A stretch of DNA of 64,000 nt from Oculina patagonica (GCF_052425735.1 NC_135758.1:36580001-36644000), one strand, 5' to 3'. Positions 1-64,000 are shown, counted from the first letter of the stretch. Notes: generated by a model not told the origin, from the letters alone. Program-made: numbers and translations.

Positions 1-599
1 TTTTTTTTCGTATCAACGAAAACCACTTTCGAATAATCAATACATGAAAATAACAATAAGATCAAAAGGAAGAAAGGAACCTTTCTAATTATTTGAAGAC
101 TTTCAAAGCCGTGATATTATGCATCCAATCCGCGATAAAATTTAATTACAACAAAATCCAAGTTCTCATTTTGAAGTCCATTTTTTTTAGTTGATACCTT
201 TATCCAACTTGTGAAAAATTCCATTCAAGTTCCTATTAATACTGTACATTCCCAATGTTTTGCTCAGGTCTTCAGAAGCGTCTTACTAACCAAATCTAAA
301 ATAATTCCAAAACATGCTGTACAAACATTCTACTCTTTGTGACAAACGACTTGACGACCAATTGTTCAGAAATGAAAATCGACACAGTTCTTGCTAAATA
401 AAAAAAAAGTTTTACGGCGGAGTCAGGCTCAAAAAATATACCGCAAGATCACACCCCCATTCATAGTCAGAAACCAGCAAACCATCTAGTTTGCTAAAAA
501 AAAACACTGCGTGACATCAATGACGTTACCTTTTTCATTTACAAAAATAACTTTAACTTGTCAAAGTAAGTGCAATTTCACAATGGTGAATATCATGTA

Positions 600-1649
600 C
601 AGTATGGGGCCCAGTTCTCGGCCGGGTCCAGTTCTCGGCCACTTTGTGTTTAACGCGTTTTTTCACACTCCAGTTGAATTAAAAGAAAAAGGTATTTCCT
701 TCAAACGATAGACTGATTCATGTGCTTTAAGTATCTTGAGTTTGATCGTTCAATTCGATATAGAAAGCTCACACGTCGAGTTTACGCGGAGGTAGGTGAA
801 TTTGCATTCCCGAAAAATTTGTTTGTTTACGGCTCCTTAAAATTCATGGATGTAGTTAAATTCGTATTTTATCCAAAAGCCCCCACCATACGAGCTAATT
901 TTTGGCATGTGAAACGTAGAATAATTCAGCTTTCTGCTTTAGTTAACTTTTCGTTGAACCGTTGTATTTTTTGGTCTTAATTTACTTCGAAAGTTTTTCT
1001 TGCGACGTTTGCGTATTTGCCAGTTCTCGGCCACCCTGCTCGCTATCACAGCTTAGCGCTTGGTTTTTAATATAATTTCATCTGCTGCTGCCAGAATGAA
1101 AGAAATAAATGTTTTAAAAATAAAGTTCAATCTTATCTCTAAGTTTTGAGCTAACTCTTGTCTTGTCTATTATTTCTACAACTCCTAAATCTTTCAAGAC
1201 CTTTTCACTGCAAAATAAACCATCTAAATGCACGGGTCACACAATGCGTTGCTAGAACCTGCACATAGGCAACTAGGCGCGTTAAAATCCTTCTTTTCTA
1301 AAGTAAAACAAAGCCTCATAAAAATAATTTGGGATCGATATAACATAAATAGGTTTACAGAGTGATTTTATGACTGTGAAAATTAATTGAGCATTTTTTT
1401 TACAGATAATTACGCACAAGCTTTTTAGTGGCCGAGAACTGGGCCAAGGTGGCCGAGAACTGGGCCCACAAATGGAGCTTTTATTTTTATTATTGCTCGG
1501 GCAAATTAATTTTTGACCGGTCGATAGCTTTACACCAAAAAGCTGAATAATGTAGCTAGCTCTGGGAGAAATTTCAAGTTCCTGCGGTTCTTCTGAGGTA
1601 AGAAATACAAGTTTACGTCAAAAGTGGCCGAGAACTGGGCCCCATACTG
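600..1649. mobile_element. Non-autonomous Tc1/mariner (pogo-like) DNA transposon
   Basis: 24-bp terminal inverted repeats CAGTATGGGGCCCAGTTCTCGGCC (600-623) and GGCCGAGAACTGGGCCCCATACTG (1626-1649); TA on both sides (598-599, 1650-1651); no transposase ORF. Confidence 0.85.
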
Positions 1650-2471
1650 TACTTTTCCCCGTAAGCTTTTTTCTCTGTCCTTCCGCCGAAGCAAAAAAAC
1701 ACAACCTGATTACACATTAACCCAAAAGTCGACCAAGTGTGCCTGCAACGATTTCCTGTCAAAACTAAAATGAAAACCATTGCGGTATGCGTCACCCATA
1801 GCGGTTTTGTAGCAACCCCAAGCTATCCCCGTCTTTTTGGCCGCGCCAGGAGACTATGCTCTAGGACGACCAAAGGGTAAACTATAAATCGGCCACGCCC
1901 GATTAATAAGGTTGTCATAGAAAAAAGGAAAAAGTCAGATAGGTATTAATTAAGCACATACATGAAATTTATTCGTACAAAAAGCCTTTAAATACAAATA
2001 TGAATAAGCAATTTATCTTGTTACAGCATAAAAAAGTGGACTCAAAGTGTGCAGATAGAAACCCAAAAAACTCGTGAGTTTTCTGTAAATACTACCAGTT
2101 ATAAAAATACGCTAATTAATTCCTATTAACCTTTTTCCTTTTTCTTTTTTCTATGGCAACGTTATTGCAATTAGGTGTATTTGAAGGAGCTAGAGTTTGC
2201 CATTGACGTCTTCGTCGTCTTTTAGTCAGTTTTAAAATACTTCACATCCAAGCCAATAGCTGTACGTGTCAAACGTTTACGTTTGAAAAACAGTTAGTCT
2301 TGTCTTTGTGCCTTAAAATTGCCACTTGATCGGCAGTTCATACTTGTTATAATTAAAACTAAAACAAATAAAAATCTAATCGTCGTTTAATTGCAAATTA
2401 AGTACGCTAAAGGTCCATTTGCTGTTTAGTGCTGGGACGTGACGGATTGTCGAACACACTGAAGTGAAAAA

Positions 2472-3896
2472 ATGGCTTGGACTTCAACTAACTCCTGGTC
2501 CAGGTCAACCTCCCCGACAAACTCTCCTTATCTAACCGAGGTGCCAACCATCCCGGACTATGCAATACCATTGGTGCCGCCAACAAGAAAACCGGACACT
2601 TTACTCCCCAAAATCAGCCTGGCTATTCGAGTTGTTCTCTTTGTTATCTGCTTAATGGAAAACAGCATCGCTATTTTTATTCTGTACAAGAGCATCAGGA
2701 AAGGAAGAAAAACGTTTGCTCGATGCACACTGATCAGTGTGGCGTGTGCAGATATTTTAAGCGCCCTTCTTTACTACCCGGCACAGTTTGTCTGGTTTTC
2801 TCATGGTGAATACGTTTGGCTCGTTAAAGGTCAGGCTGGAAATGTACTGTGCAAAATTTATGCCTTCCTCGCTCAAATTCCTGGCGAGGTTATTGTTCTT
2901 TGCTTGGTTGCTCTGGCGTGCGACGTGACCAGAAATTTGTCCACCAAAGGCCGAGGGGAACACACACAAAGATTCAGCGTCATTTTAATGGTTTTCGTTT
3001 GGATCATCGCTGCAGGCCTCTCGTTCATGTACATTTTTATATAATAATGAACAAGGTTGAAAACAAAAAGTGCGTCACTGATCCGGCTCAACAGATGACG
3101 AAGTTCATGATGGATTTAATTCACTCCTTTATGTTCGTGGCACCTGCTGACTTGATTCTGATGATTCTAAATCTTGTCATCTTTTGCCGAGTTAAGAGGA
3201 GAAAAAAGGAAATAGCTCGTCGCAAACGAGAGACGACGAGGGCTGGAAAAATGAAAGTTCGACGCCAAAAGAAGCGGATCAGAGACGTGAGAAACGACAA
3301 AGTTGTGCAGTTCACAGACGAAGCTCGGGAGATGCTGTCAAGCAAAAGCTCTGAGCCTGGTGGAGAAGTTTTCGCTGCCGAAAGCAGCAACACTGAAACC
3401 TTTATTGAGATGTCCACTGAATCTAACAAAGGCAGCGATACTAGTGACGTCGCTGTTGGCGAAGAAGATGCTTCAAGCAGTACCGATCAGTCTGTAGTAG
3501 AGGTAAAGTCTCGAAATGACACAAGAAGAGGCGAAGATCGAGAGTGCAACATCGTTTCTTTTCGTCATCATATCAATAATCTTGCTGATTTTGCTGTACA
3601 TTTGTGAAGGTCCTGAAGGTCGTCGGTGCAGCGAGTATGTGTTTTTTGCCATTCAGATCGCGGTGGACATCTATGCAGCTATCAAACCTGGTATTTACCC
3701 TATTACTGATAAGGAATTCAGAGAGAGATACAAACAGTTTCTCTCTTCGCCTGCTGCTGTTTTAGGCAGATACGATGCCACACAGTGCCGCAACAAGTGG
3801 GAACTACAAGCAGTCTTTCTGGCCAAGAAGGCGGTGTGTGAACACAGAGTAGCGGACTCATCCTGGAGTGCACTCCTAAGTACACTGTCCAGTTAA
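2472..3896 (+). CDS. Intronless class A-like 7TM receptor, frameshifted at about 3034-3045 and about 3513-3516 (assembly error or recent pseudogene)
   Basis: Three overlapping ORFs join into TM1-4 (ENS in TM1, SVACAD in TM2, Cys at the start of TM3, VWI in TM4), then ECL2 Cys, TM5 and a long ICL3, then TM6-7 (KPGIY) and helix 8 (KEFRERYKQF). Confidence 0.75.
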
Positions 3897-4642
3897 ACTC
3901 TCGCCCAAGAAATGAACTCTAAAAACAGCTAAGGTTCTTGTAGCAAATCGCTCCCCGGGATTAGAAACTGATTTTCGCCCTGGAACGAATCAAAAGTCAC
4001 AGCTAACCATAATCAAAACTTCACTTGCCTACCAATTGTGTATGCAAGGGGCCTAAAAGATGTTTACGACTATAAATATAATTTAAATGCAGCGGTAGGT
4101 GAACACACATTATCACAATTGAAAGTCATTTTTACCATTAATTGCCATGTTGCTTTCCTTCATGTACACAGGTGTGTGCGCCTAAAATGATTAAAGTGAA
4201 AACGTTTAAAAAAGATAAACAAAATGCTTTTTTGATGTCTTCAAACTGTAAGAGTTTACATTAAAATTGAACAATTCATGCATATGTTTTCTCAGTTGGC
4301 AATCTTCCTTGCGTTAATTATAACACAGAGTATGTGTTTTCACAGAGTATGTGTTTGTGGAAAACTGAAAGGCGGGTTTCGCTTAATTATGATAGTTTGC
4401 TGAATAATGCTTTTTGGCTTCCCAGGAAATGAGCTGCCTGGTAATGCCATTTACTTCTCTGATATGTAACATGAAACCTGATTGCTTGGTCATTTTCGAG
4501 GCGTCCTCTTTACCTAAGAGATGAGTCACCGTTTATTAATGGGCACGACAGTTGCTATTATTAATTAACCACGCACGCAGTTTTTGCTCTACTCGTGGTT
4601 CCGTCTTGTCAATTGTTATTCCCAATCGTTCAACTCGTCGGC

Positions 4643-4697
4643 CCAGACTCGTACCCAGCCGCTTCTCTCGATTTTTAACGACTGGGTACGAGTCTGG
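4643..4697. mobile_element. Miniature palindromic element
   Basis: CCAGACTCGTACCCAG (4643-4658) and CTGGGTACGAGTCTGG (4682-4697) are perfect 16-bp inverted repeats around a short spacer. Confidence 0.65.
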
Positions 4698-5060
4698 CTT
4701 CGGCCGTGCTTTGAATCACGCATTCAGTTGTTTATTCGTCAAGCTCTTGCAAGCGCTATTGAATCATTGACCTATCATTGGCCAAAATTTATAAATAAAC
4801 ACTGTTATTCATAGAATGTGTTGACGTTACAACTTTCCGATCTTTGCGATTATTATTAATATTATTATTATTCTCTTGACCTGTTAAAATCGACGACAGT
4901 TTTTGATTGCGAGTCAAAAATTGAACAATTGTGGTGCTACGAAATCGCGTAACGTTTTTGGGAGTAAATAATACTACTTAATTAACCGGGTGGGGGTCTG
5001 GTGCCCCCCGGTTCATAATCTACCTTCGGGGTTTTTTTGTCGTCGTTTTTTTTTTGTCGA

Positions 5061-6264
5061 TAGGGCATTGAAGGTCACGCATGTTGATTGGCTTAAAACA
5101 GGTCATCTTTCATCACCCACTTGAAATTGCTTCGATGGGGGGAGGGGAATGGGACGGAGGAAGTGTTTTAAATCACTTGCCACTTGAGGGATTAAAATTA
5201 CGTGCGTTATACGCGTTTTCCTTGTGTTTAACTCAACAAGGAATCCTTGCTTGGAACGCAGAGCAACATAGAACTGCTGGGCAGTTAGAAATGACCAGTA
5301 CGAGATATAAATGAAAGAGACACGTTATATGTTATGGGTTTTAGTAGTAGAAAGAAAAAAAAAAACTCTAATATCTCTTTCTTCAAAGTCTTCATAGCGA
5401 TCAAAGCGCCTTTGACCTTTAATTCTGACAGCAAAGTATCGTATATCGGCTGTCACGCTTCAACATAACGCACTTCTCGTTTTGTAAGTAGGGCATTGAA
5501 GGTCACGCGTGTTGATCATCTTTCATCACCATCTTGAAATTGCCTGGATGAAGAAAGGGGAATGGGACGGCACTAATTTCGCTACACGCCACTAATTTCG
5601 TCATGGGCTCCTGATATGTGCTTTAATACCCATACTTGCCACTTGATAGATTAAAATCACGTGCGTTATAAGCATTTTGCATGTGTTTAACACAACAAGG
5701 AATCATCGCTTGGACCACAAAGCAGAATAGAGCCGGTTAGAAATGAGCAGTATGAGGTATAAATGAAAGAGACATATATTTTATGAGTTTTAGTAGAAGA
5801 AAGAAGACATCTCAGACATCTCTACATTCAAAAGCGATCAAAGCAGGAGACCTAATATCGTATATATTGGATGTCACGCTTCAACATAACGCACTTCTTC
5901 GACAAAAGGAATTACAAACTCTACTGGGTCTGTCTATAAAACCTTAGGCTTTCTTGTTAGACAAAGATTTTTTTGCATGTGTTTAACACAACAAGGAATC
6001 CTCGCTTGGACCACAAAGCAGAATAGAGCCGGTTAGAAATGAGCAGTATGAGGTATAAATGAAAGAGACATATATTTTATGAGTTTTAGTAGAAGAAAGA
6101 AGACATCTCAGACATCTCTACATTCAAAAGCGATCAAAGCAGGAGACCTAATATCGTATATATTGGATGTCACGCTTCAACATAACGCCCTTCTTCGATA
6201 AAAGGAATTACAAACGCTACTGGGTCTGTCTATAAAACCTTAGGCTTTCTTGTTAGACAAAGAT
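5061..6264 (+). repeat. Tandem duplications: diverged about 430-bp pair plus near-identical about 295-bp pair
   Basis: TAGGGCATTGAAGGTCACGC starts at 5061 and 5489; about 5675-5968 is repeated almost exactly at about 5971-6264. Confidence 0.85.
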
Positions 6265-7754
6265 GTGGTTAAACATTAACCACTCGGTTTCAAGCTATTA
6301 AGTAGCTTCTTGTTATGAATTTTTATAAGCAGAAATACGGTAAAAAATTTTGAAGCGCGATAAAAACTTCTAAGAAGTTCTTGTTGCAGAATAAATTGAG
6401 TGTTGAGGGCCGGTTCCACGCTACGCACTTGCGGGATATCAGGGTTTTCGAATGAAATTGTAGGATGAAATGTGGTTAACAACAAGACGAAAATATTTCA
6501 CATTATCACCCCAAATTCCGATTTTACCACAACAAAAAAACACATGACCCGTTCGTTTGCTTCAAATTGGTCCATTATAGTAAACAGGTTAAGCTAAACC
6601 AAGTAAAGTGTTTAAACAAGCTAAGTTTGTTTGAAAGTGCGATTTTCCGAAAATTTAAAAAAAATTGTAAAATAAATAAATGTTCAGTAAAAGAACAAGC
6701 TGACTTGAAATTGAACGACCATTTGTATAATTGCCAGAGAGAACAAAGTTACTAGCATAAAGAATTTTTGTTGACTATGTTTTTTTTCTTTGGGATGGAA
6801 GGGGGTACCCGGTACTTAAATTTAACGAGTATTAAATTTGACCGAGACAAATTTTAGCGAGTACTCATTTTAGCGATTTTCGTCCAACTCGCTACAATCG
6901 TTAAAATTTAGTAGCCGCCAACAATAGAAACCGGCTTAAGGTATACTTCAGGTCCATTAAGGTTGTTTATGTAGAAGCAAATTTTGGGATTATTTAAAAA
7001 ATAGATTTCTTAGTAGTACCTGCTCGTGTTTTAATTATATCTACTCATCTGCGGAAAACATGGATTTCATGAAGTGTGAACTCGCGTTACAACTAGGTGA
7101 GAACTCACGTCACAGATTACTTTAAAGTAACCTTTCAAGGAGTCAAGAATTTTACGCACAATTTTACAAGTGCTCGCATGCTCGGTTTTTAGTGGAGGTA
7201 GGTTTTTGAAAAGTGCTCGTTGCTCGCAAGGCTAATTTTTGTCAATGCTCGTGCTCGCAAAGAAAAACGCTGTGCTCGCATGCTCGCAAATGCTCGCAAA
7301 GACCATTTGATACCCCTCTTTCAGTTTTATTTACTTTTGCGTAGCCGCTAAACGGTCACTCATATTTAACTTATCAAAAGGAATCCTTGTTTCAACCTTA
7401 TTGTATCTTTACCTTTTAAATAATTTCGGTTAACCGCTGTTGTAAACTTTAAAATTTAGGCAACACGTACACTTTAGAAAAGATATTTATCTAGCTTAAA
7501 ATCTGCTTTCTATTGTAGCTTATTGTGAAACTTATTGCTTTCCGCAAGAGATGTTTTCAGCTGCGAAAATGCAAGATAACTAATTTTGCCGAAACGAACT
7601 ATTTGATTAAGTTGTGGAAACTTTCCCTCTTTTACAGCTCAACCTCGCATATTAATAAGTTTTACAGATCTCATTAAAACCAAATTTCGCTTGCAAGAAT
7701 TGACACCTCTCAAAAAACACCTCTCAAAAAACACTTCTCAAGTCCGTTAATGAT

Positions 7755-7912
7755 TTCAAAGTGTCCGTTGTCCGTCTTAAGAGGTGTCCGTCTTATAGGG
7801 AGTTTAGTTACAGTAAAATGACTGAAAAACGGCAGGAACCATCAACAGGTGCCCGTCTTATGGAGGTGTCCGTCTTATAGGGGTCTCCGTTAAGAGAGAG
7901 AGAGTTGTCTGT
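7755..7912. mobile_element. pogo/Tigger-like MITE fragment
   Basis: Repeated GTGTCCGTCTTA motif ending in GAGAGTTGTCTG-TA; a related end TACAGTCAACTCTC occurs at about 9042. Confidence 0.5.
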
Positions 7913-8060
7913 ATGCATTTTAGCGCGCGCAAATTCACCACTTCGGCTTTAGATTTCACGTGTAGTGTCACGCAGTGTCACGTGACTTTTTTGTTAAACA
8001 AAGACCGAAAGTTCGGACAACTGTCGAACATATTTGTATAGTGGGTAGTATACAAACAGA

Positions 8061-8298
8061 ATGTCCACGACTAAAAGATGTGCTTATTGTGCTTGCAAAA
8101 ACGATTCCCGATATCATGAATCCTGGGTAATAAACCTAAACGGCGATTAAGTCAAGTTCTTCCATTTTCTGGCGCAACTAGACAGAACGAGAGAAGGTAA
8201 AAAGAATGTCATGGGCATGTCATGGCGATTTGGTACTCGTTCGTGTGTACAAAGTATAGTTAGTTTATAGTCTACATTTTGTCGGTGGAAATGGTCCA
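8061..8298 (+). pseudogene. Degraded THAP-domain N-terminus of a DNA transposase
   Basis: Manual translation MSTTKRCAYCACKNDSRY...*VKFFHF, then after frameshifts FVCTK...SLHFVGGNGP; fits a THAP-like C-x-C ... F.FP ... (C)SLHF pattern, with stops. Confidence 0.6.
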
Positions 8299-8299
8299 A

Positions 8300-8677
8300 G
8301 CCCGAAAGGGGTACCTTTTTCAGGCTTCAGGGATATAAAAGGATAGGGATTTCACGAGTTTAAGTATATGAAAGGGTATAGAAATCTGTCATTTGGCTAT
8401 TTAAAAGGGCCTTTAATTAAAATATTTCGAACAGACGCAATTTACGGCTGTATTATTTTAATTTATTAAGCGTTACATAAACATGACAAGAAAACGTCCT
8501 ATTTTAAGTCCACGCCATGTCTCTTAGGTATATGAAAGGGGTCCCTTTTTTTCAGTTAAAGGTATACGAAAGGGGTACAATTTCTGTCAAAAATGGTATA
8601 TAAAAGGGTAAGGGGTTAGAACTTGGGGCGGAGCCTCCCCGTATAAAACTTTTTTAAGTATCCCCCCCCCCCCGGGG
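8300..8677. mobile_element. MITE fragment with AAAGGGGTA repeats and a CCCCGGGG end
   Basis: Repeated (T)AAAGGGGTA(C) motifs; ends in GGGCGGAGCCTCCCCGTATAAAAC...CCCCCCGGGG. Confidence 0.5.
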
Positions 8678-9830
8678 AGAGAGACTGTTTCAATATTGTT
8701 AGTTACTGTTTAATTTTTGCAACCAGATTTGAAAACCATTTTGCATTGTCAGTGCACGTGCGCTTTAAAAACCTTTCGGCCTTTCCTTCTGCACTATTTG
8801 TAAAAACGCTTCCTTCAAGGTAATTCGTGATTTTTTTCTGTAGCGTTTTCTTTCTAGTGAGCCATTTTCACCCCCCTCCCATTCACTCCATTTTTGGGGC
8901 AGCCCCCCCCCCCTTTTGTGCCAATTGTTTGGGGTGACCCCAAATCCCACCACCCTCCCAATGCTCATAAAAAAGAACGGTCCCTTAGTATTTCGTCTTC
9001 GAGAATTGATTAATAAATGACGTACTAGAGGAAAAACCTGATACAGTCAACTCTCGTTATAGCGGACACGCTCGGGGCGTCGTTTAGTGTCCGTTATAGC
9101 GAGAGTTCGTAATCATCACAGGCTGACAGAGTCGACTTTAAGACATCATACTAGATCGACTGAATAATCGTTTTATAAAAAGGCAACCATTGGATGAGAA
9201 GTAGTCATTACATTACCAACAGATCCATTATCTTTCAAGGAAGCTTTTATTTTCACCATCTATTTCGGGTCACTGTTCCATTTATAGTATATGAGCTGAT
9301 AGCCTTCATAGATGATGTGTCAAATTTTATGACGATTATGATAATATTTCTAAAAGCAATCTAAAGCGCACGCTTTCGTCTAACCTACGCTGCATATATT
9401 AAGTCAAATGAACATCTTTTGTGCATTTACTGTAAGCAGCATCAATTGCGCTAATTGAAATGATTACTGTGCATTCAATATACAGCCTAGGTAACTAAGA
9501 AATCCATTAATGGAGTGGTAAAGCAGGCTTCATTGACGAGATCAGCGTGAAAAAAACAAGTTAATTTTTCCTGTTCTTGTTAATTGACGGGCCGAACCTC
9601 AATTCGCAGCACTCACTCTTCAAGAAAATAGCGCGCCTTGTCCTTGAGATATTCAAGAAGGTATACTACGATAATGAGGAGTTAATGTGCGATATATGAA
9701 CTCGTAACAGCTTGTAAAGGCATATGAATTTCCTCTTTTGACACCTTTTACCGCACTCGACTTTAGCCTGACTACAGAAGTCCAGAAAGTATTCTCGACT
9801 CGCACTGCCGGTATACCAGGGAAGGTCAGT

Positions 9831-10844
9831 ATGAATTCCAGTCTCACCCAAGACTTCAAATCCCGTATCTTCGTCATCAACGGGGCCATACTGCTCTTAT
9901 TCGCAGTGCTGATATCGATTTCTAATGGTTTACTCCTGTTCGTGATATACAAAGATCCGTTAAAAACATTTCGCAACGCGACCGCCGTCCTCGTCATTTC
10001 GTTGGGCGTTGCTGACTTTCTAACAGGCTGTGTTACCGCTGTAGATGTAGGAATATCACACATCCTGGAAGGACTCGCCATTCAGAAAGTCATGCTTCAG
10101 GCTAAAATCATTTCGCAGGTAACCGTGCGCGCAAGTGTTTACATCTTGATCATGTTCGCAGTGGAGCGCTTCGTAGCAGTAGCCTTCCCGTTCGTTTATC
10201 GTGCCTCTGTCACCATCCGAAAGACCGTCTTCGGCTGCGCGTTGTGTTGGGTGTTAGCCATCGTTACGAGTTGTCTGGAGTTAGCAGTCCAGCAAGATTT
10301 GTACGATGTTGTCTTTTTCTACACCACGTTTGTCCTTCCTCTTGTTACGATGTGTTTCACTTATTGTGCGACCTATTGCTTGATGAAGAGAAAGGCTGAA
10401 AGGCTTCATCGACACGGCAGCTTACAACGCGGAGAAAGTGGACGGTACAAATATCGAGAGCGTGGCTCAGTGAGAAAGGAGAAAATGTCCAAACAATCGG
10501 CCGAACTGCAAAAGCAACTGATGAAAACCGCCTCTCTGATAATCCTTGTTTTCGTCCTGTCTCTTGTTCCATTTTGGTCGTTTACTGCCATACGTCGGTA
10601 TTGCAAGGAGTGCTCTGAGCAAAGATGGTTTATTGCAGGCTACCGATTTTCTATTCCGATTCTGTATAGTAATTCTGCACTTAACCCGTTGTTATATGCC
10701 TGGAGGATGCGGCCGTATCGTCGAAGCTTTCAAGCTTTGTTTGGGAGGAAAAGAAATCGTGGTAGGAGAGAAAGCAGAGAGAGCGCGGAGCCAAGAGAGA
10801 GCTTTGTGATCGTCAATAATTTTATTGATGAGACAAAATTGTAA
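9831..10844 (+). CDS. Intronless rhodopsin-like (class A) GPCR, 337 aa
   Basis: First ATG at 9831; seven hydrophobic segments; SNGL (TM1), SLGVADFL (TM2), ERF (DRY equivalent), CW (TM4), SLVP (TM6), NSALNPLLY (TM7), YRRSF helix 8. Confidence 0.93.
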   Translation: MNSSLTQDFKSRIFVINGAILLLFAVLISISNGLLLFVIYKDPLKTFRNATAVLVISLGVADFLTGCVTAVDVGISHILEGLAIQKVMLQAKIISQVTVRASVYILIMFAVERFVAVAFPFVYRASVTIRKTVFGCALCWVLAIVTSCLELAVQQDLYDVVFFYTTFVLPLVTMCFTYCATYCLMKRKAERLHRHGSLQRGESGRYKYRERGSVRKEKMSKQSAELQKQLMKTASLIILVFVLSLVPFWSFTAIRRYCKECSEQRWFIAGYRFSIPILYSNSALNPLLYAWRMRPYRRSFQALFGRKRNRGRRESRESAEPRESFVIVNNFIDETKL

Positions 10845-11342
10845 GTTAAAGTCGTCGAACGAATTGTAGGCTGTCGTGCGAAAGACTTCCCCAGAATTCA
10901 TAACACTAGCGTTTTAAACTTAACTGACAGGTGCGCCAAAGTACGTTATTAAAACACGTTTCTTAAGTAAAATTGTAAGTGCTTGGGACATGACGTGTAA
11001 ATGGGCCATTAGAAATTGAGCTGAAACCAAGCAACCCTGAGAAGCAGGAAATTTGAAAAACTAATTCATTTTGTTTAAAAGGCACACACCGATAAAAAAA
11101 ACTTTAATTGAAATGTTAATGTATTAGGTTTTTTTCTCGCTATACGTCAAAAAGCGATGTTTATATTTTCTGTAACTTTGTCATTTAGGAATGAGGGACA
11201 ATATTAAAATGAGATTTGTTCTTTTTACTGTAATTTCAGATGCATCGCTAGTAGTACAAATACACGGCTGGGTTTACGGACAAAAGTTGATTTCTAAATT
11301 GGCGAAATGAGTACACACAAGACATTGCGACACAATCATAAT

Positions 11343-12118
11343 CAGGCGCGTAGCTGAAGTTTTTGTAAGGGTGTTCGTATTGACAGGAATATTTATTAAG
11401 GGGGGTTATTTAATACGAGCGCCGAAGGCGCGAGCCTCTAGGGGGATCTGGGGGCATGTCCCCCCAGAATATTTTGAATCTAGAGGCCCGGAAATGCTAT
11501 TTTCAGCATTGTGTACGTCAATATTTCAAACTCGATGGAGTGTAAAATAACAGGTATTTTTAGTCATAACAACAATATTTCCGGCGTTTTGTTAACTTGA
11601 TACATTCATACATACATACCGGCTTAGTACACTAAACGTTTTACAAAGGCTTGATGTGTGCTGCAAAGGTTAAGCCCCCACCCCGGCTCCACCTTCAATG
11701 TACTAAAAGCGGCGTCAAATCGTCAATATGCACTAAATACACCATAGTTAGTACTAACTATGAATGCACGTATCACCTGGGTCCCCCGAAATTGTAATCC
11801 CCGCATTTTGTTTATTGATACTCCATTTATCAAATCCCGGACGCCTGTTAAGGAAATACTTTTTCAGCAATGGGATTATTTTGACTACATATAATACTAG
11901 GGCACTAAGATCCATTCTCCTAACAATTTAATACTTTCCCGATACTTTTAGCGTTTTCGTGCAGGGTAATTTAAAAGCTGCAACTCTCAAAGTTTGTTTT
12001 ACATTCCCCCCCTATTTGCTAAAAGCTGAAAATCAACAGTTTGTGTTTTCGGTCCTCCATTATTGACCTCCAAAGGGGGTTCGTTCGAACCCCTCGAACC
12101 CCCCCTCCTACGCGCCTG
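11343..12118. mobile_element. Non-autonomous hAT-like element with 5-bp TSD
   Basis: TIRs CAGGCGCGTAG and CTACGCGCCTG; ATAAT duplicated on both flanks. Confidence 0.7.
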
Positions 12119-12220
12119 ATAATAGCAGCAAGCTTTTTGTCTCTAGTTTGTCTCTAACTTATCTCTCGAGGTTAAATTCGACATGTTGATAGCCAAGCTT
12201 AGATGCATGCCAAGCTTTAA

Positions 12221-12531
12221 AGGGACTATGTCACGGATTTTAACAGATTTTTGAACAGCCAAAATTTATGTTTTTGTCGTAGGAAACTTAAAAATAATGG
12301 TCAATTTGTATAAACAATTGCTATTTTAGAGCACTAAATCTGTTAAAAAGCACGTTTGGCCTGTGGATAACTCGGATGGATATTTTATAGCCGAAGTTTG
12401 ATTGCTATCCCCAAATAAAGGTTATATCTTCAGTTAAGTGTTCAAAGAATTTTTTTCATGGGTAAAGTTGCCTGCCACTTATTTCAGAACAGTTTAGACC
12501 AAAAATAGGCGAACTCTCTGACATAGTCCCT
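12221..12531. mobile_element. Kolobok-like MITE
   Basis: TTAA-AGGGACTATGTCA ... TGACATAGTCCCT-ATAA; same TIR family as 40665-40995. Confidence 0.7.
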
Positions 12532-14024
12532 ATAAATTTGAGTGCCGTGATAATAACCGTAGACGTGATGTGTAAGTCATCGATTGGCTGTGGAATTGAT
12601 TGATATTTCTTATAAAGCGGCTACTCTTTTATACTCTTTTACACAACTCATTGGAGGCCACTTACTTTGGGTGTGGTTTTTGATAACAGAAAAAGGACGT
12701 TCCTTTCATGTTAATCCAAATGAGGTACTGATGCGACTTAAAGTGCCATCTCCAGGCAAAACCATTACGGAGGCGCGCCGGTCACTTGGAAACGTTTCAT
12801 TTGAGTTTAACAGGAAAGGCGCTTTGATGCAAATAACACGAACCAGTTTGAACACTTAGTTTTTTAAGTTTTTATGTGAGGCATTTTCCCTTAACTTTTT
12901 AATCGAAAATTTTTTTGGGACCTAAAAATACCCTAACACGACTTAGAGTCCAATGCCTTACCGCTAAGCGCCAGAGAACTGTTCACTACACAATGCAAGC
13001 CAAAGTAACATTTGTATAAGGTTACTACAGACAGAAACAACTCCAAAATTACCAAGGACTAACCCTACAAGCTTACTGAAGTGCTTTTCGAATCCTCTGC
13101 CTAAAGCTATTCTCTACCTTACCCCATATCTAAACCTCCCCTGCTTAATTTAGGTCATTATGACTCCTTTATAGAACTTCTCAAAGTGTCCAACCGGTAA
13201 CGGTCGTTGACGATTAACGTTTTCCACTCTTACAAAACTATTCTGGAAGTTTTTTCTTTTTTCTTTTTTGTGCGGGCGCGGATATGTAGACAAACCGAAA
13301 GAAACAAAAATGCAAACTCTCAATGTAACGTTTACAGAATTGGCTGGCAATATGGCCATAATTTAAGGACCTTTAAGTGTTGCTTAATTTCCTGAAACGA
13401 GGCGATCTTGGCGGTAATTCTATTTAATGCCCTCGTTCAATAAGTGCCCCTTTGTAATAAGTGCGCCGGCTCCTTTGAATGTGTTTTTGCTAATAAGCGA
13501 CCCTATTCTAACACCGCCCCTGTGCCAATAAGTATAAGTGCTCCAAACGCCTCCAATTGCGTAGGCGCCCCTATTCTTTCCTGTTTCAATTTACTGCGCC
13601 ACCAGAGTACATTAAAATCACCCATGGTTTATCTCCCATCAAACTGACTCAAATCATTCCCCGGCCTGATCAATCGCTTATAATCGATCATCGGAAATCC
13701 AATCGCTCAATTGATACCAGTCGATAACAATTAGTTAATTGCTATCGATTGGCATCGGCCAATCGATGACCAATCGTAATCACAAGCTTGAGTCCTCAAT
13801 CGTTCCTGCATACAAAATAACTGTTCTTCGAAGTGTCTCGACTGTTATTTTCATGTGAGGACAAAATTCCTTCAAATAAAAGATCTCATTAATTTTACAC
13901 ATTTTTACACATTTAGATGAATATCAAAACAATAAGCGCTCCGTCCCAAGTAGGCGCACTGTCTCCAATCAATGAGCGCCTTCCCTTGAACACCTTGAGC
14001 TCCCAAAATAAAAATAGCGGCCCA

Positions 14025-14254
14025 GGGGCCCGTTTCTCGAAGATCCCGAAACGTTTTCGCACCCGAAAAGCCATTACAAAATCCTGAACCTTAGGATTAT
14101 AGAGCTGTTTTATTCCATGATATTTTTAATATAAACGGATGTTCTCTTTATACAAAGTTTCAGGCCTATAGACTTCTCTGTTTCTAAGATACAGGTGACT
14201 AAAAATGGCTTTACGGGCCCGTTAAGTTTCCGGGGCTTTCGAAAAACGGGCCCC
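14025..14254. mobile_element. Harbinger-like MITE nested in an older element with ATAAG(C/T)GCC repeats (about 13411-14272)
   Basis: TIRs GGGGCCCGTTTCTCGAA and TTCGAAAAACGGGCCCC; CAG/CTG context at the ends. Confidence 0.7.
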
Positions 14255-14742
14255 TGGCGAATCATAACGGTATTTCACAATCAACTTGAAGAATGAAGGA
14301 TTTTGCGAATTATGGTAATACTAAAAACAATTTAGTTTTTATTTATGGGTAATTTTTCAAAAATGTAGTTATTATTTAACAAAGCACTAAGCTGAAACCT
14401 GTGGCCCTCCTGAAGTATATAGTATTGAAAGTAAGTCAAGATGTCAAATATTAAAACAAAAAAAGTTCTCAAGAGATTTGTTTGTTTTTCGTCTATTGTA
14501 CCTTTATTTACATGTATACATTCTTACAATATACTGTCAGTCTTAACTCAAGTTATGATGCAATCAACATTTCTTTTGGTGGTTAATTTTGTCTTTTAAA
14601 AATATATATCAAAAAACCTAATTGTTTAAAATTTATTCAGCCTTACAAAAAGTTACAATGTTATGGTAGTTTTTGTTCAAAATGAAAAATAAGGTCGTCG
14701 TCCTTTACTATAAGAAACACTAAATACTTTGCTTTGTCTGGT

Positions 14743-15621
14743 TTACTTTTGAATAAAAACCGAGTCAATGTTCTCTTCCTCGTCCTCTCTTATAGACGTT
14801 GGAAATCTCAAATATCTACATTTCTTCATCTCTTCCACATGCTTGGAAAACTTCTGTTCCTCCGAATTGTCATCGTTGCTTTCCACGCCGACTAATTTCC
14901 TTACTCTGGCCCACTTTGAACCCAGGCTAGGACAACTACCTCTCCGCATCAGCCTCGAACTTTTCGGGACGGCTTCTTCCACAGTCAAGGGCGATAAATG
15001 CATCGGCTGTAAACTTCCTCGTCGGGTCGATCTGGCTATTGGCGGAGACGCAATAACCATCGCGGAATAACCGTTGGATAACTTGCTCGTCACATCTAGC
15101 GCATCCAGTCTCGGTTTGGCTTGTCTTGAGTACTTCAGCTTGTCGAATAATATTTCTTTTGGTGTTTTTATCGACTTGACGTCTTCTAACTCAATCTTTC
15201 TCGACCCTTTATTCTTGTGAGTTGTTATGTTCGGTAGTTTTAGAGGCGACGGCGATGACGAAGTTTTGTTGTCATTGTTTACTCCGGATTTCAAATCCTT
15301 AGCTACAGTGTATTGGTCCAATGCCGAATCGGAGAATGAACTCTTTAAGGTATCATCACCAACATTTCTCTTATCTTCTTCAGCGTATGCTTCAATCGAG
15401 GGGCTGGAAGGAAGGGAACCTCGGCGGGACTCTCGTTTTCGCTGGGAGGCGACAAGCATTGATTGTTGTACCGATAACTCCCGAAGTTTCTTCTCGAATT
15501 CCTTTTTGTACTTGTCTACCGAACAATTAAGCTTCTTAGACTCTTGATAGTTCATCATTCCAGTATTTTTTAAAGATTGCGTGAGCTCTTTTCGACCGGC
15601 CATATGTTTTCTTCCACTCAT
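14743..15621 (-). CDS. Uncharacterised protein with N-terminal coiled coil, three RRGS motifs and CCDC190-like C-terminus
   Basis: 292-aa ATG-initiated ORF in AT-rich surroundings; heptad-like N-terminus; RRGSLP, RRGSLQ, RRGSCP; EEMKKCRYLR...IDSVF ending; minus-strand AATAAA at about 14503-14508. Confidence 0.8.
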   Translation of the reverse strand: MSGRKHMAGRKELTQSLKNTGMMNYQESKKLNCSVDKYKKEFEKKLRELSVQQSMLVASQRKRESRRGSLPSSPSIEAYAEEDKRNVGDDTLKSSFSDSALDQYTVAKDLKSGVNNDNKTSSSPSPLKLPNITTHKNKGSRKIELEDVKSIKTPKEILFDKLKYSRQAKPRLDALDVTSKLSNGYSAMVIASPPIARSTRRGSLQPMHLSPLTVEEAVPKSSRLMRRGSCPSLGSKWARVRKLVGVESNDDNSEEQKFSKHVEEMKKCRYLRFPTSIREDEEENIDSVFIQK

Positions 15622-17753
15622 TTTGGGCTTGTGTTCTTACAGTGTTCCACTGAGCAATTCGTGATGTTTAGTTCTCCTTTACATCGTGATTTAAACTTAC
15701 AAAATCTCTTTTGTTCTATTTATTCATTTGCACTCTAGTTTCTGATTGCACAAGCGTCGTTTCAAGTGTTAATTGTTGTATCATGTCCAACAAAGGATTA
15801 AGTTTATTTACTTTTCGACACATACTTGAGAACTTACTAATCATCGTGCCACTAAATGACCTCTTATTAGAGCGATTCGCTTTCCAAAGCAAACACGTAA
15901 GTAATTCCTTGATCAATTTCAATAAAAGTATGTCGCATCACTTTCTTTAACTGAAAATCTGTTAAAAAAGGGGCAAAACATGGCGTAGGGTGGCTCGGCA
16001 CATAATTAGCCCAAGCAAGAGGATTAACGTTTTTGCATCTAAATATGCAGTTTACATATGCATGGAAGTGCAATAGAACTTTACTTTAATAAGCTTTGAT
16101 TAATAACAGAATGAGTAGAGTAAACTTCTCAAAAACTAATTAAATTTTTAAACAATCAAGTGCTTTTTATCGTCGCAAAAATGTAATCGGCACCTCTTGA
16201 CTAATTTATCTTTACTAAACTGCTCCATGGACCTAACATTGCGGTGCTTTTAAGTGGATATTAGCGGATAAGGGAAATATTACTCCTTATTAACGGGCAG
16301 TAACGTTCCTAAAAATAACTCCAGGGATCAAGCACGTGTTTACTCTCGTACTGTTTGAAGAAGAAAGCGTGAAATAGTGAATGAAGGGTCGGTATGACTG
16401 TTTGAAGTGGGTCTGTATTGGTTGTCACTTAAGAGTTTACTTTTATGCAATCGACAATCACGACGTTTCGCTCTTCATTCATTTAAAAGAATTAATTGAA
16501 AGAATTATTTTAAAGTGAATTGAATAGCTCAGTGATTTTTAAATTCTTGGATAGTTTCATTACGAAGGGGAAAAAGATCATAACACCCACATTTTGGGAC
16601 CAACGTGTTAATAACTGCACCTCTGTCTCGCCACACTGCCAAATCTCATTACTTGTGATAAGTTTTACAGGATTCATTGCACAACGTGCATCGTGGCTCA
16701 TCATGCAACATCGTTTCCGTTTCAGAGACGCTAAATCATTTGTTAAACATTTTAATCTTTCCCACCATTCTTTTGATCACATTGCCCCATGGTGGCACGA
16801 CACACGTTTTCACCAATTAAACCCTCCTAGCCTTCAAAAGTCGCCACCTACAGCGAGTGTTGTACGGCTCATATGCCTTCAGTTATTACTGAAAACTAAA
16901 GGCATAACCACTCATACAAAGTTATCATTCATTCGAAGCTTCACGAGAGTTTCTTAAGAAATTAATCCTTTAGCCCATTCGTGCTATCAATAATTCATGA
17001 GCTTTATATTATTTCAAGTTTTTTTTCTCCGTGCGTGACTTCACGAGTTTTAGATTACCTCTGGCTTGAAGTCAACAAAATAACGTGCCATTAAATCTTG
17101 TTTCTTGTTATAACAAGAAAATTGTCAAATTGTCTCGCTAATACAATTGTTGCATGTTCCAAGCACGCATCTACACGTTATAATTATTATGCAACTGTCT
17201 CGCCCCTAACAGCTAAGTGTATCATTTGTGGTTTCTGTCGTTTCGCCTTGACTCTGCGTAAGAGGTATACCACCCTGAACACTGTGGAGCACGTTTATCA
17301 TCCAGTATCAAACGTGTACGTACCCCACCCCCTGTAACAAACATCATGTGAGATTGCATGTGCACGGCGGCATGTATAAACATACAAGGGTTGTGAAAAT
17401 TCTGCTTCCAAAATCTTTCATAGTCGCGAGGATGCCGTTGAGGCAACGTTTACCGGATTTTTTAAGGGAAAGCGCGCAGTCCTGAAAATACCTGAACTAT
17501 TCCACGCCATATTTACACTTTTAGTTGGAAGCGGGAAGGGGAGGGGGTATCATCATCTCAATGTTGATCTCACCCTTTCACAAAAGAAATATTTTCCTAG
17601 CACAACCACCAAGTCCAGCAATTCATCCTTCCCAGCCAACGATACCCTTACGGAACACTTTTTTTCTGCGGACTACTTCATTTGAGTTGCCAGGTTATCT
17701 TTGGTCACCCTCAGATCGCGTGACTATTTTTGGTTACGTCTCAGTTTCTCTTA

Positions 17754-17970
17754 GGCCTGGTTCACACTTGCAAGGTCACGCAAACGCACAAAAACGCTTT
17801 ACATTGATGTTTTATGTCACCAGTGAACATAACATAACAACATAGGGTATCCGGTCACCTCGCCACCAGGGAATCTCTCTGACATATGCATAACGACATA
17901 ACGAAAGAACTGAACTTTTCTTTTTGTCGTTATGTCCACGTCTAGTTATGTCGCTAGTGTGAACCAGGAC
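17754..17970. mobile_element. Harbinger-like MITE just upstream of TMEM115
   Basis: TIRs GGCCTGGTTCACACT and AGTGTGAACCAGG. Confidence 0.6.
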
Positions 17971-18207
17971 TCATTACGTCCGATGCTTTAAATCGGTCAG
18001 TAATTATAAATATCTATACGTTTCGGCGAAATTTGCATTATGAATTTAATGTTTACATTTCCTTATGGAAATTATTAAATTTTTTGGCATTTTTGCGAGT
18101 TAAACTTCATGGAGACGCTAATAAAAGGACTGGGCCGAGAAATACACGTCATTTTGTGACTCGTCATCTGTGCTTCTGCGGCTGCGCACCAGAAACATAC
18201 AAACAAA

Positions 18208-21200
18208 ATGGCCACCATCGATTTTGATCGTCTCAAGGTAATATAAAGAAGATATCTCGCTTAAACTGGTCACAATTTGTCTCTAATTTTTTACTCACTC
18301 GTCTTTTTATTCCAGAATCACGTAAACAAGGCACTGGGCGATGCTTCCGTGGTTGTAAAGTTTTCCTGTGCTACTGTATGCCTGTTGTATTGTTTGAGTT
18401 TTATTCCTTCTGTTTATTCTGTGCTGGCTGTTACTCCTGGATTGTAAGTACAACTTATTTCTTATAAAATTTACTTTTTATTTTATAGCTCATATTATCA
18501 GTAAAGGTAATGTTAAATCAGATACTTGAAATCATTTAGTTGTGAAAGTAAATGTTTCTTATCCATTTTGTTGGAGTTTTTAAAATATAAATGTAAATAT
18601 GTTGCAATGTTCTATAGTTATGATGTAGGACCACATATTAACACTAAAGCATTTTTTAACAGTGCATTAGCCGAGATAGCGAGTCATAACATCTTGATTC
18701 TACAAAATTGAAAGAAACTTAAGCCAAGTTTACACAAGCAATTTTTGTATGACAATTAATGTGACAATTTTTATTTGCTTGTGTGTCAGATGTATTTGTT
18801 GACAAGCTGTTTTGTTAGCTTTTATGTGACCACTAAAAGTTGTCACATACAAAAAATATGAATTACTGGTGTAAACGACTTGTCACATAAACTGTGGCAA
18901 ATATTGCGTCAGCATATGTGGTCCCCAGTCTCCTACTGGGCACTGTGCACACGTATCTCTTAGCGTATCTCTGCTGCTCAAGGTCATTACTGGCGCACTA
19001 AACCTTTGATTGCTGACAAATAATTGTTGTGTCATCTACACGATCAAACATATTTGTCACATAAAACTTTATAAAAGTGTGAAAAACAGGTGTCCCCAAA
19101 ACACAAATTGTTTCTTTGAATTAAATTTGTATTTATTATGTATCTGTTAGCTGGTAATGTTTCTTTTAATTGGAGAAGTATGTCATGGGCCTTCATCTGG
19201 CTCTGTCCTGATCAACCAACTGAATAGGACTGGGAACTAACTACAGCAGTAATTATATATAAAATGAGACGTGAACAGAAATCAAGTTTAGCACAACAAG
19301 AAATTGCCGCAAAGAACACAAAGCAAAATTATACTCTTGGAAAGTTAGAAAGGACTACTACCAGTAATACAAAATATAAATGAAAGAGACATTTATTTTT
19401 GACTAGTTCTATTAGATTCAGTAAACAGGTCTACATCTTCTACAGTTGGCCTGTGTTAAACAATAATGATAACAAGACTGTGTTTATCTTCCTCTCAAGT
19501 GACTAAAGAGTCTTGAGTCACTTAAGAGGAGTATTGTATATCATATACCGTAAAGACTCGTGTATAAGCCGCACTCATACATAAGCTTGATTTTGAAGCT
19601 TGATTTTGAGAAAAAAATAAAAAACTTAAAAAAGCGCTGAGGTAAAGAAGTAGTTGTTTGTTGGTGATAAACGTAGCCATTGAAAGCTAATGCTGTGCAT
19701 TTGCTGCAAGTTGATTATATTAATCAACTCTTAAAATACCTTTTTGACCCCAGACTAGGCAATTTACACCCCTCAAAAGCAATGGTCTCGTAGAAAAGCC
19801 GCACCCACAATTTTGAGCCAAAAATTTCAGCAAAAAGGTGCGGCTTATAATTATACATGAGTTTTTACGGTATCAGGCTTATATCAAATTTTACGCTACT
19901 AGATAACAACCTTTGTTTCGATTTTGTTGAACAGTCATTCAATACAGAAGTTGTCAGCTACTTTTATCTAGCGTATGTAAATGTTTTGATAAATTTCCTG
20001 AAAATTATTTAAGACCCCCTTGAGGAATGTCATCGCCTCTCCATGCACTGCATGGTATCCATGGGTTGGGTGGTGGGACAAGATCATTATAAATGGACAG
20101 ACAGCAGCTGCCAAATAGACTAGTTTCGAATTATGCTCTACTGATCCTAAACAAAGGAGTGAAGTCGAGGTTGAGGGGAATAAAACAAAAGAAAATTAAT
20201 TTCCCTGAACCTCAACTTAATTCCTTTGTTTGTGATCAGTGGAGCCTAATTCGAAACTAGCCTATTAAAGGTCAAATGAACAGAAATTTCGATTTTTGAT
20301 ATTTTTTGCCCATGTGTTTATTAAGAGCCAAATAAACATATCCCAACGTTTCAAAGCAATCGGTCATTACATCGCAGAGATATTGCAAGTTGAAAAATGC
20401 TTTTTGTAGGCTGTCATAATCGTAGAGTGCTCGGAAAAATTGTCGGAAATAAAAACTTGTGACGTCATAATTGGTGTTTTTGAAGACGACCGCAGACCGA
20501 TTCCGCAGACCGCACGTTAGAATTTAAATAAATGTGTTTAGTGACTTTTCAAGCAGTTATTTCGTTCAGTTCGGCCGTTTTTCAGTTGATTGATTGATGG
20601 TTGTTCAGAGACGCGCATTTTTTTAAATAAAATAGCTAAAGCTCAAAAATAGCTTAAAGTTTTGTTTGCTGTCGTTTTGCATAATCATGTGAGGCATAGG
20701 TAGAATGCACGCTGGTATGAAAACAAATCAGGAATCTCTATTGTTCTTCTGATTAGCATTTTCGTTAATGAGCACGTGCTTTAACTATGCACGTGCGTTT
20801 TGAATCTTGGTACACTACAAGAAGCCGTTCTCTGCCGAACAACAACATGAAATGACGAATTGAAATTCTGCGTATTTTGGACAATGTCAGCCACGACGGC
20901 TGATATCCGGTTTTTCTACTTGGGGTAAAACGCTCTCTTTGAGTATTCAGCGGGAGCTAGTTCTTAAAGTTATAAATAAGCAGAATACGTTCGGAAAGTT
21001 GCGAGATTCTCAAGTAAAATATAAATTCATTTTCCACCAGACGTTTTCGTTGACGTTGCCGTCGGTGCGGTCTGTGTAGTTGGTCTGCGGTTGTCTTCAA
21101 AAACACCAATTATGACGTCAAAAACTCATTCCATTCCTTCCATTTTAGCGCGCAGTCATTCAAAAACGTTTTCGTGAAGCCTTCGGAAATCTTCGTATTT

Positions 21201-24200
21201 TTTGCTGTTATTCGCGCTTTAAGGCTCGAAAAGTAAAAATTTTTCTTAATTTTTCTCAATAATGGATAGTTTTAGCATTTGAGTGGTTAAAATGGCATTT
21301 TGAAATTTCTGTTCATTTGACCTTTAAAGGCGCCTGATATGCTGATGTCTGATCTTGTCCCGTAACTCTAACTGTAGAGCGCATTGAGCTTTGTTAATGA
21401 GTTATACAAGTCTAACCATCATCATTCATTCATTCATGCCGTTTATTATGTCACTGTTGGCATCACTAGCTCATAGTGTGTACCTATTTTAATAGTATAG
21501 TGCTTGCATGCAGCCTCTTTTTCTTCTTTTATTTCCGATTTTAACTCATTATTCTTTTTATTTCTTCAGCATCATTCCACCACATTTTAGAATATGGACT
21601 TTAATTACAGGAGGATTTATAGAATATAGAATATGGAATGTAAGTGTGTACCATTGTTATAAATTTAACTCCAATTATGTGGGTAAGTACAGTTGAACCC
21701 TGTTTAAAATAGCCACTAGTAAAAGGCTGAAGGGCAAATCCAAGGGAAATGTGTTTTAGTTTGAAATAACTGGAAATTTGAAATAACTGAGTTGAAATTA
21801 GTAGGGTCTAACTATATATTTTATTGTAAATTATTTTATAATTTTATTCTGCCAGCTCTTATGGTAACTGAAAGTGCACCTAACCCCTGTGGCAATACTT
21901 TCAAAATTGATTCTACATGAGTTAGAGAGTTGAATGGTTAAATATTTCTTCATCTCAATGTTGCGTTTTTAAGTTATGAAGGTTTATTTTTCCAATATGG
22001 TAATGAGTATGACGTCTACCCAGGCTTTTAAGCATACTTGTTTGGCTTATATCATTATTTACTCGCCATTACCAGACACCAAATTTACAATAAAAATTGT
22101 GGAAATTGCGAGTATTATGATAATGCTTTTTAAATACTGCTTGTGTGAACCAGTCAAAATCTGTATATTGAATGAAGACTGGGTAGGCGTCATACTCATT
22201 AACATATTGGAAAAAAAAACCTTCATAACTTAAAAACGCAACATTGAGATGAAGAAATATTTAACCATTCAACTCTCTAACTCATGTACAATCAATTTTG
22301 AAAGTATTGTTTCGGGGGTTAGGTGCACTTGAAGTAGTTAGGCCATATAGCTTTTCTAGCTAGGTAGCTAGAATATGTCAAGCTTATAAACAGATTGAGT
22401 CAAAATAATCAGTAGCAAAGATGAGCAAAATTGGTTAGAAATGTATTCTATTCCTGTGCTTAGTCCAAATTAAAAGTTGATTCCTCTTGAGGCATTGTTG
22501 CAGGGCTCGACGTTGCGACCTGTGGGGTCGCCAATGCGACTGGATTCGATCCGGTGGCGACTAACTTCCAATGCTTGGTCGCCAATCTGGCCACTAAGAT
22601 TTTTAGGTTTTTGTTATTTCCTTAGAACCCTAATGAACAGATTGAATGTTCATTCAAACCGGCGAAGAATTTCATTACGTATTTTACGTATAAATCCATT
22701 GAAACTGCCCTTTATCTTAAACTGATTATTTACTTACTTATTAAAATTACAAGCAGTGGCGAAACGCAAAGTGAAATCGACATCTTTCCTCGCGTTGAGT
22801 ACATTCAGGAAGCCAGCCGGAAGCCACATTTTTAAAAAATAGTTTCTAAAATGAAATGTTCTGCTAAATAAACAAATTTACCGTTCGAAAGTGTGAACTA
22901 TGGTCTTAGTGTATTCAAGAATTCTCACGTTGGATTTAACATTACAAGCTTTCCGTAAGTTGTTAAACAAGATTGGAAATTAAAGTCCATTTTGGAATGT
23001 CGCGTTTTGGATAATTACACTGACCGCGCGTGTCTTCTCATAATGAGTCACTATGTTCTTTTATTTTGTTTTTAGCTTTATATTGTGGTTGGCAACAGTG
23101 GTTCCGAAGAATATGGGAATTTAAGAATAATGGAGTGTGCTGTTGAATCGTAAACAACACACGCATTAGCATATTTGCATTTGAATATCGGATTTCGCCT
23201 TGTCTGGCTCGAACACAAACGAAATATTATATTCTTGTCATCGCTATTCTTAAGTTTTCCATGTTCAGGATATTAACAGTGCTCGACACTAACTTTTTTG
23301 GATACTAGGCAATTGGCTAGTAGGTACAAATAATCACTAGCCCACAAGGACAAGTCACTAGCCCCACCCCCCCCCCCCTTTAAAAAAAATTAAAACAGCC
23401 AAGTTTGAATCAGCTAATCTCTTAGCACTATATTTGTTTGAGTCCACACAAGTACATCTTTCCTTCACTGAGACGCAGCAACGATGCTATCATCCAACTC
23501 GGTTAAGAATTTCTTGACCGTGGATCACACTTCTTTTTCTCTTCATGCTGTGTGTGGTCCTCTGGTGAACAATGTAAATCTGGCTCACAATTATCGGCCC
23601 TTGAAGGCGGTTTTCTTGTAGGTAAAGTGTTACAAAAGCTTGAAATCATGCTCGCGCGGTCGCTCGCGCGGTCGCTCGCGCGAAAACCCCAAGATGGCCG
23701 ACTTATTATGGCTCTCTCCCAGGTCCCTTTTGGGTGTCATGGAAGCGAGGACAGAGGGTCTTTTCCAAGATGGCGTCAGGTTTGCGAGTTGATCGTACGA
23801 TATACATGTAAATCCGTATGCGATGTGGTTTAAATTACTCAAGCTATGGAAACTAGATCCTGATGAAGGTTTCTGGGAGAAAAACTTCCCAAGTTATAGA
23901 GTTGTAGTTGATTTATTTTTCCACGAATCTTACTAGTCTATGGGCTAGTAGGAAAGTACTTTTACTAGCCAAGCATGAAATTTTACTAGTCCTGGGCTAG
24001 TGTACTAGCGTTAGTGTCGAGCACTGATTAAAGGTCAATGGACTTAAAGACTAAAGTTATGTTTGTCTTTCGTGCAACGCACTTCAATTTCGAATGAAAA
24101 CAACCCGCTTCAGTTTTGAGGCATTCCCGTGGTTTTTACGCATCGCTGCCTGTTCATTCATTGCCGATATTCGGCTCGGCCCGGCTCATGAAAGATCATG

Positions 24201-27200
24201 AAAAGCTATCGGACTGCTCGGAGTTGATTTCTAGCTCAATGAAACTGCTTTATCGATAACAAAAATTTGTAGCCTGTAACAATAATCAAACAAATCAGGG
24301 AAAAACCTCCAATTCCCACGGCATGCAAATTGAGTAAGTCTCAACACACGTAACTCTGGCGCGTAGTCGTTACACATCAATGAGCACGAAAACCCTGTGG
24401 CGCACGTAATTTCTTCCGTTTTTTCTGAAAAATATTTGTTGTTTAAAGAAAAAAAATGACTCAAAGCTTGCACGATAAACGGTTTTTCTTATATACACTA
24501 TACATTCTCTCATTCATTTTTTTTTAAAAAAAGAAATCTAGCGGGAGACGGCAAATTTATATTTCTCAAGATGAAGATAGTGTATTTTATCTGCCCTTGA
24601 AATAATACTGCTTTTATTGTTGAAACATTTTTGGCGACTAGAAAATGTGTGCTGGCGACCAAAGCTGAAGACTTAGGGGCCAGCTGGCCCCAAGGTTTTT
24701 TTCTGAAAGTCGAGCCCTGCACAATGGTTGGTGTACATCGTTTTGAAAATGCTTTGTGCTAGCCTGCGAATACAGCGGCCTCTCATTCACGTGAGAGCGG
24801 CTGTATTCACAGGCTAGCTTTGTGCAACCTCTTCTATTTTACAACCTTTAGAACTATTTTGGAAAAAACATGCTTAAATTCAATACATGACTTCTGGACT
24901 TAAATCTTTGTTATAAGTAAGGGAACAATCAGATGATGAGTGTGTTTGATTTTCAGATGTTAATAGACATTGGAGTTCTTGTGCTATGTGGTCAGTTGCT
25001 AGAGCCTCTCTGGGGAGCACTTGAATTTTTGGTAAAAGCAGTGGAATCCTGATTTTTTTTAACGCTCGATTTCTCAAACCTCCTAATAACTCAACCCAAA
25101 AGTTGTCTCCCTTCCCTGTGTTTAACACTGTAATTTTACCCCAAGGATGTACCTTATTACATGAAATTTTCGCGACACGTTAATTTCGCGACTTTGAGGT
25201 ACACATATTTCGCGACATTTAAATTTCGCAATTTTGCGAAAATTTTGTATTTTGAATCACTTTAATTTCGCGTTTTTGTGTGAGACACAATTTACGTTTT
25301 CTTGGCAATATATTTTGACATACCTTTGAATTATATAAAACGACTTCATCGAAGGAACAATAACGTCAAAATTAACTAAAACGCAGGGGGGACTTTATCT
25401 CGGCAATACCTACAACAGAGCAGTTCTCACAATGTCTACAAGTGAGTCAATTGACGACAACATCCATTTACATTGATAACTGACATATGCGAGTCACTTA
25501 ATATTCGCGTCATGTTATGTTCGCGACACTTATTGTTCGCGTCACTTTAATTTCGCGATTTTTTTAGAATCGCGAAATTCGCGAAATTAAAGTGTTGCGA
25601 AAATTTCATGTAATAAGGTAGCTAAGATGAAACTGGTGGAAATTTCTTTGCTATGGGTGGGTGCTGGTCAAGAAAAGGGTTTTCAAACCTATGCAACATC
25701 CCCATTTTCACTTTCATAAGCGGTAAAATCTAGCGGCTTTAATCTACATCCATGTTAAGCCCTAATTTCTCAAACTCCCTGATTACTGGAACCAATATTC
25801 ATTTCCCTTGAAGGTTTGAGAAACCAAGATATGACTGTGACTGTTTGTGGATTGTTATGTACCCCATGAATTTTGTAACAACTATGAATAGTTTTCTATG
25901 TTTCTTGGGCTGTCTATAAACTTATGTTTTCTTTCTCTTTTTTGTAGAAATTTGTATTAATATTAGATGTAGGAACATCACTGGTAACATCAGCTGTTTG
26001 CGTAATAGCTTATGTTGCAACATTTGACACACATATGTGGTAAGTCTACATCTAAATTTGTAATACATAGTTGACAGTCCACAGGTTTCAGTGCAAGATG
26101 CAGTACAAATTCAGTACTAACAGTCATACACTATCCAAAGCTAGTACTGAAAGGCCTACAGATGGCTTCCAGTGTCTCTTTTTTTGGTAGTCTGAAAAAG
26201 GTCTTGTTTAACCTGTGATAGCGTAGTGTAATATCTAGAATCATTATTCAATAAATTGCTGTGATGCCTATATAATTTATGGTCAGAATGCCAGTGTTAT
26301 CCGTCATCCCTTCATATTAACACATATCCTGTGATATGTGCAGCTTGCCAAGATTCCTCTAAAGTCTTTCAAAGCTTTCAAATGTTACTTGTATTCACTG
26401 TTTTTTATCCTCACATGGCAGCCATCAATAGCTGTAACTAAAGTGTTGTTAGTTACTTTCTCATTTGCTATTTTTTATCTGACTCATAGGTTTCTGGAGT
26501 TCAGTGGAATGACTGGAATTTTATCGGGAATGGTGGTTGCATTCAAACAGATCAGACCTGAGCAGGAAGTAAGCTTGTCCTCGATTGGTCTTCGTGTAAA
26601 GGTTGGTTTCCACTTCATCATCATGCCTCATAGAGAAATGATAAACAGACATGTCTCTTTGCATGCTCAATCTTCTCCTGTTTGAGAAACACTTAAAACA
26701 TGACCAGAGAATTCAGTACATAGTGTAGCAGCTCTCATAAGTTTTTAATTCTACTGGTCCTCTAGTGTTGCAGTTGATATTGTTTTTGGAGCAAGTGCCA
26801 TTGTTCCTGTGGTTTGTTCTATTGTTCTCTCAAAGGGCAGCGAGCCATTTATGTGAGACCATGTGAGAGCTGCTGCCTGACCCCCAAAATTCCATACTGA
26901 TGCAAAGATATGTGCAGTGTCCCTGATTGGTGTTATGCGAATGCAAAAATTCAAAACCAAGCAAAACCCAATCCGCGACACTATGTGTATCTTTGCAGAG
27001 CTATGTCATGGAATTTCTACAACTCAAGTCCAACATCTCAGATTTTTCTCAAGAAAGTGTTATCTCTGCTTACTCAGATAAAAATGTTTTTTCCTATTTC
27101 AGCATGTACCATCTATAGTTGTTCTTGTATACAGTATTCTTTGCATCGTTGGCATTCTTCCCATCATCCTACTGGTCATGGTTCTATCAGGGACACTGAT

Positions 27201-27518
27201 TGGCTGGGTGTACTTAAGGTTTTACCAGCCACGTGGTAAAGGAGTCAAGGGAGACTTGAGTGAAAGTTTCTCCTATGCTAGTTTCTTTCCAGAAGCTTTG
27301 CAGTAAGTGGTTTTGATTATCTCAAGTATATAATATTACAACAGACCTTTCCCACATTCACTCCAGTGAATACCAACAATGGTTTCAAGTTGAGGCTCGG
27401 GTGGACAAAAATGCAGTAAATGTATGAAACTATAATAATATAGTTTGTACACCCCAGCCTCGACTTGAAACCATTGTTCGCAGGCAACAAAGCATAATTC
27501 GGAAAGGTCTATATAAAA

Positions 27519-27552
<34 letters not shown>

Positions 27553-30490
27553 GCACTTCGGGCAGTATATCCACAGAGTGGCTCTTCGCCTGCCCGATCC
27601 TAACTAAATTTACAGATGTAAAAGTTTAAAAAATATCTAAGAATTTATATTTACATGAAAACGAGATAAAATTGTATTAAAACGATATAAGAACTAATTA
27701 TGTGAATTATAGTATATAAAACAAAACAAAACAAAAAAAAATACTTAAGACATGCTAAAAAGTTAAAAATTCAAATGTTCTAAAACTCTCTTAAAAATAA
27801 TGTTTTTGGTGTCTTTACAAAGGACACTCAACGACTACTGTTCTATTAGGGATCAGAGATGACATTATTCGCGCCATGAAGCGAGGAGAAGTCACGCTCA
27901 TGGTAAAAAAGGCCAGGATTGGCACTTAGTACACTGATGGTTTAGAGCTTTATCAAAAATTTCTGCATCTCTCATACAATACCAGTGTATTTTCCATGTA
28001 CCTTAAGTAATTATTACTTAGGCATAGAGCTTTATCAAAAATTTCTGCATCTCTCATACAATACCAGTGTATTTTCCATGTACCTTAAGTAATAATTACT
28101 TAAGGTACATGGAAAATACACTGGTATTGTATGAGAGATGCAGAAATTTTTGATAAGGTACATGGAAAATACACTGGTATTGGAAAATACACTGGTATTG
28201 TATGAGAGATGCAGAAATTTTTGATAAAGCTCTAAATCATCAGTGTACTAAGTGCCAATTCTGGCCTTTTTTTTCTTGGTGGTAACTTTTTTCTTCAGCC
28301 GGCTGACACTTGTTGACAGGCTTTCCTTTTCTTTGAACGTGGTTATTTTTATTTCATTTACAAGTTGCTGTAAAGGTTTCTGATATAGTTTTGGGAAATA
28401 TTGTTGTCTTTCCCACCCTCTAAGAGGATACCTTTTTACCTGCAAATAACCAAGTTTCTTGCCCATTTATAGTGTATGATTGCACTAACTACACAAAGCT
28501 TATTGAACTAGCTTGAACCAGCTTGAATTAACACGTCTGTTGCTATTTTTAACCAGGGCTCCAGTAAGCACAGTGTCAACAATTGTATTCAATACTCTGA
28601 TTCGTCTGAAAATCTGCCACAAACCTGTCAGAACATATGATGTGGGAGCACCATCAGCAATAACAATCAGCTTACCAGGAATGGATCCTGCAGATGCCGA
28701 GAGAAGAAGGTAGAGTGTAGTACTCCGAGTGAGTAAGTCAGTTCTCAGTTCACATCTTCAATCTCACAGTTGCTGTGCTGCCTTTTAACCTACAAACAAC
28801 AAATCACAGTACAAAAAGGGTGTGATGTGGCCATTCCCCCCCCCCCCCCCCAAAGTGGGCAATTAACCACCTGATAAGCAACTTACTAACAGCATTTGTC
28901 ATTTCTGTGACTGATAGACTTGGAATGTTTTGCTAAGAATGTTAGAAATGTTATCGTATTTTGCTGATGTGCCATTTGGTTTCATGAGATTTTGTGTTAT
29001 AGAGTACCTGTTTATAACAATGTTATGTCTGATAGAGGTTTAAATGTTCACTCACCTCTCCCCTCTACACCTGAAAGGTGTGCAATGTAGGAGGTACATG
29101 TTTCAACAGCACCCCCCCCCCCTCCCCTCCAAAAAAAACCTTCTGTAATCCATTCCCTCCCTCATTGTGGTTAGTTCTCTGTGCTGTTCTACAAAATTAA
29201 GGTCGCGCGGGACCCTTGCTCATTAATAAATTCATTAGCCAAATTTCTTGACGGAGTGCTATCTTGTATAGCTTTAATTCACTACATTTTGAACATCGAT
29301 TCCTCTAAAATTAAACAAGGATATTCGGGGATGATGGAATTACATCATGATTGTCCTTTTACTGAGAGATGACCGTTGTCTGTGATGTTACAAGCCCTTA
29401 AAAGTTTAACTGCAGATAATGCGATTTTGTGTCCAAGTTTTCAGCTAGAACAGGGCACCAAATTAAATGATTGTATAGCTTAGTGATAAATCATAACCTC
29501 TTTTGTGCTACCACTAGAACGGAATTTTCGATTTCAAAAACTGCTACAAGTTAATCGCTTCTAAGAGAGCAAAAATGTGAAATCTAAACTTTGAAACGTG
29601 CTATCTTCATTTTGAGAAGGAAACTTAAAAATTCGCTCTAGTCATAGCACAATAGAGTACACCAAGTTTATGTTCCTCGTGAATCAACTCTTGAAATTGT
29701 ATATCGACGGAGAAAACTTGGACACAAATTTGCAGGTTTTGAGGCTTCCGAAGACCTCCCGAGTCAATTAATGTTTACAACAACGTGTGATATATTCAAA
29801 ACTGTGAATCTAATTATGATAATTCCCTATGTTCCAGTGCACGTGGCACAAAGCTGAGAACAATTACTAGTAATTACTTGTACAAAAGAGTTTAAAAACA
29901 AACATTCTCGTGAATATTTCGTTTGTTGTCGGCTTCAGTCGTCCGGCAGTTCGTGCATACTCTTTAAATAAATACATACTAATGATTGCAAGGGTCCTGC
30001 GCGACCTTAAACCATTATAAAGAAGTGCTATATTTCAAATTCTTGTGATGACATGTTTTTATTTTAAAAAAAGAAAGGAGGTGGGGATGGCAGATGATAA
30101 TGTGCACAGTAGTTTATAAATTATCCATACCTTCCCCATGAAAGGGATTTTAAGCTTCATACATTTCCTTAAAATTTTTGTCTCCAAGTCCCCTCCCTTC
30201 CCCAGGAGTGGGGGGAGTATGGACATTTTCTGGAACCACACAATATGACACAGACTTCACATTCTCGTTCTGTTTCTGTTTCCTTGGTTAGACAAAAGGC
30301 ATTGAAGGCCCTAAATGAGAGGCTTCAAAAATTGGAGCAGACCACCAGCTGGCCAACTCTGGATGGACCGGAGGGAAAAGACAGTCCCCAAAGTCCAAGC
30401 GCTGTGGATGAAATGCCAGAAATAGTTGTTGATCAGGGTACAACAAAAAGAACGGAGGGAGTGCCAAACAGCTCCAGTGTGCCTACGTAA
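18208..30490 (+). CDS. TMEM115: Transmembrane protein 115 (rhomboid-like Golgi protein), 9 coding exons: 18208-18237, 18316-18443, 21570-21639, 24957-25031, 25948-26039, 26490-26601, 27103-27302, 28557-28709, 30292-30490 (352 aa)
   Basis: All introns GT-AG with consistent phases, 1059 nt total; motifs ASVVVK, LAVTPG, PPHFRIWTL, LLEPLWGALE, WVYLRFYQ, YDVGAPSAITISLPGMDPADAERRRQKALKALNERL match the TMEM115 family. Confidence 0.95.
19548..19870. mobile_element. pogo/Tigger-like MITE in TMEM115 intron 2
   Basis: TA-CCGTAAAGACTCGTGTATAAGCCGCAC ... GTGCGGCTTATA...CATGAGTTTTTACGG-TA. Confidence 0.75.
20116..20264. mobile_element. Palindromic MITE
   Basis: TAGACTAGTTTCGAATTA...ACAAAGGA inverted with TCCTTTGT...TAATTCGAAACTAGCCTA. 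Confidence 0.65.
20269..21323. mobile_element. Kolobok-like non-autonomous element
   Basis: TTAA-AGGTCAAATGAACAGAAATTTC ... GAAATTTCTGTTCATTTGACCT-TTAA; internal inverted repeat at about 20460-20500 and 21082-21120. Confidence 0.8.
21873..22329. mobile_element. Kolobok-like MITE with about 110-bp TIRs and TGAA duplication
   Basis: TGAA-AGTGCACCTAACCCC...GTTATGAAGGTTT and its inverse ending GGGGTTAGGTGCACT-TGAA. Confidence 0.8.
22501..24719. mobile_element. hAT-like non-autonomous element carrying a nested insertion
   Basis: TIRs CAGGGCTCGAC and GTCGAGCCCTG; subterminal GGCGAC/GTCGCC repeats; no clear TSD. Confidence 0.7.
23277..24026. mobile_element. Nested hAT-like deletion derivative with 5-bp TSD
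   Basis: TIRs CAGTGCTCGACACTAAC and GTTAGTGTCGAGCACTG; ATTAA on both flanks; subterminal ACTAGC/GCTAGT repeats; minus-strand remnant (KKKCDPRSR..PSW...RLSEGKMY) resembling a hAT transposase N-terminus at about 23445-23560. Confidence 0.8.
24760..24816. mobile_element. Mini palindromic element (second copy at about 52642-52706)
   Basis: TAGCCTGCGAATACAGC...GCTGTATTCACAGGCTA. Confidence 0.65.
25152..25618. mobile_element. Tc1/mariner-type MITE
   Basis: TA-CCTTATTACATGAAATTTTCGC ... GCGAAAATTTCATGTAATAAGG-TA; many TTTCGCG subterminal repeats. Confidence 0.8.
27342..27511. mobile_element. Palindromic MITE
   Basis: AGACCTTTCC...AACAATGGTTTCAAGTTGAGGCT inverted with AGCCTCGACTTGAAACCATTGTT...GGAAAGGTCT. 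Confidence 0.65.
27519..27905 (-). mobile_element. Truncated CR1/L2-type LINE with (ATT)n tail and inverted 5' piece
   Basis: (AAT)n at about 27519-27551 followed by AT-rich 3'UTR-like sequence on the minus strand; plus-strand RT fragment KGHSTTTVLLGIRDDIIRAMKRGEVTLMV at 27819-27905. Confidence 0.65.
27905..28272. repeat. Foldback palindrome with internal duplications
   Basis: Outer arms GGCCAGGATTGGCACTTAGTACACTGATG and CATCAGTGTACTAAGTGCCAATTCTGGCC; perfect inner hairpin centred at 28094. Confidence 0.9.
29201..30006. mobile_element. Kolobok-like non-autonomous element
   Basis: TTAA-GGTCGCGCGGGACCCTTGC ... GCAAGGGTCCTGCGCGACC-TTAA. Confidence 0.8.
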
Positions 30491-30959
30491 CAGAGGGAAT
30501 GTGTACAGCTTTGCACTGTTCGAAAAATAAGCAAATTAATTAACTCTAAAAACTGCTTGATCAGTGAAGATTTTAACGTGCAGCGTTTACTTTTAGTATA
30601 TGGGGTTAGGCTATGTCAGTTATTTTTTTATAACTGTGCCATTGGACAAGTCTTTATTTTGACTTTTATCCAGCTCAGTTATATACTAACATTGCAATAA
30701 GAACATGCAGTGCAACTCTGTTAACTGTTCGGACCAGAAGAGTAGGCAAGGTGGTGAGGTGCTGGTAAGGTGGGATATCACTGTAGAATATAATGTTACG
30801 TCAGGTTTAATTATATTTTTAAAGCGGTTTGCAAAGGACAGTTATAATCTTAGATCGAAGTATCCTTATAATCTTTTTATTGTGCGTTTGCCAGCCACAA
30901 ATAACGATATAAATCATTCAGAACTGAAGGCTAAGACTTCTCACAGGTAGCAAGTGTGA

Positions 30960-31300
30960 TCAGTATCAACGCAGTAAAACATGTCACCGGTGTCAAGCGC
31001 GGGATAAAATCTATAAACCAGTATCAGCGCGGCAAAACATGCCAATGGTGGCAAGCGCGGAAAACATGTCGTCGCTGTCAAACGCGGGAAAACTTGTCAG
31101 TGTTGCCAAACGCAGGAAACACACCACGGGTGCCAAGCGCGGGAAAGAATCTAAGCAGTCTCACGCGCGGCAAAACAGGCCACGGGTGGCAAGCGCGGGA
31201 AAACAGGTCACCGCTGTCAATCGCGGGAAAATATTTCACCGCTATCAAGCGCTGCAAAAAATGTCGCCGCTGTCATGGGCAGGAAAACATCTAACCAGTG
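30960..31300 (+). repeat. Degenerate minisatellite, about 28-bp unit, about 12 copies
   Basis: Recurring CAAGCGCGGGAAAACATGTCACCGGTG-like units. Confidence 0.8.
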
Positions 31301-32656
31301 TTATGTGTAACTAATCCTGTTCGTGACTGGTTTTTGTTTTGAACTTTGACCACTGATAGGCTACAGCAAGGTGCATTGCACGAGATGTCTGGACCAGTTC
31401 TTAGTGCAAAAATTATTTACATGTAAACAAAACAAAAAAAGTAAAAAATTTTTCCAAAGCCATTTGAAAACCTGCCGATCATAACCATGACCAATCGTGA
31501 AGCTTTTCGCGCTAGGGTTTTAAGCAATTTTAAATTAAAGCTTTTAAACAGGCGATGCTCGAATTCGCCCGGTTTAGCTGGAACTAGCTTTGGCTTGCGT
31601 TGAAAAAAGATTCTTCTCTCCCCCATTTGGAGGTACGGGATAGTTCCCCAAAGCAACTCTGAGAATACGACATCGTCTTGTTAAGCATTGGGTAACATAT
31701 TTTTAATGTTAGGCTCATAAAATGGGTGAGCAAGCTTATTAAGTAAAAGAAAACAGTTCTCAAAGAAGAAAATGGTGTTAATTTCGTAAAAGAACGTCAA
31801 ATGTATATAATGTACAATGAAAGCTTTCATTCTTAAATAGTCACAACCTTGACATTAATTTACGAATTCTCCTTTGTGGTCTCCATTCAATTCTTGTAAC
31901 AGAAGTTGTGAGAATTTAATTGCATGTCAAGACAATGGAGAATCGAACTCTTTCTCTCCCGTAGGTTATTCACGGTATTTTGGCGTTGTGAATATGTAAG
32001 CCATGTTTACTGTAGAATGTTTGGCTCAAATTAAAGTTGCGATAAATTGGGATATTTTGGGACACCTCAATTTCACGATTTGCGAGTATTTCCTGTCCAA
32101 AATTACTCTGTATGGCGGTGGTCGCCATTAGGCGTGCTTAATATAATAGGAAGTGGGGGACTGGTTAACATGTGAGATAGACGCTTAGCCAAGATTTATC
32201 AAGCTGTATGTATTTCAGTCTTCCTAACAAGCCGTTATTTTAATTGTCTAGAGAAGCCGGCGTTGCAGAAAGCAGCGCAGAAAATAATATTTAAATGAAC
32301 CAAACTGCACCGTCATAGGAAAATTAATTAAAAGTAAAACAAAGAGTATATTAACCGTCCAACCCCTTTGTACCATTCAGTGCATGTCAAAGCGTCCATC
32401 GGGACAGTAGTAATGTGTTTATATAGAAAATTAGTGTTGTTGGCCTTGGTTCATATTATTTGAAGACATTTTGAAAATAACTAAGGTGTTACTTTAAATG
32501 CGTCCATGGTGTAGCAATACACTAAGAGACCACGGATAGTGGTTTGTTAAAATTGAAAAAATAAAATCGAGAAGTAAATATTAGGTCATGTAAAGTGTGT
32601 AGACTCCCCTTCCCCCTTCCTCTCTCTCCATCCCTCTCTCTCTCCCTCTCTCCTTT

Positions 32657-32808
32657 CTAGCCTCTCTCGGCAGTTGGGGGAGAGCGAAAAACGCGGCGAG
32701 CAAGTAAAAAAAAACGAGGGGAGACTCTCGCCTTCGTCTCCCCTCTTTTTTTTCCTCGCTCGCCCGCGTTTTTCGCTCTCCCGCAACTACCGAGAGCCTG
32801 GAACAGGC
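32657..32808. mobile_element. Palindromic MITE next to a CT-rich tract
   Basis: CTCTCGGCAGTTGGGGGAGAGCGAAAAACGCGG inverted with CCGCGTTTTTCGCTCTCCCGCAACTACCGAGAG. Confidence 0.65.
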
Positions 32809-33145
32809 CATCTCCTTCCCTAACCCCTTCCCTCAACCCAGATGTAGCGAGTTGTTGTTGATGATCTTGATGGACTAACACCGCGTCCAGACTAGCGGCC
32901 CAAAAACAGGAATCGTTTCACGTGTTTCTTTTTCTCTTGTTTGTGACGAACGGACGATGCTAGATCCCGTTTTGATATTCTCGAATTTATTGACCGTACC
33001 AAATAATAGGAATATGTTCTCAGCTGTCTAAAGTTCAGTCCTCAACCTTTTGATTTGCCGTGAAAGAAGGAAAAGAGTAAGAATAAAATAAGGTCAAAGA
33101 AAATTTCTTTTCCAAAAAGGTCAAATTTCATTAACATTGAAAAAA

Positions 33146-33188
33146 TTATTATTATTATTATTATCATTATTATTATTATTATTATTAT
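33146..33188 (+). repeat. (ATT)n microsatellite, left flank of the retrotransposon
   Basis: About 14 ATT units with one ATC. Confidence 0.95.
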
Positions 33189-36100
33189 GCTCTAAATACT
33201 GGAATTCTACGCAACAAACGAAATGTCGACTACATCGCGAGGCAAGCTGAAATGGACCGAAAAGATGAATAATGACCTACTCGAATGCAAGGCGAGAGCT
33301 AAGGATCTTGTGACATCAGACACACCACCATGCAACGAGAACGGCAGGAGAAAGGGATATATTGTAGTGATGAAGGAGTTATGGGATGAGAAAGGCTATG
33401 CGCATCTTGAAATTAAGAGCCAGAACCTCAGAGATCAAGCTTCTAGACTCGAGAAAATTGATCACACGGTTGGCTCAAGCGCTCCCGCAAGAAAGAACCA
33501 GGAAAAGGATTCGAGATGCAATCGCGTACAAGATTCGAGCGGAAGTGAGCATCAGAGGACTTTAAACCAAACTTCTCAGAAAAAATCCAATCCTAGAAAA
33601 CAGAATACATGTAATACAGCTCTAAATGCTAATTGCGTGGATTCGGAAAGTTTGATGGATTTGCATATGGCAGTGGCGCGATCCCCAGAGAGACCTACAG
33701 CTACAGAGAGTGATGGTTCCACGCAAAATATCCAAGAACAACAAGAACCAGTAAACGCCTCGGTTAATGAGATGACTAATGACTTGAGCGAAGCCCGTGC
33801 ATGCGTGCACTTACCAGGACGGTTGCCTGACTACAATGTTGTTGACACTCCATTAATTATTAATTGGGGGCGAAGAGCGGATGGGAGTACAATAACAGTC
33901 TATTCATCAGTCATAACAAAAGCCTATGATGAGATTACACAATGGCGTAAAAACACCTTCCTTGTCCCTTATGGGAAAGTCGGGCGAGAGTTTATCGATC
34001 AGCTTACGACGCATATAACCGACTGGAACAATGCAACGCAAATGCAACACATAGCGCTCAAAGCTGCCATTGTTCTCCTAGCAACGACGCTACAAAAGCC
34101 AAGCATGAAGTCAAAAGCAAAAATTCATCAAGAGTGTCTGGCTAAGCGCTTAGCGCTTTGGAAAGAAGGTGAAATTGATAGTCTGCTTCGAGAGGGGAGG
34201 TCTATCCAAAAACGCCTTGTTAAGACCAAGAGGACAGAACCACCAAATAAAGCTAAGATATTCGCCAAGCTAGTCATGGAGGGACAGATTAATTCAGCGT
34301 TGAGATACCTCAGCGAGAATGAGTGCGGCGGCGTGTTACCGCTGACCGATGACGTCATGGGCCAACTAAAAGATAAACACCCTGAGGCACAAGAAGCAAA
34401 GCTCGGCTCGTTACTCTTCGGACCAGTTGAAGAAGTGCATGACTCGCTCTACCAGCAAATCGATGGCGATATGATACGCGAGGCGGCGTTACGAACAAAA
34501 GGCTCTGGTGGTCCCTCAGGCGTCGATGCAAACGGTTTCAAGCGAATTCTTGCTTGCAAATCATTCAAGAAATCGAGTGCAAACCTATGCGATGCCTTAG
34601 CAAAAACGGCAAGGAGGCTCAACACAGACTTTGTCGACCCTCGAACCATTGAGCCATTTCTAGCCAACAGGCTCATCCCTCTAGACAAAGGCGAAGGCGC
34701 GGTCCGCCCCATCGGTGTTGGTGAAGTCATCAGGAGAGTGATTGGGAAATGTGTCATGAAGGTGACCAAACAAGATGTGATCGAGGCTAGTGGTTCGCTA
34801 CAAGTATGCGCAGGCCTCAAGAGTGGAAGCGAAGCCGCAGTCCACGCCATACACTCTATATTCGAAGCTGATGAGACGGATGCTGTACTCCTGATTGACG
34901 CCTCAAATGCATTCAATGCACTAAACAGAGCTGCTGCCCTCCACAATATTAGAGTACTCTGCCCACCTATTGCAACGTACGCTATCAATACGTATCGAGA
35001 ACCAGCAAGATTATTCATAATCGGAGGGAAGGAGATCAAGTCTGCAGAGGGTACAACGCAAGGAGATCCTCTAGCGATGGGAATTTACGCCATCAGTCTA
35101 CAACCTCTGATTACTCGTTTGGGGATTTCGAACGATTTGAAGCAGTGCTGGTTTGCCGATGACGCGAGTGGTGCAGGTTCATTGGAAGATATCAAGCGAT
35201 GGTGGGATGTGCTGACTGAGGCAGGACCTGATTTGGGGTACTACCCTAACGCCAAAAAGTGCTGGCTTATTACGAAACCCGACAAGAAGGACCATGCTAA
35301 AGCTATCTTCGAGGGGACTGCGATAAACATCTCTACGCAGGGACAAAAACATCTAGGCGCCGCTCTGGGCTCTCGAGCTTATCTCGAAGAGTATGTCGAT
35401 GGAAAGGTTGAGGAGTGGGTGAGCCAGGTGGTAAAGCTAGCCGAGTATGCCACATCAAACCCACAGGCGTGCTATGCGGCATTTACCTTCGGACTACGCC
35501 ACCGCTGGACATATTTTCTCAGAACACTTCCCGATATAGAAGATCTATTAGAGCCCCTGGAGCGTGCTATTGCAGATGTACTAATACCATCAATCACTGA
35601 TCACCACTGCACAAAAGAAGAGAGGGACCTAGTGGCACTTCCAGTGCGGCTAGGGGGGCTTGGACTTATTAATCCAAGCCAGGATGCAGCGTCCCAATTC
35701 AAGGTGTCAACCAAGATCACAGCGCCCCTAGTCGAGAAAATAATCGCACAGGATCATGAAACACCGGCTGATACTGCTGTCAAGACACTACAGCAGTGCG
35801 TGCGAAGAGAAACCAACGAAGCGCTTCAGACTAGGCTTGGCAATGTCAGGGAGTCTCTACCTCAGAAGACACAACGAGCCATTGATCTCGCAACCGAGAA
35901 AGGTGCTTCTAACTGGCTCACGGTCCTCCCATTAAAGGACATGGGCTACAACCTGAATAAAGGCGAGTTCCGAGATGCTGTAAAGCTCAGGTACGACTGG
36001 GAAATTGAGGACAAGCCGACAGTGTGCGTGTGCGGTGACGCCTTTACAATCGATCATGCAATGATTTGTAGGAGAGGCGGATTCATAATTCAGCGCCATA

Positions 36101-36868
36101 ATGAACTCCGTGACCTCGAGGCTGACTTGCTTAAGATGGTCTGTAATGATGTCGAAATAGAGCCCGTCCTTCAAGAACTGACTGGAGAGAGGCTACCAAG
36201 CGGCGCTAACACAACGCCAGATGCTCGCCTAGATATACATGCCGGGGGGGTTTTGGGAGAAGCAGAGATCCGCGTTCTTTGATGTGAGGGTGTGTCACCC
36301 CAACGCGGATTCCTACAAGGACCAAACCCCCAAGCAGATATACCGTAACCATGAGAATGAGAAGAAGAGGGCTTACGCAGACAGGGTTCTTCAAGTAGAA
36401 CAGGGAACTTTCACTCCATTGGTGTTTACATCCACCGGAGGAATGGGCGAGGAGTGCAAGAGGTATCACAGTAGGCTTGCAGAATTAATCGCCGCAAAGA
36501 AAGGGGAGGATTACGCAACAACGGTGTCTTGGATCAGATCAAAAGTCTCATTTGCGATCCTCCGATCCGCCTTAATCTGCCTAAGGGGATCAAGAACTGT
36601 AAAGAGAAACAGGAACATTGACATTTATGATATGGACTTTCAAGTAGAGAATTCTCGTACTGCAATTTAGATCGAATATATATATTTTTTTTAATATATA
36701 GTTCTTCTTTTATTATTGCTCTCGAAGTCGCTTTTACTATTTTTCTACATTTTTAGAGACACTGTTTTTATTATTATGTAAATAATATGTTTATATATAA
36801 AGTTCTTATTCGAATAGTCAAATCATTGTAATTCTTTTAGAAATTGGTTAATAAAGTTTTTATTTTTA
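33188..36868 (+). mobile_element. Non-LTR retrotransposon of the REL-endonuclease group (CRE-like), apparently full length
   Basis: Single long ORF with RT, CCHC knuckle and PD-(D/E)xK nuclease; about 35-nt 5' leader; about 200-nt AT-rich 3'UTR with AATAAA at about 36850; (ATT)n on both sides. Confidence 0.9.
33223..36670 (+). CDS. Retrotransposon polyprotein (N-terminal helical domain, RT, CCHC, REL endonuclease), about 1148 aa if one extra G at 36244-36250 is removed
   Basis: [60 protein letters not shown]...[19 protein letters not shown] then GFW...FFDVRV, EKKRAY, FTPLVF in the +1 frame. Confidence 0.9.
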
Positions 36869-36892
36869 ATTATTATTATTATTATTATTATT
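36869..36892 (+). repeat. (ATT)n microsatellite, right flank of the retrotransposon
   Basis: About 8 ATT units. Confidence 0.9.
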
Positions 36893-37139
36893 AACATTTA
36901 ATTGAAACTTTGATAGTTAAAAATCCTTTCGTCGTTTAACCGACGAAAGGATTCAGTCTCTTTAACAATTTCACTTAAAACTTAATAAATGATATGTATA
37001 ACACTACGTGCCCACCTGCTAGATTTACTGATACAGCATCGGAGAAGTAGTAAAGCAAAATGGGACAAAAAAATGTGAAACAAAAGCTGCTTCAGAGAAA
37101 AGTTTATTTATTTCGATTTGTAGGCGTCCTAAATGCTTT

Positions 37140-38830
37140 GATGCATACTGACGGTAATAATGTCATACACAGTTGGAAATCTTCACTTTACCTAACTGCG
37201 ATATTTGCTTCCGTTTGTCTTAAAAGGCTGCTCGTCCGTGTATTTAGTCAACTCAATAAGCCAAACAAGCCAGGAACTACAATAGACACAATAGAATCCC
37301 GATTTCTATTTTGGTTTCCGTTGGATAGTACTTCTCTGTAATTTTACTCTCCGATTTCTCGAAGCAATTTTCGTTTCTCCAGGAGGTTCGAGAAATCGGG
37401 ATTCTTATACCTAATCGTACCTTTTTGGTACGCTTGGCGGCATATCAGGCGAGTTTGGTCGACCATGGTTCGTATTTTGGGAGACGCAGTCGAGCCAAAA
37501 TACCCATGGCGAGACTAACAGCCTGATATGCACCGAAGCGTACTAAAAAGGTAGATTAGGTATTTACCGTACCCAAATTCAGCCAAAACTCCGGTTTTTT
37601 ATCGCTCTGTTGAAGCTATGCTTGTAAGGACTTACTGCAAATTTGTTACTGACTAGGTCTTCAACACTTTTACCAAGTCCTTCTTCTGCCTTTTTTTTCA
37701 CTCGTTTTTTAGAGTTTCATTCTCTAAATTTTCAAAATCAAAATAAACCGAAAAATTTGGAAATTCCGACTCATTTTTTCAGTCTGAATGTCTCAGTACT
37801 CATCGGCAAACATCGCGCAATTGGCGAGCGTGGTCAAGTTTAGTTTTGGCGGGAAAGTTTTTCTCTTTTTACGACCGCTAAACACCGCTTAATTTAAATT
37901 ACGAAGTTCTGTTTTATTGGTAAACCTCTTTTCAATTCATCGTACAGTAACACTACTTTACTTCAAAGTGACCGTGATATGGTGGCATATCAGGTCAGTA
38001 ACTTGATATCGTAGGATATCAGGACAGTAGATCGCGCTTCTGATTGGCTACTTGCAAATTTGAGTACGGTAATACTGTATATTGCCAGTTACTCGTTTAT
38101 GCTTGTAAATGTTCCTTTGCTGCCAACAATTACTCCTCTTTGATATTTTTTTCATCCATATGCGTTATCGTTCTTAAACCATTTATTGTTGCGACCACTT
38201 AAAGAAAATATTGCAAAATACACATTGAGCTTAAAAAAAAGTGAAAAAAAAAGAAAAAAGAAAAGGAGTGTGAGAGAAAAGTAAAGGAGAACTAAAAGAA
38301 GAGGAAGAAGAGTCAAAAAAATAAAGCAAGATACCAAGCAACGTGTAGTTCCTTGAAGTATGACGCGGGGATACAATTAGCGTAAGAAATTAGCGAATGA
38401 AGTTTTGCTAAAACAAAACTGAAACACATTCGTTTCTATCCGTTTTTCAAAGGAAGAGATATATTGGCCAACTCACTAACTTAAACGCGAAATAATCATA
38501 GTTAAGAGTGAAATCTCAGTAGAGAATGGAAAAATAAAATAACCAAAAAGTCCCATAGCATTTGATTTTAGTTAGACTTGCCTTTCAATTCTTTTCAACT
38601 TTAAATTGAAACGCAAGTAAATTCACAATTCGCAGTATTATGTCAAGTTGAGTCAACTGGGTTCAAATTGTGAACTGCAATTAGCTCGAGGCAGCTGTTA
38701 GCGTCTTAGCAGCTTCTTAGAAAGGGCAACAGCAAACGGTGAACAAGGACTACTGGAGGGTGTAATATTTATACAGCTGAAAAATCACAGGCTTTGCTTA
38801 ACGTATACTTGGTGAAATGTATTTAAGAAA
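37140..38830. repeat. Left arm of a diverged inverted duplication (partner 44670-45590), interrupted by MITEs
   Basis: At least six collinear reverse-complement blocks, e.g. AAAAAGTCCCATAGCATTT at about 38545 versus AAATGCTATGGGACTTTTT at about 45044. Confidence 0.85.
37290..38079. mobile_element. Nested TA-targeting MITEs
   Basis: AGAATCCCGATTTC...GAAATCGGGATTC; palindrome TACCTAATCGTACCTTTT...AAAAGGTAGATTAGGTA (37408-37562); TACCGTACCCAAATT...AATTTGAGTACGGTA (about 37565-38071). Confidence 0.65.
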
Positions 38831-38844
38831 CATAAATAGACCTA

Positions 38845-38993
38845 ATGAAGATGAAGTGTTCAACATGACTCGAGCATGGGACAAAGAAAAATTCTGAGTC
38901 CCCGACGGGAATCGAACCCATGGCCTCCCAGATACCGGTTGGGCGCTCTAACCAATTGAGCTACGAGAGACTTTACCATCTTTATCATTTACT
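38845..38993 (-). mobile_element. tRNA-derived retroelement fragment with 13-bp TSD
   Basis: Minus-strand A box (TAGCTCAATTGG) and B box (GGTTCGATTCC); ATAAATAGACCTA duplicated at 38832-38844 and 38994-39006. Confidence 0.8.
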
Positions 38994-40664
38994 ATAAATA
39001 GACCTAGTTAAATGCAGATAAATGGGGCCATAAATTACTTGTTCTACGCGCACACAAATCTTTCTCTTAGTCATTTCTGACACTTAATATTATGCGGTCC
39101 GTTCGGTGAAAAGATCATTGTTCGGATTCGGTTTTTGGAGCCCTATGCACCGATCAAGGAATTGCTAGCGATTGTGAGTGACAATGATTTGGAAAAACTT
39201 ACGCGCAAACAATTTAAGAAGTTTACTGCCTTCATCCTCTAGATTCTTGGTGGAACAAAGGACATTGACGAACACTCGATTTCTCTTCAAGGCTCCGTCA
39301 TTCAGAGGTTTACGAAGAAAGAGAGAGCGCCTCTCCATGCAGCTCAACCATTTTATTACGGTATTTAAATGAACTTGTACTGCTTGTACAGTAATTGCAG
39401 CAAAGTTCCAACTGATGCCTTTGTCTCTAAAAGAAGTTGCATTACGTATAAAATTATTCCAAAATAAGAACAAACAGGGCGAATTTAAAACAATCTTTCG
39501 CAGCAGGAATTTAAACTGTGGGTGCCATCGCCTTATATACTAATGAGCGCTTGAAGGGGATTTGCAGGACGGGCTGAAATTATACAAATTCAGAAAACTT
39601 AGTACTATATATTATTCTTTTGATAAACTTAGGAAGGACAAAAACATTGGGCTGGCCCGGCTGTGCTTATTTTATTGCTTGTAAAAATAATTATCTCCCG
39701 TGCTACGTAGTAAACGGAAATACGTTTCAAAGTCATGATTACTACCAGAAATTAATGTGTATTTTTAATCGCCTCAGCTTTACTGATACTTGGTGCTAAG
39801 CTACTCGAGGTAGTCAGAAAACTCGAGCAAATCTTGAATAGCGTATAGAATTAATGAAAAATCTTAGCATTGTTATTTTTTTTCAAAAATAGTGCTGGTG
39901 TAAAATCCCATTCAAGCAACAATCCAATTAATCCCCAATTTGGACAACACATGAGCCTGTTTACAATAAAACTAACACGTAACATGACTACGTTCTGCTC
40001 AAGTTTGGAAATAATTAAACTAAAAACAATTCCTATGACTACCATATTGGAAGCGAAACCGCAGACCGAAATCTAACATGGAAGTTCGGAGAAACTTTTT
40101 GATCCAAATTATTTTGAGTACCTTAGTACAACCTATGCATGGTTGCTGTTAAACAAACTTGAGCTAACATCCTCGGGCTATTGTAACACTCCGGCCTTTT
40201 TGACAAAGCTTTCAAGTGTTTCAAAGAATAAAAGTAACTATTGTCTTAAACTAGTAATTTTAGCCATCTTGCATGTGTAGCATTTGACAATTAAAGCTTA
40301 AAGACAATGAAAGGAAGTAGGTGCGAAGTACGAAAAACTGCGAAGTAATAGACACGAACAAAAGTTACTATACACATGCAAGCTAAAGCCGAAAAATGAG
40401 GTAAAATGTCAATTTAGCTTGAAATTGAACTATTGATTGCATATTGTTGTTCATTTTGAATTACTGTAAAGTTAACAATGGTATAATGTGAGTTGTAGGT
40501 TGTCTGAAACATGTAATAAGAAAACTGTCAAAAAACGTATGTGATTGTTTCTGACAGGAAAGAATCGCAGTTTTTATTCTCCCACAAAGAATGTTCTCTG
40601 TAGTTTGTAATTACAATCTAGAATTTTAGAAGAGTGCATACTTGTATCTCTTTTACTGAGTTAA

Positions 40665-40995
40665 AGGGACTGTGTCACGGCTGAGTTAAGTTTATTTTAT
40701 TACGTTTGCCAAATACTCGCAATGAGACTATACGTTTGCAAAGAAATTACATCTGTGGATCTAAATGACAAAACCATAGCTTCATTACAACCAAATACAT
40801 GTGTCTCCCGGGCGTTACAACTGATCAGTTTGAAAACTGTTCAGCCCAACAGTATTTCAAAAACTCATATCGCAATCCGTTTCAATCTTCTTCCCTTTTG
40901 GCCATCCGTACCTTCTTTCGTACTTGTGTGTTACTGAATTTGATGGCCATTTCCCGTGTCTACTAAATTTGGCTAAAATCCTTGACACGGTCCCT
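40665..40995. mobile_element. Kolobok-like MITE
   Basis: TTAA-AGGGACTGTGTCA ... TGACACGGTCCCT-TTAA. Confidence 0.75.
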
Positions 40996-43900
40996 TTAAG
41001 AACAACGCCACAGTCTCCCCGGTATCTGTTCATGGCCGAGACTGTTCATCGACAAAGCCGTGACGAACGATTTAGCCATGTTGCTAGTAACTACCAGTAA
41101 TTATTATTTAGAGTTATCGGTCCCGCCAGACTGATGAGTGATGATAATTAACATATCAGTAATCTAATGAAGCCACGTGACCTTTTATGCCACGGTCGCC
41201 ACGCTGAGATAAGGCAACACGTTTCAGTGAAACAACTCTTGCGCTAATTTGTCGTGAAGAAAGCATTCGCAGATGGATTTATGGTTTTCACTGAACGGTA
41301 ATCCCATTCCAGGTTACTGAACTCCGGATTCATGTCAAGTAAAACGTTTAAAATTACATTATTAACGATTACTTTTGCAGATTGGGAGCACCTTAGAACT
41401 GAAGATTGCCTATTCAAATAGAAACATGCAAATTAATAACTTTTTAGCCCCAGTCGCGATAAGTGCCAGTAAAAGATTGTGCCAAAATAAATAGGGCAAT
41501 GTTCTGGGTTTGGCTGCAAATAGTAAATCACTCAAAGCTGGAATGCCAATGCAAGGCCAGCTAATCACTGGTAGTTCTCATCAATATCAGAGGTCATTTG
41601 TTTGTCTCCTTGTTTACAAAAGTAATTCAAGGGTAATTGTTTATTTACAAAAGGGGAAGCAACAAAAACGATCTCACCAGAACGATTTATTTTTTTTCGT
41701 GTGGTGTCAGTATTAATCGTCTTTCTTGCCATTGTCGGACTGCAGAAATCTTGTAATTAAAGTTTGAAAAGTTGAATAATGACCGAAAAGATTTACTGAG
41801 AATGAAAGTTTTTTTAGTCAAGCAACTTAAGTATAATTATAGCGATTATGAGAGTAATAAATTCCTGGTCAAAAAAACGAGAGGATAATCTGTCAAAACA
41901 ACGCATTTATGATCGATTAGTTAAACATGTTCTAACAACCCTTTTAGAGGTACTGTATCTTAAATTGTTGAATTTCGGACCCTCCCCGTGATGAATGGGA
42001 GATATCTAACCGTAATGTCAAGCTTGCAACGTAATGTTCCGGCTTTGGACGTGATCAGGCATATTAAACTTACTTGCACTGAGCTGGTTACTGAAGCAAC
42101 CTCGTATTTCAGGATTTCTACAGTACAACATACCACCTGCTTGTTGGTTTCAAAGCATTTGATTGTCTAATTCTTAAATCGGCTTTTTTTTTTACCTTTT
42201 TTGTTGTCAATGAGATTAAACTTTTGAATTTCGTAGGGGTTAATTGCAAATCCCCTGTTCTGATTACTTTAGTGTATATCGATCCTCTTTTTGTTGTATT
42301 AACACCAATTGCTTCACAAAAAGCTTCAGTACAGAACTTCTTTGAGTGAAGTAGTGATAGGAGTGATTAAAAGAAAAAAAAAACATTTTCATTCGTGGTA
42401 GATAGTTTTATTACGGAGCCTGCGTTGCTTTCTAAATCAAATCATATGACACATTTTATATTCATATACCAACTTAAATGGTAACGTTTTTACAACTCTC
42501 AGTTTTTAGTACATAAATTAATGACCTTTATACCTTCGACCTTCTGACCACGGTAGTACGAAGGATCAGAAATATGAATTCCTTCTTATTGATTACATTT
42601 GGTGGAACGTTTAGACAATATTCCCTATTTGACTTACTCACTCTCTTTTTAAAACCTATCTGTTGACACGAATTCTGCAAGGAAAAGCTAGTTGTTTTAA
42701 AATCCCCCTTAGAAATCAAACAAGGCAGATTGTTTAACTGATTTCATTTTAAGTGATATTTTGATTGTTTGAGCAAGCCAACCAATACTGAAATATTTAA
42801 CGGTCCTACTGAAACGTTTAAAGAATTAGTAAACAACAGTGTATTGAAGTACTGTTTCTCATGCATGTGGTACAATAATAACCCTACAGCAGGTACCTGC
42901 TACCCGGCTTTCAAAAATTGATTTATTTTGAACAAGAATACCTGTTCCATGATAAACACGTGGGAGTACCTCATGTCTGATAGCACTTTTTATGGGACTA
43001 TACATCGACCTTTTCTTAATAGAATAGCAAACAAAGCCTCGTGATTTCTACCCTTTAGGAGCTAAACTACAAAAGAAATACTCCACCCGACTTGGTAAAA
43101 ATGATATATTGAAATGGAGAACCTACTACATCCTATTTTTAGACAAAACACTTTCACAAATGTCTGCATGCATACGAAAAAGAAGAAACACATTAGCACC
43201 TTGGTAATATATGTTTTATTCAGTTTACTGTTCAAGAGGGCTGCATATTCAGTAATTCAAGACATTCGAGTTTTATAGCCCGGGGTAATGCCCGGCTGGA
43301 ATTTTCTTTTCCTTCCCTAAAGGAGTCGAATTTAGTGCGGATTTTTTGAACGAATTCGAGTCAGGCGGCAAAATCTCAAAAATAGTAGTGAGATTTTGTT
43401 TTGTTTTATTCAGTAAAAGAAATCTTAGTACTTACAATGATTTGTAAAGACTTGGGAAGAAACTGACGAGAGAGTACAGAAAGAGGCTCAGTTTTGAACT
43501 CCAGCGCTAGGTTATTTTAAATACCGTATGTTTTTAAACTGTAAGATCTTAAAATATCTTTGAAATTAGCCAAAGTGTACTGTGTTTAAGTTTGCTTCTC
43601 TGGCCAATAATACGGTCTAATTGTACCTTTAAAATTATTATTTTCTTTTCTTTTGAAAAGTGAACGCGTTTAAGTTATTATTAATTGTGGTAGTGAGATA
43701 AGCGGTGAACTATTAGATATCATTGACAACCCACCTAAACCAGCAAAAATGTTTTAAGATTTTCATTTAGTCTCGCCGACAGCTATTTTAACGAGTGTGA
43801 AAAGTACTATTCACGTTTTCGTACAATGGCAAATTCTTTTATTAATATGGGGTTGTCGACTAGTATATTTTTCTCAAGGGCTGCAAAATTACCATCTTAT

Positions 43901-44669
43901 ATACATGTTACTGGTACGATGAATTAACTAAAATTATACCCTTTGTTATGGAATGGTGTCAAGTACTAACAAAAGGATCACACACTAAGCATAAACTTTT
44001 ACTTTCCATTGTCTAGTGTGAGGTCAATGGACCTCTAAACTTTAACAAAAAGAAAGATCGGTTAATTTTAAATGTTGTGTGATCAATTGAGAGGTTTGTT
44101 TGGATTTTCTTAAGTGGTTCAGAGTATTTTTTCAAATGTCGACCGTTTCATCTTGCAATATGTAGCTCCCAAAACGAAAAAACTTTGTAACTATAAATTT
44201 GTTCTTCTACGAATTAGTCCCCGGGGAAAAGTACTTTGCCCGTCTGACAAGAATGAATATATTCATACACTTCTCTATTCGAGTAGAATAAAGATTAAAA
44301 GAAACTTTCAGTCAATAAATGGAAAATCTTTTAGTAGTTAAGCTTGTATTATAAAAAGGAATTTATCCAGTAATTCGGACTGGGCTGATCAGAAATCAAA
44401 CCAAATTTCCAGGCCAAGAGATTTGTTAACCATACAAGTTAATTTGAAGTTTGAAAAAAAGGAAACATAAAAAAAGGTAACATGAATAGCATCTTCGAAG
44501 TTAAAGCCCAAAGGCTGAGAGTTGAATCGACTTAGTTTATCCCTATGACACACAACTTGTTACGCAAAACATTCGGTTGTTGATGATGTACAAAACGATT
44601 TTCTTTTGGTCTAAAATTTCAGGCAAATTACAATCAGTCGCTTCCTTAAAGTCTCATTTTACGTGTAAT

Positions 44670-45590
44670 TCTGAATTTTATTTAACCAAATATACATCAA
44701 ATGAACCCCCTGTGTATTTTTCAGCTGTCTAAATATCACACCCTGTATGTACTTCCTTGGTCGTTTGCTGTTGCTCTTTCTAAGGAGCTGCCAACAGCTG
44801 CCTCAAGCAAATTGCACTTCACAATTTGAGCAACGGTTTTCCCAATGCAGAATAAACTTGATACATAAATAAGTCAAGACATCGCTTAAAGGGCAACTGG
44901 AATTAAAGATATCAGACAGTATCCAATTGTGCAAAACTAAATATGAATCCCTATTAACTTCACATGACGCACTACGAACGTTCAGTTTACGTATACTTAC
45001 ATTTCTAAGTAAACGAAAGTGAAAGGCACGCCTACCTAAATTGAAATGCTATGGGACTTTTTTGTTAAGATTTTCTTTTTCCATTCTTAACTCAGTAAGA
45101 TTTTGCCCGTATTCGCGATTCATAAATTACGCGCTGAAGTAAAAAAGAACCCAACTTCAGCTATTCTGTTCACTTTTGTTTTGTGACTTGGTGAATAACT
45201 TCCTTTGAGAAAAGATTGTGTTCAAGTTTTGTTTTAGCAAATCTTCATTCGCTATTGTATCCCTGGGTCATGCTTCAATAAAGTACGCGTTGCTTGGTAG
45301 CCATCTTTTTTTTTAAATCTAGGTGTTCGTTTTAAATAATAATGTCTGTAAGTGCCCGCAACAATGACTTGAATTTGGATTAAAAAATTATTAAAGAGCA
45401 TCGATTGTTGGCCGAAAAGCAACATTTACGACCACAAAATAAAACGAGTGAATTGTAGTTGCATATTCGAGGCTTGCCGAGTTCCCTAAATACACGGGCG
45501 GGTAGTATTTAGAGACAAATGGAGACAAATAATGCAATTAGGTAAAGTGGAGATTTCCATCTATTGTGTATGACATTATTACAGTCTATG
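44670..45590. repeat. Right arm of the diverged inverted duplication
   Basis: Reverse complement of blocks in 37140-38830, e.g. CGTTTGCTGTTGCTCTTTCTAAGGAGCTGC (about 44762) versus GCAGCTTCTTAGAAAGGGCAACAGCAAACG (about 38709). Confidence 0.85.
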
Positions 45591-46080
45591 GAGAGAATTA
45601 CAAAATGTAAACATTCTGCTAACGTAGCTAGAAACAAAGCAAAATCGATGAGCAAACTACAGTACATCCAGAAAAGAGGGTAACATAAGCCGAAGACTTG
45701 CCCACTTTCGCATAATTTTTCAAAGTTCTGAAGGTGTCAACCTATTACCACTAAAGCCAAAAAGCAATCAGCCTTTTGCATTTTAATGCGCAGATCCCTT
45801 TATGACGTCCGCTGGGAACACTTTCGCGGAAAACCGCAATTAAGTTATAATAACTTGGTTCTGGCAGCGCTAATTAGTCAGTCTGCACAGCTCGAGCAAG
45901 AAAGCAGATCAAGAATCTCGGCAGGCCACTTCAGGAGGACGTTATAAGGTAAATTTCACTCCTTCAATTTTTTCTTGTGTTACGTTCATTGTGCATTTTT
46001 GTATGGATCTTCTCATTCGCGCAATTCTTACGGTACTCATGACTGGATTTTTGCAGGGTTTTCTTTCTAATTCCGTCGAA

Positions 46081-49000
46081 ATGCCCAGAGCTTTTCTCGT
46101 AAGGAGTCAGATCAAAGAGCAGCCCGAAGGAAGTTTTTCTGCTACAGTGGAAGCTATGAGCGGTAAGATTTTTTTTTTGATTTACTGTAGTGTAGGGTAC
46201 GTGGATAGCGTTGTACACATGCCCGATAAGATTTATTACCTCCTAAAATTAGGTGACGACTCTTGTCTGCTTGTACTCGTAGTCTAAACATCAAGCGGAT
46301 CAATTGACTTGTAACTTCGAGCTTGCGCAGAATAACGGAGCTTCATCAAGCAATACTCTAAAAAAAAAAAAAAACTGTTAGGCCTTTTCGCCTTATATTG
46401 TAAAATTAGCTTGGCCAGTTTAAATTGTGCATTTGCCTGGCAGAAAAATTACTTAATTTAAGAACACTAACAGAAGTGTCAAGTTCTGGAGCGCTTACCA
46501 TTTGAAGGGAGAAACCAGTTTTTCTGATAAAAAATCAAATGAAACAGTCCTTCCCACTGAAAAGTTTTCGGAAAAAATGGAATAATTAGAGGTTTTTTTT
46601 TTTTTTTTTTTTTTTTTCCGGATTTTGGAATTTTTTTTTTTTTTTTTTTTTTTTTCTTTTTCTCTCTCTTTAATCCTTCGGGGAAAAAAAAATTTTTTTT
46701 AAAAATTTTTTTTTTTTTTTCTTTCTTTTTTTTTTTTTTTTTTTTCCTTTCCCGGAAGGAGCCCGTTTCCACACAAGTGGAAAGCGCTCGATTCTGGTCA
46801 TTTTGAGAGCGATGAGTCATTGCGCAACAGTTGCGCTCTTGTTCGCGAAAGGCCTAGGACTAGTATTCTTACTAAATTTTCAATTTTGATCCATTGCATC
46901 TTCTGCTAAGTTAAAATATCTTTAAAGTTTTTAATCAACGAAAAAAAATATGTATTTTACGAAAAGTAATTTTGCTCAATTTTTTCGGGCGCTTTTCATT
47001 AGTAAGAACTGGCCGTCCGTCCGGTGGTTTTGAATGTGAAATGGACCTTTCCCACGAGAGTTTCCCACAAATCTACCACAACAATGTCTAATATTTATAC
47101 GTTGACTGATTTGTCACAGGGCAAATCTGACTATTAAACAACGAAAATCTGTTCTCGAATCAACCGGTCTGGCTGGCCAGTTCTAACTAATGGAAAGTGC
47201 CCTTTTAGATTCGAGTTTCATTTCACTCAGGTTATATGAAGTTTTTCTTCTGTTCAGAGTTTAACTTCCTAATTAAAAAAAATTGACCGACCAACTAATT
47301 ACCCTGTAACTTTTTCCAATTAATTAATAAATTAACTAGTAAATTAATTAATTAGGTCCTTAAGCAGACCACAAATTTCATGCCTTTTTCTGCTCTTACA
47401 AGGGCTTCTTTTATTAGGGTTAACAAATAATGCAATTATTTTGGAGGCAAGCGTGGCCGAGTGGTTTAGGGCGCTGGTGTTGTAATCGGAGGTCACCGGT
47501 TCAAGGCCTGCCCTTGCCACTAGCTGGATTTGTTTCTCGGTTGTCCCGAGTTTAAATCCTCGGTCACGCTTTGTATTAGCACTGGTATGCATCCTGCCAG
47601 TTGGGATTTTTACCTTGTTATGTTTTTTATTATTTGTTTCCTATGTTTCAGTGGCATGCCTGTAAACTAGCTATCTCAATGAGATATGAAGCTAAGTGCA
47701 TGACCACTATAAACACATTTTTTTTTTTTTTTTTTTTTTGAACGAGGTTAAGAAAAATATCGAGAATTGTCAGTGGAAAGCAGAGTTTTCGGTTTAGCAG
47801 AAATTTAAAATCGTTCTCTCTCAACTATGGAAAACGAGCTACCATATTTCTCAGAAGTGGACACAACTACACATGAGCAGAACTCATTGTTTGCTGCCAA
47901 ATCACTGTCAGTCGGTAATGTAGGCATTTATTTGCAGATCACGTGGTGGGCTTTCGGCCAATGAAAAAGGGGGAATGTATCGAATGAAAATTACCTTATT
48001 ATAGGAAATTAATGCTTCATGAAATTAACGCGAATTCGGTTAGTTTTTGTTAACGTTAATTTCCCCGCCGCTAATTAAGTGAAGCGTTAATTTACATGAC
48101 TTAAATTTCCGTTATTTGGCCCCAATTTCTCGATACAGTCCAGGCTTTCTTAACTCCTAGGAAAAAGCATTATTGTATCAGGGTGGAAATCAGCTGTCAG
48201 AAGCGGTGAGATTTGAGAAAGCACCACGAACATTATTTCTGTTTAAGATTATACGCCAATAGTGTTGAAATAAACTTGTTCCTGTTGTAATTTCCTTCAT
48301 TTTGAAATGTTCCCCTCTCTCGAGTTAATTTCCTTTATTGGAAAGTAATTTTCTCTTCAATTCGCGTTAATTTAACTCGCGTTAATTTCAAATACCTTAA
48401 CTAACAATGTTTTGCAAATAACTACAATCGCTTCCTTTTCTTGTGTAGTAACAAAATTATTTAATTTTCGTTAATCGGTAATATCTTTTCCAGTTTGCAA
48501 TTGGTTGAAGTAATTACACAACTCCCTTAATTACAACTCATTTGGAAGTGAATTTCGTAATTGAACACAATTAATATTTGCATACCTCGGAGCGAACGGT
48601 CTCTTGATTTAATTAGAGTAATTAAAACTCATTTGGATATGCCATAATACGATTTTCAATTCGTAAATATCATTCCACAAAACAAGCCTGATGCAGATAT
48701 TCTGAAGAGTTTTCTATGCCACATTCGCTCAGGTATCCGGACGGAGCTATTCGCTTGTAAAGCATAAGGTACAATGGTTATCATGATTGATCTTGTCTGG
48801 TATGACCACTTTTACTATTTTGTAGAAGAAAATAATTCTCTTTCTTTCTTTTTTTTTCTTGCTTTATTATTTAACACCACAGCACTACATTACATTATGC
48901 GACAACACAATGCATTATTTCACACTTCACTCTTTACAAATAATCTACATTACACTAACACGTTGTATTACATTGCGTTGCACTGCACTAAGTTATGTAA

Positions 49001-51251
49001 AGCTACTAGAAAACAGGACTCAATGTTAAAAATATGAAATGTAACTCGAGCATGGGACAAAGAAAAATTCTGAGTCCCCGAGGGGAATCGAACCCATGGC
49101 CTCCCAGATAACGGTTGGGCGCTCTAACCAACTGAGCTACCAGAGACTCGTGGTGAGCTGGGCTTTTTGCTAGGTTCATATTTGACACGCGTCTTGCAAC
49201 TGCAAGCTCAGCAATGTCGAAAGCATGATATGTGTAATAAATGAGAGATGGTTAATGCAGCTCGGTGAAATAAATGAGAATATGAAATGTACTCGAGCGT
49301 GGGACAAAGAAAAATGGACTCAAAGGACTCCATGTTATTCTTCTTATATTTTCCCGTTTTTTATTTTTTATTTTATCGAGTTACATATTATGTTGGTGTG
49401 ATGTCTCACGCCTTTACCGACAAAATTAAATGTAGATGTAGATCTCGTTTTGACGTTGATTGCTGTACATCGTTTACAAATCTTAATGCGCAGGGTGAAC
49501 AAGTAATTTTCGAAACGGAAGCATATTTACACACAGAGGAAAAATTATAACAATTCTTGTTTTTAAGTTTAGAAAAGGTTTGTAGTTTTTCAGTGTCCAA
49601 TTCCTCAATATTTTCATATTTTTTCACAGCACGCAGTTTAAACCCTGACGAATCAATGGCGATGGAAATAATGCAACCACCATTTCACAATTCGGCGTTT
49701 TCTGTTGTCGACCGAAACTCCTTGTATCATTGTGATCCAGCCGCGCCAAGCATCTATTGCCCATGCCCAGTACAGCCACAGTTTTACAGCCAGATGACGC
49801 AGTTTCCATGGCTACCAATGACGTCAAACAAGTCAATTACATTGCCGCCCTTGAAGCCTAGCCTCGCAACCGCGCCACGCCTGGTTTATCAGCACCCCCG
49901 TCAGCACCCCCGCGAGTCCGTTATTTGTCCTACAGTCAGCCGCACATTCAGCTGCAACCCAATGTTGTTCGAAAAAAGGATTACCTTTAAGGAGCCTGTC
50001 AGTGGATTGTACCCTAGAAGAAGTGTCATTCAACCGCCTATGTCGTTCCACAATGCCGTTTCCTTCCAACAAAAGCTTGAGCATGAAGGAGTCGCATCTG
50101 TAAAGCAAGAAGAAGATCAGCACCTTCACTTCCAAGGCAGCTCATCCGCAGCTGAAGATAACCAATCGGCGCCAGCCTTTCATCAGTCACCGCATCTTAC
50201 CCACACTAAAGAGCTGAAGACTGGACCTAACATCTGTTGGGACCACCAACCTGAATCTCAAGAGTCCTTCACAGAAAGCGCAGTAAAGGTTCCTCAAGAA
50301 GATCAAGGAAATAGAGAAAACATCCCGTTCACCGACAACTTGTCCAACCAGCAAAGAAGCACTCCAACGCAAATGACGTCAAGCGAGATTCAATTTCAAG
50401 AGGAGCAGCCTGATGGTTTAGACGCCAAGGAAAACAACAACTCTGATGAAAAAGAAGCAATTGGTCCTTTCCAAACAGCACATTTTCCTAACACAGCAGC
50501 TGTATGTGGTCAAGAAAAGATTGGTCATGACCACCGCCATCGTCCAAAGTCCAAGTCCAAGCACATGTGCGATGAGTGCGGCAGAACATTCACTCGTTCC
50601 AGTACTCTCATCACGCACAAGCGCATTCACACTGGGGACAAGCCCTTCGTCTGCCAGCAGTGCGGCCGCGCCTTCAGACAGCTTGGTAACCTGTCCCGTC
50701 ATCAGTTGACTCATACAACCTCCAAGCCATACATTTGCCAACAATGTAACAAGGCATTTAACCGCGCTTCCAACCTACACACGCACATGCGCACCCACTC
50801 CGATTACAAGCCATTCAGCTGCGATTTTTGCGGAAAGCGGTTCCACCAGAAAGTTGACATGAAGATTCACCGCTACACGCACACAGGAGAGAAGCCACAT
50901 AAATGCCAGAAATGTGGGCGGGGATTCAAGCAGCTGACGCACCTGACGTACCACATGAGAACGCATTCCGACGTGCGCATGTACAAGTGTGAGTTCTGTG
51001 GCAAAGGCTTCAACCAGAAGGGAAACCTCAAGGCGCACGTGTACCGTCACACGGGCGAGCGACCTTTCAAGTGTGACATCTGCGGTAAAGGATTTACACT
51101 GGCTTCCACGCTGAACACGCACAAGAGAACGCATGCGACTCACAAACCATTTCAGTGCCAGTACTGCGAGAAGGCGTTTTACCAGAAGAACGCTCTGAAA
51201 TCCCATTACATCGCGTCGCACCCCTTTACCGGAGGAATTTCTTTGCTGTAA
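46081..51251 (+). CDS. SNAG-domain C2H2 zinc-finger repressor (Gfi1/Fezf-like, 8 fingers); exons 46081-46162 and 49630-51251, 567 aa
   Basis: Exon 1 begins MPRAFLVR (SNAG); phase-1 donor G|GTAAG at 46162 matches phase-1 acceptor TTTTCACAG| at 49629; eight tandem C2H2 fingers with TGEKP-type linkers; AATAAA at about 51607. Confidence 0.9.
46489..46789. mobile_element. MITE with homopolymer-corrupted interior
   Basis: TIRs GAGCGCTTACCATTTG and CAAGTGGAAAGCGCTC. Confidence 0.6.
46987..47202. mobile_element. MITE
   Basis: TIRs GGGCGCTTTTCATTAGTAAGAACTGGCC and GGCCAGTTCTAACTAATGGAAAGTGCCC. Confidence 0.7.
47443..47739 (+). mobile_element. tRNA-derived SINE
   Basis: A box TGGCCGAGTGG, B box GGTTCAAGGCC, non-tRNA body and a terminal T run (47718-47739). 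Confidence 0.75.
49031..49315 (-). mobile_element. tRNA-containing element with about 38-bp terminal direct repeats
   Basis: AATATGAAATGT(A)ACTCGAGC(A/G)TGGGACAAAGAAAAAT at both ends; internal A/B boxes on the minus strand; flanking AGGACTC(A/C)ATGTTA duplication; same family as 38845-38993. Confidence 0.75.
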
Positions 51252-54087
51252 ATTAAGCAGTCGCTGAGGACAACCAATGAAAAACCTGTGAACTTTGAGA
51301 ATACTGAATAAGTGAGGAGTGACTGAAATTTTTTAGGAGAGAAAATGGATCATAAGTTGTAAATAGTGCCTATAGAAAGACTAGGAGCTAGCCGAAACTC
51401 AAATTAGCGCTAAAAGGAGTAAATGAAAATATCACGAAGTTGAATTCTACATTGTTCTGAAACTGCTCCAGTAATTAATATTATAGATTTTCATATCGTT
51501 TTTGGTTCCTTTTAGTTAATTTTGGAATGGCTTATTTATGCAGTTCGGTGGTTTTTTCAACACTGTTTATTTGTAATGGTAACGGATACATGTATTTGAA
51601 TTTATAAATAAAATTTTCTTCCTATTTGATTTGCAGCTGCAGTCCTTTTCTTATGACTGAATCCTTAGGTAAAGACTAACTAAACTCATAAAGTTATCTC
51701 CGTTTTCTACCGGGTCCGGCAGTCGATCAGGTTCGAGCCCTGTTCGGGATCGTCGTGTTCTTGATCTAGAGCCTTATTCTCACAATTCCTCTTCTCTACA
51801 CACACGCCCCAAGGATTGGAATGAACTTTACGTATACCTAAGATGAAGTTTACGAGCATTGAAAGAAAAAAAAAAAAAACAATGAAACCCCAAAAAGAGA
51901 GAGATGTTTCAATCATTAAAAGAAGCCGACTTACTGTTTCTAGTTTGATCTTTCTTGGTGTTTACAAGCTTTTTTTACAACATATTTACATGAAGCATAC
52001 TAAACCGACGTTCCATATCCTCCTTTTCAATTTTTTAATCAAAACGATGGTCACTTTAAATATGTTTCCTTTGTGTTTGTGCATCGCTCTAAAATCGGTA
52101 CCTCCTAGCCTTGAAAATATTCATTACAAAGAAGAATGCTGGGATCAATTTAGGTTTCTGGGAAACTGCTCACCACCCCCCCCAAACCTAACATTTTGCC
52201 CAAAGCGATAAGTAAGGGTACCCGCGGGATCAATTAGCGGGAACCCCCCCCCCCCCAAACCTAACATTAACCCTACACGGGCATGTAGGGGGAGGCCAGA
52301 AACTAAATGATCCGAATGCTGCTCTAACTTCGTCGTGAGATGCAAGTCCCGTGAGGCATTTAGCTGGAATTGCCAGCCTTTGGTAAAATTAATAAGAAAC
52401 CGATTTGCCTGTAATTCCGTTCAAAATATCAAAAAAAGTTTATCGTGGTAAGAGATCCCCGAGAAAATCGATCGGAACATCACGCCCCAATTTGTTATTC
52501 GAATGCATGGTTTAACACATATTTTTTATCACGATTTGTAGCATTAATTTGAAACAGAAAGAGTGAAATAAGTTCAGCATTTATCTGTCAAGGGACGCAG
52601 AGGCTACTACAGAGTGACTTGCTTTCAAGCGGGCTTGGGAGTAGCCTGCGAATACAGCCGCCTCTCATTGGCCGGGAGCAATGAGGGACAGCTGTATTCG
52701 CAGGCTGGCTTGGGAAATGATGGGCAGGGAAATTTGGGAAAGGATTTAAAACTAATATAAAGCGTGGTGGACAAATTTCCCTTGAGGGCCCGTGTGGGGG
52801 AGAGAGTGCCAAAGGCCATTTTCTTGGACAACAGCAGAGACACAATTATAAAATTGGTCTTTTAAATCATTTCTTTCCTCCAACCAAAAATGTGGAATTA
52901 TTTCGATATTATTTTCAACCCACACAAATGGGCAAAAATGTTCTTAGATTGTTCAGTTAATCTTCGCGCCCACAGCTAATTTTACAAATGCAAAAAGGAC
53001 CATGTACATTTTGTTCTATAGTAATTTCTAGTTACTACGGGCTTTATGGATGGTGTATTTATCTCAATCACTAAAAGTGACCATGTTAATGATACATTAA
53101 ACTCTGGTTTTAGTATAGTGCCATCCTAGGATGGCTGACAAAAGTATACTATTCTTCAAAACGACATAACTTTGCTTGTCGTTTTATTTTTGTTTCGCTT
53201 TCCTGGCATAAGTGTACAACATGTTTCCTTCAGTCTAGTTTTACTGAGAATCGTATACAACTTCGTCCTCGTAAAAACGATATTTATTCAGCATCTTCTA
53301 TGAATGGAATAAATTGTAGAAAATTGGCTCAACGTGATAATAATGATATATTCTTTGTTGTTAAAAGATGCACTGCGCCAGCGTAATATGAAAAAACTCC
53401 AAATTTGTTAGTATCGCTAGACCGATTTGTTTTAACAATTTTCACAACTGGGCACACCCAAAAGTGGAGTGGAATTGACGCTTGTAAAATAGAGAGAAAT
53501 ATAAAATATGTCGGACTACTTCTCTCTTTAACTTTGTAAATGTCATACATAAACGCCAGCTTAGTGGGTCGCCCTTACCTATCTTATCTTGGTCGCATTC
53601 TACATTAACCCTGGCAATCGCGAGAGTTCTACTTGATGTTGTTTTTACTGGACAGCCAAGTTAGGTTAATTGTTTCTCGCTTTAGTACGCCACGAGCCGA
53701 CTAATCTGGCTCAGTGGGAGAATTTCTTCACGCCATTGAGCCAGTCATATCGCAAGCGTTCATACGACTGACATGGGAAGTTACGATTAATTAAAAATAG
53801 ATTTGCGTTGGGAATTAATATTTCCGAAGTCGCAAAAAGAACAAAATATTACATAATTTATTTTCAGGACTCCAACTGTTCGGTTTGATATATAAAAATA
53901 CATTTCTCAAAGAGTGGGTTTGTTTTTTTTCGTAAATACAAACGTTCAATATGGCTTCTTCATTTAAGACAAAAACAAAATATCCCTAGGGCTTTTTCCT
54001 GAATGATGATCTCGGTTACTAGACGATTCAGTTAGCCTCAGTTCAGTTTTACTTTGTCTTCATCAGTTTCGAATCAGTTGAGAATGT

Positions 54088-54425
54088 GCAGGGCTGTTGC
54101 CAGACTTTTGGCATAGACGAGGCAAGATCTGCGATCACCAAAGGCACGAGTCGGTAGGGGGAACTGGAGGCACGGTCCCACAAAGTTTTGAAATCTAGAA
54201 GCTCTGAAACGCTGTTTTCAGCATTTTTCATAAGATATATCTTCAAAAAAAGTAGTCTTGTTTAACTGGGGATTACTTTCCCAACTGAATGTATTTTGCT
54301 ATCTACGACCCTGATGTGCATTAATTATAAGTGATTTCTAGATTTCAATGTGGCTTTAGTCATGCAATAAGCAAACGATGAAACTGCTAAAACTGATAGG
54401 AACGACTTGCCTGGCTGCCACAACC
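54088..54425. mobile_element. Degenerate hAT-like repeat, second copy at about 58535-58770
   Basis: Shared GACTTTTGGCATAGACG(A/C)GGCAAGATC and ACGCT(G/A)TTTTCAGCATTTTT. Confidence 0.5.
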
Positions 54426-56204
54426 TGAAGGCCTGAATCGAAAGAGACAGTGATCAAAGTGGGCTAGCCATCGGATACCTCGAATTTACGCATTGTTGTT
54501 AATTTAGCTGGTTGCATGTCTTGCATGGGCTCTTCCTAACTTGGCTTTATAGTCTTGATTCTGTTGTTTTCTTAAAGAAAAAGAAGTACTCATTTTAACA
54601 ACTTCTGAACTGAATTCCTCTTATAAGCAAAAAAAATGTAGTTGCATGTTAGAAAAAAAATGTTCATACCGAGCCCGGGCGCACCCCTTAACATCTCATA
54701 TATTTTTATCCATAAGTCAATACAGTGTTCGTTAAATTATTTTGGATAAAAAAAAAAAAAGAAGAAAAGTCCCAATATTATCAAGTTTCCTCTGAGGCCT
54801 AAAGAAATGTAAGAATTCTTTTGTTTAGAAAAATTCAGTAAAAATGGCTTGTCAACTTCGCGAAAAGAAAGTTGCATATCGGTTTATTTTAAGGTGCACT
54901 TTATTTTATAACGCGCGGTCAATTATGGTTGGAAAAGTACGATTTAGAGTATTTAGAGGAAGCTAAAAAGGTATATAAAAGCATTGAAAAGAAAATTCAT
55001 TGAAAATGTTTTATTTTAAAGTAGTTTAGGGCATTTGCAGAATGCACATGACCTCTTATAAGCCCTCAAAGGAAAACTGACATGAATGTTAAATAAACTC
55101 AAGGGTTCTCGAATTGTACGCGTGTTGATCATTATAATTACCTCATAATCTACATTTGCCAAAACTACATAAATGGCTATATAATGCATAGTAATAGGAT
55201 GCAATTACTTAAAGTTCAAAATTTATTGTCCCTACTTGAATAGCTTCAGTAAAAACGTGAGAGTTAAATTGTTAAATTGCAATATTTCACTAAAAGAGGA
55301 TCGGCATTTGACATGAAACATGCGAAAACCACTTCTATCAAGTTCGAGAATCCGGGGCCTGCCCACGCATTTTTTAATAAAAATTAATGTCGCACTTTGA
55401 TTTTTGCTTTGTCGTCACTTTCAATACATAGTAGCGAAAAGGACATTTTATTTTAGGAAAGAGTAGATATAAATAAAACCATGAAGCTAAACACAAATAA
55501 TTAAAGTAAAAGATAAATAAATGTGTTGTTTACAGATTCTTTCACGTAGCATTATTCTGCGTACGTTACGTATTTTGTCGGTAGTTCTATGAAGTTTTGT
55601 TATCTTTCTACGAATCCAAATTGCCGTTCATTAAGCTAGTAGGTGTTTCTAAGATAAGTTTTTACATTAAACACTGTATTTTTGCCAGAAACAATCGCAA
55701 ATTACTCTCAATTTTGTTCAGAAGAGAAATGTTTCGAGATCGTTTTGTAACGGCTTGTAAAAACTTCCCAGCTTAGCAAACGTCAATTAGTCCCATCCGT
55801 ACTTGAAAGCTAAGAGCTTACCTCTATGGAGATTAATTTGCCATCTATACCACCTGCATAGAAACCTTGCTTTTAACTTATTTGCAGAAACAAAAATACC
55901 GTACTATAAGTCCTTTATTTTCTTCTTATAACTGTGAAGGCGGTTAAATGCGTAGGATAGTTGTGAATAATCTGGTTTAGTTTGATCACTCAAATATCTA
56001 GCAAAATCCGAATGCTATGTATTATTTAGAAAACAACTTCGATTATCTTGTTATGTATGCATTGCCCAAAAAGAGAAACACTCTTAAAAAAAGTTTTGCA
56101 TTCTTTCCTGTTATGACAGATTGGAATTTTTCCGCATTGTACCACCGTGGGCGTAAGGCGAACTGATGCGGTTTACAAATCTAATTAAATTTCTTTTAAC
56201 AAAG

Positions 56205-56213
56205 AATATAAAA
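56205..56213 (+). promoter_or_regulatory. Candidate TATA box of the protease gene
   Basis: AATATAAAA about 65 bp upstream of ATG 56274; motif and position only. Confidence 0.35.
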
Positions 56214-56273
56214 TGAGGAGCGACATTTAAGTTAAAATCATCTGAAGATTTGTTAATTTCCCGCTGGTTTTCA

Positions 56274-57408
56274 ATGAAGATGCTCTGTTTGAGAGTAACG
56301 TTCGTTTTTTTGTTGAGCGCCTCTGTTGTTTGCCAAGCTTTCAGGTCTGAATTTCAACGCCACAACACAGGTAGGTGTTCAAATGAAGCAGAGAAAGATC
56401 CGACAATTCAGCCAACATTGTTTTATTTAAAAATAAGCACAGGTAATATTAGTTCTTGACAGTTGCCTTTATAAGTTCTTATAACTTCTATTTTCTCTTA
56501 CAGACCCGTTGAAAGAAGTGAGTAATAAGGGCGACAGGGACGATATAATTACGAAGCAAAGCTCTCCAGAAGAACGCTCTTCAAACAGAACGAGGGATGT
56601 TCCTACCGTCAAAGCCCCACCCCGCCGACATGAGGCAACCCACAGCGAAAAAATCCCAACTGGTCACGAATTTTTGAAGTACAAGAGGAAAAGTATCGTG
56701 GGATCAGATGATAGAATTCGTGTACATGCAGCAGCTACCCAACTCCTGCCTTTCAAAGCGGTCGTCAAAGTCAAGATGAGCGCCCGAGATGCTTGTTCGG
56801 GAGTTCTGATTGGACCTCGTCACGTCCTATCTGCAGCTCACTGTTTTCACAACGGCATTGAGTTTTCAGGCTCAAAACGCGCGTTAAACATAGGCGTTTT
56901 GCAGCGTAATCAGCGTTTTAATTGGTACCGTGTCAGAGACGTGTTTCTACCGCGCGCTTGGTACGACACTACGCCCATGAATCCAGAATTCGATTACGCC
57001 GTGCTGACGCTTCGGCGCCCACACGGACGACCGTTTCTTCACATCAAGTCCTTTTCAATGAAGAATCTCCTCCCATTTGGTAGTATGCACTTTGCCTGCT
57101 TCCCGAACGATAAACGAGAAAATTCGATGTGGTATTCGTCGTGCCCAGTCGGATGGCAGCCGAATAGCACCGCCTACCGAACAGTGATCATGAATAAGTG
57201 CGACGCGGCCGGCGGTTGCTCGGGAGCTGGCGTTTATGTGCACACACGCAGCGGCAAAAATCGATATGTTATCGGAGTCTTATCGAGCACAGTCAACAGG
57301 AAATCGAAGAATGTAGTAACACGTTTGACCCCGAAGAAGGTTAAAGAAATATGTGGTTGGATAGGATGGTTGGAAAAATCGGGATGTCGAAAAACAGCTT
57401 ATTTGTGA
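56274..57408 (+). CDS. Secreted trypsin-fold serine protease, PRSS23/PRSS35-like; exons 56274-56370 and 56504-57408, 333 aa
   Basis: Signal peptide MKMLCLRVTFVFLLSASVVCQA; phase-1 GT-AG intron; basic cluster KYKRK before SIVGSDDR; CSGVLIGPRHVLSAAHC (His), FDYAVL (Asp), CDAAGGCSGAGVY (Ser). Confidence 0.9.
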
Positions 57409-59309
57409 ACTGAACTGAACTTGTTCTGTGCGCCATAGTAAGTGAAATTAGGATAAATAGGAAGTGAAATAGGGTCAATAAATAAAGTTGCTACTGTATA
57501 AAGGATTTAATTCATGGACAAATGATGTAAAAAATAGAATATGTTTTTTTTTTCTTGAAAACAATTAAATAAAATTAACACTGAATTAAAACTTTGGCAC
57601 GTTTATTCTTTTCTAGTGTTGTTGTTGCCGAAATGTTGATGCAAAAGTCAAACCTATAAAGACAAGCTTATTTTATATGTGTCAAAAACACCGTTTTAAT
57701 TACTTTTGGCTATTAATAAAATTCAAAATACCCATTAAAATAACCTCATGAGGGGAAAATATAGATTGCAAAGATCCGTTTTTATCCGTTTTGACGTAAA
57801 CATCATTATTTCTTTTTTTTGCCTTGGGCAAGTAAAGTTCACTGAATCCCACCTTGGTCTGTAGGCTCCAAAACACACACTTTTTAACTATTTCTTCCAA
57901 ATATCCCAATTTTCAGTAGTCTTAAAACTTTACGTTTTCTTTATAAAATTGCTTCTTAGAGAAACTTTTCTACAAATCGCGAGGCTATTTGTTTTCATTT
58001 ATTGTAAAAGAGGAAAAAATAGTGTTAAAATGCCTAACTTCGAAGTAAGGTATTTCAGCACTCCTAGGCGGTGAGGTCAGTATAGAAGGATTGACTGTAG
58101 AAAAGTTGATTCGAAGGAAAAATAAAAAAAATTAGAAACCCTGGAGCGCGTTCTTTACCGAAATGGAATTGTTTCCAAATTTATCGAGATCATTCAGCTC
58201 TGAATCATGCTATGAACTGAATCTTCTATTGAAACTTTAGCTTAGTATTGCAGACAGAAGGACGATCGACTGTATGGATAAAAAAATAGCGTACAAATAC
58301 TCCGAGTCGTTTTGGGCGTTCGCAAGGTAACCAGTAGTGATGTAAGATGACTTTTATCGTTGGCTTGCTTGAAAACTGATGGAAAGATTTTTTAGCGCCC
58401 GTATTATGTTTTTCATTATTACAATTAGAGTCTTGACATCGATTTGCGCATAGCCTCGACGCAGTGGGACTGTTTCACCAAAAGCGTGAGACTGTTGTGT
58501 TAAAAACACTTGGTTAATGGGTTCACCGTCTTCACTGACTTTTGGCATAGACGCGGCAAGATCGGTGATCGCTGATGGAGGGAGCCGCGAATTTTGAAAA
58601 CTAGATGCACTAACGCTATTTTCAGCATTTTTACAAAGTGTTTCTTCTGAAAAGTCAATCTTGTTCAACTGTGGATTATTTTCTCAATACACGTTTTCTT
58701 CTTTCAATTTTTGGTGTATAAAATCTAGACGAGACAAGTGTGTCGTCTTGCCTCTTGCTAGTTACGGCTTGGCTTCTGTGCTTTTTGTTTTTGACTTTTT
58801 GCTCCCTCTCTTAGTTTGGTATTATATTGTCATGTAGCGATTGTGCCAATAAAATGCCACGCGTGATTTGAATTTTTACGCTTTTGCATAGCAATAAACC
58901 TCTCGTATAGGTGATCACCTTGATTGACAAAAGAGGTGGTCGCTTACCGTTTAGACGCTTGCGTAACTTATGGCAGCCTCGGCCACTCACAAGTCAATAC
59001 CAATCATCCAGTCGATAGGGGACCAGCTTTCCAGACAGCTACATTCCTTTCACTTAATCGAAATTCTGCTTTTTTTTGTTCAACTAATGTGTACCAAACA
59101 AGACCATGATTGGGTCCTCCCTCACAGAGGGAACAGTCATGTTCTCGCGTTGCTCTTGTTCATAATTTTCGCAGTTTCGCGACTTGCGAGAAACCACGTG
59201 CGCTCCAGCGAGACCGCGCAAAGTAGTAAGATACCCGCCCAGCTGGCGAGGCTACTAAGCTATTCGCCATCTTTTTTTCTGTGGGCAAAACTTGCCAAGA
59301 ATCGCAAAG

Positions 59310-62300
59310 ATGTCTTTGAAAGCTGTGGTTGGACAACGTGAGTTTTTGCTTTTTCCAAATGTCATTCGCGTCATTGAACTACTTCTGAATGCTGGATTTC
59401 CTGTGTGTTGTTTAGGTCTCATGCAAGACGTGATTCGCGAAAATAAAAAGCCGAACGAGTGGAAAGTGAGTTTATTGACAGTGCATGTTATTAACCTGTG
59501 AATGTGATGTTTACATTGGTTTTGTAGCTAGCTGGAGTACGAGTAAATACAGCAAGCAAACTGTGTTTTTTCATTCGTTTAAAACTTCAGGTTCTTGTCG
59601 TGGATCATCTGAGCTCTAGAATAATATCATCATGCTGCAAAATGCACGACATTGTCGAGGAAGGCATAACAAGTAAGTCACTAAAAATAGTCAGTATATT
59701 AATGGGACATTCCATTTTTTATCCGCACCCCCCCTAAGGATGGCGGGTTTTTGCTAAGGGGGGTTCGGATTTTTTCTTCAAAGAAGCCGACAAAATTTGG
59801 ACCGTTCGGAAATTTTTTTCAAAGGTGCCGACAAACAATCAACCCTTCGGATTTCATTTTTCAAAGGGCACCGACAAAAAATTGAGGGTTCGGATTCCTG
59901 TCATCCTTAGGGGGGGTGCGGATAAAAAATGGAACGTCCCAATACTCAATGCAAATCGAGCTTTGCTTTGCTTTGATTTTAATTATGATAGTAGTTTGTT
60001 ATCGTAGCCTCTCAAAACTTAGAGAGATGCAACTGCCTAAAACCTTGACAATTCAAGTTTTGTTGTATATAATTATTTAATTTTTTGGACTGGAATATTG
60101 GACTGTTTGGTTTCGCTTTTCTAACTTGGTTAAATTACTTAAATAATAGCTTGATGAAGTAATTAAGCTATTTATGGAACAATCTTTGCTGACGTTGATC
60201 CCAGGTTATAGAAATGCAATTCTAAGTTATTGTTTTGCAAGAGCTTATGGAGGCTGGCACACAATCAGCAGATATATTCAAATTTTTTATTTAATTATGG
60301 GTGAACTAGGCTGCTTCTAAAGATCAAAATCTCAGCAAAGGGGGATTGATCTTGGCATAATGTACATGTATCAGTCAGTATATTCCAAGCCAGATCATCC
60401 CAGCCCCGGGCAAACCCCGGGCTTTTGACTGCTATTGAGGCCCAGATAGTGGGAAATTTGATCAAACAAAAGCCCGGATGGTCGGGCGTCTGACTGTGAA
60501 AATGTGTCATATACTTTAAAATGCTAGCGAGCTCAAGCCTGTGAGGTTAGTATTTTGGATGCGTTGATGTAAAGTAGTTTCAATGTATCTTTTCCTATTA
60601 AAATTGGCTGATTAATAGGGCATCTGTTTAGAGTGTCCGTTTAGACCTAGTGTTACAAGAAAAAACAACTCATTATGACCTTTCAACCCCAACTGGTGGG
60701 GCATTTGACCCCGCAACTAGCCCACATAATAGGGAATTTGATCAGCCAAGTGCCAGGGAGTTTGCGTGGGGGGGGGAGATGATCTCGCTTGGAATTGACT
60801 GATACATAAATCTTTACCCCCGCTTCCCCCGGGCATTGTTGTGTTGGAAGGTGGCACTGAATTAGCTTTTATAGTGAGAATTGGTGTGAGGCTAGTTGGA
60901 GAGAGAGAGGAAAAAGGGGAGGGGTTGATTGGCTTTGCAGTCACTTATATGTAGCACTACTGTGAAATTTTTTTGACTTACCATAAATCACATTGTGCTT
61001 CTGTGACTGATTCAGTTACAAATCAATTTTCCAATATGATGATCCCTTACCATGTAGACATCTGTGCTGTGGTTCAATTTTACCCTTGGTACAACTTCTT
61101 TTTTTCCTTTCTGCTGGTGTACGGAATGTATGGTTATAAATAAAAAACAAAGGAAAATACCCTGCATTGCACGATACTGAAAAATTTTAACATAAACTTA
61201 TCATGATCAGTGCAGAATTATAGCTGAGAGCCCAAGACTTTCCATTCTGGCCTAACCAATTGAATTGCATTCCCCTTTTGGTATCATTGTGCAATACTAA
61301 CTGAATACCTAGCTTTGTAGCTGGGATTCATTTGGTGGAATACTCTGCTTTATTTGCTGCCCTATCATATCAGTGAATAGAACCATATTCTTACTGATAG
61401 AATAACATACTGAAGGTGATGTAATTTATGCCTGTTTTGTATAACTACAGTTTTTCTCATGCTTTCTTTCAGTTGTTGAAGATATATCTAAAGTGCGCCA
61501 ACCACTACCAAACTTTGAAGCCATTTACATTTTAACACCAGAGGAAACGGTAAGTCTCAAGACAATGGGGATCAGTATAAGAGATCAACTGATTCCATAA
61601 AGATTTGAAAATGTCTGCCTATGTTTCTCCCTGTAAATTGTCTTTTCCTTAAACTGTGCTTGTTAACTTGTTCAGAACAGGTATAATGTCTACAGACATA
61701 TCAGTTCATTCACTGTACTCTCTATCCCAAAAGGCTAATAATTATTATTGACAGATCTCTATTTATTTGTGTAACAGTCAGTAAGAGCTTTGGTTGAAGA
61801 CTTCACTGAAGGGAACCACAGATATAAAGGTGCTCATGTATTCTTCACTGAAGGTACAGTTTACTATCACATACACGTACATGTGCATGTATACAGCTGA
61901 TTTGAAAAAGGTCGTCCAGAAGCATAAAACTGCACGTGGTAAATATGTTGAAGGGTATTATGGGCAGCAGAAGTTCACTGTTGCTTGATCAAAGTACATG
62001 GTGTTTCAGCATGGTGTAAGAATGGTGAATCCTGATGAATACATTCCTCACAATTTCTCCTTCTATTGTGCTTCTGTGGGAAAACCTTTCTCAAAACCAC
62101 TGTTCATGGTTCACATTTTGTTTTTATTGTATTTAATTAGTTGTAATTTCATTTGCTAAATGTTTATTTTTCTCTTTAGTTTGTCCAGATTCCTTGATCA
62201 GTGAAATTTCCAGGATTTCCAAATGTGAGTAAACATACTAGGCACAAGTATCTTTGTTATGATTTGCTGTATGCAGCAAATGGGATCTAGTGGCATTGTG

Positions 62301-63230
62301 ACAGGTTGTAAGTACCTGGATTTATGAACTCTTGGTACAGCTAGAGTTTGTAAAATTCCGAATGATGTGAAAAGCCAGGTTCTGGACTAGGCTTTTGTTT
62401 AAACCAAGCTAATCACTGCCTTTATGATCATTTAAAAGTAAAGGTGCTAATGTACAGAGGGACTTGTGATTTTGCCCCTGTGACATGTCCCAGTAAAATG
62501 ACCCCTACCGTGTCACAGTCAGCACCTCAGTATACCAGAAGTGTTGGACTGCTTATACTCTGTGCAACAGAAAAACCAGCCTGCAGAGAATGGTATCTGG
62601 TACCCAGTATACATGTATGACACCCTTTGGATCAGAAAAAGAGTCCATTAACTAAAGGAGATGTGTCCATATATGTGGGAGGTTAAAAAATGAAGTGATT
62701 GTCTACTTACACACAGAAGATGTTTAAGGCTTTCAATATGATGTGGAATAGGTGTTGTGCTTGTGCAGCACCCATCAGAGAGCAATACAAGAAGTTGGAA
62801 ATGTCCCCCTTTATGGGGAACTGTATGCATTTTTGCTGGTAATTTATGACAGAATACCTTCTTGTGCTCTGGCTGTTGGTGGATCTTATTGAAAGCCCTG
62901 CATTCATAATGTGTCTGCCTACAGAGGCTAGGACTGTCTGTTAACAGGGACTTCACTATCACAGTCACTTTCTGTTTTTTCTGACCTTAGATGTGAAAAC
63001 CCTGAAGGAAATAAACATTGCATTTCTTCCATACGAGTCTCAGGTATGCAATATCATGAAGATGTTTCCTTTCTCACAGAACTGATATACTGTGGTATAA
63101 TATTGTGTGAATATTACGTAACAGATTGGTGGTGATGTTATAGGTTTTCTCTTTGGACACTCCCAAAGCATTTCACAGCTTCTATGGCCCAGAGCCATCA
63201 GACCAAGCCCAGCGTTTCCAGTATTCTGAG
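59310..63230 (+). CDS. STXBP1: Syntaxin-binding protein 1 (Munc18/Sec1 family), 5' part; exons 59310-59337, 59416-59465, 59591-59672, 61473-61549, 61778-61853, 62180-62224, 62991-63043, 63144-63230; continues beyond the window
   Basis: Spliced translation [76 protein letters not shown]...AHVFFTEVCPD...KTLKEINIAFLPYESQVFSLD; all introns GT-AG and in phase. Confidence 0.95.
59704..59940. mobile_element. MITE with 3-bp AAT duplication in STXBP1 intron 3
   Basis: TIRs GGGACATTCCATTTTTTATCCGCACCCCCCCTAAGGATG and CATCCTTAGGGGGGGTGCGGATAAAAAATGGAACGTCCC; AAT on both flanks. Confidence 0.8.
60367..60806. mobile_element. MITE in STXBP1 intron 3
   Basis: TGTATCAGTCA...TTCCAAGC and GCTTGGAATTGACTGATACA. 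Confidence 0.65.
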
Positions 63231-63758
63231 GTACATGCAATGTTGTTTCAAGCTACATGTAATTTCATTGCAGAGGTTTTCATACATGTTAATCACTTGC
63301 TGTCCTATATGTTGCAAACTTAAAAATCATTGTTAATTGTCTTTGCACAAATTGTGATACATGTACAAGTTGTTTCACATGCACATCACTTAAAGTAAAG
63401 TGCCATTTTCTTGTCAGCACATTTTGTGTGTGATGTTTCGTGTTTGTTTTTGTTATTGTTTTGTTTACTTCAGAGTGATTCCAGGGGCATTCAGCTTAAA
63501 ACATTTTCAACTGCGAGTGCACTGGAATCACATTTAGAGGTACAAAGTTAAATTGCTGCTATAAATAAAAAATTTATTTTAGCTTCCATTCTGTTTGTTA
63601 CCACTTCTAAAAGCAGATTTATAATGTGGAACCTGTACCAGCAACATGTAACCTAGTTTTGCAGTGATTTCTAATCTGTTGACAGACGTTTTTGATGAAT
63701 GAAAGGTTTCAAACAAGCAAAAATCATTTCAACCAACTGTCCATACCTGTAACATTTA

Positions 63759-63934
63759 GGCCGTGTTCACACTTAGTGCCTGAACACTGGTACCTGATCC
63801 CGGCAAAAAATAGCACTGTGTTCAGATGCAGAAAACCAAATACCCCCGCCAAAGTACCGAATTAAGGTGTGGGTACTTGAAAAAAAAGCATACATGTTCA
63901 CATTACTGCCAAGGCACCAAGTGTGAACACAGTC
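63759..63934. mobile_element. Harbinger-like MITE
   Basis: GGCCGTGTTCACACTT and AAGTGTGAACACAGTC. Confidence 0.6.
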
Positions 63935-64000
63935 TTACATTTTGTAGCACTTTTAGACCCAAATAATAAGGTAAAGTAGCAGAACAAAGTTGCCTTTACT

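Follow-up and report, generated by a model that had tools for sequence, protein, structure and literature searches.

Structure of the element and state of the window copy

The window, a stretch of 64,000 nucleotides from Oculina patagonica, carries on its + strand a copy of a LINE retrotransposon (33189-36859) set between the two halves of a microsatellite. Its features are as follows, with positions counted from the first letter of the window.

33145-33188, + strand: target microsatellite, 5' half, with 14.7 units of (ATT) (TRF)
33189-33222, + strand: remnant of the 5' UTR, 34 nt, with an in-frame TAA at 33193-33195
33223-36282, + strand: first ORF piece (A, 1019 aa), between the start codon and a stop made by a frameshift
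33244-33462, + strand: predicted Myb/SANT-like domain of three helices at the N-terminus, aa 8-80, which presumably binds (TTA/TAA)n
33250-33288 and 33418-33456, + strand: 13-residue motifs quoted in the original prediction
33835-34662, + strand: conserved pre-RT region, aa ~205-480, common to all CRE-II relatives whatever their N-terminus (alignment)
34687-35274, + strand: reverse transcriptase (RT) fingers/palm, aa 489-684 (Pfam RVT_1, motif comparison)
35050-35079, + strand: 10-residue motif quoted in the original prediction
35146-35169, + strand: WFADD
35638-35664, + strand: PVRLGGLG
36025-36069, + strand: CCHC zinc knuckle CxCx7Hx3C (C935, C937, H945, C949)
36094-36376, + strand: putative PD-(D/E)xK-type RLE core (RH958-959, E980, D1004, D1020, E1044, K1047; invariant columns), split here by the frameshift
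36094-36114, + strand: RHNELRD
36223-36243, + strand: ARLDIHA
36239-36670, + strand: ORF piece B, in the second frame, C-terminal ~140 aa; stop codon at 36668-36670
36244-36250, + strand: +1 frameshift seen in this copy alone, within a G-run that reads CC+G7, against CCC+G5 in the other 29 copies
36275-36301, + strand: FFDVRV
36359-36376, + strand: EKKRAY
36671-36859, + strand: 3' UTR, with AATAAA at 36850-36855
36860-36893, + strand: short T/A-rich tail, then the target microsatellite, 3' half, (TTA)11 (TRF)

The (ATT)n tracts originally noticed on both sides were recovered, as (ATT)14.7 and (TTA)11, and no C2H2 finger was found in the N-terminus, as had been stated. The short leader of about 35 nt had been taken to indicate a complete ORF start, and the start is indeed kept, the ATG at 33223 following the upstream TAA; the natural 5' end is not, because two other genomic copies (L002 and L003) share a 146-nt 5' extension (99% identical) upstream of GCTCTAAATAC, of which ~145 nt are missing from the window copy. 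The quoted RT and nuclease motifs are likewise all present, but not in one continuous ORF—at the frameshift the window copy reads ...GCCGGGGGGGTTTT..., whereas all of the other copies (29/29) read ...GCCCGGGGGTTTT..., so that ARLDIHA and GFW/FFDVRV/EKKRAY fall in different frames. Being both 5'-truncated and frameshifted, the window copy is therefore dead. In L002 the homologous ORF (L002:1536-4979) is intact and encodes 1148 aa. The full-length 5' UTR is ~180 nt long and has a conserved terminus, ATGGCG...GAGCTCC. Neither a search of the full-length 5' UTR against Rfam (no match at E<=10) nor a hand-written descriptor search for an HDV-like P1/P2/P3/P1.1 arrangement at the 5' end returned a ribozyme, both approaches having limited sensitivity for pseudoknotted ribozymes.

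Genomic copies and the (ATT)n target

The Oculina genome contains at least 40 copies of the element, 97-100% identical, which share their 3' end and differ in where the 5' end falls. Among 30 loci, 27 are 5'-truncated at differing points (element positions 1229-2583) and share one 3' end; together with the lack of LTRs, these features are the signature of target-primed reverse transcription. The full-length element is ~3.8 kb long with a single ORF of 1148 aa, and the family is young and probably recently active. An assembly or annotation chimera was ruled out by the three full-length copies and by homologues of the same architecture in several other assemblies.

The original prediction held that the element targets a microsatellite, to be judged from the flanks of all copies, and that ATT might instead be no more than a tail. 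Tabulation of the flanks bears out the targeting: 24/30 loci have (ATT)n no more than 60 nt upstream, compared with only ~0.4% of window positions that have an (ATT)>=4 run at such a distance before them, and 26/30 have it no more than 80 nt downstream. The orientation of the repeat is constant, with (ATT)n/(TTA)n on the sense strand of the element in all informative loci and (AAT)n in none. Since 5'-truncated copies with differing break points begin directly after (ATT)n, the repeat is a target and not only a tail, and its presence on both flanks in one orientation marks it as a real one. Homologous elements with the Myb-type N-terminus in other assemblies also have same-orientation (ATT)n, on both sides at two loci (L069 and L071) and on the 5' side only at a third (L070).

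The 3' ends of the copies add a further detail. Family-common sequence stops 2-4 nt past the AATAAA hexamer in all copies, and T/A-rich or poly(A) tails follow this signal. Target-site duplications cannot be read inside microsatellites, but in L019, an off-target copy, an (ATT)4 tail lies inside a duplication of 14 bp, ATTCTATTCATCAA, indicating that the element RNA can end in (UUA)n. Target-site duplications also accompany insertion in the CRE clade (PMC3636483), and those of 12 and 8 bp were found in two of four copies of CRE-II relatives with a Cys-rich N-terminus, all four of which occupy different non-repeat sites. SINE-like families stand upstream of (ATT)n tracts in this genome.

A catalytic core of probable CRE-II type

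The order of parts in the single ORF (RT, CCHC knuckle, and a putative C-terminal PD-(D/E)xK-type nuclease) is that of an RLE LINE. Pfam RVT_1 (aa 489-684) scored 29.2 bits in the window copy, just below the cut-off of 29.6, and 42-44 bits in relatives; matches in the ESM Atlas were only to unnamed RVT_1 clusters. The element was placed within CRE-II by comparing its motifs with the rows of a supplementary alignment from the literature (PMC5678591). There, the RT, linker, and knuckle agree motif by motif with the Cre-1_HM row (LINE/CRE-II) and disagree with the Dong_pol, HERO, and R2 rows. The agreement covers the RT motifs RLIPLDK..RPIGxGEVxRRxxGK, LLIDAxNAFNxLNR..ALHNI, NTYRxPAxLFIxGG, WxADDA, and GYYxNxxKCWLI, the further motifs TYFLRT, KGASxWLxxLPxK, LNKxEFxDAxxLRY, and CxCG..HAMxCxxGGF, and two additional 11-residue motifs; by reading of the alignment, identity to Cre-1_HM is roughly 55-60% across the published RT-to-knuckle row. 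From these sequence comparisons, the catalytic body appears to belong to the lineage named CRE-1_HM in Repbase and LINE/CRE-II in RepeatMasker. The CRE-like character originally ascribed to the RT is thereby supported.

A grouping of the RT inside R4, which would have told against that description, was not observed. RT identity to a Dong-type protein (P0267) is 24.9%, BLASTP similarity between the two is confined to the N-terminus, and the motifs are unlike those of Dong_pol, with which P0267 does agree. Searched against the PDB, P0267 matched R2 at 4e-18, whereas the element protein matched no R2 chain at E<=1. From the RT to the C-terminus, the element is instead 51% identical to a Cys-rich CRE-II relative (P0073).

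The knuckle residues C935, C937, H945, and C949 are invariant in 19 relatives, as are the nuclease residues RH, E, D, D, and E..K. The knuckle reads CVCG in the element, compared with C-LCG in CRE1, C-VCG in CRE2, CVCG in Cre-1_BM, and C-ACG in Cre-1_HM; it thus has the C-x-C-G form of the CRE group and is without the R that stands between the first two Cys in R2, Dong, NeSL, and Utopia (PMC5678591). AF2 modeled the endonuclease region poorly (pLDDT 60), and neither a structure search with that model nor a profile search of PDB sequences was informative; the PD-(D/E)xK fold is thus proposed from the conserved residues only.

Several described elements share parts of this plan. Cre-1_HM of Hydra (Repbase; classed as LINE/CRE-II together with Cre-1_BM) likewise has a single ORF in which a CxCG knuckle follows the RT, while among the sampled CRE-II clades the Myb/SANT-like N-terminus and the (ATT)n specificity occur only in that of the element. 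The trypanosomatid CRE elements CRE1, CRE2, SLACS, and CZAR share with it the RT motif D..NA(F/Y)N...R and the C-x-CG knuckle, but their RTs are only distantly similar and they are specific for a site in spliced-leader genes. Trypanosomatid CRE elements carry C2H2 fingers at their N-terminus. R2 has the same overall plan (an N-terminal DNA-binding module that includes a Myb domain, then RT, linker, CCHC, and RLE), yet it has zinc fingers beside the Myb domain, inserts at a unique 28S rDNA site, and showed no sequence match to the element at E<=1. Simple repeats are also targeted by other RLE LINEs, namely Togen in (TG)n and some HERO families (PMC4640811); these belong to other clades (Togen being NeSL-related) and use other repeats, and the HERO-2_DR row is unlike the element motifs.

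An N-terminal domain shared with Dong-type elements

The AF2 model of the N-terminus (pLDDT 84) contains helices at residues 13-31, 46-62, and 66-79. In a wide VIA-align search, the best matches of this model were Zeste, DMAP1/TIP60, GT-1, LUX, TRF1, and the Myb domain of R2 (Z 4.3-5.8), the last of these (8ibw, residues 142-205) at Z 4.3. On the other hand, Foldseek against the PDB gave nothing significant with the same model, and Pfam had no match to the N-terminus. The Myb/SANT-like fold that had been expected is therefore moderately supported: the three helices and the VIA-align matches speak for it, the Foldseek and Pfam results do not.

The likeness to R4/Dong named in the original prediction proved real. 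Against P0267 the N-terminus is 42.5% identical (BLASTP E 4e-16), while the RT of the same pair is only ~25% identical; against the Cys-rich P0073, identity of the N-terminus is 20%, that is, the two are unrelated. Other CRE-II clades, at 50% RT identity, have N-termini of Cys-rich, C2H2, PHD, or OTU type. In the RT tree, the Myb-like N-terminus marks a single clade (SH-aLRT 100), and every other N-terminal type forms its own group too, so that the domain is not, as had been considered, a standard feature of CRE-II. The resulting pattern—an N-terminus ~43% identical to that of a Dong-type protein, an RT ~25% identical, and different N-termini elsewhere in CRE-II—supports a mosaic reading of the protein.

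A profile search with the N-terminus among 1.8 billion representatives returned mostly short fragments, and 22 of the best 150 matches could be typed by downstream sequence, 6 as Dong-type and 16 as CRE-II-type. A word-based search with the P0267 N-terminus found only itself, and a Dong-type carrier of the domain was not found in the Oculina genome; the Dong-type proteins come from metagenome contigs. In a tree of the N-termini, the domains divide into a Dong-type and a CRE-II-type group; 5/6 Dong-type sequences share one clade (99/98), and the fragment P0214, typed as Dong, is placed with the CRE-II N-termini. The groups are joined by a branch (~0.4) that does not exceed in length those inside each group.

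The Dong-type contigs also carry the microsatellite. The P0267 contig (L043) ends directly in sense-strand (AAT)n, whereas the element ends past its AATAAA with a T/A-rich or poly(A) tail, and a second Dong-type contig (L072) begins with (AAT)16. Dong of Bombyx mori and Dong-like R4 elements resemble the element in their TAA/TTA microsatellite target and in encoding RT and C-terminal RLE in one ORF, but their knuckle reads CRxC in place of CxC, and the sense strand carries (TAA)n/(AAT)n in Bombyx Dong and the Dong-type contigs as opposed to (TTA)n/(ATT)n in the element. Dong has, in addition, a 5' HDV-like ribozyme (PMC3774820), of which none was detected in the element.

Alternative explanations

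Much of this could be expected of an ordinary cnidarian member of R4/Dong, in which the Myb/SANT-like N-terminus, the (TAA)n target, and the combination of RT and RLE would all be standard and nothing would be chimeric. R4/Dong elements do have a Myb/SANT-like N-terminus, also in cnidarians (Exaiptasia, Acropora), and for most insects, molluscs, and cnidarians (TAA)n is described as the Dong target (PMC7998251); the element, moreover, resembles Dong in being without an N-terminal zinc finger. Its agreement with Cre-1_HM and not Dong_pol in RT, linker, and knuckle, its ~25% RT identity to P0267 with no BLASTP similarity beyond the N-terminus, the contrast in R2 matches, the knuckle without the R conserved in R2, Dong, and NeSL, and the opposite orientation of the repeat nevertheless exclude a plain Dong element, an explanation to which we give very little credence, and the failure to find an HDV-like 5' ribozyme by Rfam or descriptor search also counts against it. 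Even less probable, in our judgment, is that (ATT)n is merely the 3' tail of the element, with upstream repeats being the tails of earlier insertions on which new copies land by RNA-DNA annealing, and with no role for the N-terminus. Such a scenario draws on the (ATT)4 tail inside the L019 duplication and on the presence, in at least 8/27 loci, of an AATAAA ahead of the upstream (ATT)n, which in this respect resembles the tail of another retroposon. It does not account for the concentration of insertions in (ATT)n in one orientation (24/30 loci against 0.4% expected), nor for the Cys-rich relatives, which have the same core, A-rich tails, and four copies at different non-repeat sites; the association with (TAA)n/(TTA)n, meanwhile, follows the Myb-like domain across two unrelated cores.

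More weight, although it still seems to us unlikely, attaches to the idea that there was no exchange at all: a Myb-like N-terminus ancestral to RLE LINEs would have been kept in Dong/R4 and in one branch of CRE-II under the constraint of a shared target and replaced elsewhere. R2, too, has an N-terminal Myb domain, which is among the structural matches, and the two groups of the N-terminal tree largely follow core type (5/6 Dong-type domains fall together), as they would under vertical descent; old shared ancestry under strong constraint also fits them. Retention would, however, require that the usually fast N-terminus stay 42.5% identical while the usually slow RT fell to ~25%, and it sits poorly with a branch between the N-terminal groups no longer than those within them, with the position of P0214 among CRE-II N-termini, and with the unrelated N-termini of all other sampled CRE-II clades. 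A swap is accordingly favored over shared ancestry, though not proven, and the mosaic of a Dong-like module and a CRE-type core that the original prediction proposed is supported.

Proposed origin of the mosaic and mechanism of insertion

Overall, we consider it probable that the element represents an autonomous LINE family, dead in its window copy, in which a CRE-II core is joined to a Myb/SANT-like N-terminus homologous to that of Dong/R4, most likely through recombination with a Dong/R4-type element. Given a CRE-type core with a head otherwise found on unrelated Dong elements, the targeting part appears to have moved between lineages. As to the direction, the balance tips modestly towards a CRE-II element having acquired the Dong/R4 N-terminus and, with it, TAA/TTA specificity; the opposite polarity of integration would then arise from nicking of the other strand by the new catalytic core, and the N-terminus would be a portable determinant of the target.

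In the mechanism that we propose, transcription may start from an internal promoter in the 5' UTR that the window copy is missing, and the protein comprises, behind the Myb-like domain, the pre-RT region, RT, an alpha-helical linker, the CxCx7Hx3C knuckle, and the putative C-terminal RLE. The Myb-like domain would bind the (TTA)n.(TAA)n duplex and the endonuclease would nick one strand, presumably (TAA)n, with the freed 3' OH priming reverse transcription of an element RNA that probably ends soon after AATAAA in a T/A-rich stretch, (UUA)n and/or poly(A) tail. Frequent early termination would give rise to the 5'-truncated copies.

Implications

R2-like site-specific RLE LINEs are under development as tools for DNA insertion at chosen sites, and the extent to which target choice depends on the N-terminal DNA-binding module by itself is a central open question. 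The present family offers a natural comparison—a CRE-II core with at least five different N-termini and a Myb-like N-terminus on two unrelated cores—and, among the examined cases, insertion at the TAA/TTA microsatellite tracks the N-terminus, not the core. With regard to the literature, a cnidarian element that combines a (TAA)n target with a Dong-like N-terminus need not have an R4/Dong RT, and at least some do not. In the genome of the coral, the family, which is young and has probably been active recently, both marks (ATT)n tracts and lengthens them.

Copies in the Oculina genome

The original prediction placed a CRE-type retrotransposon with an R4/Dong-like N-terminus in an (ATT)n microsatellite of the window. 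The motifs that it quoted were all found in their places, (ATT)n does flank the copy on both sides, and Pfam recognised no N-terminal family in its protein, zinc fingers included, in agreement with the predicted absence of N-terminal C2H2 fingers; the sole family seen was a borderline RVT_1 match at aa 489–684.

Features of the copy in the window
33145–33188, + strand: 5' repeat, (ATT)14.7, bracketing the insertion
33223 (ATG) to the stop at 36282, + strand: first frame, 1019 aa
36239–36670, + strand: second frame, remainder of the protein
36850–36855, + strand: AATAAA hexamer
36860–36893, + strand: 3' repeat, (TTA)11, bracketing the insertion

This copy is dead, being both 5'-truncated and frameshifted. 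Its start codon is kept, but the 35-nt leader, at first read as part of a complete ORF start, is a truncation product, since two full-length copies (L002 and L003) share ~145 nt of extra upstream sequence beyond the window copy's (ATT)n junction. This extension is 99% identical between the two, their outer flanks are unlike, and in L003 it adjoins an (ATT)n tract. In L002 (G000:C1721), the nearest upstream (ATT)n is separated from the element by ~230 nt of unrelated sequence, which may have been captured at the 5' junction. The nuclease domain of the window copy is divided by a net +1 frameshift (CC+G7 at 36242–36250 versus CCC+G5 in 29/29 other copies). L002 and L003 have an uninterrupted 1148-aa frame, and this natural sequence, neither repaired nor merged, was used for the protein analyses. 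Truncation and frameshift aside, the original observation is real.

Predicted proteins of identical sequence bear NCBI names of the stony coral Oculina patagonica. A DNA search of the 529-Mb Oculina assembly recovered at least 40 family copies at 97–100% identity, 30 of which we examined. All have a single common 3' end, and 27 are 5'-truncated at varied break points within 1229–2583 of the 3671-nt body, a pattern typical of target-primed reverse transcription. Two entries (L013 and L014) are one locus assembled twice, and in L003 and L009 the 3' UTR positions 3487–3667 (~180 nt) are tandemly duplicated, which marks a family sub-variant. Three NCBI gene models of Oculina patagonica labelled as hypothetical proteins (P0001, P0005, and P0006) fuse the retrotransposon ORF to neighbouring domains (Pfam matches to Death, peptidase M3, and Fe-hydrogenase-like), and are probably artefacts arising from truncated insertions.

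A 5'-terminal motif, ATGGCG ... GAGCTCC, is conserved between species (L002:1356–1500 and L003:1356–1500 in Oculina, and L068:348–420 and L069:~400–470 in related elements). Its Oculina form, ATGGCGGC, is absent from the window copy; we take it to resemble a YY1-type site such as human L1 has at its 5' end, and it may contribute to an internal promoter. Searches of the family's 5' UTR revealed no ribozyme.

Insertion into (ATT)n

The family targets (ATT)n in one orientation. At least four ATT units occurred within 60 nt upstream at 24 of the 30 loci and within 80 nt downstream at 26, against a background of ~0.4% of window positions lying downstream of such a run; in none of these loci did the flanks show the complementary (AAT)n. 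Most loci without the repeat are accounted for by a 5' extension, a contig end, an assembly gap, or a short three-unit run. The ATT is not only a tail: because the same repeat directly adjoins differing internal break points, the 5' (ATT)n predates insertion. One off-target insertion of the same family (L019, G000:C6:31800171–31801862) lies at a non-repeat site, where its 14-bp target-site duplication, ATTCTATTCATCAA, encloses an (ATT)4 tail, indicating that (UUA)n can form the end of the template RNA. The stretch that all copies share stops 2–4 nt past the AATAAA hexamer and is followed by variable T/A-rich stretches, often with a run of 5–14 A, and then by (TTA)n.

Related elements at 62–70% protein identity were also checked in four other assemblies (L068–L071). 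In two of them (L069 and L071), (ATT)n flanks the element on either side, oriented as in the Oculina family; L070 has it 5', its available sequence stopping short of the 3' flank, and the flanking repeat of L068 is ambiguous.

At no fewer than 8 of 27 loci (L007, L008, L010, L011, L017, L023, L025, and L026), the 5' (ATT)n tract has an AATAAA within ~12 nt upstream, as also in L071:250–370. Some upstream flanks are themselves repeated, with 89% likeness over 111 nt between L007 and L011 and 98% over 148 nt between L009 and L025, and two have GCGCTATATAAAT in common. Many targeted tracts thus resemble 3' tails left by other retroposons of SINE-like type, possibly non-autonomous partners of this LINE.

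A probable CRE-II catalytic body

A word-based search with the RT-nuclease part returned more than 800 relatives, including the corals Porites, Acropora, and Montipora, as well as Nematostella, at 64–70% identity, and many more at ~50%. We compared the RT and linker with the RepeatMasker-labelled rows of an alignment that Mahbub et al. 2017 supply as a supplement (PMC5678591), where the element's motifs match the Cre-1_HM row (LINE/CRE-II), unlike the Dong, HERO, and R2 rows. Its CxCG knuckle has the form of CRE1, CRE2, and Cre-1_BM, and lacks the conserved R that R2, Dong, NeSL, and Utopia have between the first two Cys (PMC5678591). No R2 chain in the PDB matched the protein at E<=1. Structural and profile searches gave no confirmation of the nuclease fold. 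For the RT and knuckle, the CRE-like character first noticed holds at the level of motifs, a strong match, though not a phylogeny, that points to a CRE-II rather than a Dong/R4 body.

An N-terminal domain on two cores

All relatives at 62–70% RT identity have in common an 80-aa N-terminus (consensus KWTE.MN.DLL.CK ... NGR.KGYI..M.ELW..KGY ... QNLRDQA.RLEK). Its AlphaFold model, confident at pLDDT 84, has three helices, and in an exhaustive structural comparison the best matches were Zeste, the DMAP1-containing TIP60 lobe, GT-1, LUX, TRF1, and the R2 Myb domain. The expected Myb/SANT fold is consistent with these helices and rankings, but Z reached only 4.3–5.8 and a Foldseek search with the model gave no significant match; with such modest scores, we regard the region as a putative DNA-binding domain of Myb/SANT type.

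Among 1.8 billion representatives, a profile search identified 512 proteins with this domain; typing the best 150, mostly fragments, by downstream sequence gave 16 of CRE-II type and 6 of another type. The longest of the latter (P0267, 1250 aa) is 42.5% identical to the element over the N-terminal 80 aa (BLASTP E 4e-16), bearing out the suspected likeness to R4/Dong, and has no BLASTP similarity to it elsewhere. P0267 fits the Dong_pol reference row (NW.SPG.DKI.NFW.KK, RPITC, ID..KA.DS..HSWL, QGDSL.P), has a CRLC knuckle and RHD and RPD motifs, and, searched against the PDB, matches R2 proteins at 4e-18. Two unrelated RLE-LINE cores thus carry the same N-terminal domain. Global RT identity to P0267 is 24.9%, which, with the unlike Dong row and the lack of R2 matches, speaks against an RT inside R4. 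The P0267 contig has sense-strand (AAT)n at its end, a second Dong-type contig (L072) starts with (AAT)16, and in Bombyx Dong the 5' junction shows (TAA)7 on the sense strand (PMC3774820); Dong-type elements thus share the TAA/TTA microsatellite with the Oculina family, in opposite orientation.

Within Oculina, the Myb-like domain was found on this family, in three full-length copies, and otherwise only on a degraded CRE-II relative (C5:7.90 Mb). This older copy (L060, G000:C5:7902361–7905665; 8 stops, 42% identity to the Cys-rich CRE-II relative P0073) also starts with the domain, so the genome contains another, older family with this architecture.

The domain is not standard in CRE-II: relatives at ~50% RT identity carry a Cys-rich CCxCNxxGxCxxCxC region, C2H2 fingers, a PHD finger, or an OTU protease domain instead. 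In an RT-nuclease phylogeny of 27 full-length proteins, the Myb and Cys-rich types each form a group of their own (SH-aLRT 100 for both), with the minimum possible number of changes in N-terminal type. Four copies of a Cys-rich element lie at four different non-repetitive sites, two with target-site duplications (12 and 8 bp); target choice goes with the N-terminus, not the core, in the cases examined.

In one CRE-II relative (P0117, with its cluster), the RT is preceded by a domain like the OTU cysteine proteases (Pfam E 1e-3, motif DGNCFFRC); the proteases of NeSL and Utopia are Ulp1-like instead.

Domain exchange or shared ancestry

The N-terminus normally evolves fast, and the RT is normally conserved. 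Between the element and the Dong type, however, the N-terminus (42.5% identity) is far more alike than the RT (about 25%), and the two groups of the N-terminal tree are separated by a branch no longer than those inside each. Judged from these sequence comparisons, domain exchange by recombination is favoured, and old shared ancestry of the N-terminal domain under strong constraint appears unlikely. Exchange probably ran from Dong/R4 to CRE-II, since the domain is reported for Dong elements of several phyla (a Myb/SANT-like N-terminus was published in 2021 for R4/Dong, including cnidarian elements; PMC7998251) and marks only one CRE-II clade. The difference in identity likewise supports the mosaic first proposed, a Dong-like targeting module on a CRE-type core.

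CRE-II families are already in Repbase, and our full-text literature search met CRE-II only in passing, in two genome papers. RLE LINEs specific for microsatellites are also well known: Dong uses (TAA)n, Togen uses (TG)n, and some HERO families target simple repeats too (PMC4640811). No published description was found of an element in which a CRE-II core is joined to a Dong-type domain, is specific for (TTA)n, and lies in the repeat with its polarity inverted, although Repbase may hold a prior description. The element is relevant to the study and engineering of site-specific retrotransposons.
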